64,000 nt of DNA from contig NC_043016.1 of NCBI RefSeq assembly GCF_006345805.1, positions 18,228,001 through 18,292,000 of the forward strand, given 5' to 3'. The DNA comes from Octopus sinensis. Taxonomy: Eukaryota. Position 1 is the first letter of the stretch; each line of letters opens with the position of its first letter. The notes under the pieces were generated by a model that made no database searches, was not told the origin of the DNA, and saw only the letters and a program-made list of their open reading frames with translations. The position numbers and the translations under genes are program-made. This document shows positions 1 through 64,000 of the stretch, in pieces.

Positions 1-441
1 CAACCTGTTGCCTGCCCTTTTACTTATATACTATATATATATACTGAACTCTACAGAAGTTCCTGAAGCTAAAGTATTTACATACCGAAATCTACCGGTA
101 AATAATTGTTGGTTGTCTGAAAAACCATCGAAAAAGTTAATTACCCTTTTATTATATATATATATATATATATATAAAGCTAACACCCATATCTCACTCT
201 TAGCACCTTATCATATATATCATCAGCATGTACCCACCCCATGTCTGTTTACCATACTATATTCACCCCTATATAACTTTCACCTTATTCACTCAGGCAC
301 TATAAGTCTCTTTTCCTCAACAAACTCTTGCAACCATTACCCACCTACTCCTACCCGCACCTCCCCACCAAATTCAAATTTTTTCCCTATCTACAGTTTC
401 ATTATTAATCTGCTTCTTTTCACTAAAACAAGTAATATATA

Positions 442-477
<36 letters not shown>

Positions 478-479
<2 letters not shown>

Positions 480-876
480 TCTTTTACTCTTTTACTTCTT
501 TCAGTCATTTGATTGCAGCCATGCTGGAGCACCGCCTTTAGTCAAGCATATCGACCCCGGGACTTATTCTTTGTAAGCCCAGTACTTATTCTATCGGTCT
601 CTTTTGCCGAACCGCTAAGTGACAGGGACATAAACACACCAGCATCGGCTGTCAAGCAATGCTAGGGAGACAAACACAGACATACAAATGCATACACACA
701 AACATATATATATATACATATATACGACAGGCTTCTTTCAGTTTCTGTCTACCAAATCCACTCACAAGGCATTGGTCGGCCCGGGGCTATAGCAGAAGAC
801 ACTTGCCCAAGATGCTACGCAGTGGGACTGAACCCGGAACCATGTGGTTGGTTAGCATGCTACTTACCACACAGCC
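478..876 (-). mobile_element. tRNA-derived SINE, family A (CORE-like body, internal TA/CA microsatellite, (AAAAGAGT)n tail)
   Basis: Minus strand has a pol III A-box remnant (GGCTGTGTGG), a B-box (GGTTCAGTCCC) and CTTGGGCAAGTG CORE-like motif; >25 homologous copies in the window. Confidence 0.9.
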
Positions 877-889
877 AATATATATATAT

Positions 890-1270
890 ATATGGGAAAA
901 AACAAGAAGAAACTGGAGAAGAAACGGATGTATGAATAATTTTTTTGTATGTTGCAAAAAGGCGAAAGTTACATTTAAAAAACATAACAATACAAATAAA
1001 TTGATTGCAGGTTGAAAGTTCATAAAATAAAATAAAAATAAAATAAGGAACCTACATATATGTTTCAGTTCTATCACTGAGTTGATTGGAATTTCCAAGC
1101 ATTTTAATACTTTAATACTAAGAAAGGTACCATATTCTAACTATATGGTGGTGGGACTTCTTCAGGGTTAGCATAGAGCTCTTGGGTCTTTGGTAAAAGT
1201 AACTTTCATCTTTTTGCAGCATACAAATAAATTATTCACTCAACCATTTCTTGTTTTTCCCCCCAATATT
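890..1270 (-). mobile_element. Penelope/retrozyme-like non-autonomous element with inverted terminal segments
   Basis: 933-972 and 1199-1238 are inverted repeats (36/40 identical); they enclose a hammerhead motif; left end abuts (TA)n. Confidence 0.6.
1049..1169 (-). ncRNA. Type I hammerhead ribozyme motif with long stem II
   Basis: Minus strand: AACC-CUGAAGA-AGUCCCACCAC...GUGAUAGAACU-GAAAC-AUAUAU-GUA-GGUU; stem I AACC/GGUU, palindromic stem III ACAUAUAUGU, GUA cleavage triplet. Confidence 0.75.
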
Positions 1271-1978
1271 AATTATTTCAATAACCATAACATATACCAA
1301 TGACTTTCGCATTATATGATAGGGATTAAACCAGTGGAATACCTTGGATTATGTAATCCCTAATGATGACTTAAGTAACTATATATATATATTTTTGATG
1401 TGACTCTACCCTATACTGTTTTCTCCCCCTATCATTTTCTCTCACATCCTTTCTCAAATTCCTTTTCTCCCCTTCACCATTGTCTATCTGTCTCCTTCTC
1501 CCCCTCTTTCTCCTTTACTCTCTCTTGTTGCACACATGTGACCATTATCCATCTTTCTTTTCTTTCAGGGCTGTCCTAAAGACTGGACATATTCTATCTC
1601 TCTCCTATCTTTTCTTTTGTCAAAGAAAATATTTCTCCAGCATTCACTATTTTACCATCATTCTGGTCTAACGACCCTCCATGTTTGTTTTTGTTCGGTT
1701 TCCTTGTATGTCTCCACTATCCTGTTTTTGTTCCCAATTTTGACCCTCCATAAATCCCAAATTTTATTTTGGGACTTATGGGAGCAACTCTCTTTGAAGA
1801 CTCATATTGTTTATGTGCTTGAAATTAGGAGTAGATAGACAGCTGACAACTGACGAAGGGTTGTTCTTTATGTTACTTGTCCTGTTTTCCATTTGCTTCT
1901 CTTGTTGCTTGTGTAGTGAACTCATTATTTTCGTATTTCATGTTGTTTATGTTTGTGATGTTCTGTACCCATACATAC

Positions 1979-2077
<99 letters not shown>

Positions 2078-2134
2078 CATACACACGCATATGTATGTAT
2101 GTATGTATTATGTGTTATATATATATATTACAGA

Positions 2135-2510
2135 TGTGGCTATGTGGCAAGAAGTTTGCTTCCCAACCACATAGTTCCAGGTTCAGTCCCACAGAGTGGC
2201 ACCTAACATATACCTTGGGCAAATGTCTCCTACTATAGCCCTAGGCTGACCAAAACCTTGTGAGTAGCATTGGTAGACAGTAACTGAAAGCGTGTCGTAT
2301 ATGACTTTGCGTCTGTTTGTCCTCTACTACCGCTTGACAACAGGTGTTGGTTTGTTTACCTCCCCGTAACTTAGCGGGTCAGCAAAAAGAGACTGCTAGA
2401 ATAAGTACTAAGTTTAGGGGAAAAAAAAAAAAGTTCTGAGGTCAATTTGGTCAACTTAATCCTTAAAGCGGTGACCCAGCATGACTGTTGTAGTCTAATG
2501 AATGAAACAG
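2135..2510 (+). mobile_element. SINE family A, diverged copy
   Basis: Homology to family A head, body and tail. Confidence 0.8.
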
Positions 2511-3501
2511 ATGTGTGTGTGTAGATGTATGTATGCATGTATGTGTGTGTATATACGCGTATATGCTCATATGCTCATTTATATTTTTGGTGTCGCGTAT
2601 ATGGCTAAATTTCTGCACGATATTCTTTTCTTTCTTTCTGTTTTCAAATTTAAACTGATTAAGATCCAGCCAATAACCGGATTCATTGGGGTGGGAGGGT
2701 GGTTGGGGGTGGGGGGCAGAGCCGTTTCTGTCGTCGATGGTGTATATAATCGAAACGTTCAACTGTAAAAAAAAAGAAAAAAAAAAGAAAAGAAAAAAAA
2801 AACAGGTTTGTGCTGTGGTCTAATTTCGAACTGGTAAAATATTGTATAAGCGAGCTGCTGTTAAGATAAAATAGTAAATAAATAAATAAACACACTTGCT
2901 ACCCAAACCAGCGTAACCTTTTGTTCAATACAATAGTCGGTGACTCATGGTGCATAACTGCTTCCCAGCGGCACGGTGCTTTTCTGTGTGTGTGGGAGTG
3001 ACTATCATAAATAGTCGGTCCTATTACAGTAACTATTATTATAAGCTTATGTATGTGTTACAAAAACAACAACAATAACGAGAAAAACGATACAAAAAAC
3101 AAAAAAACAAAAAAAATACAAAAAAAAAACAAAAAAAGAATACAAAAAAAAACAAAAACAAAACTAAATAATATGTAAAAAAACGAAACACGCACACACA
3201 TACAGCACAAATAAAAAATTTAAAAAGTGGAAAAAAATATAAAAAATGCAGCCGGTTTCTCTGGTGCGTATATTTTGGCTAAATTGAACTCAAGAGTTTA
3301 GAGGCCATCGTTATTAGACAACTTTCTTAATGTCAAGTAATATATACATTAAGAAAGTGAGTTTAAGAACTGACACATGCGTACATAGTTTCCTTTTCCT
3401 TTTCTTCTCTTTTTTTTTTTCTTTTCCTTTGGTCTTGTCCCTGGCATTATTTAACCACTTCAAACGATGGTGAGACCAATGTTACTTCCATCAAATAACT
3501 G

Positions 3502-4128
3502 TTTCTTTATTGCCCACAAGGGGCTAAACATAGAGGGGACAAACAAGGACAGACAAACGGATTAAGTCGATTATATCGACCTCAGTGCGTAACTGGTACT
3601 TAATTTATCGACCCCGAAAGGATGAAAGGCAAAGTCGATCTCGGCGGAATTTGAACTCAGAACGTAAAGGCAGACGAAATACCTATTTCTTTACTACCCT
3701 CAAGGGGCTAAACACAGAGAGGACAAACAAGGACAGACAAACGGATTAAGTCGATTACATCGACCCCAGTGCGAAACTGGTACTTAATTTATCGACCCCG
3801 AAAGGATGAAAGGCAAAGTCGACCTCGGCGGAATTTGAACCCAGAACGTAACGACAGATGAAATACCGCTAAGCATTTCGCCCGGCGTGCTAACGTTTCT
3901 TATTTCTTTATTGCCCACAAGGGGTTAAACATAGAGGGAACAAACAAGGATAGACAAAGGGGTTAAGTCGATTACATCGACCCCAGTGCGAAACTGGTAC
4001 CTAATTTGTCGACCCCGAAAGGATGAAAGGCAAAGTCGACCTCGGCGGAATTTGAACTCAGAACGTAACGACAGATGAAATACCGCTAAGCATTTCGCCC
4101 GGCGTGCTAACGTTTCTGCCAGCTCGCA
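3502..4128 (-). mobile_element. Head-to-tail trimer of SINE family B (Nin/Deu-like domain)
   Basis: Three tandem copies containing GTCGACTTTGCCTTTCATCCTTTCGGGGTCGA...GTACCAG, which resembles the Nin/Deu SINE core; B-box-like GAGTTCAAATTCC; CAAATAAC on both flanks. Confidence 0.85.
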
Positions 4129-4292
4129 AATAACATCACCGCTAACTGGTCCCACAGACCCGGTTTCCGGCCTCAAGAAAGCCGGTAATTGATATTGAGG
4201 TGGGGGCGAAAAGCATTTGTAATTGGAGCGCAGAGACGGGACGGGTACCGGAAAGTGCTTCGTCCGACTCGCTAATAATTCCGTTACATACC

Positions 4293-4524
4293 TATTTCTT
4301 TACTGCTCACAAGGGGCTAAACACAGAAGAGACAAACAAGGACAGACAAACGGATTAAGTCGATTATATCGACCCCAGTGCGTAACTGGTACTTATTTAA
4401 TCGACCCCGAAAGGATGAAAGGCAAAGTCGACCTCGGCGGAATTTGAACTCAGAACATAAAGGCAGACGAAATACCGCTAAGCATTTCGCCCGGCGTGCT
4501 AACGTTTCTGCCAGCTCGCCGCCT
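4293..4524 (-). mobile_element. SINE family B, full-length monomer
   Basis: GGCGGCGAGCTGGCAGAAACG head through AAAGAAATAG tail on the minus strand. Confidence 0.85.
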
Positions 4525-5494
4525 ACATACCCTCAGATTGGTACTTACAGATGTAGCTAGTCAAATATAATGAAAGGCAAATATAGCTTAGGCGGAATTT
4601 GAACTCAGAACATAGAGAGAGAGAGCTTGGAAAGAATACCGCAATGTCCAATGGCACACATCAACATGAATACTTGATAGGAGTGAGTTAAAAGGAATTG
4701 CGCTCAACCGGCGCTCAACCACCTGTCCAAGTTAGAATGCTAGTGTAGTTTCTATACTTTTGTATATATAATAATTATGTAACAAACACACGCATATGTA
4801 TATTTTAATGAATACCATTTATTTATGCCTGAATACAAGTTTCACTTGGATTGGCTTCAATTTTTTTTAGAGGGAAATACCTCCGTTCCCCATTGTGCGC
4901 GATTGAAGGAGAGTCGTATGCTTTTGTATGGTAGTTTTTTTTGTCCATATACATTTGTGAATTACATTCTCAATGAATAAAGGGATTCTGTTTCTTCCCG
5001 CTTCTTTCTTTTTTTCTGTTTATATTCATACATACCCACTGTATGTGTGTACGTGCGTGTAAGTTCGTATGGGTCTGTCTGCATGGGTGCATATAATCGT
5101 GAGAGTGCCTTCATTAAAAGAATTCACCTTAGTTATTATATATACAGTTGTTTTTGTTGTTTACTCCAATCGGACAGCCTGGTCTTACCAACAGTGATCA
5201 TGCCGGCCTTTTTTTTTATTGGAAGATTGGGGTTATTGGGAGTGAAGGAGATATCGGTTCGATCAGAAACGAGTGCTGCGCGAACTTGTAAAGGCCACTT
5301 GATCGTGTTACCTACGGAGTCCATTTATACCTGTCTGTCTGTCTCTTTGTTAATCTCCTCCTTTTCTCTCATCGGTTTTTTAATGAAATAAATCAAATAA
5401 AAACTTTTCAGGTAAGAAATGAACGATTAGACGAAAGAGCGAAAAAAAAAAAAAAACAAAGAAAAAAAAGGACTTAAAATTACAGAACCCTGTA

Positions 5495-5868
5495 GGCGCA
5501 GGAGTGGCTGTGTGGTAAGTAGCTTGCTTACCAACCAGATGGTGTCTTCTGCTATAGCCCGGGCCGACCAATGCCTTGTGAGTGGATTTGGTAGACGGAA
5601 ACTGAAAGAAGCCTGTCGTATATATGTATATATAGTATATATGTATGTGTGGTGTTTGTGTGTCTGTGTTTGTCCCCCTAGCATTGCCTGACAACCGATG
5701 CTGGTGTGTTTATGTCCCCGTTACTTAGCGGTTCGGCAAAAGAGACCGGTAGAATAAGTACTGGGCTTACAAAAATAATAAGTCCCGGGGTCGAGTTGCT
5801 CGACTAAAGGCGGTGCTCCAGCATGGCCGCAGTCAAATGACTGAAACAAGTAAAAGAGTAAAAGAGTA
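5495..5868 (+). mobile_element. SINE family A with internal deletion of the B-box segment
   Basis: GGCGCAGGAGTGGCTGTGTGG head jumps directly to GTGTCTTCTGCTATAG; intact tail. Confidence 0.9.
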
Positions 5869-6160
5869 ATATCGTTGACAGATATACAGAAAGCCATTGA
5901 TAGATACATAAGTCGGATTGAAAACATAAGTATATAAGTATAGAAATGACGGTATATGTTGTCTAGTCCTTGATATCCCTAAGTAAAGCTTTCTACACCG
6001 GACTATTTCATCTTATTTTCTGACATTGTATCCAGGATAACATTATCCAGTGTATTTTCCCTGTTTTTGAAACACTTACAATATGTTTGAAGTAGAATCT
6101 GACTGTTGTTTCTAGCACTTCGAGTGACCATATTGAGTCTGGTCTGATAAACAGACGAAC

Positions 6161-6207
<47 letters not shown>

Positions 6208-6208
6208 C

Positions 6209-6305
<97 letters not shown>

Positions 6306-6315
6306 GATAGACAGG

Positions 6316-6373
<58 letters not shown>

Positions 6374-6383
6374 GATAGACAGG

Positions 6384-6415
<32 letters not shown>

Positions 6416-6420
6416 GAGAG

Positions 6421-6456
<36 letters not shown>

Positions 6457-6485
6457 TGATAGATAGACAGATAGATAGATAGATT

Positions 6486-6528
<43 letters not shown>

Positions 6529-6569
6529 TGATAGATTGATAGATAGATAGATAGATAGATTGATAGATT

Positions 6570-6608
<39 letters not shown>

Positions 6609-6640
6609 GGACAGACAGTTAGATAGACAAATAGATAGAT
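6161..6640 (+). repeat. (GATA)n/(GACA)n microsatellite followed by (GA)n tracts
   Basis: Directly visible, ~480 bp. Confidence 0.97.
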
Positions 6641-7246
6641 AGAAATTGAAATAGAGAGAGAGAGAGAGAGTGTGAGAAAAATAGAGAGAGAGAGAGGGGG
6701 GAGATACTGATAAAAAGATATGACGACTCAATCGATAGGTAGATAGATGGAGAGGGGAAGAGAGAGAGAGAGAGAGAGAGAGGAAAAAGAAAACGAAAGC
6801 AACAAGCAATCATTGAGAGGAATAGTTTGAGTTGACAATAATAACCATTACACACTCATAATATGGGTGGGGTGGAAGAATAGGGCTTGAAAAGAGAGAA
6901 ATAGAAAATGTAAAAGATGTGTAGGAGGTGGATAGTGAAAAAAAGTAAAGAAATAAAGCAATAATACGGAGAGTGGGGGAGTAGGGAGAGTGGTAAGAAT
7001 TAGAAGGAGGAGGAGGAGGAGGAGGAGAAGAAGAAGGTGAAAGAGGTGTGTGTATATGTATACAAAAGGAAAGGCAAGTCGTTGCTGACGAGACGGCAAT
7101 ATATGACAAAACGACAATCAAAAAGAAAAAAAAAAGTGAGAAAGAAAGAAAGAAAGTGAAAGGTGAAGTGAAAGAGGGAAAAGAAAAAGGAAAAGGAAAA
7201 AAAAATTGGCAGTTAAGCAAGAATTTTCATTCAATGGTCAGCAGCA

Positions 7247-7328
7247 ATGGAGAGAAGAAACAACCGGAGGTCTGTGCTTGGGGACAGGAGGAGTTTAGTA
7301 ATGGACAGTAAATCTATGGATAAAGAAG
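7247..7328 (+). CDS. Candidate first coding exon of an unidentified host gene (MERRNNRRSVLGDRRSLVMDSKSMDKE, phase-1 donor)
   Basis: GCAATGG start context, non-repetitive open frame, AAG|GTAGGG donor directly followed by intron-like TA repeats, purine-rich leader, CpG-retaining surroundings; no homology recognised and no downstream exon found. Confidence 0.35.
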
Positions 7329-8744
7329 GTAGGGATATGTATATATATATATGTATATATATATTTGTGTGTATATTTATTTACTTACCTATATCTATCT
7401 GTCTATCTATCGTATGTTAGCTACCCCACGAATGAAGGATGTTTTTGTTGTTGTTTTTAAAGGGTTTCATAGGGGTAAGAAAAAGAAAAAAAAACACAGG
7501 GAGAAGTTTCTTTTTCTTTCTTTCTATCTCTGTATATTGCGCGTGTATGTATATATATGTATATATAATTTTCAAGTGCGAATTAAAACGAGAATTTATA
7601 TGCGCACATATCTTGTTACTATGTTTCTAATTGTCCGCATGTACATAGACAGTATACGTGCATGGAATGTGTGTTTAGCATGCATACTTTTGTCTGCATG
7701 TATAACATTTTCAAATACATACAAAAATAATTTGAGTTGCTCTGTACATATTTTCATTATCTATCTATCTATCTATCTATCTGTTTATAAACATATGCAC
7801 GTTCCTCATCAGATTTTTTTTTCATCCCAACAACACCGTTTCTCCTTAAAACGGCACATAAGCCTTAATTAATATCGTTTATAATTAGCAAGCATCACAC
7901 TATTTCACCTGTAGTTAGTTGTTATTTTTAGTCAAATATGAACCGAGTTTCTCTTTTAGCCCCAACTATGTTTTGATAAAATGGACCCTTGCTAGAAATC
8001 GTTTTAGTCTTGGTCATCCCCTCTTTGTTTTTCATATAGAACTTCGTAATCCTTCCTACATGCCCAAGAATTGCCATTTCCACTTCTCAGCCTTTTTTTA
8101 AATATATATATATATATTTAAATGATTGATTGTAAGGTGTGATTTAAGGAAATTTTGTCGACATTCATAACCGGTTTTTGCGATTACGTAGAGACAAATT
8201 AAATACAAAACAATGCTGGTTGTGTTATATTACTCCAATCATTACACCGCTATTTTATTATAATTCCCTTCACATCTAGGATGTTTTATAGAAATATTAA
8301 ATTTTTCTCCCCACTTCTACGTAATTTTATCGATACCGGAAGAATGTAAAATCAAAGTAAACCCCGGCGGAATTTGAACTCAGAACGTCAAGGGCCGTAA
8401 CTAAATGCTGCTACAGTCATTTTAGTCCGACGCTGAAAACCATTCTTTAAATCAACCACCTGTTCCAATTGTATTTATATTCTGGGTGTTGCTGATGTTA
8501 CGAATGATTTTGCTGCTGTTGTTGTTGTTACTGTTGTTTGTGTATATTACGGAATCGGCAATTATTGTTTCTGGGGTGGGTGCGAGGGGGGTCGAAAGCT
8601 AGGCGTTTAAGAAAGCCGGTCTAAATGTATCATACAACATTCCACTACTTTCTTTTCCTCGGTGTTGACGTTATTTTTCGTGTCTCTAGTGTTTCATATA
8701 GTGACTTCGAAGTTTTGGTTTGCTCACCTTGATGAGACTACACA

Positions 8745-8793
<49 letters not shown>

Positions 8794-10846
8794 GTGTGTG
8801 TGCCAAGTAGTTAGAACGTCGGGCAAAATGCTTCGTGGTATCTTCCGATTCTCTACACCTTGAGTCCAAGCCTCACCGATGTTATCTTTGCCTTTTCATA
8901 TCCTTTTGAGTTCGATGAATGAAAAAGTACCCATAACCAACCAAGGCTCTGGATTGCTGGATAGGATGCCCTGCTATGGCCTACTTGGTTGGTCAACTTA
9001 ACCCGTCACTCGGTTTAACATTACTACCTGGCCACCTTAGGTGCATTTAACGGTGTCCACTCTGGTGCAGCCATTCAGGCCAAGCTTCCGGTTTGAGGAT
9101 ACCTTCTTCCTTCCTCCTCATCCTCCAATCCCGGACATACCCCTTACTCTTTACAATAAAAAAAATTCACCCTGTTTTAACGTAAGAAACTAATATAACA
9201 AGCGAACTAAACGAAAGATTCCCTGCCTGCGAGAGATCACATCGCTTTCTTTAATAAAGAGCGCATTCTATTTTGTAGTCCTGCATATGGGACAGTCCAT
9301 AGAATCTGGTTGATTAAGATTGACCTGGGACTACGCAAATGCACGAATGTTGGAAATATAAGAAATAGCGACTGAATCTCCATCAAATTACACCCTATTT
9401 AAAAAAAAGAAAAGGAGAAGCTATATAGTCATTCGCAGCCTTATACAACAGTGTGGTTACGGCAGCAAAGCTTGTGTCTAATAGGCTTGGTTGGTCATGG
9501 TTGATTTGGGGTGTAAACAACGGCTGTAGCAACTAATATCATACTTGTGGAAATGCCGGTGATAGTTGCTGGCCAACGCAAGTTAGTGCGCCGGACGAAC
9601 AGTTTTTGTTACATTCATCTCGTTACTCTATTCTTTATTCAACTTCTCGCCGGGTGTTGTAGCAGTAGAAATAGATCTAATCGACGTATGTGAAAAGATT
9701 TGATTTTTGCTCAATCAAAATAAATATATTACGTTGATGATTGTCCTGGTCAGTCTTAACTGAGTAAACCTTGTAATTAAAAGCATTTCAGCCGTCAGCT
9801 TCTAACCTTTTTGTAATATGCTGTCCATAACTCCGTTTCTAAGACATTAGGGTGTGATTTGATGACGATTTGTCTGCTATTTCTAGCTTGTCATCGGAGA
9901 GAGGGGCTATGCGTTAGTGTTAGACAATATTTGTCAGCAGCTGAGATATGCAACAATTGAGAGTAATTTATCAACAAACCGAAACTGCGAACCAGTTTCG
10001 ATTTCCGATAGTTATTATTTACTTCTCTTCACCTACATCGGGCACCGATTGCTTTAATAACCTGAGTCCACTTCTTTTTGTGTGTGTGTTTCTCTTTTAA
10101 GAAATAACGGCTACTGATTATAAAGTAGTAGATTCTGTAGGTGCAAAATCATGGTTAACCGAACCTACCTGGCTATAATATATTTTCATTTATATCTATA
10201 TTGATCTTGAGACACGTACAAATATAAAAATAAAGGTACCAGTCAAGTACTCGGTAGCTTCAATGTTTCTTTAAAGCATCTTAGACGTGAAACGGAATTA
10301 TATGCAATGCAAATAGAAACAGCGCACTGATCAGGAGTAAATATAATGCAAACGATACGGGAGAAAATACGGTAAAACGAACTTAACGAACTCGCATAAG
10401 CAATTTACGTTAGTATCTTCGATCGATTGTTCGTTGTCTTGCGTTCAAATCTTGCTGAGTTTTCTGTTTCTCCATGTTCTGTAAAATAAGAATAAGTTAT
10501 TTAATTGTAGATCAGTTGTGCTCGAAGAGATCTGCTATAAAATGTTCCATCCGTGACCATCACGTTTTTTTTTTTTTTGTTTTTTTTTAAATCACGCAGT
10601 CTTCTTGATTCAGTATGTTCCCACCCCACCTTTTTACTTTAGTTCGTTTAATAAGAATCAGTTAACGGTGGGACGATCGTATCTATTTACCTTTCGAATG
10701 AGTGATGCTCCGAAAAAAAATATATATATAGTCGGCCGTATGTTGAAACCAAAACGATAATAAATAAAAGCTCCTGCTCTGTTTTTTTTTTTTTTTAATT
10801 TGTCCAGCTTTATGGCTATAATAAAGAAATGATTACTTATTATCAG

Positions 10847-11120
10847 GACTGAGAACAGACATTTTCTTGAGGGATATGCTGCCCTTCAGTAAATTCATTG
10901 AAATTTGGTTGAATGTGTGTGTTAAGGATGGCCCGAGTGAGAGGTCTACTCCAAATTGGCACCTGTAGACTTAGGAATAAGGAGGAGAGAGACGCACTGG
11001 CCATGGTACTCCGATAGTATATAGCGTGGTTCAGTATCTGTGAGGTTCCTTGGTTATCCCCTGGGTGACGTTTCCTCTGCACCTATTGGGGATTTTGTTA
11101 TGATTTTTTTTTTTTTTGAA
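10847..11120 (+). mobile_element. Probable decayed L1/Tx1-type LINE 3' end
   Basis: Frameshifted translation ...SKFIEIWLNV / RMARVRG resembles Tx1-type ORF2 C-termini (recalled, not searched), followed by a GC-richer UTR-like tract. Confidence 0.35.
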
Positions 11121-12684
11121 AATTATTGTTTTTTGGTTACGTTTCTATGTAAGTCCAAACTCTCCCTTGTCTTTGAGTTGAAATTTCACAGCTCTTGTGA
11201 CCATAAAAAAAAACTTACGTATATGTTTATTTATTGCTTTGGATAACCCTTTACGTTCTGAGTTCAAATCCCGCCCAGATAGACCGGCGTCGATTCAAAT
11301 CTACATTTATTGGTCCATTTGATTTTTGGACTTGGCCCAAAACTTGAGAAATTGTTGTTTTTGTTGTTGCTACAGGTAGCGTGTTGCCAGAAATATCAGG
11401 TGTGTCGGACAAAATATTTCACTCCCTCTCTTTCTACATTTCCGAATTAAGATCGTAACCGGATTATCTTTGTCTCAATTTTCTTGAATTCAGGAATGCG
11501 AGGTACTACTTATATAGTGATGACAAATTGACTTTTCCCTACTTTAAGAAATTGATGGCCATGCGCCAATGTAAACCGTTTTCGTTTGTTATTGTTGTTC
11601 TTGTTAAATGCTATTATTTTCGTATTTGAATTTTCCGTTTTACATTACATTATTTTATGGATATTAAAATCAATATATTCCTTATCAGAAATCAATATTA
11701 ACATTATTGTTATTATTATTATTGTTGTTGTTGTTGATATTGTCGTTGCATGCTTATTGTTGATGATTATATTTATGATGATGCTGGCCACACATAACAA
11801 CCAGTCTTGTGTATTTTTGTTTTTATTATTAATTTTATTCCTGTAATTCTTAAATATTACGTTTATTTTTGCACCCTTTTACTTTTTTTCTCGCATGTTT
11901 TGTTATCTTTTTTTTTGCTGCTGACGATATTTTAATGATGATGTTTTAAAATGTTTATATGATCATGTTTTAAAGGTGATTTTAATATATCTGTTTACAT
12001 TATAATATAATCTATATCAGCATCTTTTAACTTGGGAGAAGGGAAAAATTGGAGAAATTTCTCCACAGGAGAAAGAAGGAATACATTTCAAGTTGCCAAA
12101 AGGGGAAAGTGTTCATTGGTTGGAATAGAATCCTTTGTCATTATTTACACCGTTTTTATGAGATTTACTTTCCTTAATGTCGATTTCAAGGATGTTAATG
12201 TTAATATTTTAAGTCTGTTAATGGTATTTGCAAACCATAAGGCATATGTCACTCTTCATCTATTACTAAATATTGATACTCTGTTCAAAATTGGCCATGT
12301 TAGGATTCCTAGATTGAGTTGCAGTTAGCAGATTGTGCTTCTTCTCTGCACTGCATAGAAAATTCCTATGCATGTACCACATAAAAAGCACCCAGTACAC
12401 TCTGTAAAGTGGTTGGTGTTAGGAAGTGCATCCAGGAGTAGAAGTTATACCAAAGCAGACAATGAAACCTGGTGTAGCTATCCAGCTTACCAGCCCCCAT
12501 GAAACCGTCCAACCCATGTCATTGTGGAAGATATGTGTTAAATGATTATATATATATCAAAAGGATGTGTTATTATACTATTCTACAGCCATACCAACAA
12601 TCCAACATACCTCCATCATCAGCTGCCACATCGATATCATTATGGTTTTGACACCTGAGCAGTACCATTCAATCCGGTATGTAT

Positions 12685-12870
12685 ATATATATTTGAAAGA
12701 ATGAGTAGAGATGGCTTTCTTTTTTATTGTATGCATTTTTAGTTTGAAAACAGCTAATTGAAGCTCAAAACTTATATCAGAGTAACTCATTGTAAACATT
12801 ATTATTGACATTAAAATGAAAATTTATCCCATCAAAAAAGCCATTTCTATTCATTCTTTCAAATATATAT
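12685..12870. mobile_element. MITE with ~35-bp terminal inverted repeats flanked by (TA)n
   Basis: TATTTGAAAGAATGAGTAGAGATGGCTTT ... AAAGCCATTTCTATTCATTCTTTCAAATA. Confidence 0.65.
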
Positions 12871-12914
12871 AATACTGTACCAAGAAGTTTCTCTTTATTA
12901 CTTTACTATATCGC

Positions 12915-13380
12915 AGTCATGCTAGGCTAGTCATGTCATCAGTATGAGTGATGAAAGAATATCCAAAGTCCCCATGTACTGTCAGCTTGAGAGTGGACAC
13001 AGGAATGTTGGTTGACCATGGCTCAAATATAAGGACAGGCTAAAGAGTAATCTCTTGGAGATGAAGGTAACTCACAATATTTTTGAGCAAACAGCCTTGA
13101 TACGAACAAAATGGAGATCGTTGTGTCAAAATGGTATTAAAAACTTTGTTGCAACCAGCATTAACAGGCTTCAGGGTGCAAGGCAAAGGAGAGAAGTGGT
13201 TGCAAATATGCCACTTGCACTGACCTGTAATCCTCATACTTGTAACATCTGTGGCCTCCTTTGCAAATCGTTGGCAGGACTTAAATGTCACATTCGACAT
13301 AAGCATTAAGACAGACATTACAAAGAAAGAGGATGTTGTTGAAGCCTCATACGTCAAAACTGACGGGAGAGTCCGTCATA
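12915..13380 (+). mobile_element. RTE-clade LINE 3' fragment (post-RT region plus C2H2-like zinc finger), pseudogenised
   Basis: Single frame HVISMSDERISK...GHRNVG*PWLKYKDRLK...RTKWRSLC...CNICGLLCKSLAGLKCHIRHKH*, matching the RTE pattern GHVxRM..R.GRP..RYKD.LK..R..WR. Confidence 0.85.
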
Positions 13381-13815
13381 TACATAATGTGAAGTATCTC
13401 TTCCTACTTTAAAATTTGAAGGTAAAACTCCATTGTATATTATATTAATAACAGTACACTGGAACCAATCAATTGACAGTGCTTATATATGTCACATCAT
13501 GGTTGAATGGTTTTAAGTTTGCTTTGTTATCACAAAGTCCAGGGTTCGATCTCAATGTGTGGAACCTTGTGCAATGTCTTTTATTATAACCATGGGTTGC
13601 CTAAAACACGAGTAAAACTGTGGGAAGTGTGTGGAAGCATGTCTGATGTGTTATACCAGTAATTTAAAGGCCATTGTCACAGTGCCACACCAGTTCTATC
13701 CGAGAATTGCATTAAAGGTACACATCTTATAGGTACAGGTGTGGCTTTGTGGTAACCACATGGTTCCAGATTGTTTGGATTTGTGGATTCCATAGATGGA
13801 TACTGAAAGAAGTCC

Positions 13816-13848
<33 letters not shown>

Positions 13849-13916
13849 ATATATAGATATCATCATTGTTTAACATCTGTTTTCCATGCTGGCATGAGTT
13901 AGACAGTTTGACTGAG

Positions 13917-14122
13917 GACTTTAGCATTTAAACTGGCCATATTTGGCCAAAATGTTCTATCTGTTTTATATTCACACTGACCAGATCCTGCCACTCACAC
14001 CTACCCTACAATGGCATTTTAAAACTTAAAACAATCAAATTATCTAGATCTTGAAGTTACGACATAATACATGATTAATTCAAAACAATGTGAATAAATT
14101 AACCTGAATCCTAAAGACTTAA
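13917..14122 (-). mobile_element. piggyBac-like MITE family 1, diverged
   Basis: Homologous to the CCCTTTAGCATT...AATGCTAAAGGG elements at 24898-25495 and 28349-29130. Confidence 0.6.
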
Positions 14123-15532
14123 ATACTTGATTGGTAGTTGGCTGTACATGGATTTTCATGGAGTTCTAAGCATCAGTTAAGTGTTATGCTGTCTCATATG
14201 AAATAGCAGAACTTACGTTCTTTGGTTATGTTCTTAGTCCACTGTTTATCAAAAAATAACATTTGTGTTACTTTGTATGAAATATATCTGGTAAACACTG
14301 TAAAGTGGTTGGCATTTGGAAGGACACCCAGCTGTAAAAACAATGCCAGAATTGACCTTGCTTGCACTTGTGCCACATAAAAAGCATTCTGTCCATTCTG
14401 CTGGGTGGTTGGTGTTAGAAAGAGCATCCAGCTGTAAAAAAAAAATGCCAAAATAGACCCAGAAGTCTGGTGCAGGCTCCTGTCTGGCCACCTCCTTTCA
14501 AACCATCCGACCCATACTAGCATGGAAGGTGGACATTAAATGCTGATGATAACAATGATGATGAACTCCAGTTTGGTTTCATTTCTTCTACCAACTTTCA
14601 AGTTCCAAATATATTAAGACATGTATGTATAAGAGTGTTGTTCTCTGATTGACAGTTAACCAAAGAAGCCGTTGAAGTGCTTCTCTATAAATCCTGTAGA
14701 GCTAGTTTGAGGTGCTAATTTATTTATTTATTTATTTAATTATTTATAGCATTGACATGAAGAATGTAATTTTAACTGTCAAACAATATGTGACTGACCT
14801 GACTTATGATTGTTGGGTGTCATTTAAAACTTTGAAACCTTTATTCAATATTTCTTTCACCATATGTTCATGTACAATTAGACAAGGATGGCTGCACAAA
14901 ACTTTTTAGGTTTGTTTTTTTTTGTAATCATGGTTACTCCACATATATGCTCATATGCATACATGTATGTATGTGTATATATATATATGTGTGTGTGTAT
15001 ATGTGTGTGTGTGCATGTATACATGTGTGTGCGTGTATACATGTATGTGCGTGTATATATGTGTGCGTGTATATACATCTGTGTGTGTGTGTATATATAT
15101 GTGTGTGTTTATATATATATGTGAGTGTGTATGTATATATGTATAGGTGTATGAGTATGTATATTTATAAGATTTATTTATGGTGTATACCATTACACCA
15201 TAAATGACCTACTACGTGATTTGGGCAAGTGACTCCTACTGTATCTTGGGGCTGACCAATGCCTTGTGAGTGGATTTGGTAGGCACAAACTGAAAAAAGC
15301 CCCATGTGTTTGTGCTTGTACCTACTACCATTTGGCAACCAGTGTTGGTTTGTTTATGTCTCCATAACTTGGTGGTTTTGGAAAAAGAGACCTGTACAGT
15401 AAGTACCAGGCTTAGTGGGGCTGAAAAAAAAAGTACTGAAGTTCATTTGTTCAGCTAAATCCTTGAACTTGGTGTCACTGCATGACAGTAAAAAGTAGGA
15501 TATTTCTAAATATATATACACACACACACATA

Positions 15533-16681
15533 TACATGGTTTGATCAGTAAGTGTCCAGACTGTTGCCATAGTAGTGAAGCTAAAGCATGCAGAGTGAAG
15601 CTGCTTTGCACAAATTGACCTTGAACTCTGCTGTGCATGCACACTAAGTTTTAATGCTCTAGCTCACTTCTGCTGTTTACAGCAGTACTTGGAAGGAAGG
15701 TGTGTAGTATGTGATCATTGCATTGACAATGACAGAGAAAGCTGATCTGAGAATCTGCATCAAATTTTGCCAAGAGCTTGGCGATACCTGCTCAGAGGCC
15801 TAAGCAAAGTTTCAAAGAGTTTGCATCGTTCTTGATTCAGTGGAAGTATTATAAAGCATTTTTCACACGATCATAATAGATAGGTCTGTTAAGAAATAAA
15901 ATGAAAGTGAATATAGCATTTTTGAGTGTTCTTGAATAGCTAAAAAGTGACTCTTACATGGTGAGAATTCTTCATTTCGAAGAAATTTTATACACATACG
16001 TACATGTATGCATTTTATTTTTCTAATATGTAACCGTGTGTGTATTGTTGGCGATTTTCTTTCTCTGTCTTCCCTTCTTCGGACCTTTACTATATTTCTG
16101 ATATAACTGAAACCCAAGTGTCTTTTTGTCCGGCTGAAAACAGTTTTGGTACAAAAATTTGCAGACGCGCGTCTTATACCTAAATCTTCAGTGATAAAGG
16201 ACTGAACTGAACCGTAACTATTCTGCACATCCTCTGATAACTCATGGATGGTGATTCGAGGAATTCCTCCACACAGCTGCATACATATCTGTGATGTTTT
16301 TCTCAGTTCTGCTGGTTACAGGTCTCCCAGAATGTTTGTCACTATTGACATTTTTTCAGCCATCATGGAAACATCTGGACCACTTGTACACTTGTTTGCG
16401 GCTTATACACTCCTCTCCATACACTTTCTGCAACTTTCCGTTAGCCCCTGAGCAGGTATTGCCATGGCAACTTTCTCTGTCATGGTCAATGTGATGATCT
16501 CACGCTACACACCTTCCTTCCAAGCACTGGTGTAAATGGCAGAAGTGAGCTAGAATGTTAAAAAACTTGGTGCATATGAATAACAGAGTCCAAGGTCAAC
16601 TTGTACCAAGCAGCTTCACTCTGCATACTTTAGCTTTGTTACGAAGGCAACAGTTCGGGTACTTATTGATTAGACCTTATA
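15533..16681. mobile_element. Mariner-derived fold-back element: two inverted 5' ends around a captured 263-bp insert
   Basis: TA-flanked TIRs (TACATGGTTTGATCAGTAAGTGTCCAGACTG / rc TATAAGGTCTAATCAATAAGTACCCGAACTG). Left arm encodes MTEKADLRICIKFCQELGDTCSEA*. Right arm (minus) encodes KLQKVYGEECISRKQVYKW...SGRPVTS...RITIHELSEDVQNSYGSVQSFITEDLGIRRASANF, i.e. the mariner HTH and linker. Confidence 0.88.
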
Positions 16682-16682
16682 T

Positions 16683-17470
16683 AGGCATGACTGTGTGGTA
16701 AGAAGCTTGCTTCCCAACCACATGGTCCTGGGTTCAGTCCCACTGTGTGACACCTTGGGCAAGTGCCTTCTATTATAGCCTTAGGCTGACCAAAGCCTCA
16801 TGAGTGGATTTGGTAGACAAAAACTGAAAGAAACCCATTATATATATGTGTGTGTGTGTGTGTGTGTGCTTGTTCCCCCACCCCACCAACGCTTGATAAC
16901 CAATGTTGTGTTTAAGTCCCCATAACTTAGCAGTTCAGCAAAAGATACTGATAGAATTAGTACTAGGCTTACAAAGAATAAGTCCTGGGGTTGATTTTTT
17001 TTTTACTAAAAACCCTTTAAAGCAGTGCTCCAGCATAGCCACAGTTAAATGATTGAAACAAGTAAAAGAATATATAGGAGCAGTTGTGTGGTAAGTAGCT
17101 TGCTTACTAACCACATGGTTCTGGGTTCAGTCCCACTGCATGGCACCATGGGCAAGTGTCTTCTACTACAGCTTTGGGCTGACCAAAGCCTTGTGAGTGG
17201 ATTTAGTAGACAGAAACTGAAAGAAGCCCGTTATATATATATATATATATATATGTAGATATGTATGTATCTGTTTGTCCCCCCCTCCTCAACAGTTGAC
17301 AACTGATGTTGGTGAACTTGTGTCCCTGTAACTTAGCGGTTCGGCAAAAGAGACCGATAGAATAAGTACTAAGCTTACAAAGAATCAGTCCTGGGGGCAA
17401 TTTGTTCAAGTAAAGGCGGTGATCCAGCATGGCCACAGTCAGCTGACTGAAACAAATTACAGAATAAAAG
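16683..17470 (+). mobile_element. Two tandem SINE family A copies (16683-17070, 17076-17470)
   Basis: Each has A/B boxes, body and tail. Confidence 0.88.
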
Positions 17471-17490
17471 AATATATATTTATATATACA

Positions 17491-17591
17491 GGCATTCTGT
17501 CGGTTACGAAGATGAGGGTTCCAGTCGATCCAATCAACGGAACAGCATGCTCATGGAATTAACATGCAAGTGGCTGAGCACTCCGCAAACA
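17491..17591 (-). mobile_element. 3' fragment of SINE family D
   Basis: Reverse complement matches the tail of 53527-53848. Confidence 0.75.
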
Positions 17592-18104
17592 TATAATCTT
17601 TTTTAATATTTTAATATTTCATATCATAGATTATATAATATATATATATATATATATATTATTATATATATATATATATATATGTATATATTCTGTGATA
17701 TTCTCATCTACTATGGTCGCAGTATCTTAGTCATGGATAATTATTGGCAAAATAGCTGATGTGAAACAATTGGTCCTAGGTTTTTTTTTTTACTTAAAAA
17801 ATCTATTATCTACTCTTCTGGTACTGAGTACTTCTTCTTTCAGTTAGTTATTAACACACAGAACACGCCCACACATAGATGCATATACACATACTATGAT
17901 ATTGTGACAGGTTGTAGAAGTGCTATAAAACATTTTTCACATGATCATAATAGATTGGTCTGTTATGAAATAAAATGAAAGTGAATATGGCATTTTTGAG
18001 TGTTCTTGAATAGCTAAAAAGTGACTCTTACATGGTGAGAATTCTTCATTTCGAAGAAATTTTATACATATACATACATGTATGCATTTTATTTTTTTCC
18101 AATA

Positions 18105-18302
18105 TGTGACCGTGTGTGTATTGTTGGCGATTTTCTTTCTCTGTCTTCCCTTCTTTGGACATTTTCTATATTTCTGATGAAGTGCTCCACTTGAAATGTG
18201 AACTCTTTCTTTTCTTTCCTTTCCTGAGTATCCAATAACACAGTACTTGTTCCACGTCCTTGTGTTGTTGTTTTTTCTTGCTTGTTCTTGTTTGGATTGA
18301 CT
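18105..18302 (+). mobile_element. ~200-bp hammerhead-bearing mini-element, family H1, decayed
   Basis: Homologous to 38074-38281 and 45910-46107; core CTGATGA-A-GTGC-TCC-ACTT-GAAAT; ends GTTTGGATTGACTA(TA)n. Confidence 0.7.
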
Positions 18303-18840
18303 ATATATATAATAATAATATTAGGGAATATGATTCCAAACTTACAGAGATAGATTCAATTTAGTAATACTAAATCAAATTTCACAATATATAATATATG
18401 TCTATAAATTAGAGAAGAACCACCATGTAGCAATTCAACAATGATATAATGAAATCCTAATATATAGAAAAAAAATTAAATATACGATAAAACATATACC
18501 TATAATTAAGTAAAGTACAAAATAATGAATAAATAGTATATAAATAGTATATAATTAGTAAAAGAAGATACAGTATGGAACTGATATTTTAATGAGTTAT
18601 ATCTATTTATCATCTGATGAGACACATCTGCATCACCAGATGCTCCTGAACCAATAAAGTGTCCCTCTGTTTACCATATGCATAATGAACACTGAAATTG
18701 ATCATACTTTACCGGTAAGCTACCGGTAAGCTACCGGTAAGTTACCATTTGTCATTATATATATATATCCTCTGGCTCTGATAAAATATTTGAGAAAAAT
18801 TATATCAATATATCTTGTCTATTGAAAATCCATATATTTT

Positions 18841-18924
18841 TGCAACTGAAGATGGCACTATTTAAATTAGTGTAATGCTTGCATTGTTCAATTAAATGGA
18901 GCTGCCTTAAACAGTCGTAATGCA
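18841..18924 (+). ncRNA. Degenerate type I hammerhead motif with long stem II (G12->T)
   Basis: TGCAA-CTGAAGA-T-GGCA...TGCC-T-TAAAC-AGTC-GTA-ATGCA; stems I and II pair, but GAAA is mutated to TAAA. Confidence 0.5.
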
Positions 18925-19037
18925 CTGATACTTGGACATCTTGTTACTTATGTTGATTTTATTCACCTTACTTCAAGTGGTATGGACAGTACTGGACTGA
19001 CTTGGTACTTCAACTTAAGTTCTTAATTCAACTGAAT

Positions 19038-19074
<37 letters not shown>

Positions 19075-21775
19075 CAAAGGAATTCCAACTCTGTCTGTTT
19101 TTTATGTTTTATTTATATTCTTTATAATATTAATATAGAATATATAGTATAAATAATATATATAGTAAAATGAAATGAAGTATTGATTGTCTTATTGAAT
19201 ATCAAATATTAAGGGACTAGTATATTTTCTTGCATTTAAGCAGTCTTCAAGGTCTCATGTTGTGGCAGGAATGTTTCAACTGTATATATACATACATATG
19301 CACACATTCACATACACAAGGTGTGTTTCGTGGGATTTCCTTGAGAGATTTATTGGGGAGGTATGACAACCTAACCTTAACCCTGCTGCTTCAACTTACC
19401 TTGTTCAGATTTCTCCACACTACACCCATTTTCCAGTGTGGGGTGGGGGTGGGGGAAGCTCTGTAGTTGTCATTGTCAAAGCGAAACAGCATAGACGATT
19501 ATATGCATATACTTCATCATTGACTAGACCAATAATCTGGCCTGTTTCCCCACCGACATTTGATACCAGCAATTTGATACTGTTTTACATACTCCTGTAC
19601 ATGACCTGCAGGAAAAGTGTGATTGTGAGGGAAGAAGGGTTTTTTTTTTTTTGTATGATTTTGAATTTTGTCTAGGCTTGGCTTGTCTGTTTTAAATTTT
19701 TTATTTGAAAAATCTTACAGAATAAGCTTACTTAATTTTATAAATTTTATAATTAAAAATGAAAAATTAGTGAGATTGATGTCATTGATGTTTTCTTATA
19801 AAGAAAACTAGACTATTACAGAAACATCCAGGGAGACAGCAATCATCTTTGAGGATAGAACAATTGCCATGTTTAGTGATTGTAAGGAAGAAACATGGGT
19901 TGATAGAAAATTTCAGAGGAATGATTTTTTTTGAGATTGGGAATAGTGTTAAGTGTATGACCTAGGGGCTGCAGACACGTTATAGGTAATGAGAAGTAAA
20001 GTTAGTTATTTATCAAAAGATGGTGTGAGACCAACCAGTTCCAGAGTATTACACTATAGTAGTAGTAGAAAAGGTAAAAGGACAAGATCATACATCGGTG
20101 GGCCAAAAATTGGAGTGTGGTGGTGAGCTGTATTTTGACAATCAGTTGAGTGGCCTTTGTTGTAAGACTCAGATGACACCCACAATGGAGTATTGATTCC
20201 ACATCTGGAGGCAGTACTCAATCATTTGGACTTTAAAGAATTTATCAGTTGTTGGATTATGAAGTATTTTCTAGCTCTGAATTGAAGGCCAGTCTTTGCG
20301 AGGCATCCTTTGCCATAATGAAGATATATACTTGTTAGGGGAGATTCTCATTGATGGTTTAGTGGGAATATATAGTCAATACAAGGTGTTGATGTGGCTG
20401 TGTGTATGTTATTACAAGAGTTCATTAAGAGATAAAAGAATAAATTCAAGACCTATATATTTACTACATAAAAATATATTTTATTTACTGGTTGATGATG
20501 ATACATAGAATCAAAATACAGAATCTAGCAGAATGAAGTAATCTATACAAAAAAGTTCAGGGATAGGAAATGTAGAAATAACAGCTAAATGGTGGTTTTC
20601 AGTCACGTGGCGTAGAGAAATAGACATGAATGGCTCTAAGTCTAACCAGCTAAGAAGCGAAGAGCTGGGTTAGCAAGCTGTTTTTATTAATGGAATGCTA
20701 AGCATTCTAGAAATTTCCAAGAGAAATGCCAAGCTTCTTGAATAATTAAGAATCACGTCTCATGACATTGATACTTCGAGAAGCTTAGAAAAGGGATCTT
20801 TCTTGCAAGGGAGATCATTCAACTATCTAGCTATGGTCTCATGCAAGACCTAGCCTCATGCAAGTCCTGATACAGCAGATCTGGGATCTAGGAACCTCAT
20901 TATCCAATGTGTTTTTTTGTCTAAGATGTTAAAAGAGATTTGGTTTCTAATTCTGGATGGTCAAATGATCACTTAGAGGCTTAACTACACTTTGTATTGG
21001 AGTGCGCTGTCTTAAGACTTGGGGCTTCAAACATAGGGCTTTAGGAGCTTTTAGCAGAATCTGTTTAGTTACAAGCATTCTGAATCCAGTCTCCAGTGAG
21101 TTTGATATCTTGATCTGATCAGATAGTTCATACTAAACGAACCTGTGAATCAAGTATTTTTCCATCCCTTATCAGACACTGAGGCCCTTGAAAATTAATG
21201 AATTTATTGTCTTCCTGCTGAGTGTGACATAAAACAGTTAACAAAATGAAGCTGGAAAAGAATAAATAATGTATGGAGGGAGATTTCAGTTCTTTACTGG
21301 GAAGTTTGAGTTTGCTCCTTGATGCATCATACATAATTTTGTCTACATCCACCATGTTTGCCTTCAAGCTGTAAAGGCTTTATATGGTTCTTTTGCTGTT
21401 TCTGTTATAAGCTAGTTTTTATAAGAAGTGATTACCACCCTTTAGTTCACTGCCTCCCACATCATTTATTTAAATTTACGATGGCTGGCATCCCTTTCTA
21501 CATAAAAACAACAAGATTGGAAGAAGACACTTCTGAAAGAAGGGGAGACGAAACAGATTGGATCCACATCAGTGTTTAACTGGCACTTTAGTTAATTCAT
21601 TCCAAAACAATGAAAGGTGATGTTGACCTTGGCATGATTTAAACACAAAATGCAATGAACTGGACCAAATATTACAAAGAATTGTTCTGGTGCTGTAAAA
21701 ATTCTATGAATCCACTATTTTATTATTATCATCATCATCATTTGCTTTTTAAGCATGAGGGTTTTTAAAATTATA

Positions 21776-21878
21776 TACTAGAGTGGTAAGAAACTCACAA
21801 GAGAGCTGAACAGTTGAAAGTCTTCAGAGTTGAAACCCTTCCTTAGGCAAGTGTTTTGGCCATTCTTACACTCTAGTA
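21776..21878. mobile_element. Small TIR element (MITE-like)
   Basis: TACTAGAGTGGTAAGAA / TTCTTACACTCTAGTA inverted ends. Confidence 0.45.
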
Positions 21879-22139
21879 GTGTAAGAAGATAAGGGCCGAA
21901 ATACTTACCATACATTTCATAGGATCATTAGCATCTTCTTTTTGATATAGAATTATTATTTTTGACTTGGAATAATTATAAAATAGAGTAGAAATATGAA
22001 AAAAAATAGAACATTAATACTTTATGTTATCAATAGTTCTCTACCTGAAGGTTACAAACTTTATTAGATTATACAAAAAGCAGCAGAATGGTCTTAAAGT
22101 GCTTTATTGTAATTATTTCATTGTTTCACCACCCTGCAG

Positions 22140-22370
22140 GACTCCTTCAATTTCATTTCTTTCTGATACCATGTATTTCTTGATCTTCCCTTTTCTCCAC
22201 TTCCTTGCAAATTCATTTCTGACATTCCTCTTATCACTTTAATTCTTCCTTAGCACATGACCCAGCTAGTTCATCCCATTCCTCTTCATGACATTCATCA
22301 CAGCCTTTGTTGCCTTTATTTTTTACAGTTCATTGATTGTCTTTTTCTCTCTCCCTCTCTTCATGTTATA
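22140..22370 (-). mobile_element. Old RTE-like LINE fragment
   Basis: Minus translation ...KRNGMN*LGHVLRKN... then ...GSGEKGRSRNTW across a frameshift. Confidence 0.45.
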
Positions 22371-22431
22371 TAAGCATGTGATATGATTTTTTCTTTTACT
22401 TATGCTTTGGGATCACAAGTTTATAAATGAA

Positions 22432-22819
22432 CTAGCAGTATCACCCGGCGTTGCTTGGGTTTGTTTCGACCCTTTAGAATTGAAATTTTTGAAAAGTAAA
22501 AATTTTGCATTATGTAGCTTATTATTCTCTTTAAGTGACCATTTTTTCTGGTTGAAATACACCGAAAAATGGCAACACAGCAGTCAAGAAATCGTAAAAA
22601 ATAGGGATTTTAATAGAAAAATAGCACCTTTTAGATGTAAATAACTGTTGGTGTTAACATGATCCGATTTGAACTTTTTCTTCTACAGAAGGAAGAGCAA
22701 GCCTTCTTCTATCATACTCTCAATTTTGGTCAACTTGTGCCGCAGGGTCTCGAAGGAGATAGTGTTAGTTGAAGGCTACCAAGCACAGATAACTTCAGCT
22801 TTATATATATATATACGGA
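22432..22819 (-). mobile_element. Non-autonomous Helitron
   Basis: Minus strand A|TC...subterminal GC hairpin (CCCAAGCAACGCCGGG)...CTAG|T; homologous to 25575-25981. Confidence 0.85.
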
Positions 22820-23472
22820 TTATTACTTTTCTCAAATACATTGATGACAAAACTGAAAAAATTTGGTTTTAGGTAATGTTGAAAAGAAAGGAAAGAAAAC
22901 ATGATAAAATCATGTAAAAAAAAAATAGAAAAAAAGCTTGACTAACTGTGAGATTAGATCTGATATATCCTCCCACTCATTTCTGATGTATATGATTTGA
23001 ACGTGACCAATATCCATTGGGCAACATCAGTCCCAGATATTTCAGGTATATGTGTGTGTGTTATATATATATATAGCTTTCACTCTTTCTAGCATATACA
23101 CACACACACACACACACACTTATCTATCTATCTATCTTCTATCTATATATATATTATGGGTGTGTATGTGTCAGTAGGTATTTAAAATGAACAACAGCAC
23201 CAATAGCAAAATATAAATGAAGAGAAATTTAAATTGAATAAAGAAAAAAAACAACAAAAATATAGAAATAGAATAAAATAAAATAAAATAGACATGTATG
23301 ATGACAAACCGGTTTGTCGAGAAAGCCAGTCATTATATTTTGGCATATTGTCAAATAATTGTAATAGGTTTTTTTCTGAATAGGTGCGTGAATATGCACC
23401 TAAAACTGTCAAATTTATGCATATCTATCTGTTTATTTCTCTTGCTCTCTCTCTCTCTCTCTCTTTCTCACT

Positions 23473-23520
<48 letters not shown>

Positions 23521-23585
23521 GTCAGTCTGTCTGTCTGCCTCTTTTCCCCCTCTCTCGCACACACACACATACACACGCATAATAT

Positions 23586-23984
23586 TTTATTCTTTTACAC
23601 GTTTCAGTCATTTGGGTGTGGCCATGCTGGAGCACAGCCTTTTAGTCGAACAAATCGACCCCGGGACTTATTCTTTGTAAGCCTAGTACTTATCCTATCG
23701 GTCTATTTTGCCAAACCCCTAAGTTATGGGGACGTGAATATATCAACATCGGTTGCCAAGCAATGGTGGGGGGACAAACACAGACATACAAATATACACA
23801 CACACACACACACACTATATATATATATGATGGCCTTCTTTCAGTTTCCATCTACCAAATCCACTCACAAGGCTTTGGTCGGCCTGAGGCTGTAGTAGGA
23901 AACACTTGCCCAAGGCGTCATGCAGTGGGACTGAACCCAGAACCATGTGGTTGGGTAGCATGCTTCTTACCACGCAGCCACTCC

Positions 23985-23985
<1 letters not shown>
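23586..23985 (-). mobile_element. SINE family A
   Basis: Full-length homology. Confidence 0.88.
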
Positions 23986-24019
<34 letters not shown>

Positions 24020-24185
24020 ATACACACACACACAGAATAATCCTTTCATGTAGGAGTTAATTTGTTCCAGAAAAATGCTCATAAAGCAAAAACTTTGTCA
24101 ACAGAAAATAAAACTCATAAAAGGTCTGGGTCTCATAAAACAGTTCCTTGTAAAGTGAAGTATCATTGTATGTATATATATATAT

Positions 24186-24325
24186 ATTTCTTTACTACCC
24201 ACAAGGTGCTAAACACAGAGGGGACAAACAAGGACAGACAAAGGGACTCAGTCGATTACATCGACCCCAGCGTGTAACTGGTACTTAATTTATCGACCCT
24301 GAAAGGATGAAAGGCAAAGTCGACA
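24186..24325 (-). mobile_element. SINE family B, 5'-truncated
   Basis: Nin/Deu-like core and tail. Confidence 0.8.
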
Positions 24326-24897
24326 AAGTGTGTATATATATATATATAAATATATACACACACGTCTGGTCTATGTGTATGTCTGTCTTTCTGTCTCTCT
24401 CCCTTTTCTCTCTCTATCTATCTGTCTATCTATCTATTCCCCCTTTCTTCCTTCTTTCCTTCCTTAACTCTAGATAAGGTATGTGTGGGTGAAACAAACA
24501 AACCGACCGATAAATAGGCAAATAATCATATAGACAGACAAATAACTAGCTGCTTGGCTCATTATTTCTTTTTCTGTATGGTTATTTAATATATCTAGGT
24601 ACCTCTATCACTCTCTATGTCTTTCTCTGTCTTTCTTTCTCTCTGGATTTCTTTGCTTCTCTCTCTCTCTCTGTAGGTGTTTATACATTTACATTTTCAA
24701 ACGAAGCAAAAATATTGTAACACAAATAGTATTCATATATACACAATACAATCAGTATTCATGTATTCATAATTGCTCATGTATTCACTTATCTCTAACT
24801 GTTTAAAAATTCTTCACCCAAACATACAAACCTACCTCAAACTCATGTCACCTTCAGTCAATATTTCCATTGGTCCACCATTTAGCTTGCCTATTTG

Positions 24898-25495
24898 TTT
24901 AACTCTTTTGCATTTAAACCAGCCATCATCATCATCATCATTTAGCGTCCGCTTTCCATGCTAGCATGGGTTGGACGGTTCAACTGGGGTCATGGAGGCC
25001 AGAAGGCTGCACCAGTCCCAGTCTGAGCCAAAATATTCTACCTGTTTTATGTTCAAACCAGCCAGATCTGGCCTTTCGCACTTACCCTACAATGTCATTC
25101 TAAAATAATAAAATGTCATATCATCACAAACTGGAAGCTATGAGATAAAACAATGTGAATAAATAAGCATTACAATTTACAGAGTAATCTTAATGCTGAA
25201 AGTTTAAGTAGTTTGATTCTAGTCTGCTAGGGATTATCTCTGTTCTCCACTGCAAACATCTATTTTATCCCTTTGCCATTTAAACCAGCTGTATCTAGCC
25301 CAAATATCCTACCTGTTTCATATTCAAATCAGCTAACTCCAGCCACTTACACTGACCCCACAATGTCATTCTAAAAATGTACAATCACATCTTCAAAATC
25401 TCAGAGTTAAAAAGATAATCCATGATTAATTCAAAACAATGTGAATAAATAAGCAGAACATTTGGCGGAGTAATCTGAATGCTAAAAGGCTAAAG
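24898..25495 (-). mobile_element. Two piggyBac-like MITE family 1 copies; the first is interrupted by a family C SINE tail (24925-25027)
   Basis: Degenerate TTAA-CCCTTTAGCATT-type ends; shared internal sequence. Confidence 0.65.
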
Positions 25496-25574
25496 CATTC
25501 ATATTTGAAAAATTAAAACCTTCCATCATAAATTTATGCAATATCCTTTTATTAAATTATATTCTTAATGCTAA

Positions 25575-25981
25575 TCTATATATATAAAGCTGAAGTTGTC
25601 TGTGTGTGTGTATGTGACAGGTTTGGTAGCCTTCAACTAATACTATCTCCTCTGAGACCTTGTGGTGCAAGTTGACCAAAAACTGAGAGTATGATAGAAG
25701 AAGGCTTGCTCTTCATTCCATAAAAGAAAAAATTCAAATCGGACCATATTAAGACCAAAAATTATTTACATAAAAAAAAGTGCTTTTTTTTCTATGAAAA
25801 TCTCTATTCTTTAAAATTTTTTGACTGCCGTGTTGCCATTTTTCGGTGTATTTCAACCAGAAAAATGTTCACTTAAAGAGAATAACAAGCTACATAATTC
25901 AAATTTTTTACTTTTCAAAAATTCCAATTCTAAAGGGTCAAAAAGAAAACTAACCCGAGCAATGCCAGGCTATACTGCTAG
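25575..25981 (+). mobile_element. Non-autonomous Helitron
   Basis: A|TC start, CCCGAGCAATGCCAGG hairpin, CTAG|T end, no TSD. Confidence 0.88.
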
Positions 25982-26021
25982 TTTTATATATAAATGAGTA
26001 CCAGCAAGGGAACATTTATGT

Positions 26022-26165
26022 CAGGCCTGTGGAGTTAAAACAAAAAACTTTGACTCTGACTCCAACTCCTTTATGTAATTAAGTGATTGTGGTCTATTTT
26101 ACTGACTCTGACTCTATCTTAATTGTTTCCGACTCTGACTCCATTTCTCCAACTCAGCAGCCCTG
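26022..26165. mobile_element. hAT-type MITE with (GACTCT/GACTCC) subrepeats
   Basis: TIRs CAGGCCTGTGGAGT / ACTCAGCAGCCCTG; 8-bp TSD ATTTATGT / GTTTATGT. Confidence 0.7.
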
Positions 26166-27192
26166 GTTTATGTCATTACTTGCATGCTATAGGTTGTGGC
26201 TAAGATTCCTTCAAGCCATACCCTACTATCCTGATAAAAGAAAGGATAATTTGAATAATGTAATCTCAGGTGTTCCATGCCTATAAAGTATGGGAATGTG
26301 ATTATTGTTAGAACTGTTGACTGTATAATCCTATATGACACTTGTCCTCTCATGGCTGACCTGTTGTCCACAGTTTGGTACCCTTAACAGATTGGTTCTA
26401 GAAAGCAGGCAAAGAAATGTGCTTGTCCTGGTGGCATTTGTGGAGATGAGGGTTCATGCAGATCAGTGATGGGATTGATACAAGGACACACATACACACA
26501 CTCCCTCTCTGGCACATTGTCCATTGCTGGTGATCTGACGGGGAAGGGGAAATGACAGCAAGATGCCAGTAGGCAGACAAAAGCTGTGAAGATTCAGCTC
26601 AGTGGTGAGATGGTGGACATGGACTTGGTCTGTATGTCCATTTGATCATAGTTTGGCTCAATCAGGTTTGACCTTGGGCTAAACTGCAATCAGTTAATGA
26701 TAGTTATTTTACTAAATATAACTAAATTTTTTTTCTATTTTTTAAAAAAGAAAAAGAATTAATATAAACACAGTGAGCGTTGCAATTAATTCTAAATTAA
26801 TTAATTCTGAAATTAACACAAGCAGGATGATCATGAAAAGACAAGGTATCTTTAATCTTTAACTTGTTTCAGTTATTGGTTGACGGCCATGCTGTAGCAT
26901 CACGTTGAAGGTTTTTTTAAAAATAAACCAACCTCTGAACTTATTTTAAAGTCTGGTACACACAGATATGCATGCGCACGTATACACACACTCACACAGA
27001 GAGCTTCTTTAAGTTTCCATTTATCAATTGCACTCACAAGACTTTGGTCAGTGCTGAGGTATAGTGGAAGTCACTTGTGCAAAGTGCCAAGCAGTGGGAC
27101 TTGAACCTACAAGCATTCTATTGGGAAGTAAACTTCTTTCACCAAAGCAAGGCCTACTGCAGAATATGATAATTATCATTTAGAAGATTATA

Positions 27193-27580
27193 GGCACAGG
27201 TGTAGCTCTGTGGTAAGTAACCTGCTTACCAGCCACATGGTTCCGGGTTCAATTCCACTGTGTGGCACCTTGGGCAAGTGTCTTCTTCTATAGCCTCGGG
27301 TTGACCAAAGCCTTGTGAGTGGATTTGGCAGACAGAAACTGAAAGAAGCCCGTCATATATATATAAATATGTATATGTGTGTCAGTGTTTGTCCCCCCCC
27401 CCCAACATTGTTTGACGAGTGATGCTGATGTGTTTATATCACTGCAACTTAGTGGTTCAGCAAAAGAGACTGATAGAATAAGTACTAGGCTCACAAAGAA
27501 TAAGTTCTTGGGTTGATTTGCTTGACTAACAGTAGTGCTCGATCATGGCTGCAGTCAAAATGACTGAAACAAATAAAAGA
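27193..27580 (+). mobile_element. SINE family A
   Basis: Full-length homology. Confidence 0.88.
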
Positions 27581-27848
27581 ATAGTTTGCTTGACGAAGCA
27601 TTGTAGAATACATACAAAATCAGTCAGACATAGAAAGAGATCGCAATGCAAATACAACATTAAAATAGCGTAGTTATTGAAATGTTACCTTACAAATATT
27701 TAATTAATTCTTAATTTGGACTAATTAGATATTCTTAAGGTAACATGGCAATGTCTCTGTTTTTGTTATCAGTTATTGTTTTTGAGATTTAATGTTCTGC
27801 TTTCATGGTTGTTTTTATTTAAAGCATACTAATTTATACAAGCAGTAA

Positions 27849-28300
27849 CCCTTTCGTTACCAACCCGGCTGAAACCAGCTCTGCTCTGAGTACAAATATC
27901 TTGTTTTCAAAAGTTCTGAATTAAAATCTTTCACCAAGCCTTAGTCACAATTTATGCTCCTAACACTAGCTTAATGATAACTAAGTTATTTTACTAAATT
28001 CTTTGTTATATTTAAAATTAATTGAAAGAAACATAGAGCATCTCAACAGAATTATGGTAACAAAAGGGCTAAAATATATAATAGAGAAACAATTCTTAAC
28101 CCTTTAGATAATAACCCATCTGATACTGTCTGGATCTGTAGTACAAATGTTTTGTTTTCATAATTTCTGAATTAAAATCTTGTACCAAACCTTAGTCAGT
28201 AGCTTAATGATAACTAAGTTATTTTATTAAGTTCTTTGTTATATTTAAAGTAATTGAAAGAAACACAGAGTATCCCAAAATAAATACACTAACAAAAGGG
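27849..28300 (+). mobile_element. Two piggyBac-like MITE family 2 copies (27849-28068, 28100-28300)
   Basis: CCCTTTCGTTACC...GGTAACAAAAGGG TIRs; second copy flanked by TTAA on both sides. Confidence 0.75.
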
Positions 28301-28348
28301 TTAATGAATTATTTTGTAGCTCTCTGTACTTTTGAAGATGAGTGGAAT

Positions 28349-29130
28349 AAACCCTTTAGCATTCAGATTACTCTGTCCAATGTTGAGACCTCTTTCAGTC
28401 ATGAATCACCATGGTATTGCACCTAGAAAGTTACCCTCCCAGGTACAAGTCTGGGCAAGGTTGTTTATGGAAGACCAGCAGTCGCCCATGCATACCAGCC
28501 TCCCCTCTCCACACCACCAGTGTTATCCAAGGGACAGGCAAAGGCCGATACAGCTTGGTACCATTGACATCGCAACTCATTTCTATAGCTGAGTGAACTG
28601 GAGCAATGTGAAATAAAGTGTCTTGCTCAAAATCACAACACGCAGCCCGGTCCGCGATTTGAACTCACAACCTCACGATCATAAGCTCGATGCTCTAACC
28701 ACTGAGCCATGCACCTTCACAATGTAATACCTATTCATTTACATTGTTTTGAATTAATCGTGTATTATCTCACAGCTCTGAAATTTCAATGATGCGATAG
28801 TTTATTTTTGCTATGACATTGTAGGGTAGGTACAAGATACTGGATCTATCCTCTTTGAACATAACAGAATAATAGATCGGGAAGAATATATGGGTCAGAT
28901 ATAGCTGGTTTAATTCTTTAGCATTCAGATTACTCTGACAAATGTATTGCTTACTTATTCACACTGTTTTGAATTAATCATGCATTATCTCATTGCTTCA
29001 AGATTTCAACAACGTGATTGTTTAGTTTTAGAATGGCATTTTATTGTGGGTGTGAGATCTAATCAGTTTTAACATAAAGCTGGGTAGAATATTTGGACTG
29101 GATATGGCTGGTGTAAATACTAAAGGGCTG
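28349..29130 (+). mobile_element. Two tandem piggyBac-like MITE family 1 copies; the first is split by a SINE
   Basis: CCCTTTAGCATTCAGATTACTCTG start at ~28352 and a related start at ~28914; TAAATACTAAAGGG end. Confidence 0.7.
28385..28720 (-). mobile_element. tRNA-derived SINE with the family D head and a different tail (family E)
   Basis: Minus: GGTGCATGGCTCAGTGGTTAG A-box, GAGTTCAAATC B-box, TTGAGCAAGACACTTTATTTCACATTGCTCCAG core shared with 53527. Confidence 0.8.
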
Positions 29131-29306
29131 AAATGGTTTCCATCCCCTTCTTGAAAAACAGTAAATGGTTAGCTTTATTTATTCACAACATCTGGTTATA
29201 AGATAATGCCACAATTACGAGTATTCATTAAAAAAAAACATACCAACAAAAGAAAACACTGGTAAAAATGAATGAACAAATGATTTATTCATTAAATGGA
29301 ACAATA

Positions 29307-29731
29307 GGTGCAGGAGTGGCTGTGTGGTAAGTAGCTTGCTAACCAACCACATGGTTCCGGGTTCAGTCCCACTGCATGGCATCTTGGGCAAATGTCTTCT
29401 GCTATAGCCGCAGGCCGACCAAAGCCTTGTGAGTGGATTTGGTAGACGGAAACTGAAAGAAGCCCGTCGTATATATGTATATATATATATATATGTATGT
29501 GTGTGTGCGTGTATGTTTGTGTGTCTGTGTTTGTCCCACTAGCATTGCTTGACAACCGATGCTGGTGTGTTTACGTCCCCCGTCACTTAGCGGTTCGGCA
29601 AAAGAGACTGGTAGAATAAATACTAGGTTTCAAAGAATAAGTCCCGGGGTCGATTTGCTCGACTAAAGGCGGTGCTCCAGCATGGCCACAGTCAAATGAC
29701 TGAAACAAGTAAAAGAGAAAGAGAAAAGAGA
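29307..29731 (+). mobile_element. SINE family A, young full-length copy
   Basis: Near-consensus, CpGs retained. Confidence 0.92.
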
Positions 29732-30073
29732 ATAGTTTTGTTAACTTAATAATTAAGGTTCAGTTCCAGTTTTTATTTCTTGTATTTTTTTAAAAGTATA
29801 ATTCTATTATTTTTATGATGCAATATTTGGGAATCTCAATGTATCATTAACTGGAATTTCTGGTAAAATAGACATGGCTAACAATGGTGCAGAATCAAGT
29901 CATTGATATTACTATGTTTCATTCAGTTCTTTAGTATTTGAAACCTGCCAAAGCTGACTCAGCTTCTCATACAGCTGGAGTTGATAAAATATCACTATCA
30001 GAATTATTGACATTTTCCATTGTAATTTGCCCTAGTATTGTTTTCTCATTCATTTCCTTTGCGGCAGACAAAG

Positions 30074-30091
30074 TTATTATTATTATTATTA

Positions 30092-30173
<82 letters not shown>

Positions 30174-30174
30174 C

Positions 30175-30206
<32 letters not shown>

Positions 30207-30255
30207 TATTATTACTATTATTATTATTATTATTATTATTATTGTATTATTATTG

Positions 30256-30299
<44 letters not shown>

Positions 30300-30383
30300 G
30301 TCATTATTATTATTATTGTCATTATTATTATTATTATTATTATTATTTTATCATTATTATTGTCATTATTATTATTATTATTA

Positions 30384-30414
<31 letters not shown>

Positions 30415-30503
30415 GTTATTATTATTATTATTATTATTACTATTATTATTATTATATTATTATTATTATTAAATAATAATAATTATTATTATTATTATCA
30501 TTA
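30074..30503 (+). repeat. (TTA)n microsatellite
   Basis: Directly visible, ~430 bp. Confidence 0.97.
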
Positions 30504-30506
30504 TGA

Positions 30507-31325
30507 AGGTAGTGAGCTGGCAGAATCATTACTGTGCTGGACAAAATTCTTTGCAGCATTTCATCTGTCTTTTTGTTCTTAGTTCAAATTCCACAGAAGT
30601 CCACTGTGCCTTTCATCCTTTCGTGGAAGAATCGTTAGCACGCTGGGCGAAATGCTTAGCGGTATTTCGTCTGCCGCTACGTTCTGAGTTCAAATTCCGC
30701 CGAGGTCGACTTTGCCTTTCATCCTTTCGGGGTCGATTAAATAAGTACCAGTTACGCACTGGGGTCGATGTAATCGACTTAATCCGTTTGTCTGTCCGTG
30801 TTTGTCCTCCCTGTGTTTAGCCCCTTTTGGGTAGTAATGAAATAGGTATTTCGTCTGCCGCTACGTTCTGAGTTCAAATTCTGCCGAGGTCGAATTTGCC
30901 TTTCATCCTTTCGGGGTCGATTAAATAAGTACCAGTTACGCACTGGGGTCGATATAATCGACTTAATCCGTTTGTCTGTCCTTGTTTGTCCTCTCTGTGT
31001 TTAGCCCCTTTTGGGTAGTAAAGAAATAGGTATTGAGAAAATAAATATCAAGTCTAGCACTTGGATCGATGTAATCAACCTGCACCTCCCCATCAAAATT
31101 TCAGACCTTGTGCCTATAGTAGAAAGAGCTGGTAGAATTGTTAGCATGCCAAGCAAAATGCTTAGCGGTATTTCATCTGTCTTTACGTTCTGAGTTCAAA
31201 CTCTACCGAGGTTGATTTTGCTTTTCATCCTTTTGGGGATGTTGAAATAAGCACCAGTAATGCACTGGGGTCGATGTAATTGACTAGCTCCCTCCTCCAA
31301 AATCTGAGGCCTTGAGCCTAAATTA
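30507..31325 (+). mobile_element. Nested/tandem SINE family B cluster, including a dimer at 30627-31030
   Basis: Repeated Nin/Deu-like cores; junction GAAATAG-GTATTTCGTCTG. Confidence 0.85.
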
Positions 31326-31327
31326 GG

Positions 31328-31358
<31 letters not shown>

Positions 31359-31389
31359 TTATCATCATCATCATCATCATCATCATTCA

Positions 31390-31700
31390 GTATTCTTATT
31401 TTCATCACATGCTTTCACTATGCTACTGAGCACAGCCCTGTATACCTTGGGTATGTGCTGTGGATTGTTGTGATACTCTTATTTTCACTGTGTTGAAAGT
31501 GCATTACATCGGATGTGCACTGTGCCTAGTAGCGCTACTTTCTGTATGGTATACATGTTCAAAAATCCCAATATTTTGGTTATGTATTTGTCTAAATGTT
31601 TTTTAATCATACCTAATGCACTCATTATTATAGGGATTGTTTCTGTTTTTAGACTCCACATTCAGGTTACCTCTATTTCCAGATCTTTGTATTTTGAGAA
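31390..31700 (-). mobile_element. R4/Dong-clade LINE 3' end (restriction-like endonuclease tail) within (TAA)n
   Basis: Minus translation FSKYKDLEIEVT*MWSLKTETIPIIMSALGMIKK...IQKVALLGTVHI, the K.KY..L...W...PI..GALG...QK...LGT..I motif of R4/Dong RLE domains. Confidence 0.8.
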
Positions 31701-31710
31701 TTATTATTAC

Positions 31711-31773
<63 letters not shown>

Positions 31774-31994
31774 TAAGGCATTGAGCTGGCAGAATCGTTA
31801 GCATACTGGATGAAATGCTTAGTAGTATTTTGCTCATTGCTATGTTCTGAGTTCAAATTCCACCGAGGTCACTTTGCCTTTCAGGGTTGATAAATTAAGT
31901 ACCAGTGAAACTCTGGGGTCAATGTAATTAACTAGTCCTCTTCTCACCAAATTTCAGGCCTTGTGCATTTAGTAGAAAGGATTATTATTATTAT

Positions 31995-32360
31995 TATTAC
32001 CTCTGCCTTCGCTAAGGCGGAGGTATTGTTTCAGTCGTGTTTGTTTGTTTGTTTGTCTGTGGACAAAATATCTCAAGAACCGTTGGTTGGATTCAGATGA
32101 AACTTTCAGGGATGTCGGGCCTTGTGACTGGCACAAACTGATTAGATTTTGGTATTGATCTGGTACCGGACAAGGTTTCTGGATTATTTTTCCTGTTTTT
32201 TACTTAATTTTTGAAAGCGGTCGGATTTACATTTAGTATTCTCATTTATGAGAGCAGTCGAGTTTATTTCAGATATTCTCATTTTAAAATCATCTCTGGC
32301 TAATCATTGAGTGGACATTGGTGTTGCCTTGGCAAAGGTTTGTGCTCTCTGAGTGCTCTT
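31995..32360 (+). mobile_element. Helentron-associated (DINE-1/HINE-like) non-autonomous element
   Basis: ACCTCTGCC..GGCGGAGGT 5' palindrome, (GTTT)n microsatellite, 3' sub-TIR GGCAAAGGT and terminal hairpin GTGCTCTCTGAGTGC; T-rich flanks. Confidence 0.65.
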
Positions 32361-32364
32361 ATTA

Positions 32365-32407
<43 letters not shown>

Positions 32408-33215
32408 GAGTAGTAGTTGGTTTAAAGTTTTACATTCTGTGCTCAAATCCTTTTGAAGTACATTTTCACTTTCAAGTTTCTGTTTATAAGATTAAATTAG
32501 TAGTTAAGTACTGAAATTTAATTAACTGCCCACACCTTCCCTCATAAGTCTAACCTTGTACTTATTTTCAAAATTTTTATATTTACACATACACACACAT
32601 TTATACATACATTTTCATGCACTGATATATGCTCAAATGCATACTCACACTGATGATTGCTGCTGAATGCTATAATGAACTTTTAAACAGAACTGAAAAT
32701 GTGAAATATATGATGCCCTAGGCATGCCTCTGTGATTAAGAGCTTCATCTCCCAAACACATGCTTTTGGTTTCAGTCTCAAGATTTATCACCTTAACCAG
32801 GTGCTTTGCGAGTAGATTGAAACTGTGTGGAGCCCCTCCCTCCCTCCCCTCACCTTCACACACATACATACCCTCAGGTGTGTGTGTGTATTTGTGTCCT
32901 TTGTATCTGATAATTTGTGTAAACTTGTCTGGCTATTTGGAAATATTACCTTGCTTGGAAAAAATCGAGAGTTGGTGACATGAAGGGCATCCGGCCAAAG
33001 AAATTATGCTTCTGTAAAAACTCTGTCTTACCCGCACAAGCATGGGTATGTATATCGTCATCATTATTTTGTCAATCCATGGAGAAGCAGGAAATGATGA
33101 TAAAAGATTATGATGATGATCATATGCACATATACACACACACAAAAAAAAAATATACATCCACTCACACACATAGACACACACCCACACCTATATATAC
33201 ATATATATATATATA

Positions 33216-33612
33216 GGCGCAAGAGTAGCTTGCTTACCAACCACATGGTCATGGCTTCAGTTCCACTGCATGGCACCTTGGGCAAGTATCTTCTACTATA
33301 GCCTCGGGCCGACCAAAGCCTTGTGAGTGGATTTGGTAGATGGAAACTGAAAGAAGCCCGTCGTATATATGTATAGATATATGTATGTATGTGTGCGTAT
33401 ATGTTTGTGTATCTGTGTTTGTTCCCCCAACATCACTTGACAACCGATGCTGGTATGTTAACATCCCCGTAGCTTAGCGGTTCGGCAGAAGAAACTGATA
33501 GAATAAGTACTAGGCTTACAAAGAATAAGCCCTGGGGTCGATTTGCTCGACTAAAGGCGGTGCTCCAGCATGGCCACAGTCAAATGACTGAAACAAATAA
33601 AAGAGTAAAGAG
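33216..33612 (+). mobile_element. SINE family A
   Basis: Homology with a small head deletion. Confidence 0.88.
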
Positions 33613-33639
33613 TTTAAAATAGCAAAAACTAACAAATTG

Positions 33640-33980
33640 AACCAGCCAGGACCCCTGGACTGGTGGTACATAAAAAGCACTATCCGACTCGTGGCCGATG
33701 CCAGCGTCACCTCAACTAGCTTCCGTGCCGGTGGCACGTAAAATGCACCAATCTGACCGTGGCCATTACCAGGCCCGCCTGGCACCTGTGTAGGTGGCAC
33801 GTAAAAAGCACCCACTACACTCACGGAGTGGTTGGCGTTAGGAAGGGCATCCAGCTGTAGAAACATTGCCAGATAAGACTGGAGCCTGGTGCAGCCTTCT
33901 GGCTTCCCAGATCCCCGGTCGAACCGTCCAACCCATGCTAGCATGGAGAACGGACGTTAAACGATGATGATGATGATGAT
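33640..33980 (+). mobile_element. SINE/retroposon family C (GGCACGTAAAAAGCAC tandem units, (GAT)n tail)
   Basis: Three internal units, then CACTACACTC...GGACGTTAAACGATGATG; also at ~12370, 14300, 41950, 42130, 43640, 56145, 56470, 61880. Confidence 0.85.
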
Positions 33981-34436
33981 GATAACAAAAGAAAACAGAA
34001 AACAACAAAAGTGGCAGGCGAATGAAAACACACACAAAATTTCCGTGTGTGGGTCTGGTCCTGTTATCTCAATTTTGTTTATATTATGAGGATGTATGAT
34101 CACTTGTTTATGGAAACAAAATGAGCAAAAAGCCCTACAAGTCTAATAATCTGACTATGTATTTATATTTGTGTACATTTATGTTTTTTGTATGTATGTG
34201 TGTGGTGTTACATATCTATGCTTGGTCTATGTAAATGAGTTTCGTGTGTGTGTTTGCGTGAATGAGGGTTGTGTGTGTTTATCATTAAAATTATTAGCAC
34301 CTAATAATCATAAATTTTAAAACTGTTTCTTCTTCCAACTGTCCCTAATAAATGCCAGAGACGGGTTTAGCAAGTACAAACACTGACTTGTTTTGGATCA
34401 TTGCTAAGCAAATTTGACATGACAATGACAACGTTC

Positions 34437-34484
<48 letters not shown>

Positions 34485-34909
34485 TTATCTGTGTGTGTAT
34501 GTATCTGTGTGTATATGTATCTGTATGTGTGTGTCTGTGTGTGTATATGTATCTGTATCTATGTATATGTGCGTGTATACATATCTGTATGTATGTATCT
34601 GTGTATGTATGTATATGTATGTATATGTATGTATATGTGTATATGTATGTATATGTGTATATGTGTGTGTATATGTATCTGTATCTGTGTGTGTATATGT
34701 ATCTGTATGTATGTATATATCTGTGCGTGTATGTACATGTGTGCGAGTACGTACGTGTGTGTGTGTGTGTATGTACATGTATAATTCTCTATATACATAT
34801 GCCTGATTATATATAACACACACACACATATATATATATTTGCTAAAACATATATATATATTTGCTAAAACATATGTATATATATATATATATATATATT
34901 TGCTAAAAC

Positions 34910-34945
<36 letters not shown>

Positions 34946-34950
34946 ACATG
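34437..34950 (+). repeat. Compound (TA/TG/TGTATA) microsatellite
   Basis: Directly visible. Confidence 0.95.
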
Positions 34951-35151
34951 TGTGCTTGTGTGTTTTATGAAAATATTCTTCATGAAAACAATGAGTCACA
35001 CTGAAGAACCTTTTGTTGAAACAGGAATATATGTTCCTGGGATTCATTGTTTTGGATAAGACATGTTAATATTTGAGGCTTCACACTTTGAGTTCTTTAT
35101 ACAAAGTGGTCTGACAATGTTGTTATGAAACTGGTCACACAAGGAATGTAA

Positions 35152-35183
<32 letters not shown>

Positions 35184-35381
35184 TTGTATATACATGCAGG
35201 TATGGTTGTGTGGTAAGACAGTCTACTTCCCAACTACACGGTTTCAGGTTCAGTTCTGTTGCATGGCACTTTGGACTAATGTCTTCTATTATAGCACCCC
35301 ACAGGCTAACCAAAGCCTTCTGAGTGGATTTGGTAGGTGAAAACTCAAAGAAGCCCATTGTATATTCGAGAGAGAGCGAGT

Positions 35382-35431
<50 letters not shown>

Positions 35432-35659
35432 ATTGTCTCCATGTTTTGAGATAGGGGAATGTTGATTTACTCGGAAACTGGTAAAGTTTGGTGACCGGGA
35501 AGGCATCTAGCCATAGAAAAATCTACCTCGACAAATTCGTTCTGACCAATACAAGCATGGAAAAATGGACAGCAAAACAATTATGCTGATAATGATATAT
35601 ATATATATATATATGTATGTATGTGTGTATATGTTTATGTGTATAGACATATATTTATG

Positions 35660-35703
<44 letters not shown>

Positions 35704-36698
35704 ATATATATGTATACATGTATGGTTGAACTTCTGCCAAGTGATCTAGAGAGTTTTAGTGACATCATTACAAGTCTATAACGAGGAAGATAATTATGTC
35801 TGCTTATATTCCGATATAAAATTTGCAGATGTTGTAACCTGATTTTAGGTTCAAGTTCAGTGCAGTTTTGTTTTTTTAATACGTAACATTTTTATGTAGT
35901 AACCTTGAGAAGTCTGAGTCAATTTCACTCGTAATACAATCAATTTGTATCTCAGAAGGAAAGATAAATTGTTAAAAATCTAGGGCAGTCGTCTTCTATA
36001 AGCATCAATAACATATATTATCTGACTGAAATCTGGTGCAGTTTGAAGACTGAAAAATCAATGTGTGTTGAATTGGCAAAATATATATCCATATAAGTGC
36101 TAGGCATGAACATGTGGTTGCAAAGCTTGTGTTGCGGTTTTGTGGTCTCAGGTTCAGTCCCACGGCACAGTTCCTTAGGCAAGTGTCTTCTACTATAGCT
36201 CCAAGCTGATCAAAGAATTACAAGTGAATATGGTATACAGTTACTGAAAGAAGCCTATTGTCTACAAAACCCCTGCAGAAAATCTGATCCAGACACAGAG
36301 AGAGGGTCCCTAAGGCAGATATGTATGGTTATACTTAACCTGGCATCCCCTGCAACTTCATGGATTCTGTAAACATTTTGAATTACCTTTCTTTCATGGG
36401 TGAAGAGGTGCTAAATGTAACTGAAGTTAAGCATATGCTCCTGGGGACAACTCAGGCACAGTAGAAGTGATTAAGTTACTGTTTCTGCAAAATCATATTC
36501 CAGCAATGAAAACAAGGCTGACACAACAATCTGTTTGATTAGCTTCTGCACAATTTCTGTCTACATAATTTAACTTGTAAGTCTTGGATATTGATCTGAC
36601 TTGGCCAAAATGCCATGCAACGCAATGAGGTTGAACATGGGACTTTGTGATTGTAAAGTGAAGTTCTTAAGCATTTAGCTATACTGCACACTCACTCA

Positions 36699-36740
<42 letters not shown>

Positions 36741-36794
36741 TCCTTTCTCTCTCTCGCTCTCTCACTGTAAGATTCTTTCAGTCTTTTAGTTTCT

Positions 36795-37027
36795 TATTTC
36801 TTTATTGCCCACAAGGGCCTAAACATAGAGGGGGACAAACAAGGACAGACAAAGGTATTAAATCAATTACATCGACTCCAGTGCATAACTAGTACTTAAT
36901 TTATCAACCCCGAAATGATGAAAGGCAAAGTCGACCTCGGCCGAATTTGAACTCAGAACGTAATGGCAGACGAAATACCGCTAAGCATTTCGCCCGGCGC
37001 GCTAACGTTTCTGCCAGCTCGCCACCT
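36795..37027 (-). mobile_element. SINE family B inserted in a family A remnant
   Basis: Full-length; TSD GTCTTTTAGTTTCT on both sides. Confidence 0.88.
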
Positions 37028-37862
37028 TGTCTTTTAGTTTCTGTGTCAGTCTTTTAGTTTCTGTCTACAAGATCCACTCACAAGGCTTTGGTCAGCCCAA
37101 GGCTATAGTAAAAAAGTCACTTGCCCAAGGTGCCACAGAGTGAGACTGAAAACTGGAACCATGTGGTTGCTCGGAAAGCAAACTTCTTACTATGCAGTCA
37201 CACAGAAGCAATGTAGTGACACCGTTTACGGATATAAACAATATGAATGAGAGGAAAAATACCTTAAGGGAATGATCTAAATACACATTGTGTAAGGGGG
37301 TCACGTATTTAATGTAACGAACTGAGAGAGATAGAAAGGGCTAGAGGTGGGGGCAGCAAGGGCCGAAAGAAAAATACTAAAATAACTCCATAGCTGTTGT
37401 GCTATTTTAATGCTGAGATCATTTGTACTAGCATGCATTTCAGAAATAGTAAATAACATTTATTTTTATTTTATTTTATTTTATTTTATTTTATTTTATT
37501 TTATTATATTTATTATATATTCATTTTGTCCTGTACTATTAGTCCCTGATATTTTTCTTTTCTTATTGTTTTTTTTTTGGCTTATTTGTTGGTTGTTTTG
37601 TTTTTTGTTTGTCCTTCTCTAGTAATTGTAATTATAATCCCAAATGAAGGGAGGAAGGAGGGAAGGAAGGAAGGAAGAGAGATGAATTAAGAAAAAGAAG
37701 GAAATAAAGACATACTGCTTTCCGTGATAATTTCCCACCTCCTGTATTCGCAGATCGTAATTACTAGGTTAAGCATGTTACTATTACTGAATTACACACA
37801 CATGTGTGTGTATGTATGTATATATATATACAAGTAAGTATGTGATGGTGTGTGGGTGTGTG

Positions 37863-37901
<39 letters not shown>

Positions 37902-38073
37902 GTGTGTATATATATATGTATGTATGTGTATATATATATATGTGTGTGTGTGTGTGTAATATATGCATGTATATGTATTTGTATATATGTAGATACATAC
38001 ATATGTATGTATGTGTCATTGTATATGTGTATATATGTATATCAACAGAATTATATATATTATATATTCAAAA

Positions 38074-38276
38074 TGTGACCTCGTGTATACCATTGGCGAT
38101 TATTTTTCCTCTGTCTTCCCTTCTCTGGATCTTTCCTTCTCCTATGTTTCCGACGAAGAGCTCCGCTCGAAACGTTAAACCCTCCTTCTTCCCTTCTTTC
38201 CTGAGCGTCCAATAATACTATATTTGTTCCATGTCCTCACGTTGTTGTGTTTTTTTCTGCTTTCTTGTTTGGATTA

Positions 38277-38281
<5 letters not shown>
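38074..38281 (+). mobile_element. Family H1 mini-element with minimal hammerhead motif (38146-38180)
   Basis: GTTT-CCGACGA-A-GAGC-TCC-GCTC-GAAAC-GTT-AAAC; palindromic AACGTT stem III; ends in (TA)n. Confidence 0.75.
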
Positions 38282-38323
<42 letters not shown>

Positions 38324-39995
38324 AGAGAGAGAGAGAGAGAGAAATGTAATTCTGTTTTGGATTTGGCTCTCAATGCACATCACATAAACACACATATGTA
38401 ATAGTATGTAAATGTGCTGTAAAACCCACTTGGACACGAAAAGTCAAGGACTGTCTGTTGGATTTGAACCCACATCTCCTGTAGACTCGACAGGCTTTCT
38501 ACCATTGGACCAAAGCAATCCTTTGAATGTCGCCATCCATTTTAGAAACTTTCCTCATACCAGCAAGAATTGCATGTTGTTGATGTCATAAGAATTTTAT
38601 AAACTTTCAAGAGCAACATGGAATAATTCTGTTTTGGAATTGATTCTTGAAACTAAAAATAACAGCATGTAAATATATATATATGTGTATATGATGTATA
38701 TGTATATCTTTGTATATCTTTTATTCTTTTACTTGTTTCAATCATATGACTGCAGCCATGCTGGATGACCACCTTGAAGGGTCTTTACTTGAACAGGTCA
38801 ATCCCAAGACTTCTATTTTAAGCCTGATACATGTTCTATCAGTCTCTTGTGCCAAACTGCTAAGTTACAGGGATGTAAACACACCAACATCAGTTGTCAA
38901 GTGGTGATGGGGGATAAACACAGATACACACACACACATACATACACACATACACACACACATACATGCACACACATACACACACACGCACATACATACA
39001 TACATACATACACATACATTCATATACATATATGAGAGGTGTTTCATTTACTTTCCATCTACCAAACCACTCACAAGACTTTGAAGACACTTGCCCAAAG
39101 TTTCATGCAGTTGAATTGAACCCAGAACCTTGTGGTTGGAAGCAAGCTTCTTACCACACAGCCATGTGTGTGTGTATGTATAGATGTAGACTTGTCTATA
39201 TGTATATTTGTGTGTGTATGTGTCTATGTATGTACATGTATATATATGTATGTACAGGATACACACGATTTTGTATTCACACTGATCTAAATTGCAATTA
39301 AGTTAAAATAAGTACTCAATAGTGTTAGGTAGAGTGGAACAGGATTTAATCAAAGTCGAATAAATTCAGCAAGAATCACTGAGTAGTGATTCATCCAAAC
39401 TGAGAAGTGAATAAATGTTTTTTTTTTTTTGTGTGTTAGTATTATTACTCATTTGTAGTTAGTAGCAGTCGAAGTATGTAGGCATGTGCTATAACAGCGC
39501 ATTGCGGCATCCATCATTTGTTGGTGATTCCCTACTATTCCTGGCAGATGACACCTTTGCACCACTCAGGCAACAAACCTTTGACTCGTGGGTCTGTTTT
39601 GGGTTGTTGTTACTGGTAAGGGTTTTACAAGGTCAGAGTGCAAATCCTACTTCAACCATTTTTCTAGCTACCTTTTATGACATGTATAAAAAATGTCGGA
39701 TCTATTCTTTAACATTCTAGTCCCTACACAGCACTCATTCATACACAAAAAAATTTCAAAATATAGTCTCTGTTTATTTTTCTTTTCAGTCCACTAACAA
39801 CAACGATGGTAATGGTGGTTGTGATCGTACTAGTGATGGTGGTGGGAGGGTTGTAGTCATAGTGATAGTGATAATTGTGATGGTGATGATGGTGGTGGTG
39901 GTGGTGGGCAGCACCAAGTCTTTGTAGATCGGAAAATATTGAACTATCCAAATTCTTGAAAAGACGATGCGTCTTATGGGTCCCTAATAATAATT

Positions 39996-40226
39996 ACTCT
40001 TTTACCCTTGTTTCAGTCATTTGACTGTGGCCATGCTGTAGCACCGCCTTTAGTCGAAGAAATCGACCCCAGGACTTATTCTTTGTAAGCCTAGTACTTA
40101 TTCTATCGGTCTCTTTTGCTGAACTGCTAAGTTATGGGGACGTAAACACATCAACATCGGTTGTCAGGTGATGTTGGGGGACAAACACGGACACACAAAC
40201 ATATACACACTTACATACATACATAC

Positions 40227-40258
<32 letters not shown>

Positions 40259-40425
40259 ATACACAAACACATATATACGACAGGATTCTTTCTGTTTCCG
40301 TCTACCAAATCCACTCACAAGACTTTGGTCGGCACGTGGTTATAGTAAAAGACACTTGTCCAAGGTGCCATGCAATGGGGCTGAACCTGAAACAATGTGC
40401 TTGGTAAGCAAGCTACTTACCACAC
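39996..40425 (-). mobile_element. SINE family A
   Basis: Homology. Confidence 0.88.
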
Positions 40426-40877
40426 AATAAAAATAATAATAAAATTTCCCAGAGTCAAAACATAAAACGCAAACGAGTCAATAAATTCCTGATGGATATT
40501 ATTTTCACCAGTGAAATAAATCTTTCCATGGATCCTGTTTACACACACACAAGTTTATATACACCCTCATAAAACTAGTGTGAGACAGAATCATAAAAGT
40601 AAGAAGAAAATAAACCCAGATAAGGAAAATGATAATAATTATTACAATGACAACAACAAAATCAAACGGGCCGACTACCATGACTATCACCGGTTAATTA
40701 GTCTCCTAATTACTAATGATATATAAATATGAAGCATAGCTATTAAAATAGACAGAAGACTTTTTATGACTTCTTATAGTATACACATATAAAAACTGGT
40801 GGTGAATCTAAGCAAGCACTACTACCCCTGAATAGATAGGGTAGCATTGTAAACACACACACATACACACATGTATA

Positions 40878-41300
40878 GGCACAGGCGTGGCTGTGTGGTA
40901 AAAACCTTGCTTAACAACCACAGTTCCAGGTTCAGTCCCTCTGTGTGGTGCCTTATGCAAGTGTCTTCTACCTATAGCCTCGGGCTGACCAAAGCCTTGT
41001 GAGTGGATTTGGTCGACAGAAACTGAAAGAAGCCCATCATATATAGTGTGTGGTGTGTGTGTGTCTGTTTGTCTGTATTTGCGCTTGTGTTAGTCTCCCC
41101 TCCCTACCATTGCTTGATAACCAATGCTGGTGTGTTTATGTCCCTGTAACTTAGCGGTTCGGCAAATGATACTGATAGAGCAAGTATCAGGCTTAAAAAA
41201 AAAAATAAAGGGGTCGATACTTTCAACTTAAAAGATTCTTCAAGGTGGTGCCCCAGCATGACTGCACTCTGATTACTGAAACAATTAATAGGTAAAAGAT
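40878..41300 (+). mobile_element. SINE family A
   Basis: Homology. Confidence 0.85.
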
Positions 41301-43041
41301 ATACCAAATAATATATTCCTTTCCTTATCATACTGATTTTAAGGCGGCGAGCTGGCAGAAATGTTAGCACGCCAGGCAAAATGCTTAGCGCTATTTCATC
41401 TGTCTTTACGTTCTGAGTTCAAATTCTTTTGGGTTCGATAAATTAAGTACCAGTTGCATTCTGGGGTCGATCTAATCAACTGGACCCTCCACCAAAATTT
41501 TGGGCCTTGTGCCTAGAGTAGAAAAGATTAATTTATTGATTTGAGTCACTGAAATTCTGGTCATACTGGAGCACTTACCATCAGTTGTTTTAGTAACTTA
41601 TTTGCATCATGTCAATAGATCCCATTATTTGTGTTGTATTGGTCCATGTCATAAATCCCTATTTATTGACAGTCTAAGTAAATGTCTTTACAGGGAGTTA
41701 CTACCTTCATTGACTTACACTGGTACATACACATACACACTCACACACACACATGCACAAATATGTGTGTGTGTGTGGCTATGTTGTTAAGAAGTTGCTT
41801 CGCAACTGCATGATTTCAGGTTTGGTCCCACAGCATGGTACCTTAGGCAAGCATCTTCTACTATAGCCTTCAGCTAACTAAAACCTTGTGAGTGAATTTG
41901 GTAGACAAGAACTGTGTGTGGAAGCCCAATATATCATCGTTATTATCATCATCATTTAACATCCGTTGTCCATGCTGGCATGGGTTGGATGGTTTGACCA
42001 GGGCTGGTAAGCTGAGGAGCTGCACCAAACTCCAGTCTGATTCGGCATGGTTTCTGTGGCAGGATGCCTTTCCTAACGCCAACCGATCCAAGAGTGCAAT
42101 GGGTGCTCTCGGATATATATATATATATATCATCATCATCATCATCATCGTTTAGCATCCGCTTTCCATGCTAGCATGGGTTGGACGGTTCAACTGGGGT
42201 CTGGGAAGCCAGAAGGCTGCACCAGGCCCAGTTTGATCTGGCAATGTTTCTACGGCTGGATGCCCTTCCTAACACCAATATATATATATATATATATGCA
42301 TGTATGTGTCAGTGTGTTTGTCCGCTCTGCACATACATGCACACACACACACACTGCTTGACAACCATTGTTGGTTTGTTTACATCCCATATCTTAGTGG
42401 TTTTGTCTAAGAGTCTGACACCTGACACAAGTACCCACCAGTCTTAAAATAAGTTTTGGGATTTGATTTGTTTGACTAACTTTACAAGGCATTGCTCCAG
42501 TATGGTCATAGTCCAGTGATTGGGGCAATTAAAACAGTATTTACATGCAATGAATATTTATATATCACTGATTAATTAATCATGCATTAATTAACTGCTG
42601 ATAGTAATGATGGTCGGGTCTTTTTGATTTTTATGGTTGTCATTATGATAATTATCATGCATTTTTGCGTTTTCTGGGTTTATTGTTTCCTTATTTTTAT
42701 GCTTTTTTTTCATATTAAATTTTATGAGTGTCTTCATAAATGTACATATGTGTGTGTTTTTATGTTTATGAAAGTGTGAGGGTGTTTGTGAGTGAGTAGT
42801 AAACCTATATATTATATATTTATATATATGAATTGGATGCATGGAAAGATTTTTGTCACTGGTGAAAATATATCCATCATGAATTTTTATGTCTATTTTT
42901 TTTACCTTTGATTAGTTTTCAATTATGGGAAATTTTCGTTAGGGTCCAGTAAAATGATGCAATATCAATATGCATAACACATGCAAACACATCTCGCTTA
43001 TGCTTCTAACCACTAACTTACCAAGTTTCTAGAAGCTTGAT

Positions 43042-43563
43042 GGTTAGTTAGTTAGTTAGTTAGTTAGTTAATTTGGCTCAAAAGCAAATAGCAAGGCCAT
43101 GTAGGGGGACATGGAGTTAAGTACAGGGTGGTGTTCATGTAAAGAGTTCAGGCCACTTGAGGTCAAGGGAGGCTTTGAACAAAGCGGTCGTCGGCATCTT
43201 CACCATCTCGTCTGGCAGCTTGTTCCACGGATCCGCAACCCGGACGGAGAAAGCTCCTCTCCTTCGATTGAGATGAAATCGTCACAGGTAGAGCTTTTCG
43301 GAATGACCCCACAGCCAACGCTCTGGAGCAGGAGTGAAGAACAGCTCTTTCGAGAGGTTACACTTTCCGCTTATGATGTTGTGAGCGAGAATGAGATCAC
43401 CACGGCGGCGGCGTTTTTCTAGAGAATAAAGGTCGAGCATCCTCAGCCTTTCTTCATAAGACAAATTTTTGAGACCATGAACCATGCGGGTAGCCAGCTT
43501 CTGGACTCTTTCGAGATGCTGTATGTCTTTGAGGAGATAAGGAGAAGAGGCTTGAATCCCGTT
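43042..43563 (-). mobile_element. CR1-clade LINE 3' end with (AACT)n tail
   Basis: Minus translation GIQASSPYLLKDIQHLERVQKLATRMVHGLKNLSYEERLRMLDLYSLEKRRRRGDLI...GHSEKLYL*RFHLNRRRGAFSVRVADPWNKLP...FKASLD; one CGA->TGA stop. Confidence 0.92.
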
Positions 43564-45872
43564 ATATCTGCACAGATTTAATCCTTTAGTTTTCACATTA
43601 CTTTGTCAGAAGTAATGCTTATCTATTCTCATTCATTCATTTCATTTAACATCTGTCGCCCATGCCGGTATCCAGTATGGGTCGGATGGTTTGACCAGGG
43701 CTGTTAAGCTGAGTGGCTGCACCAGACCCCCAGTCTGATTTGGCATGGTGTCTGTAGCTGGATGCCCTTCCTAATGCCAACCACTCCAAGACTATGATTT
43801 CACTTGGCTTGGTGAGTCTTCTTTTCATGCACAACATATTGCCCTTATTTGTCACTGCCTCCGTGAGGCCCAATGCTCAAAAGGTGCTTTTTATGTGCCA
43901 CTGGCACAGGTGGTAGTTATGTGACACCAGCACTGACCCTTGTTTTGTATTAATCATGCATTATGTTGTAGTTTTGAGATTTTGAAGAGGTGTTAATTTT
44001 TAGAACAACATTGTAGTGTTGGTGTGAGAGGCCAGATCTGGCCAGTTTGATAATAAAATAGGTAGAATATTTTGGTCAGAGTATGGCTGGATTAAATCCT
44101 AAAGGGGATTAAATGCTAAACTTTCTACTAAACAATCAGCACACAAAAACATCCATTCTTAACTACACTATTAACTAAAGAAACTAGATATTACTAACAA
44201 GTGATCAGTTTGTTTTATCATTGATGAAAAAGAGAGAAACTTTTCTGTAAACTTGAAAAGTTACGGTACTAACTTGATAACAATATGGTTAAAATTTGTA
44301 GATGAGGCTGTGGCAAAATGATTGCACAGTTTCCACAAGGAGATTTATTTCTGCTGAAAAGGATATTCTTTCAACTTAGCATTATCATTGTTTTCACAAT
44401 CCTCCTCCTCATCATTATCGTCATCACAATTGTCCCCACCACAACCACTGCCATGATTCCTGTTGTTAGTGTTATTTCAATACAAGTTTAGTTTTGCAAA
44501 TTGGAGTTGAAGTAGCAAAATGGCTTCAGTTTGAATTGACTTAAGATTTGAAAATTCTAGGGAGAACTTGGACACCAAATCACCTTGGTCTTCTGCCTAT
44601 TCTAATAGGTATTTATTGGAACATTTTCGACTGTTTATTCGGTTTTTGTTTTCTGTTCATATTTTATATATTCCCAAACTAGTGTAGTGGTCTCTCTCGT
44701 AGGAAGGAATTGGTCCAGCACCTCAGATTATATTACTTTGAATTGAACTATTCAGCTATTGATATCATTGAACTCCAGTATTCAACTGGTAGTTTATTTT
44801 ATTGGCCTTGGAGGGATGTAAAGCATAGTTAGCCTTGATGGAATTTGAACGAATGTAAAGAGCTGAGCTTATGTAACACAAGACATTCTGTCTAATGGAA
44901 GCTGCACTGATTCTTCTTGTGTACTACTACTACTACTATTACTACTGCTATCACCACTACCACCACCACCACCACCACTATCACCATCACTACCAATGTT
45001 TTTACTATCACACCATCTCATACTTGGATGCCTTCAGCAGAGTCTGTTTTACTTTAAGCACTTGAGCCAAACATCTAGCCTGAGGCAGGGCCCATACTGT
45101 CCAAAGTACCACCTAGTGAGATTGATCCTAGAACCATGTCTTTTGCAAAAGTAAACCTCTTAACTGAACAGCCATACCTCTAGAATCACATGGCCACAAT
45201 ACAAATCCAAAGACCTAGTCTTTGGTGATGAGGCAGTACTGCTGTAACTTTAAAATAAATACTTACCACTCAACTGGAATTAACCGGATTTCATGAATCA
45301 GAGAATCAGATGAAAAGTTAAGAAACAAACATAAAAAGGAAAATGTTAAGAAAAAAACCCAAAAAATTTAAATAAAAAAAATTCAGAGAAATAAGTAAAA
45401 TAATCTGTACAAATAAAAAAAAATTAAGATAGAAAAAATACAATTGAAAAAAAAAATAAATGGTTACTAAACGAGTCTGGTAAATTATATGAAAACAATA
45501 GAAATAACAACAAAAATACAATAGAATTGTACAGGTTGAAATGAGTGTATTTTAATGTGTTATTAAGAAGCTCCAGTTCAGGTTTAATGTGAGAATTTAA
45601 ATAGCGAAGTCAATTTTGAGAACTTAAAAAGAAGACATTGGTCATGCCACATATCACCTTCCATGTCATATGTGTTGCGAGTGTGTGTGTGTATATGTGT
45701 GCAGTATGTGCATGTGTGTTTTTGTTTGTGTTTGTGTGTGCTGTGTGTGTGTACATGTATATAAAAAAATATGCATACACTCACACACACATGCACAGAC
45801 ATATATTTTTAAATGCATAAATATAAATGTACAGACATACATACCTACACTGACACATGTGCACACATGCAC

Positions 45873-45909
<37 letters not shown>

Positions 45910-45913
<4 letters not shown>

Positions 45914-46107
45914 ACCTCGTGTGTACCGTTGGCGATTTTTTTTTTTTCCTCTGCCATCCCTTCTCCTATGTTTCTGACAAAGAGGTCCGCTCGAAATGTT
46001 AAACCCTCCTTCTTTCCTCCTTTCCTGAGCGTCCAATAACACTATACTTGTTCCACGTCCTTGCGTTGTTGTGTTTTCTCTTGGTGTTTTCATGTTTGGA
46101 TTAACTA
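45910..46107 (+). mobile_element. Family H1 mini-element; hammerhead remnant 45970-46004
   Basis: GTTT-CTGACAA-A-GAGG-TCC-GCTC-GAAAT-GTT-AAAC; (TA)n on both sides. Confidence 0.72.
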
Positions 46108-46129
46108 TATATATATATATATATATATA

Positions 46130-46392
46130 TAGGGAGAATCACATAGATGTATTAGTTTAATGCTCGGGAAGTGAAAAAGTCTTTAACGTTTCGAGCCTGT
46201 GCTCTTCCACAGAAAGGAACACAGAAAGAAACAAGGAGAGAAAATAAAGATCCTGTTGATCCTGTCTCCTCTCATCACCCAACGAACTTTTACGGTTTCT
46301 CTACCTGGACTTTCTACTCTCGTACACTTCAGCTGCACCTCTCCTGCCCATGAGTTACACTGGACTCCCCTGTTGATGAAATATCACTCCAC
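46130..46392 (-). mobile_element. Related mini-element (H2) with hammerhead-like motif 46181-46216
   Basis: Minus: CTTT-CTGTGGA-A-GAGC-ACAG-GCTC-GAAAC-GTT-AAAG; (TA)n on both sides. Confidence 0.6.
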
Positions 46393-46789
46393 ATATATAT
46401 ATATATAAACCCAGAGGCCCAGTGAAAGGTTGCTAGCAGTGCCTTTCCTCTTCTGACCAAATCCTTAAAAACACACACAGGCATATACAAAAAAAAAACA
46501 TTAAAAAATATACTGAACAAAAAGGAAACTAAGCCAAAAAACAAAAAATATGTAAAAAAAATAAACACCAAGCATTGTGCATTAATACATTAATGGGAAT
46601 TGGAAATTGTTTTCTGCTTACATAAGAAAGAAAGTGATCAATATTCATTTATTGTTTGAGATGTTGTTAATTTCTTTATCAATGCCAAGATACTTGAGCT
46701 AGTAACCTAAATATTTCCTATGCTAACTAGGTCATTGTCTATATTTATAGTAATCTAGTTCTCTTTTATAAATCCTCTGTATATCAAGT

Positions 46790-47010
46790 TTAATCCCAGT
46801 TCAAGTCTGGTTGAGAAGAAAAACCTTTGATGGAAAGCATTCCAGCCATGACCATCCTGTTTTTTTTTGTTGTCTTTTTGTAGTTCCCACACATATCTAA
46901 GATATTGAAAGGGTCCTGCCTGTTTTTAAATAAGATTGTAGAGATGTGATTTAGTGGAGAATTAGCTTCTATTTCTAGCATAACAAGTGGGCATATCAAG
47001 GCTCCCTCAT
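46790..47010 (-). repeat. Dispersed repeat family F (CTAGAAATAG...GGATGGTCATGGCTGGAATG)
   Basis: Diverged homologues near 7900-8190, 9300-9900, 53070-53200 and 61290-61520. Confidence 0.55.
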
Positions 47011-47150
47011 TGACTCATATATACACACATATAGTTAGAATTGGAAGTTGTAAATTGAGAGGTATTCAGCTATCTACTACATCTTGTAGGCCTAGCTACC
47101 TTGTAGAGGTTTTTTGATGGTAGTTTGATACATTTTTATATACATAGCAT

Positions 47151-47585
47151 AGGTACAGGTGTGGCTGTGGTAAAAAGCTTGCTTCTCAACCACATGGTTC
47201 TGAGTTCAGTCCCACTGCGTGGAACCTTGGACAAGTGTCTTCTACTACAGCCTCTGGCCAACCATACCTTTTGAGTAGATTTGGTAGACAGAAACTGAAA
47301 GATGTTTATCGTATAAATGTTCATCATATAAATGTTCATCGTGTATATGTTCATCGTATATAAAGATGTTCATCATATGTGTTTGTGTCCATCCCCTCCC
47401 ATCATCACATGACAACCTGTGTTGATGTGTTTATGTCCCTGTAACTCAACAGTTCGGCAAAAGAGACTGATAGAATAAGTACTAAGCTTACAAAGGGTTG
47501 ATTTCTTTGACTAAAAAAAAGAAGACCTTTAAGGCAGTGCTCCAGCATGGCCATAGTCAGTTGATTGAAACAAGTAAAAGAGTAA
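47151..47585 (+). mobile_element. SINE family A with internal ~16-bp tandem expansion (ATGTTCATCRTATAA)
   Basis: Homology; 5 short tandem units at 47302-47377. Confidence 0.85.
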
Positions 47586-48737
47586 GAGAATGGGGTGTGG
47601 TTTATGGATTTTGCTCTCATTTCTAGCATACTGAATGACTACATAGAGGCTCCTTTATTCACAAATGCATGCTTGATTATATTTACATAACATAGTATGG
47701 TATGATTCTGGAGCATATTTGGTTGCTTTCTCTAACAAAGGGCCTCTCTGACCTGATCGTCACACCTCAAGTAACTTAAAGTTGGTGGAAAAGAACATAT
47801 TTTACGACAAAGCAGAACATGAAACAATAAAGGCCAAATAAAGAAATAAATAAGAAAGAAACTCATTCACTGATTAAATAAAGTATAGTTTCTTATACTA
47901 CTATGTGCCTCATTAAAAATGAGGTAACATGATGTTGCTATTTTTCTCAAGAAGCATTAGCAATATACTCCTTCTTAGCCTCCTTTTCATATTGATCATG
48001 ATCATTATCAAGTAAATTGGTTAGACTGTTTAATTAAAGTCCAAAGAAGCCTCTTTTGTTAGAGAAGGCAACCAAGTCTGCTCCCTAAATTATATCATAC
48101 CATACTATATTATGTGTGTGTATGTATATATATATATATATATATATACACTTTTCTACTCTAGGCACAAGGCCCGAAATTTTATGAGAGGGGACCAGTC
48201 GATTAGATTGACCCCAGTAAACAAATGGTGCTTAATTTATCGACCCTGAAAAGATGAAAGGCAAAGTCGACTTCAGTGGAATTTGAACTCAGAACGTAAA
48301 GACTATATATATATATTGCATCAGTCATACTGGGACACTGCCTCAAAGAATTTTTAGTTGAATGAATCTCCCCCCTCCCCCCAACCAGTACTTAAAATTT
48401 TTTAAACCTGGTACTTATTCTATTGGTCTCTTTTGCCAAACTATTAAGTTACAGGGATGTAAACCCACCAACACCGATTGTCAAGCAGTGGTATAGGACA
48501 AACATAGACACAAACATGCAAATATACAAATATATACATATATGTATATATATATCGTGGTCAGCACTTTTTAGATGATTATGGTACCTGTTAGTGTATA
48601 TGTTTCCATTCATGTGCATTAATTACAGCATTAGAGCAGTTTAGTTCTTATTTCTAGCAGTGTAGGTGTTCCTAATACCTTAGTTATATTTTGTGACATT
48701 TGTAATTCTCCTCTTTGATGAAACCTTGCAAACTGCT

Positions 48738-48780
<43 letters not shown>

Positions 48781-49132
48781 ATATATGCACATGATGGGCT
48801 TCTTTCAGTTTCTCTCTACCAAATCCACTCACAAGGCTTTGGTTGACCCAATGCTATAGTAGAAAACACTTGTCCAAGGTTCCACGCAGTGGGACTGAAC
48901 CTGGAACATTGTGTTTGGGAAGCAATCTTCTTACCACATGGCTGTGGCTACATGTGTGTGTGTGTGTGGTAATAAAGATGAAATGAATGGATAATTTGGA
49001 TATTACTACATGTTTTAGTACTAAAATATACTATTAACTTACTGCATTATTTAATTTATTTAATTTGGCATAGGAGCAATAGAAAGTTTCAAGTATTAAA
49101 ATAATTTAATATACAGTTTGGTTCATTTAAAG

Positions 49133-49440
49133 CAGTGGTTCCCAAAGTGGGCAGTATTGCTCCCCCTGGGGGTGGTGCTAAGTTCCAAGGGGGTATTGAA
49201 GAAAAGTGGAGATGGTGGGGTAGTGATTCATGTAAAAATTGGGATGATAATGGAGTGGCAATTCATGTAAAAAAACACAAAATAATGGGTTCATTAGATT
49301 AAGTTTTATTTATGAAATACAATTGTTTTGGATTTGCTTTAGATAGAGGTCTATTTGTGATGATTAGTTGGGGTGGGGACGGTAGGAATGTGGGCCAGGT
49401 GTCAAGGGGGCAGCAGCCCAAAAACGTTTGGGAGTCACTG
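49133..49440. mobile_element. hAT (Charlie-like) MITE
   Basis: TIRs CAGTGGTTCCCAAA / TTTGGGAGTCACTG; perfect 8-bp TSD ATTTAAAG. Confidence 0.88.
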
Positions 49441-49770
49441 ATTTAAAGGATGGTTGGTTAGGTTCATATCAAGCCAGTAATCAATTAAAAGCTCTAACTT
49501 CACATGCAGATCATATTGATTATGTCTAGATCTAGTTTAATGGTTTTAGTAGACTCTGCCTTGATCCTTTATAGATCCATTGTAATCAAAACCATATATT
49601 TATATATATATAGTAGTCTGGAACAACTGAATCTTAGTCAGTCAGTTGATGGGCTCCACTACCTCAAATGTTCTTAAAATTTAAATTCACATCTTTGTCT
49701 ATATATCTACCTTCTCTATAATGTTGCCACTTGATATGAAAATTTTTGTATTAATGGAAAACCTCTATAA

Positions 49771-49856
49771 TTGGCTGATGAGTACTCAGCATTTTAAAAC
49801 TGTTGTAATACTTACAACATTTAATAAAATGATGTAGTATGAAACGATTGTACCAA
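49771..49856 (+). ncRNA. Type I hammerhead ribozyme motif, intact core, extended stem II
   Basis: TTGG-CTGATGA-GTACT...TGTTGTAA-TAC-TTACAACA...AGTAT-GAAAC-GATT-GTA-CCAA; stem I TTGG/CCAA, quasi-palindromic stem III ACGATTGT, GUA triplet. Confidence 0.8.
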
Positions 49857-49888
49857 GTTACCGGAGTCATTCTTGTTGCTTATTTTGA

Positions 49889-49950
<62 letters not shown>

Positions 49951-49953
<3 letters not shown>

Positions 49954-50135
49954 TATAAGAAGGAATTACCACTATGTGGAAACCCTTATGCTAGAAGTAG
50001 ATCCGCTATGGTCCTAATCTTACGTTTCTGGTGTTTGCTAAATTTTCCAGAGAACGATTCTTAGTGGTAGGACCATAGCAGATCTACTTCTAGCATATAA
50101 AGGTTTCCACATAGTGGTAATTCCCTCTTATATGT
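49951..50135. mobile_element. Fold-back MITE with ~66-bp near-perfect TIRs
   Basis: 49951-50016 is complementary to 50068-50135; inner CGTTTCTGG/CCAGAGAACG also pairs. Confidence 0.8.
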
Positions 50136-51360
50136 ATGTAATACTATTTACTGAACCTCAGTTTTTTAATATGCTAGACAACTTGTGTTAAATTGATGTT
50201 ATCAGATTAATATCCAAATTTTCACCCTCATTTTAATTTTATATATATATATATATATATCGTCGTTGTTTTAATGTCTACTTATTATGCTGGTATGAGC
50301 CCAGTAAATTATTATGTGTTAATTATTTATGTGTAAATTATTTAGTGTTGCTGTGCTCTCCTGAATAATTAGACCATATCATACTCATTCATTCCATTTT
50401 GGGAACAGCTGGCAGCTAGATACATGCCTCTGTACGTGGGCTTATATGGCTAAATAATAGTTATATATTTACATATATTTGCATATGCTTGTATGTATGT
50501 GTTTGTGACTGTAAGCTCAATGTGTGTGGTTATGTGTCTGATTCATGTGATTACATATACATGACACACAATCAATCAATCAATACATAGTTATCTTGCA
50601 TAGTTATTGATTTATTGATTATTAATTGTAAGTTTTTTTGGGTTTTTTTTTAACACATTAGGGTCTAATCTGTTAATGTTTCCAACCAGCATTAAGTGCA
50701 CTATATATATATATATATATATATATGCAGGGATCAGTAATAATAGAAATAGGTCTTTAAGAGTACATGCCTTGCTGTCAGCGCTGTACATCAGAACTAT
50801 ATCAGAGAAACTATAGATCTCCAATAAAATTCATACACACTCACATCACATTCACACACACACACACACATTCACACACACACACACACAAAGACAAAAT
50901 AACTGGTTTGAAACAAAAAAAAATAGCTAAGATCATAATTATTCAAACTGATTATTTGTTAGCTACTTGAGTTTTTAAATGCATGAATGAAGTAGGAATA
51001 GACGTGGTTGAGTGACTCTAAGAAGCTCACTTTCCAGTCACATGGTTCTCGGTTCACTCCCATCGTGTGGCGCCTTGTGCTAGTGTCTTCTACTGTGGTT
51101 CCATGCTGACCAAAGCCTTGTAAGGGGATTCGACAGATAGAAACTGAAAGAAGCCCATCATATATGTATATGTGTGTTTGTGTAAATAACTTTCTATTTC
51201 TTTCTTGTGTATACTTTTCTCTCACTGGTTGTAAGCCATGACTTTGCTACCAATAGTTTTTGCTTGCAGTCCACTGTGATAACACTTCTGGGCTTCTTAA
51301 CATGTCTTGACGTTAATACAGTTCTATATTTAAGAGATGAGGATTTATGTACATTATTTA

Positions 51361-51521
51361 CAGGAGTGGCTGTGTGGTAAGTAGCTTGTTTACCAACCAC
51401 ATGGTTCCAGGTTCAGTCCCACTGCGTGGCACCTTGGGCAAGTGTCTTCTACTATAGCCTCGGGCCGACCAAAGCCTTGTGAGTGGATTTGGTAGACGGA
51501 AACTGAAAGAAGCCCGTCGTA

Positions 51522-51563
<42 letters not shown>

Positions 51564-51796
51564 TATATGCGTGTGTGTGTTTGTGTATCTGTGTTTGTTC
51601 CCCTAGCATTGCTTGACAACCGATGCTGGTGTGTATATGTCCCCGTTACTTAGCGGTTCGGCAAAGAGACTGATAGAATAAGTACTGGGCTTACAAAAGA
51701 ATAAGTCTCGGGGTCGAGTTGCTCGATTAAAGGCAGTGCTCCAGCATGGCCACAGTCAAATGACTGAAACAAGTAAAAGAGTAAAGAGTAAAGAGT
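51361..51796 (+). mobile_element. SINE family A, young, inserted in a Penelope-like repeat
   Basis: Near-consensus; TATTTACA duplicated at 51355-51362 and 51796-51803. Confidence 0.92.
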
Positions 51797-52006
51797 ATTT
51801 ACATTTGAAAGATATTTGTCCTCATCTTGTTTGTTGTTAACACATTTCGATTAAATAATAATATCAAAAAATATCTTAGGAATGAGAACCCAGGTTCGAA
51901 ATTTCCCCCAAGACACCTAATGAAGGCTGGAGGGTATAATCAGCTGATACATTGTGTTAACAACAAACAGGATGAGGACTAATATCCGTCAAATGTAAAT
52001 AATGTA
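51797..52006 (+). mobile_element. Penelope-like inverted pseudo-LTR remnant with decayed hammerhead (51913-51957)
   Basis: 51797-51845 is inverted to 51953-52000; ACAC-CTAATGA-A-GGCTG...CAGCT-GATAC-ATT-GTGT. Confidence 0.6.
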
Positions 52007-53526
52007 TTGACGTGTTGTGAGATTATTGTAAACAAAAGGGCTCATTCATAAAGGTGTCATTTGATTCCAGTTTCCCATGTAAGCTTGTCCAGGTTGTTTG
52101 TTGTTTGATAGAATTGAGTTACTATTATCACACCTGGAAACAGGTTGGGGTTGTCTGTGGGAAAGGAATTTGGTTGCAGAAAACTCTACCTTAACATATT
52201 CTTGACTGACATGGTTGTGTGACTAAGAAGTTCTCTTCTCAGTCAGATGATTCTGGGTTCAGTTCCACTGTGTGGCATCTTGGGCAAGCATTTTCTACTG
52301 TAGTTTCAGACTGACCAAAGCCTTGTAAATAGATTTGGTAGACAAAAACTGAAAGAATCATACTGTATATTTATGTGTGTGTGTGTGTTTGTGTGAGTAA
52401 TTTACAAGTATGAAAAAGATGTTGAAGCCACGCTACTTCTCATGATGAACAAACTGTACATCATGTATTGAGTACTACTTTCTTTAATAATCTGTAGCAT
52501 TTACATAATGCTGCAAAGCATTTTGCCTAGCATGCTAACGGTTCTGCCAGTCAACCCACCTTATTCATAAAAATACACGCACGCACGCGTAGAAAACAAG
52601 CAGTATTTGCTTGTTTTCTCAACAAGGAATATCACTTGTGGCTGGGCGATGCCAACACAGCACCCACCTTGTGGCGTGGGTGATGGCGGAGGATGGTGTC
52701 ATAAGTGATGTTGGGGAGGAATATGGATAAGAGGTTGAAAAGCCTCAGTGTTATTGAAAGTTCCTAGTTTGGAAAAAAAAAAAAAGATAAGAGGTTTAGT
52801 GCCTCATTTTATTATTATGAACAATGTAAGAGGTTTGTTGCCTCATGAATAATATAAGAGATCAATGTTCTCGGGGAAAAAAATGATTGGTGGGCGTCGC
52901 TTTTTCCCCCATTAATCATCATTTTCATTTTTCATTTCATATAACATTAGGTCGGTGTCCAGCCTGAAGCTTCCTCTCTCTATGTAAGGCCTTTATGGCC
53001 AATATAATGAAATAAGCAGTATCTGCAATCACATAAAGGAACCCAGTTCTGCGACAGTTGCAGCTCTTGTTGTTTAATCCAAGATCAAGTCTAACTTAGC
53101 TGGTCTACAATAAGGTGTCTAGCTGTGAGCTTCCTGTTTTTTTTTTTGTATATAAGAATTTACGTCATGTAATGTATCCTTCCTCTTTCAAGAAAGGGTG
53201 GAGAATAGAGACCAAAAGCAACAGCTGACTGCAAAAGCACCTTGAGTGGTACCCAAATGACTGGATGCAGCAATTAAGGGAACATGATGATGTAAACAGT
53301 TGGGTTATAATTTGAATAGTAGAGTAAGAGTTTGACTCTTATTTATATTAGAAGTAAACTGATAGCGGTTTCTTTATTTGTTTAGTGACTATTGTTGTTG
53401 TTGTTGTTATTCTAATCATTAAGTTCCAGTAATATGGTCAATGGAACTTCAGCTATGATTATTCTGTCTTTTATTTGGTATATCTAGAAATACAGTATAC
53501 AAAACAGGGTATAACTCCAGGGCTGA

Positions 53527-53848
53527 AGGCACGTGGCTTAATGGTTAGGGCCATTCGGCTCATGATCGTAAGGTCGTGAGTTCAATTCCTGGCGACGCGT
53601 TGTATCCTTGAGCAAGACGCTTTATTTCACATTGCTCCAGTCCACTTATCTGGCAAAAATGAGTAGTGCCTGTATTACAAAGGGCCAGCTGTGTCACACT
53701 CTGTGTCACGCTGAATCTCCCTGAGAACTACATTAGGGGTACACGTGTCTGTGGAGTACTCAGCCACTTGCACGTTAATTTCACGAGCAAGCTGTCCCGT
53801 TGATTGTATCAGCTGGGACCCTCGTTGTCGCAACCGACGGAGTGCTCC
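53527..53848 (+). mobile_element. tRNA-derived SINE family D, full length
   Basis: A-box TGGCTTAATGG, B-box GAGTTCAATTCC, CCTTGAGCAAGAC core, unique tail. Confidence 0.85.
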
Positions 53849-55180
53849 TATAACTCTAGGGAATCTAGGTATTTGGTGTCACCACCCAATGACATGTGGA
53901 TTCCACCTGATCAGCTTCTTCATAACTTCTGTCTCCTTAATTTCATTCACAAGGCTTGGGTTTCGGTTTGAGGTTATGGTAGAAGATACCTGCACAAGTC
54001 AAGTACAGTACAGTGCAGTGCTGTGCTGTGCAGTGCTGTGCTGTGCACTGGGATCAGCTCCTCTATCCTCTATGACAGGATTGTGAAGTAGCTTCTAAAC
54101 CACATGTCCTGCCAGTATTAAAAGAAAAAAAATCTCTACATTTTATTAATTAAAAAAAAAAATTCTGCATTTTAAAAATTCTTACTGCATTTAAAAGCTG
54201 CAGTTATAGACAGGATTGATAGATGCTGCTGTCAGGAATATTGTAACAGTAAAACCAAAGACCAAGTTTCAGTAACACAGGAATGGTGTGGGTGTGTCTA
54301 TGAAGCTTGCCTCCCAACCATATATATGGTCTTGGGTTCAGTCCCATTTTGTAGCACCTTGTGCAATTGGGTGTATTTGTGTGTGTGTAATTGTACATAC
54401 ATATAATGTGAAGGTGCATGGCTCAGTGGTTAGAATAAATCTGCTTCTTCCTACCAGTTCTTATCTTGAAGTCAATCAGTTTCTCTGTGGCTGAGAATAA
54501 TTTCATTGTCTTGCAATTATTACTTGTCCATTTGAAAAGCTGTCTTTTCACTTCCTTACATCTGTGTTCTCATTTCTTTTCCCTCTGTTTATAATATATA
54601 ATATGTGACAGAAGCAAAAGAGAGAGGGAGACAAAGTTTGTGTTAATGTGTTTGTACATAGATATAGAAACATTTTATTTAGACACACACACACTCATAC
54701 ACATTTATTTAGAGTTCTCTCTTACTTTCCATTGAAATCTACCTTCACTATTTCATTTCCAAACCTCCCTCTCAACAACATGTACTTATTTGATGCACAC
54801 ACCCCTCTCTCTCTCCTTCAATGCAACCATAGTCTATTCTTTTCCACACTCTTAAAGCGTTACAGAAAGTGGGTAACCAACAAACATAAATACAACACAC
54901 TTCGTACCTGTCTATAATATCAATAATACTAATCATTATTTCGATAATGGGAATTTTCTAAAATAGGTAAACACCACAAATTTTGAAAGAAAAAGGTGTA
55001 GTCAAATATATCTACCCCAATCTTTGTCTTATTTCCGTAACCAGAGTAATAAACTTTATTTTTATCTTTTATTGAACTCAGAAAGTTAAGCAAAGTTCAC
55101 CTGCCAGGATTTGAACTTGGAATGTTAAACATAAGCAACTACATACTGCAAGGTATTTTTGCACCACTTGAAAAAGTATT

Positions 55181-56148
55181 GGTGCTACCATGTAAAAAGC
55201 ACTGGTGCTGGTGCCACGTAAAAAGCACTGGTGCTGGTGCCATGTAAAAAGCACTGGTCCTGGTGCCACATAAAAAGCACTGGTGCTGGTGCCATGTAAA
55301 AAGCACTGGTGCTGGTGCCATGTAAAAAGCACTGGTACTGGTGCCTTGTAAAAAGCATTGGTACTGGTGCCATGTAAAAAGCACTGGTGCTGGTGCCATG
55401 TAAAAAGCACTGGTACTGGTGCCTTGTAAAAAGCATTGGTACTGGTGCCATGTAAAAAGCACTGGTGCTGGTGCCATGTAAAAAGCACTGGTACTGGTGC
55501 CTTGTAAAAAGCATTGGTACTGGTGCCATGTAAAAAGCACTGGTGCTGGTGCCATGTAAAAAGCACTGGTGCTGGTGCCACATTAAAAAGCACTGGTGCT
55601 GGTGCCATGTAAAAAGCACTGGTGCTGGTGCCATGTAAAAAGCACTGGTCCTGGTGCCATGTAAAAAGCACTGATGCTGGTGCCACATAAAAAGCACTGG
55701 TGCTGGTGCCATGTAAAAAGCACTGGTACTGGTGCCTTGTAAAAAGCATTGGTACTGGTGCCATGTAAAAAGCACTGGTGCTGGTGCCATGTAAAAAGCA
55801 CTGGTGCTGGTGCCATGTAAAAAGCACTGGTACTGGTGCCTTGTAAAAAGCATTGGTACTGGTGCCATGTAAAAAGCACTGGTGCTGGTGCCATGTAAAA
55901 AGCACTGGTGCTGGTGCCATGTAAAAAGCACTGGTCCTGGTGCCATGTAAAAAGCACTGATGCTGGTGCCACATAAAAAGCACTGGTGCTGGTGCCATGT
56001 AAAAAGCACTGGTACTGGTGCCTTGTAAAAAGCATTGGTACTGGTGCCATGTAAAAAACACTGGTGATGGTGCCACATTAAAAAGCATTGTTGATGGTAC
56101 CATGTAAAAGCACTGGTGATGGTACCATGGTGTCATGTAAAAATCACC
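55181..56148 (+). repeat. 26-bp minisatellite (TGGTGCCATGTAAAAAGCACTGGTGC, ~37 units) fused to a family C SINE tail
   Basis: Directly visible; continues into the family C 3' end at 56148-56310. Confidence 0.95.
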
Positions 56149-56469
56149 CAGTACATACCGTAAAGTGGGTGGCATTAGGTAGGGCTTCCAGCTTTAGAAA
56201 CCAAACTAAAACTGGTGACGGGATTTGGTGCAGCCCTTGGCCTTGCCAGCTCCTTTCAAGCCATCAAACCCATGCCAACATTGTAAACTGACATTAAATA
56301 ATGATGATGGTGATGAGGATGTTACATAGATTCAGCCAAATTCAAATGTTAATAATGATGTAGATTGGGGAAAAAACAAAAACAAGAAAAAAACAAAGCA
56401 AAAAACAAACAAAGAGGAAAAAGGTAAACATCTACCGGCGTATATAAATTGTGACACTCGGGCACTGAT

Positions 56470-56795
56470 TTAGGCCGTTGCCAGTGCCTAGGGCCGTTGC
56501 CAGCGCCTAGGGCTGTTGCCAGCGCCCTTCCGTGCTGGCTTCCGTGCCGGTGGCACGTTAAAAGCTCCAACCGATCATGGCCGATGCCGGACTCCCCCCC
56601 CCGGCACCTGTGCAGGTGGCACGTAAAAAGCACCCACTACACTTGCGGAGTGGTTGGCGTTAGGAAGGGCATCCAGCTGTAGAAATTCTGCCAGATCAGA
56701 CTGGAGCCTGGTGCAGCCCCTGGCTTCCCAGACCCCGGTCGAACCGTCCAACCCGTGCTAGCGCGGAAAACGGACGTTAAACGAGGATGATGATG
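56470..56795 (+). mobile_element. SINE/retroposon family C, young
   Basis: Internal units, body, (GAT)n tail. Confidence 0.88.
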
Positions 56796-56989
56796 TGTAT
56801 ATATATATGTTCAATATACATCAATTGATTATTTTTTTCCCCATTCAGCCTGTTTTGTATCTAATTAGTCATAGTATTTGTAAGTTCACTGCTTCTATAT
56901 AAATGCTGTTTATCTAGTATCCTCCACATTGCATTCACAGATGCCGGATGCTATTCTTCCCCGTAATCCATCTTAATTATTTGCCATTT

Positions 56990-57003
56990 GTCTCCATGGA
57001 AAC
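56990..57003. promoter_or_regulatory. Candidate RFX X-box GTCTCCATGGAAAC
   Basis: Exact match to RTHNYYWTRRNRAC in non-repeat sequence; motif match only. Confidence 0.3.
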
Positions 57004-57758
57004 TGTGCGATCAATAAAAAAAAAAAAAAAAAAACCCAGAAAACTAAGGAAAAGAAAGTTCTGTAGTTTGTGTAGCGATTCGCAGTCATTGTAAGCATGC
57101 ACACACGTGTGTACACACGCGTGTACACACTCTGAGAGGTTTTGATTTTTTTTCTTGAGCAAACAGATTTTTTTTTTAGATTTCGGTGAAGCAGGTTTTA
57201 ATTACAGAAATGGAATGCCCAGGAAAAATAAATGAACTGGAAGTTGTAATAGTTTTGGTTGTTGTTGTTGTCGTTGCTGTAGCTGCTCTTGTAGCCTTGG
57301 TAAATTCTGTTTGCACTGATCTTTGCTTACAGAATTAGTCAATCAAGTGCTTAGTAGCAGCCTATGAGTACAGCAGACTGGATATGCAGATATACAATTT
57401 TAGTAGACCAGGACCATGTCGTACACACGTACACATAAAGAAAAAAAAAAAGAAACTGTATGATATGCACACACGCACACACACACACATGCACACACAC
57501 ACACATGCACACACACACACATGCACACACACACACATGCACACACACACACGCACATACACACACACACACTTGTATATATTTTCCTCTATGTATGTAT
57601 ATGTGTATATATTTACTGATATGTATGTATATGTGTGTATATATGCCTTGTTAGTGGACTTGGTAGATGGAAACTGAAAAAGAAAACTTGTGTGTATGTC
57701 AGTACCACTTTAATATACAGTCTACCTGGTCATTTACCTGGCCATTTAGAGTGCAATA

Positions 57759-57861
57759 TAACCCTAATCCTAAGCCTAACACTAACCCTAAATCTTAATC
57801 CTTCTAAAACCTAACACTAGCCTTACAATCTGACTCTAAACCCTCACCCTATTCTTAATCC
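57759..57861 (+). repeat. Degenerate (CCCTAA)n telomere-like tract
   Basis: TAACCCTAATCCTAAGCCTAACACTAACCCTAAA...; ~6-bp periodicity over ~100 bp. Confidence 0.65.
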
Positions 57862-58456
57862 AGATCTGGTCATTTCACAGCATTGATACTGTGGTAGACC
57901 ACACACTAAAGTTGCACTCTTTTGTCTTTGACGGGCATACTTTGGTATTTCTCATCTCTTAGGTTTAGCATTCTATGTTCCTCTAGTATGGCATGAAAAG
58001 TTATGATAAACAGGAGGGATATGAAAATGGAGTCCTTGATGGTACACACATCATCATCGTTTTAATGTCCACTTTTCCATGCTTGTATGAATCAGATGGT
58101 GTTTATAGAGACAGGTATTTTTGACAGGATGCCAACTCTCACATACTTCCAAGCAAAGGTAATATTTCCCCATGGCTGGGCATTTTTTGCAGAATATTGG
58201 AAACAAATGACACTGCTTCTATAGCAGTGACAGACATTTACAACTATTATGTGATGTCAACACAAGGCAACAGAAACACCTACACTCACATACATATATA
58301 CATACACTCAATGGCTTTTTACCAGTTTCCATTCACCAAATCTATTGACTAGGCTTTGATCAGCTCAAGGCTATAGTAGAAGACACTTGCCCAAGGTGCC
58401 ACTCAGTGGGACTGAACATGAAACCATGTTGTTGGGAAGCAATATCTTACCACCCA

Positions 58457-58863
58457 GGCGGTAAGCTGGCAGAATCATTAGCACACCGGGTGAAATGCTT
58501 GGTAATATTTCGTCTGCTGTTACATTCTGAGTTCAAATTCTGCCGAGGTTGACTTTGCCTTTCATCCTTTCGGGGTCGATTAAATAAGTACCAGTTACGC
58601 ACTGGCGTCGATATAATCAACTTAATCTGTTTGTCCTTGTTTGTCCTCTCTGTGTTTAGCCCCTTGTGGGTAGTAAAGAAATAGGTATTTTGTCTGCCAT
58701 TACATTCTGGGTTCAAATTCTGCTGAGGTCAACTTTTCCTTTCATCCTTCTGGGGTTGATTAAATAAGTACCAGTTATGCACTGGGATCAATGTAATCAA
58801 CTTAATCCCTTTGTCCTTGTTTGTCCCCTCTGTCTTTAGTCCACTGTGGGCAATAAATAAATA
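58457..58863 (+). mobile_element. SINE family B dimer with a 19-bp TSD, inserted in a family A copy
   Basis: AATATCTTACCACCCAGGC at 58441-58459 and 58864-58882. Confidence 0.88.
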
Positions 58864-59014
58864 AATATCTTACCACCCAGGCATGTCTATCTAACCACAT
58901 GCATGCAAAATCTGTTGCTGAATCTATGTATTTGTGTGAGAGAATTGATGAGTAATTTTTTTATATACAAGCAATTAAGTATTAGACCCAGATGGAAATT
59001 GAAAGAAGCCCGTC

Positions 59015-59046
<32 letters not shown>

Positions 59047-59047
<1 letters not shown>

Positions 59048-59266
59048 CTCTTTACTCTTGTACTTGTTTCAGTCATTTGACTGCGGCCATGCTGGAGCAC
59101 CGCCTTTAGTCGAAGAAATCAACCCCAGGACTTATTCTTTGTAAGCCTAGTACTTATTATATCGGTCTCTTTTGCCGTACTGCCAAGTTACAGGGACGTA
59201 AACACACCACCATCGGTTGTCAAATGATGCTGGGGGACGAACACGGACACAGAAACACACACACAG

Positions 59267-59318
<52 letters not shown>

Positions 59319-59489
59319 CATATATACAACGGGCTTCTTTCTGTTTCCGTCTACCATATGCACTCACAAGGCTTTGGTTGGCCTGAGGCTATAGTAGAAG
59401 ATACTTGCCCAAGGTGCCATGCAGTGATACTGAACATGGAACCATGTGGTTGGTAATCAGGCTACTTACCACACAGCCACTCCTGCGCC
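59047..59489 (-). mobile_element. SINE family A, full length
   Basis: Homology. Confidence 0.9.
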
Positions 59490-60091
59490 TATATATATAT
59501 ATACATATATATATAATGTTTGTGTTTGATCCCCACCATCGGTTGCTGGTGTGTCCTCGTAATTTAGCAGTTCAATAAAAGACTCCAATTGAATAAATAC
59601 CAGGCTTACAAAGAATAAGTTCTGGGGTCGATTTGCTTGACTAAAAGACAGTGCTCCAACTTGGGTGCAGTCAAATGACTGAAACAAGTAAAAGAGTTAA
59701 AAAAAAAAAAGTATCATATCAATGGTGACAGGTTTCCAACCAATCAATGACTATGCTCTGCATTTTGAGAAATTTTTTCATTTCTTACCGACATTTATGT
59801 CCTTTGCTGATAGAAATCAGTAAAAGATAAACAGTGTAGATATATAAATTGATGGGATACTCACTTTTGGAATGTATTTGATTACAGGTATGTTTTTTTT
59901 TGTCAGGGTTACCTGGGACTAAACAACTTTTGTAATTTGGCACAACGCCACCAATTTTGAGGGGAAGGGGAAATCAATTACATTTATTGACCCTGAAAGA
60001 TGAAAGTTAAAGTTGACCTCAGTGACATTTGAGCCCTGTATGTAAAGATTGAGAAGAAATATTGCCATGAATTTTGCCTTGTAATGATTCT

Positions 60092-60322
60092 TATTTCTTT
60101 ATTGCCCACAAGGGGCTAAACACAGAGGGGACAAACAATGACAGACAAAGGGATCAAGTCGATTATATCGACCCCAGTGTGTAACTGGTACTTATTTAAT
60201 CAACCTCAAAAAGATAAAAGGCAAAGTCGACCTCGGCGGAATTTGAACTCAGAATGCAGTGGCAGACGAAACACTGCTAAGCATTTCGCCCGGCGTGCTC
60301 ATGTTTCTGCCAGCTTGCCGCC
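60092..60322 (-). mobile_element. SINE family B
   Basis: Full-length; TSD CCTTGTAAYGATTC. Confidence 0.88.
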
Positions 60323-60494
60323 TTGTAACGATTCAAGTAACAACAACAACAACAGGTGGATTAGATGCTGATTTGTCTGTGGTTTAATTTGGTAGTATCA
60401 TATTATAGTTCAAGTCCTGTTAATTGACTTATTCTTTTTTTAACCTCTTAGCAACATGGCTTGCAAGGTTAACTGCTTTTCATTTAAGCACGCA

Positions 60495-60558
60495 GATAGA
60501 TAGATAGATAGATACATACATACATACATACATACATACATACATACATACATACACA

Positions 60559-60602
<44 letters not shown>

Positions 60603-60939
60603 ACACATGCTCACACATATGCATGGGCACACATATACACACACATGCTCACGCACAAGAACACACACACACACATGCTCACGCACAAGCACACACACAC
60701 ACACATGTGCACAGGCACATACACACACACAGACATGCTCATGCTAGCACACACATAAACACACACATATGCACAGGCACACACACATAGACACATGCTC
60801 ACGCACAAGCAGACACACACATGTGCACAGGCACACACACAAAAACACACATATGCTCACACACATGCACAGGCACATACACACACACAAACGCACACAC
60901 ATCCTCACACACATGCACACACACGCACACACACACACG

Positions 60940-60980
<41 letters not shown>
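60495..60980 (+). repeat. Compound GATA/CATA/CA microsatellite
   Basis: Directly visible. Confidence 0.95.
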
Positions 60981-60984
<4 letters not shown>

Positions 60985-61879
60985 GCATACTTTTGTTACT
61001 ATATGTGTTTGTTGCTATGACACCAGACTATGTGTGTGTGTGTTCTGTTTTTCTTTTATTATGATAATTTGCTATGTTATCAGGTCACCTGCGATTGTGG
61101 GGGAGGGGTTGATATTGTGTAGCCACAGTCAGCTTTATTCAAGCATGGAATAACATAGGGTGGTGGGATGCCATAAATCATCAAATTATTTAACTTTTCT
61201 CATTAGTTTACTGTTAATTTTTCAGTTCCACCACCTCCCCATACCCTCTGCTTTCACAGAGCCAATGAAAAATGACATTGGACTGTTAGAATTACCTTCA
61301 AAATCTTTTTGACGGATGGTCGCAGCTGGAATGTCTTTGATCATAAGTATGCTCAGTATGAGCAGATCTGGTGTGTAAAAAACAATAATGGCCTGGGAAC
61401 AATGCAGGATCCTCTATATGGTCACTTGTGCTGCTAAAAATAGCACCCATGTGTCAGTTCAAATGCTAACATATCAGAAAAAGGACACATTGGCTAATGT
61501 AGATACATAAAATAGTGGGATGATCACAACATCATCTGTTTAATCTGCTGGGATTAATTAAATTTTCACTGAAGTACTGTGGTTGATTTTTTTTTTCTCT
61601 CTGTCTCTGTCTCTCTCTCCTTGCTCTCACTCCCTCTTATATACACCTACTTCTCTAATTACCTACATATTTAAAGTGGGTATTGAAGTTTGGCACAATC
61701 CTTTAACACATTACATCCTGTCAAAATATTCAACCCATACCAACATGGAACATAGATGTTAATGATGATGATGATAGTGAAAATGGATTTCTTGATAAAA
61801 CTCTGTTTTTGTACATTGTCAGTAAAATATAGTACTAACCAATTTCATAGGTCATCATAATTATTTCCGTCCCTCAAAT

Positions 61880-62430
61880 TTTATTCTATCAATGCGTACC
61901 TTTCCTTCATTGGACACTAAACTCTGCTTGCGAAGACCTGTTGAGGCAGGTGAAATAGAAATCAAATTCGGTGACTGGCATCTGTGCTAGTGGAGCACTA
62001 AGAGCACCATCCGAGCATGATCATTGCCAGAGCAGCAAACGGGCTTCCGTGCCGGTGGCACGTAAAAAGCACCATTCGAGCGTGATCGTTACCAGCGTCA
62101 CCATACTGGCACTTATGCTGGTGGCACGTGAAAAAGCATTCGAGCGAGGTCATTGCCAATGTAACTGGACTGGCTCCTGTGCAGGTGGCACATAAAAGAC
62201 ACCATTTGAGCGTGGCCATTGCCAGTACTGCCTGACTGGCCCTTGTGCCTGTGGCACGTAAAAGCACCCACTACACTCTCGGAGTGGCTGGCATTAGGAA
62301 GGGCATCTGGCTATAGAAACTCTGCCAGATCAAGATTGGAGCCTGGTGCAGCCATCTGGTTCACCAGTCCTCAGTCAAATCATCCAACTCATGCTAGCAT
62401 GCAAAGCGGACATTAAACAATGATGATGAT
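61880..62430 (+). mobile_element. Longest family C copy, with ~5 diverged ~62-bp internal units
   Basis: Repeated GTGCCGGTGGCACGTAAAAAGCACC...CCAG..CTGG units, then the common 3' end. Confidence 0.8.
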
Positions 62431-62648
62431 GTGTCTTGTTAAAAACAATTTATTAAAAAGCCTGATAGGTAAAATTGTTAGAGTATTGGACAAAATTCCT
62501 TGAGGTATTTGTTCTAGTTCTTTACATTCCAAGTCCAAATCTTGGCATTCATTCTTTTGCATTGATAAAATAAATACTAGTCCTGTTATGATGTTGATTT
62601 AACTCCTTAACCGTCATTGTTCTATGATACAAGCTTCTTGCTTTAGAG

Positions 62649-63304
62649 CATAGGTTCTCAAAGTGGGTGCTATTGGCACCTGGGCATTGAGACGGTCCAG
62701 GTGGGCACTGGTGCCTAAGGGGGTGGTAGAGGAAAAGGAGGTATTGGGAGGAAAGCAGTGAATTGGGGGACGCTATGAATTTATTATAATATTATTATAG
62801 TATTGTGTACAAATTATATAATATATTAAATATAAAATGATATATATACATATAGGCATAGGAGTGGCTGTGTGGTAAGTAGTTTGCTTATGAACCACAT
62901 GGTTCTGGGTTCAGTCCCACTGCATGGTACCTTGGGTAAGGGCCTTCTACTATAGCCTCGGTCCAACCAAAGCCTTGTGAGTGGATTTGGTAGACAGAAA
63001 CTGAAAGCCTGTGATATATATGTATGTGTGTCTGTGTTTGTCCTCCCAACATTGCTTGACAACCGATGCTGGTGTGTTTACGTCTCCGTAACTTAGCGGT
63101 TCGGCAAAAGAGACCGATAGAATAAGTACTAGGCTTACAAAGAATAAGTCCTGGGGTTGATTTTCTCGACTAAAGGCGGTGCTCCAGCATGGCCACAGTC
63201 AAATGACTGAAACAAGTAAAACAGTATATAAATAGGGGTGGGACTGCTGAGGGTAATATGTGGCTATGAAGGGTGCAGTGGCCCTAAAAGTTTGAGGACC
63301 TCTG
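62649..63304. mobile_element. hAT-type MITE interrupted by SINE family A (62855-63226, +)
   Basis: TIRs CATAGGTTCTCAAA / TTTGAGGACCTCTG; TSD CTTTAGAG / CCTTACAG (6/8). Confidence 0.75.
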
Positions 63305-63829
63305 CCTTACAGTGACATGAGTCAAAAAAAAATAAACCTATCAACCCTTAATGCCAGTCTATGTCCCAAACACACAGCTTAATAACAATGAATCATTTTA
63401 CTAAATTCTTTAGTAATTTCATAATTGATTGGAACAAAAGCAGGTTATTTCAATGGAAATATGATAATGAAAGTGTTGATCTGTAAAAGTAGTGCAACAA
63501 TTTGATCCCTAAAACCTTTCTTTTAATAACATCGAACGTTATTCAACATGATAGCTATTTAACTGAGCTAAGTATTTCATTATTAATTGATTTATTTTCT
63601 TATATATTTAGTAACAAAGGTGGAACAAGAAAATGTGAGTAACAATTGAAGCATATCTAATTATTGGAAAGTGTTAAATCAAGTCTTGTTAAATGGAAAC
63701 AGTATTGAGTTCATCCTCCTGTTTTGAGGATGATGACCTGGTTGTCAGGCAACACCAGGTTTATCAAACAGCAATATACCTTTGTTGATAACATACTGTC
63801 AGTCCTTTAAATCTTGTCTGTCTATCTCT

Positions 63830-64000
63830 TACACTCTTTATTGTTCCATTTATCGGACTGCGGCCATGCTGGAGCACCGCCTTCAGTCGAGCAAATCGAC
63901 CCCGGGACTTATTCTTTGTAAGCCTGGTACTTATTCTATCGGTTTCTTTTGCCGAACTGCTAAGTGACGGGGACGTAAACACACCAGCATCGGTTGTCAA
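63830..64000 (-). mobile_element. SINE family A 3' part (runs off window)
   Basis: Homology to the family A tail. Confidence 0.88.

What the first reader, a model, noticed from the sequence alone, without database searches (positions are those of the whole stretch)
49771..49856. Best-preserved hammerhead ribozyme: intact core with a 59-nt extended stem II
Seen: UUGG/CCAA stem I (extendable UAAUUGG/CCAAGUUA), CUGAUGA, stem II GUACU/AGUAU continuing through AUUUUA/UAAAAU to an 8-bp apical hairpin UGUUGUAA/UUACAACA, then GAAAC-GAUU-GUA. The two departures from the ideal (G10.1-U11.1 and ACGAUUGU vs palindromic ACGAUCGU) are both simple CpG decays. It sits in a ~260-bp segment bounded by TA runs and is sense to the putative host intron, so it could cleave the pre-mRNA. 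It is unrelated in sequence to the 1049 and 18841 motifs, implying at least three independent long-stem-II families in 64 kb.
Basis: partly seen in the sequence, partly recalled or inferred. Interest (0 to 1): 0.75.

Follow-up and report, generated by a model that had tools for sequence, protein, structure and literature searches.

The report
Long-armed retrotransposon hammerhead with poly(A) hexamer
This is the end fragment of a high-copy Penelope-like jumping gene carrying a predicted self-cutting RNA whose second arm is 59 bases instead of the 12-26 published for its relatives; the arm holds a conserved AAUAAA that likely acts as a partly hidden polyadenylation signal, and no role in a host gene was found.

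Summary
The motif is real and as described (only descriptor hit in the window; 0.01 expected by chance). It lies in a 277-bp, 5'-truncated 3' end (pLTR) of a Penelope-like retrotransposon of the Hydra clade, inserted in a TA repeat. There were 2,241 first-look candidates, the best 97-98% identical. Longer copies carry RT and GIY-YIG endonuclease upstream on the same strand; near-full-length ones have the hammerhead also before the ORF. Paralogues confirm both CpG changes, and both occur in several copies of a young sister family. The 57-60-nt stem II is kept across subfamilies with compensatory changes (12 of 23 pairs). Its 3' strand holds A(A/U)UAAA 17-26 nt before the cut in 20 of 22 subfamily representatives, whether paired or not, followed by a U/GU-rich tract: likely a poly(A) signal. 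The 18841 motif is a homologue, not an independent family. I found no host gene. The palindromic loop III predicts dimer- or protein-dependent cleavage; nothing was assayed. The scan already noted long-armed Hydra hammerheads, and once the hexamer, on other DNA. New variant of a known kind; this copy is ordinary.

The parts
49612..49888 (+). 5'-truncated 3' end (3' UTR / pseudo-LTR) of a Hydra-clade Penelope-like retrotransposon
   Evidence: 97-98% identical to dispersed copies; copies extend upstream to a sense GIY-YIG and RT; ends defined from flanks
49594..49611 (.). left TA-rich flank, inferred part of the (TA)n target
   Evidence: sequence; family homology starts at 49612
49771..49774 (+). 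stem I, 5' strand (pairs with 49853-49856)
   Evidence: 4 of 4 pairs change on both sides among 31 family members
49775..49781 (+). core CUGAUGA (C3-A9)
   Evidence: sequence; C, U, G, G, A invariant in alignment A2
49782..49840 (+). 59-nt stem II: basal helix starting G10.1-U11.1, middle AU helix, apical hairpin
   Evidence: fold z -3.5; compensatory changes in basal and apical helices
49801..49819 (+). apical hairpin with 3-nt loop, the best conserved part of the arm
   Evidence: 97% of cells paired, 3 of 7 pairs with changes on both sides
49823..49828 (+). AAUAAA, 24 nt before the predicted cut; likely poly(A) signal (inferred)
   Evidence: canonical hexamer in 20 of 22 subfamily representatives, variants in the other 2
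49841..49852 (+). GAAA core, self-complementary stem/loop III (49844-49851) and GUA triplet; predicted cut after 49852
   Evidence: self-duplex of 8 pairs with two G-U, -5.8 kcal/mol
49853..49856 (+). stem I, 3' strand
49870..49887 (+). conserved U/GU-rich tract (downstream-element-like; also abuts the element's 3' end)
   Evidence: kept in the 22 representatives, 45-73% U
49890..49943 (.). right (TA)n run, inferred target microsatellite
   Evidence: sequence
18836..18931 (+). decayed homologous hammerhead of a related subfamily (core G12 changed, AUUAAA in the arm)
1049..1169 (-). hammerhead of a separate repeat family with an 88-92-nt stem II
   Evidence: not hit by model R1

Best explanation
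This is a 277-bp 5'-truncated end copy of a high-copy Hydra-clade Penelope-like retrotransposon inserted in a TA repeat, whose terminal repeat carries a type I hammerhead predicted to cut only as a dimer or with the element's protein and whose 59-nt stem II likely shelters the element's poly(A) signal. SHOWN: the element (RT, CxCX5C linker, GIY-YIG, hammerhead before and after the ORF); the conserved, covarying long arm; the A(A/U)UAAA hexamer 17-26 nt before the cut and a U/GU-rich tract after it; copy ends about 35-40 or about 120-135 nt past the cut, none at it among endonuclease-selected copies. INFERRED (about 0.7): two RNAs pair through the palindromic loop III to cut tandem or read-through transcripts to unit length. 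INFERRED (about 0.45): the hexamer plus U/GU tract form a leaky poly(A) site at nearly the same bond as the ribozyme cut. The arm would damp it, so that some RNA reads through to the internal priming sites used for target-primed reverse transcription into (TA)n. This copy itself is likely a passenger with no host function (about 0.9).
For: Copies: 2,241 first-look candidates, top ones 97-98% identical, with variable 5' ends, fixed 3' ends, inverted truncated partners and TA flanks. Protein: GIY-YIG in sense 1.3-1.6 kb upstream in long copies (Pfam PF01541 at 24.4 bits, cut-off 22.6). 18 of 20 loci picked only by the endonuclease have the segment downstream in sense. L083 has hammerhead-ORF-hammerhead; L169 has hammerhead-ORF with an ATG about 190 nt past the cut. 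Hydra motifs match PMC8557442 section 11. Structure: 90.6% of cells paired and 12 of 23 pairs with changes on both sides in 31 sequences, against 28-50% paired when partners are slid. Hexamer: canonical in 65 of 79 parsed model hits and 20 of 22 representatives, with AAUACA and UAUAAA in the other two. Its pairing probability ranges from 0.00 to 0.98, and only 8 of 198 control windows upstream hold one. The window's G-U and loop III variants are shared by unlinked copies of a young sister family (L088, L105, L106, L165). Literature: dimer requirement and low activity (PMC4209133); a protein-assisted hammerhead and internal RT starts on uncut RNA (PMC11167929).
Against: No cleavage or polyadenylation was measured. 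The hexamers are homologous, so their count is not independent evidence. The apical hairpin is as conserved, so a protein-binding or tertiary role explains the conservation too. Other long-arm hammerheads here (1049 family; hits in L175, L176, L164, L136) lack a hexamer at that distance. No poly(A) loose ends appeared in the contigs laid (contigs cannot show ends). The monomer of this copy prefers a misfold by 2.8 kcal/mol, and its loop III duplex is weaker than the majority's (-5.8 vs -10.0). The window family reads RWI where Hydra has RWK. No tree with published Hydra proteins was built.
Confidence: 0.8

Rival explanations
1. The long arm is mainly a binding handle for the element's own RT-endonuclease, or a tertiary-contact module that activates the ribozyme; the A-rich hexamer is kept for that contact, not for polyadenylation.
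For: The apical hairpin is the best conserved part. The PAc hammerhead cuts only with its protein (PMC11167929). Several long-arm families lack the hexamer.
Against: The hexamer switches only among poly(A)-type variants (AAUAAA, AUUAAA, UAUAAA, AAUACA) and is an unpaired bulge in L171/L172. A U/GU-rich tract follows at the expected distance. The two roles are not exclusive.
Confidence: 0.35
2. The hexamer is a TATA-like promoter box of the 5' pLTR, with a start site near the ribozyme cut.
For: PLE pLTRs hold internal promoters, and a putative TATA plus Inr was reported in rotifer pLTRs (PMC3846280 passage). One relative has TATAAA (L185). The window family has an Inr-like string just after the cut (consensus recalled).
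Against: AATAAA and ATTAAA dominate (20 of 22), the Inr-like string is not kept in other subfamilies, and spacing to the cut varies from 16 to 26 nt.
Confidence: 0.1
3. This copy has been co-opted to cut a host pre-mRNA.
For: The core is intact and both CpG changes become G-U pairs.
Against: It is one of very many near-identical young copies and has drifted at 5 of 266 sites, 4 of them in or beside the motif. No host exon was found in the window or 120 kb of flanks. There is no intact cis partner. Introns cut by a hammerhead still splice (PMC2995048 passages).
Confidence: 0.04
4. The hammerheads of this lineage are catalytically dead relics and the arm grew neutrally.
For: No endonuclease-selected copy ends at the cut. 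In PAc, cleavage is dispensable in vitro and no reads end at the cut.
Against: Core letters are invariant or nearly so while stems covary, across subfamilies whose endonucleases are only 45-65% identical. Core changes are 1 of 341 cells against 1.4% in flanks (borderline).
Confidence: 0.08

Closest known systems
Hydra clade of C-terminal EN+ Penelope-like elements and their hammerheads (Craig et al. 2021, PMC8557442; includes Hydra-1_Obim)
   Same: RT then GIY-YIG; CxCX5C linker; CxxC and CxH around the conserved E and N; no CCHH; DKT; (TA)n targets; sense type I hammerhead near the 3' end. G-U and U-U at 10.1-11.1 also occur in the published table.
   Different: Published stem II spans 12-26 nt in 26 rows (23 nt in Hydra-1_Obim) against 57-60 nt here. 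Here the hexamer lies inside the arm; by eye it lies just upstream of stem I in 5 of the 26 published rows. The element is longer (Asn-rich linker, 3' UTR of 0.5-1.3 kb).
[quoted passage not shown]
   Same: Type I, short stem I, palindromic stem/loop III, mostly solo truncated copies, predicted dimer cleavage.
   Different: Helix II is 6-8 bp there; here it is a three-helix arm.
PAc Poseidon element of Anolis (PMC11167929)
   Same: pLTR hammerhead; two fixed genomic 3' ends downstream of the cut, matching internal RT starts; AT-rich targets.
   Different: In PAc the ORF starts inside stem II and the tail is 30-40 nt. Here the ATG is about 190 nt past the cut, the two ends are about 100 nt apart, and both abut a UUAUA string.
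PLE-X1_sMoe hammerhead and Naiad 'half-core' motifs (PMC8557442 File S2 and methods)
   Same: Precedent for a long stem II in PLEs (about 54 nt in PLE-X1_sMoe; half cores 35-50 nt apart in eight Naiads).
   Different: Other clades; listed as deviations, with no conservation analysis or function seen in the parts read.
HIV-1 polyA hairpin (PMC2645353, abstract only)
   Same: Analogy of working only: a hairpin in a terminal repeat that encloses AAUAAA and represses polyadenylation.
   Different: No ribozyme and no homology; function is shown there and only inferred here.

Membership tests
Type I hammerhead ribozyme | Core CUGANGA, GAAA and NUH in a three-way junction, ends in stem I | tested here: met
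Type I hammerhead ribozyme | Stems I and II supported by covariation | tested here: met
   stem I 4 of 4, basal stem II 3 of 5 pairs with changes on both sides
Type I hammerhead ribozyme | Stable stem III as a monomer | tested here: not met
   only A15.1-U16.1 plus one C-G; loop self-complementary, dimer type
Type I hammerhead ribozyme | Match to an Rfam hammerhead model | tested here: not met
   none among the 150 listed of 161 matches at E<=5; the models expect a short stem II (recalled)
Type I hammerhead ribozyme | Self-cleavage at the NUH site | not testable with these tools
   needs an assay; only contigs were available
Penelope-like element, EN+ | RT followed by GIY-YIG endonuclease in one reading direction | tested here: met
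   L169 and L083 (window family, broken frames); L181 has one 947-aa frame (sister family); PF01541. Pfam gave no RT hit on these proteins.
Penelope-like element, EN+ | pLTR repeats with hammerhead, 5' truncation, inverted partners, optional tail | tested here: met
Hydra clade | CxCX5C linker before the endonuclease | tested here: met
   19 of 27 fragments match; the other 8 are clipped or changed
Hydra clade | CxxC and CxH around conserved E and N; CCHH absent | tested here: met
   CxxC in 25 of 27, CxH in 24 of 27; absence of CCHH read by eye
Hydra clade | DKT in place of DKG | tested here: met
   L083, L169, L106, L171, L178, L181
Hydra clade | RWK motif | tested here: inconclusive
   RWK in L106, L181, L175; RWI in the window family; RWR and RWA in others
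Hydra clade | Insertion into (TA)n | tested here: met
Hydra clade | Placement in an RT tree with published Hydra proteins | not tested
   published proteins were only read in a supplement and compared by eye; the tree holds only this genome's endonucleases
Naiad, Neptune or Nematis | N-terminal EN (Naiad), or CX2-5CxxC linker with CCHH (Neptune, Nematis) | tested here: not met
   EN is C-terminal and the linker is CxCX5C
Non-LTR retrozyme | Non-coding head-to-tail tandem units each with a hammerhead | tested here: not met
   copies are truncated ends of a coding element
Canonical poly(A) site | A(A/U)UAAA 10-30 nt before a cut, with a U/GU-rich element after it (spacing recalled) | tested here: met
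   sequence features only
Canonical poly(A) site | Poly(A) tails added at that site in vivo | tested here: inconclusive
   no A-tailed loose ends listed in contigs; no raw reads were offered

The most novel reading that the evidence does not exclude
In this retrotransposon lineage the hammerhead's stem II has become a 3'-end switch. It wraps the poly(A) signal so that polyadenylation, ribozyme cleavage and read-through compete for nearly the same bond, sorting transcripts into poly(A) mRNA for the protein and uncut or circular template for integration. This would give PLE hammerheads a testable job and imply many self-cleaving motifs in this genome that Rfam misses.
Probability: 0.3. Interest if true: 0.7.

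Novelty: new variant of a known kind. Interest (0 to 1): 0.4.

Why it matters
What hammerheads do in Penelope-like elements is open: they cut poorly, and cleavage was dispensable in the one reconstituted system. This lineage offers young copies, a sister family with an intact ORF, a covarying 60-nt arm and a poly(A)-type signal placed at the cut, so ribozyme, arm and hexamer can be mutated separately. It also shows that short-stem-II descriptors and Rfam miss a high-copy class of hammerheads. The single copy in the window matters little.

Tried and rejected
Rfam scan: no hammerhead listed; its mir-297-type hits are microsatellite artefacts. I first guessed Nematis or Neptune from memory and dropped it after reading the Hydra definition, a lead from earlier notes. 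A second GIY-YIG next to copies L034 and L044 lies beyond TA runs and differs in sequence, so it was treated as another family. Host gene: ORF listing, repeat masking, Pfam on 28 window and 16 flank ORFs, and PDB and protein searches with one exon-like stretch (21427-21570) gave nothing; short exons could be missed. Expression: no RNA holder is listed on record. Contigs of runs guessed to be RNA hold family sequence but cannot show ends, strand or level, and no poly(A) loose end or pile-up was listed (46 and 16 loose ends not shown). The structure string was misregistered and is discarded. Model R1 and one search have the middle helix off by one column; one search is the corrected count, and gap placement still blurs that helix. 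No genome-wide count of intact cores was obtained, so copy statistics rest on fetched loci; the 31 copies were chosen for likeness to the window copy and include linked pairs. One search dropped 7 of 86 hits that could not be parsed; 2 of the 79 kept were mis-parsed (length 14) and count as misses. The Lunse et al. paper on dimeric PLE hammerheads was not held and is known only through a review's passage. Literature searches showed no paper describing long-armed octopus hammerheads or AAUAAA inside a natural stem II; subscription journals, Repbase and bioRxiv supplements were not visible.

Full report
Observation. The motif is at 49771-49856 as written. A descriptor allowing stem II up to 150 nt finds only this site in the window, against 0.01 per window in 200 shuffles. 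Stem II folds with z = -3.5. Rfam lists no hammerhead among the 150 shown of 161 matches.

It is a transposon end. The 266-bp segment has 2,241 first-look candidates in the genome (a lower-bound-type figure, not a copy number), and the best are 97-98% identical. Copies differ in their 5' ends, share 3' ends, sit in TA repeats and often have an inverted truncated partner. Of 54 family copies followed past the cut, 29 stop 34-41 nt after it and 25 run on, mostly to about 120-135 nt (classified by eye; two sister-family rows left out). The window copy spans 49612-49888.

The element is coding. Three long copies carry a sense GIY-YIG 1.3-1.6 kb upstream (PF01541). Of 20 loci picked by that protein alone, 18 have the segment downstream in sense, one has only an inverted copy and one has none; none ends at the cut. 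L083 has hammerhead-ORF-hammerhead, and L169 has the hammerhead about 190 nt before the ATG. Sister families show the same layout (L106, L178, L188), and L181 has one 947-aa frame. The host is likely an octopus (inferred from a 2.7-Gb genome, recalled repeat types and likeness to Hydra-1_Obim).

Clade. Earlier notes pointed to Hydra, and I tested this against PMC8557442 section 11. The CxCX5C linker (19 of 27 fragments), CxxC (25 of 27), CxH (24 of 27), DKT and (TA)n targets are met; RWK reads RWI in this family. No tree with published proteins was built.

State of this copy. It differs from the majority of 31 close copies at 5 of 266 sites; C is the majority at 49840 (25 of 31) and 49849 (27 of 31), confirming the CpG reading; 30 of 31 keep the core. 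Both changes leave G-U pairs. The loop III self-duplex drops from -10.0 to -5.8 kcal/mol (-7.9 with a majority partner), and the monomer prefers a misfold by 2.8 kcal/mol. The same two variants occur in unlinked copies of a young sister family, and G-U or U-U at 10.1-11.1 appears in published Hydra hammerheads and, for U-U, in natural hammerheads generally (PMC3088659 passages). So the copy is weakened but probably not dead (inference).

The long arm is selected. In 31 members, 90.6% of cells pair and 12 of 23 pairs change on both sides, against 28-50% paired when partners are slid. A 16-member set gave 6 of 18, and RNAalifold independently recovers the basal and apical helices. Relatedness inflates the shuffle control. 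Stem II is 57-60 nt in 68 of 79 parsed hits, against 12-26 nt in the 26 published Hydra rows (File S2). Precedents for long arms exist: about 54 nt in PLE-X1_sMoe, and Naiad half cores 35-50 nt apart.

A hexamer in the arm. AAUAAA lies at 49823-49828, 24 nt before the cut, and a U/GU-rich tract follows at 49870-49887. A canonical hexamer 10-35 nt before the cut is in 65 of 79 hits and in 20 of 22 hand-picked subfamily representatives; the other two have AAUACA and UAUAAA. Its pairing probability runs from 0.00 (a bulge in L171, whose endonuclease is 46% identical to L181's) to 0.98, and 8 of 198 upstream control windows hold one. Against this: the sites are homologous, other long-arm families lack it, and contigs showed no A-tails. 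I noted the idea before finding that an unreviewed note had it for another genome.

Mechanism. Metazoan PLE hammerheads are proposed to work as dimers and cut poorly (PMC4209133, parts 1-2 of 4 read; review PMC6765202 passages). The PAc hammerhead cuts only with its protein, uncut RNA is the main template, and internal RT starts define the genomic ends (PMC11167929, section 3). I infer the same here. Both end points abut a UUAUA string that could pair with a nicked (TA)n target, although PAc priming was non-homologous. Every copy kept sequence past the cut, so its template was neither cut nor polyadenylated there, or was a re-ligated circle. A hairpin that damps the poly(A) signal would allow this, by analogy with the HIV-1 polyA hairpin (PMC2645353, abstract only).

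The 18841 motif is a homologue, linked by intermediates that lie downstream of related endonucleases; its core is broken. The 1049 motif belongs to a separate family with an 88-92-nt arm and no protein link found. No host gene was found in the window or 120 kb around it. Even if intronic, hammerhead cleavage need not block splicing (PMC2995048 passages).

Novelty. Hammerheads in Hydra pLTRs are published; a conserved 60-nt arm with an internal hexamer was not found in my searches. I also read part 1 of 5 and passages of bioRxiv 10.64898/2026.07.22.740005 and passages of PMC3846280. The scan found this class before on other DNA, with no look-alike of this exact stretch. Verdict: new variant of a known kind, interest 0.4.

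Noticed in passing
window 49947-50139: About 190-bp fold-back element right after the TA run, with arms of 43 and 30 nt at 93-97% complementarity; MITE-like or a head-to-head repeat end.
   Followed up: no
window 1049-1169 (-): Separate repeat family (246 first-look candidates) with an 88-92-nt stem II and a longer palindromic loop III; clade not determined.
   Followed up: partly
L176:385 (-), L182:2575 (+), L164:2190 (+), L175:4434 (-), L136:2944 (+), L098:1630 (-): Further hammerheads with stem II of 55-93 nt and palindromic loop III, in unrelated sequences; long arms seem common in this genome.
   Followed up: partly
L069, L073, L077, L169: The RT-to-endonuclease linker holds long Asn-rich (AAT)n tracts kept in frame, as reported for rotifer PLEs (passage).
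   Followed up: no
L169:760-1035; L097; L107: Both preferred 3' end points lie directly before an internal TTATA string, suggesting microhomology priming on (TA)n targets.
   Followed up: partly
G000 C29:1319805, 1371192, 1811485, 16583231: Four near-identical full-length copies on one contig with equal scores; segmental duplication or an assembly repeat.
   Followed up: no
window 55081-56193: Tandem array of about 30-nt units giving long low-complexity open frames.
   Followed up: no
window 43285-43605 (-), 13043-13375 (-), 15866-16500 (-): Decayed fragments resembling a LINE RT end, another LINE and a mariner-type transposase (labels recalled, not from a call).
   Followed up: no
window 21427-21570 (+): Exon-like 48-codon stretch after an AG; no hit in Pfam, PDB or the protein search.
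   Followed up: yes
L086:5122-6690 (-): Intronless 523-aa frame resembling a UDP-glucuronosyltransferase (label recalled) about 2 kb from a family copy.
   Followed up: no
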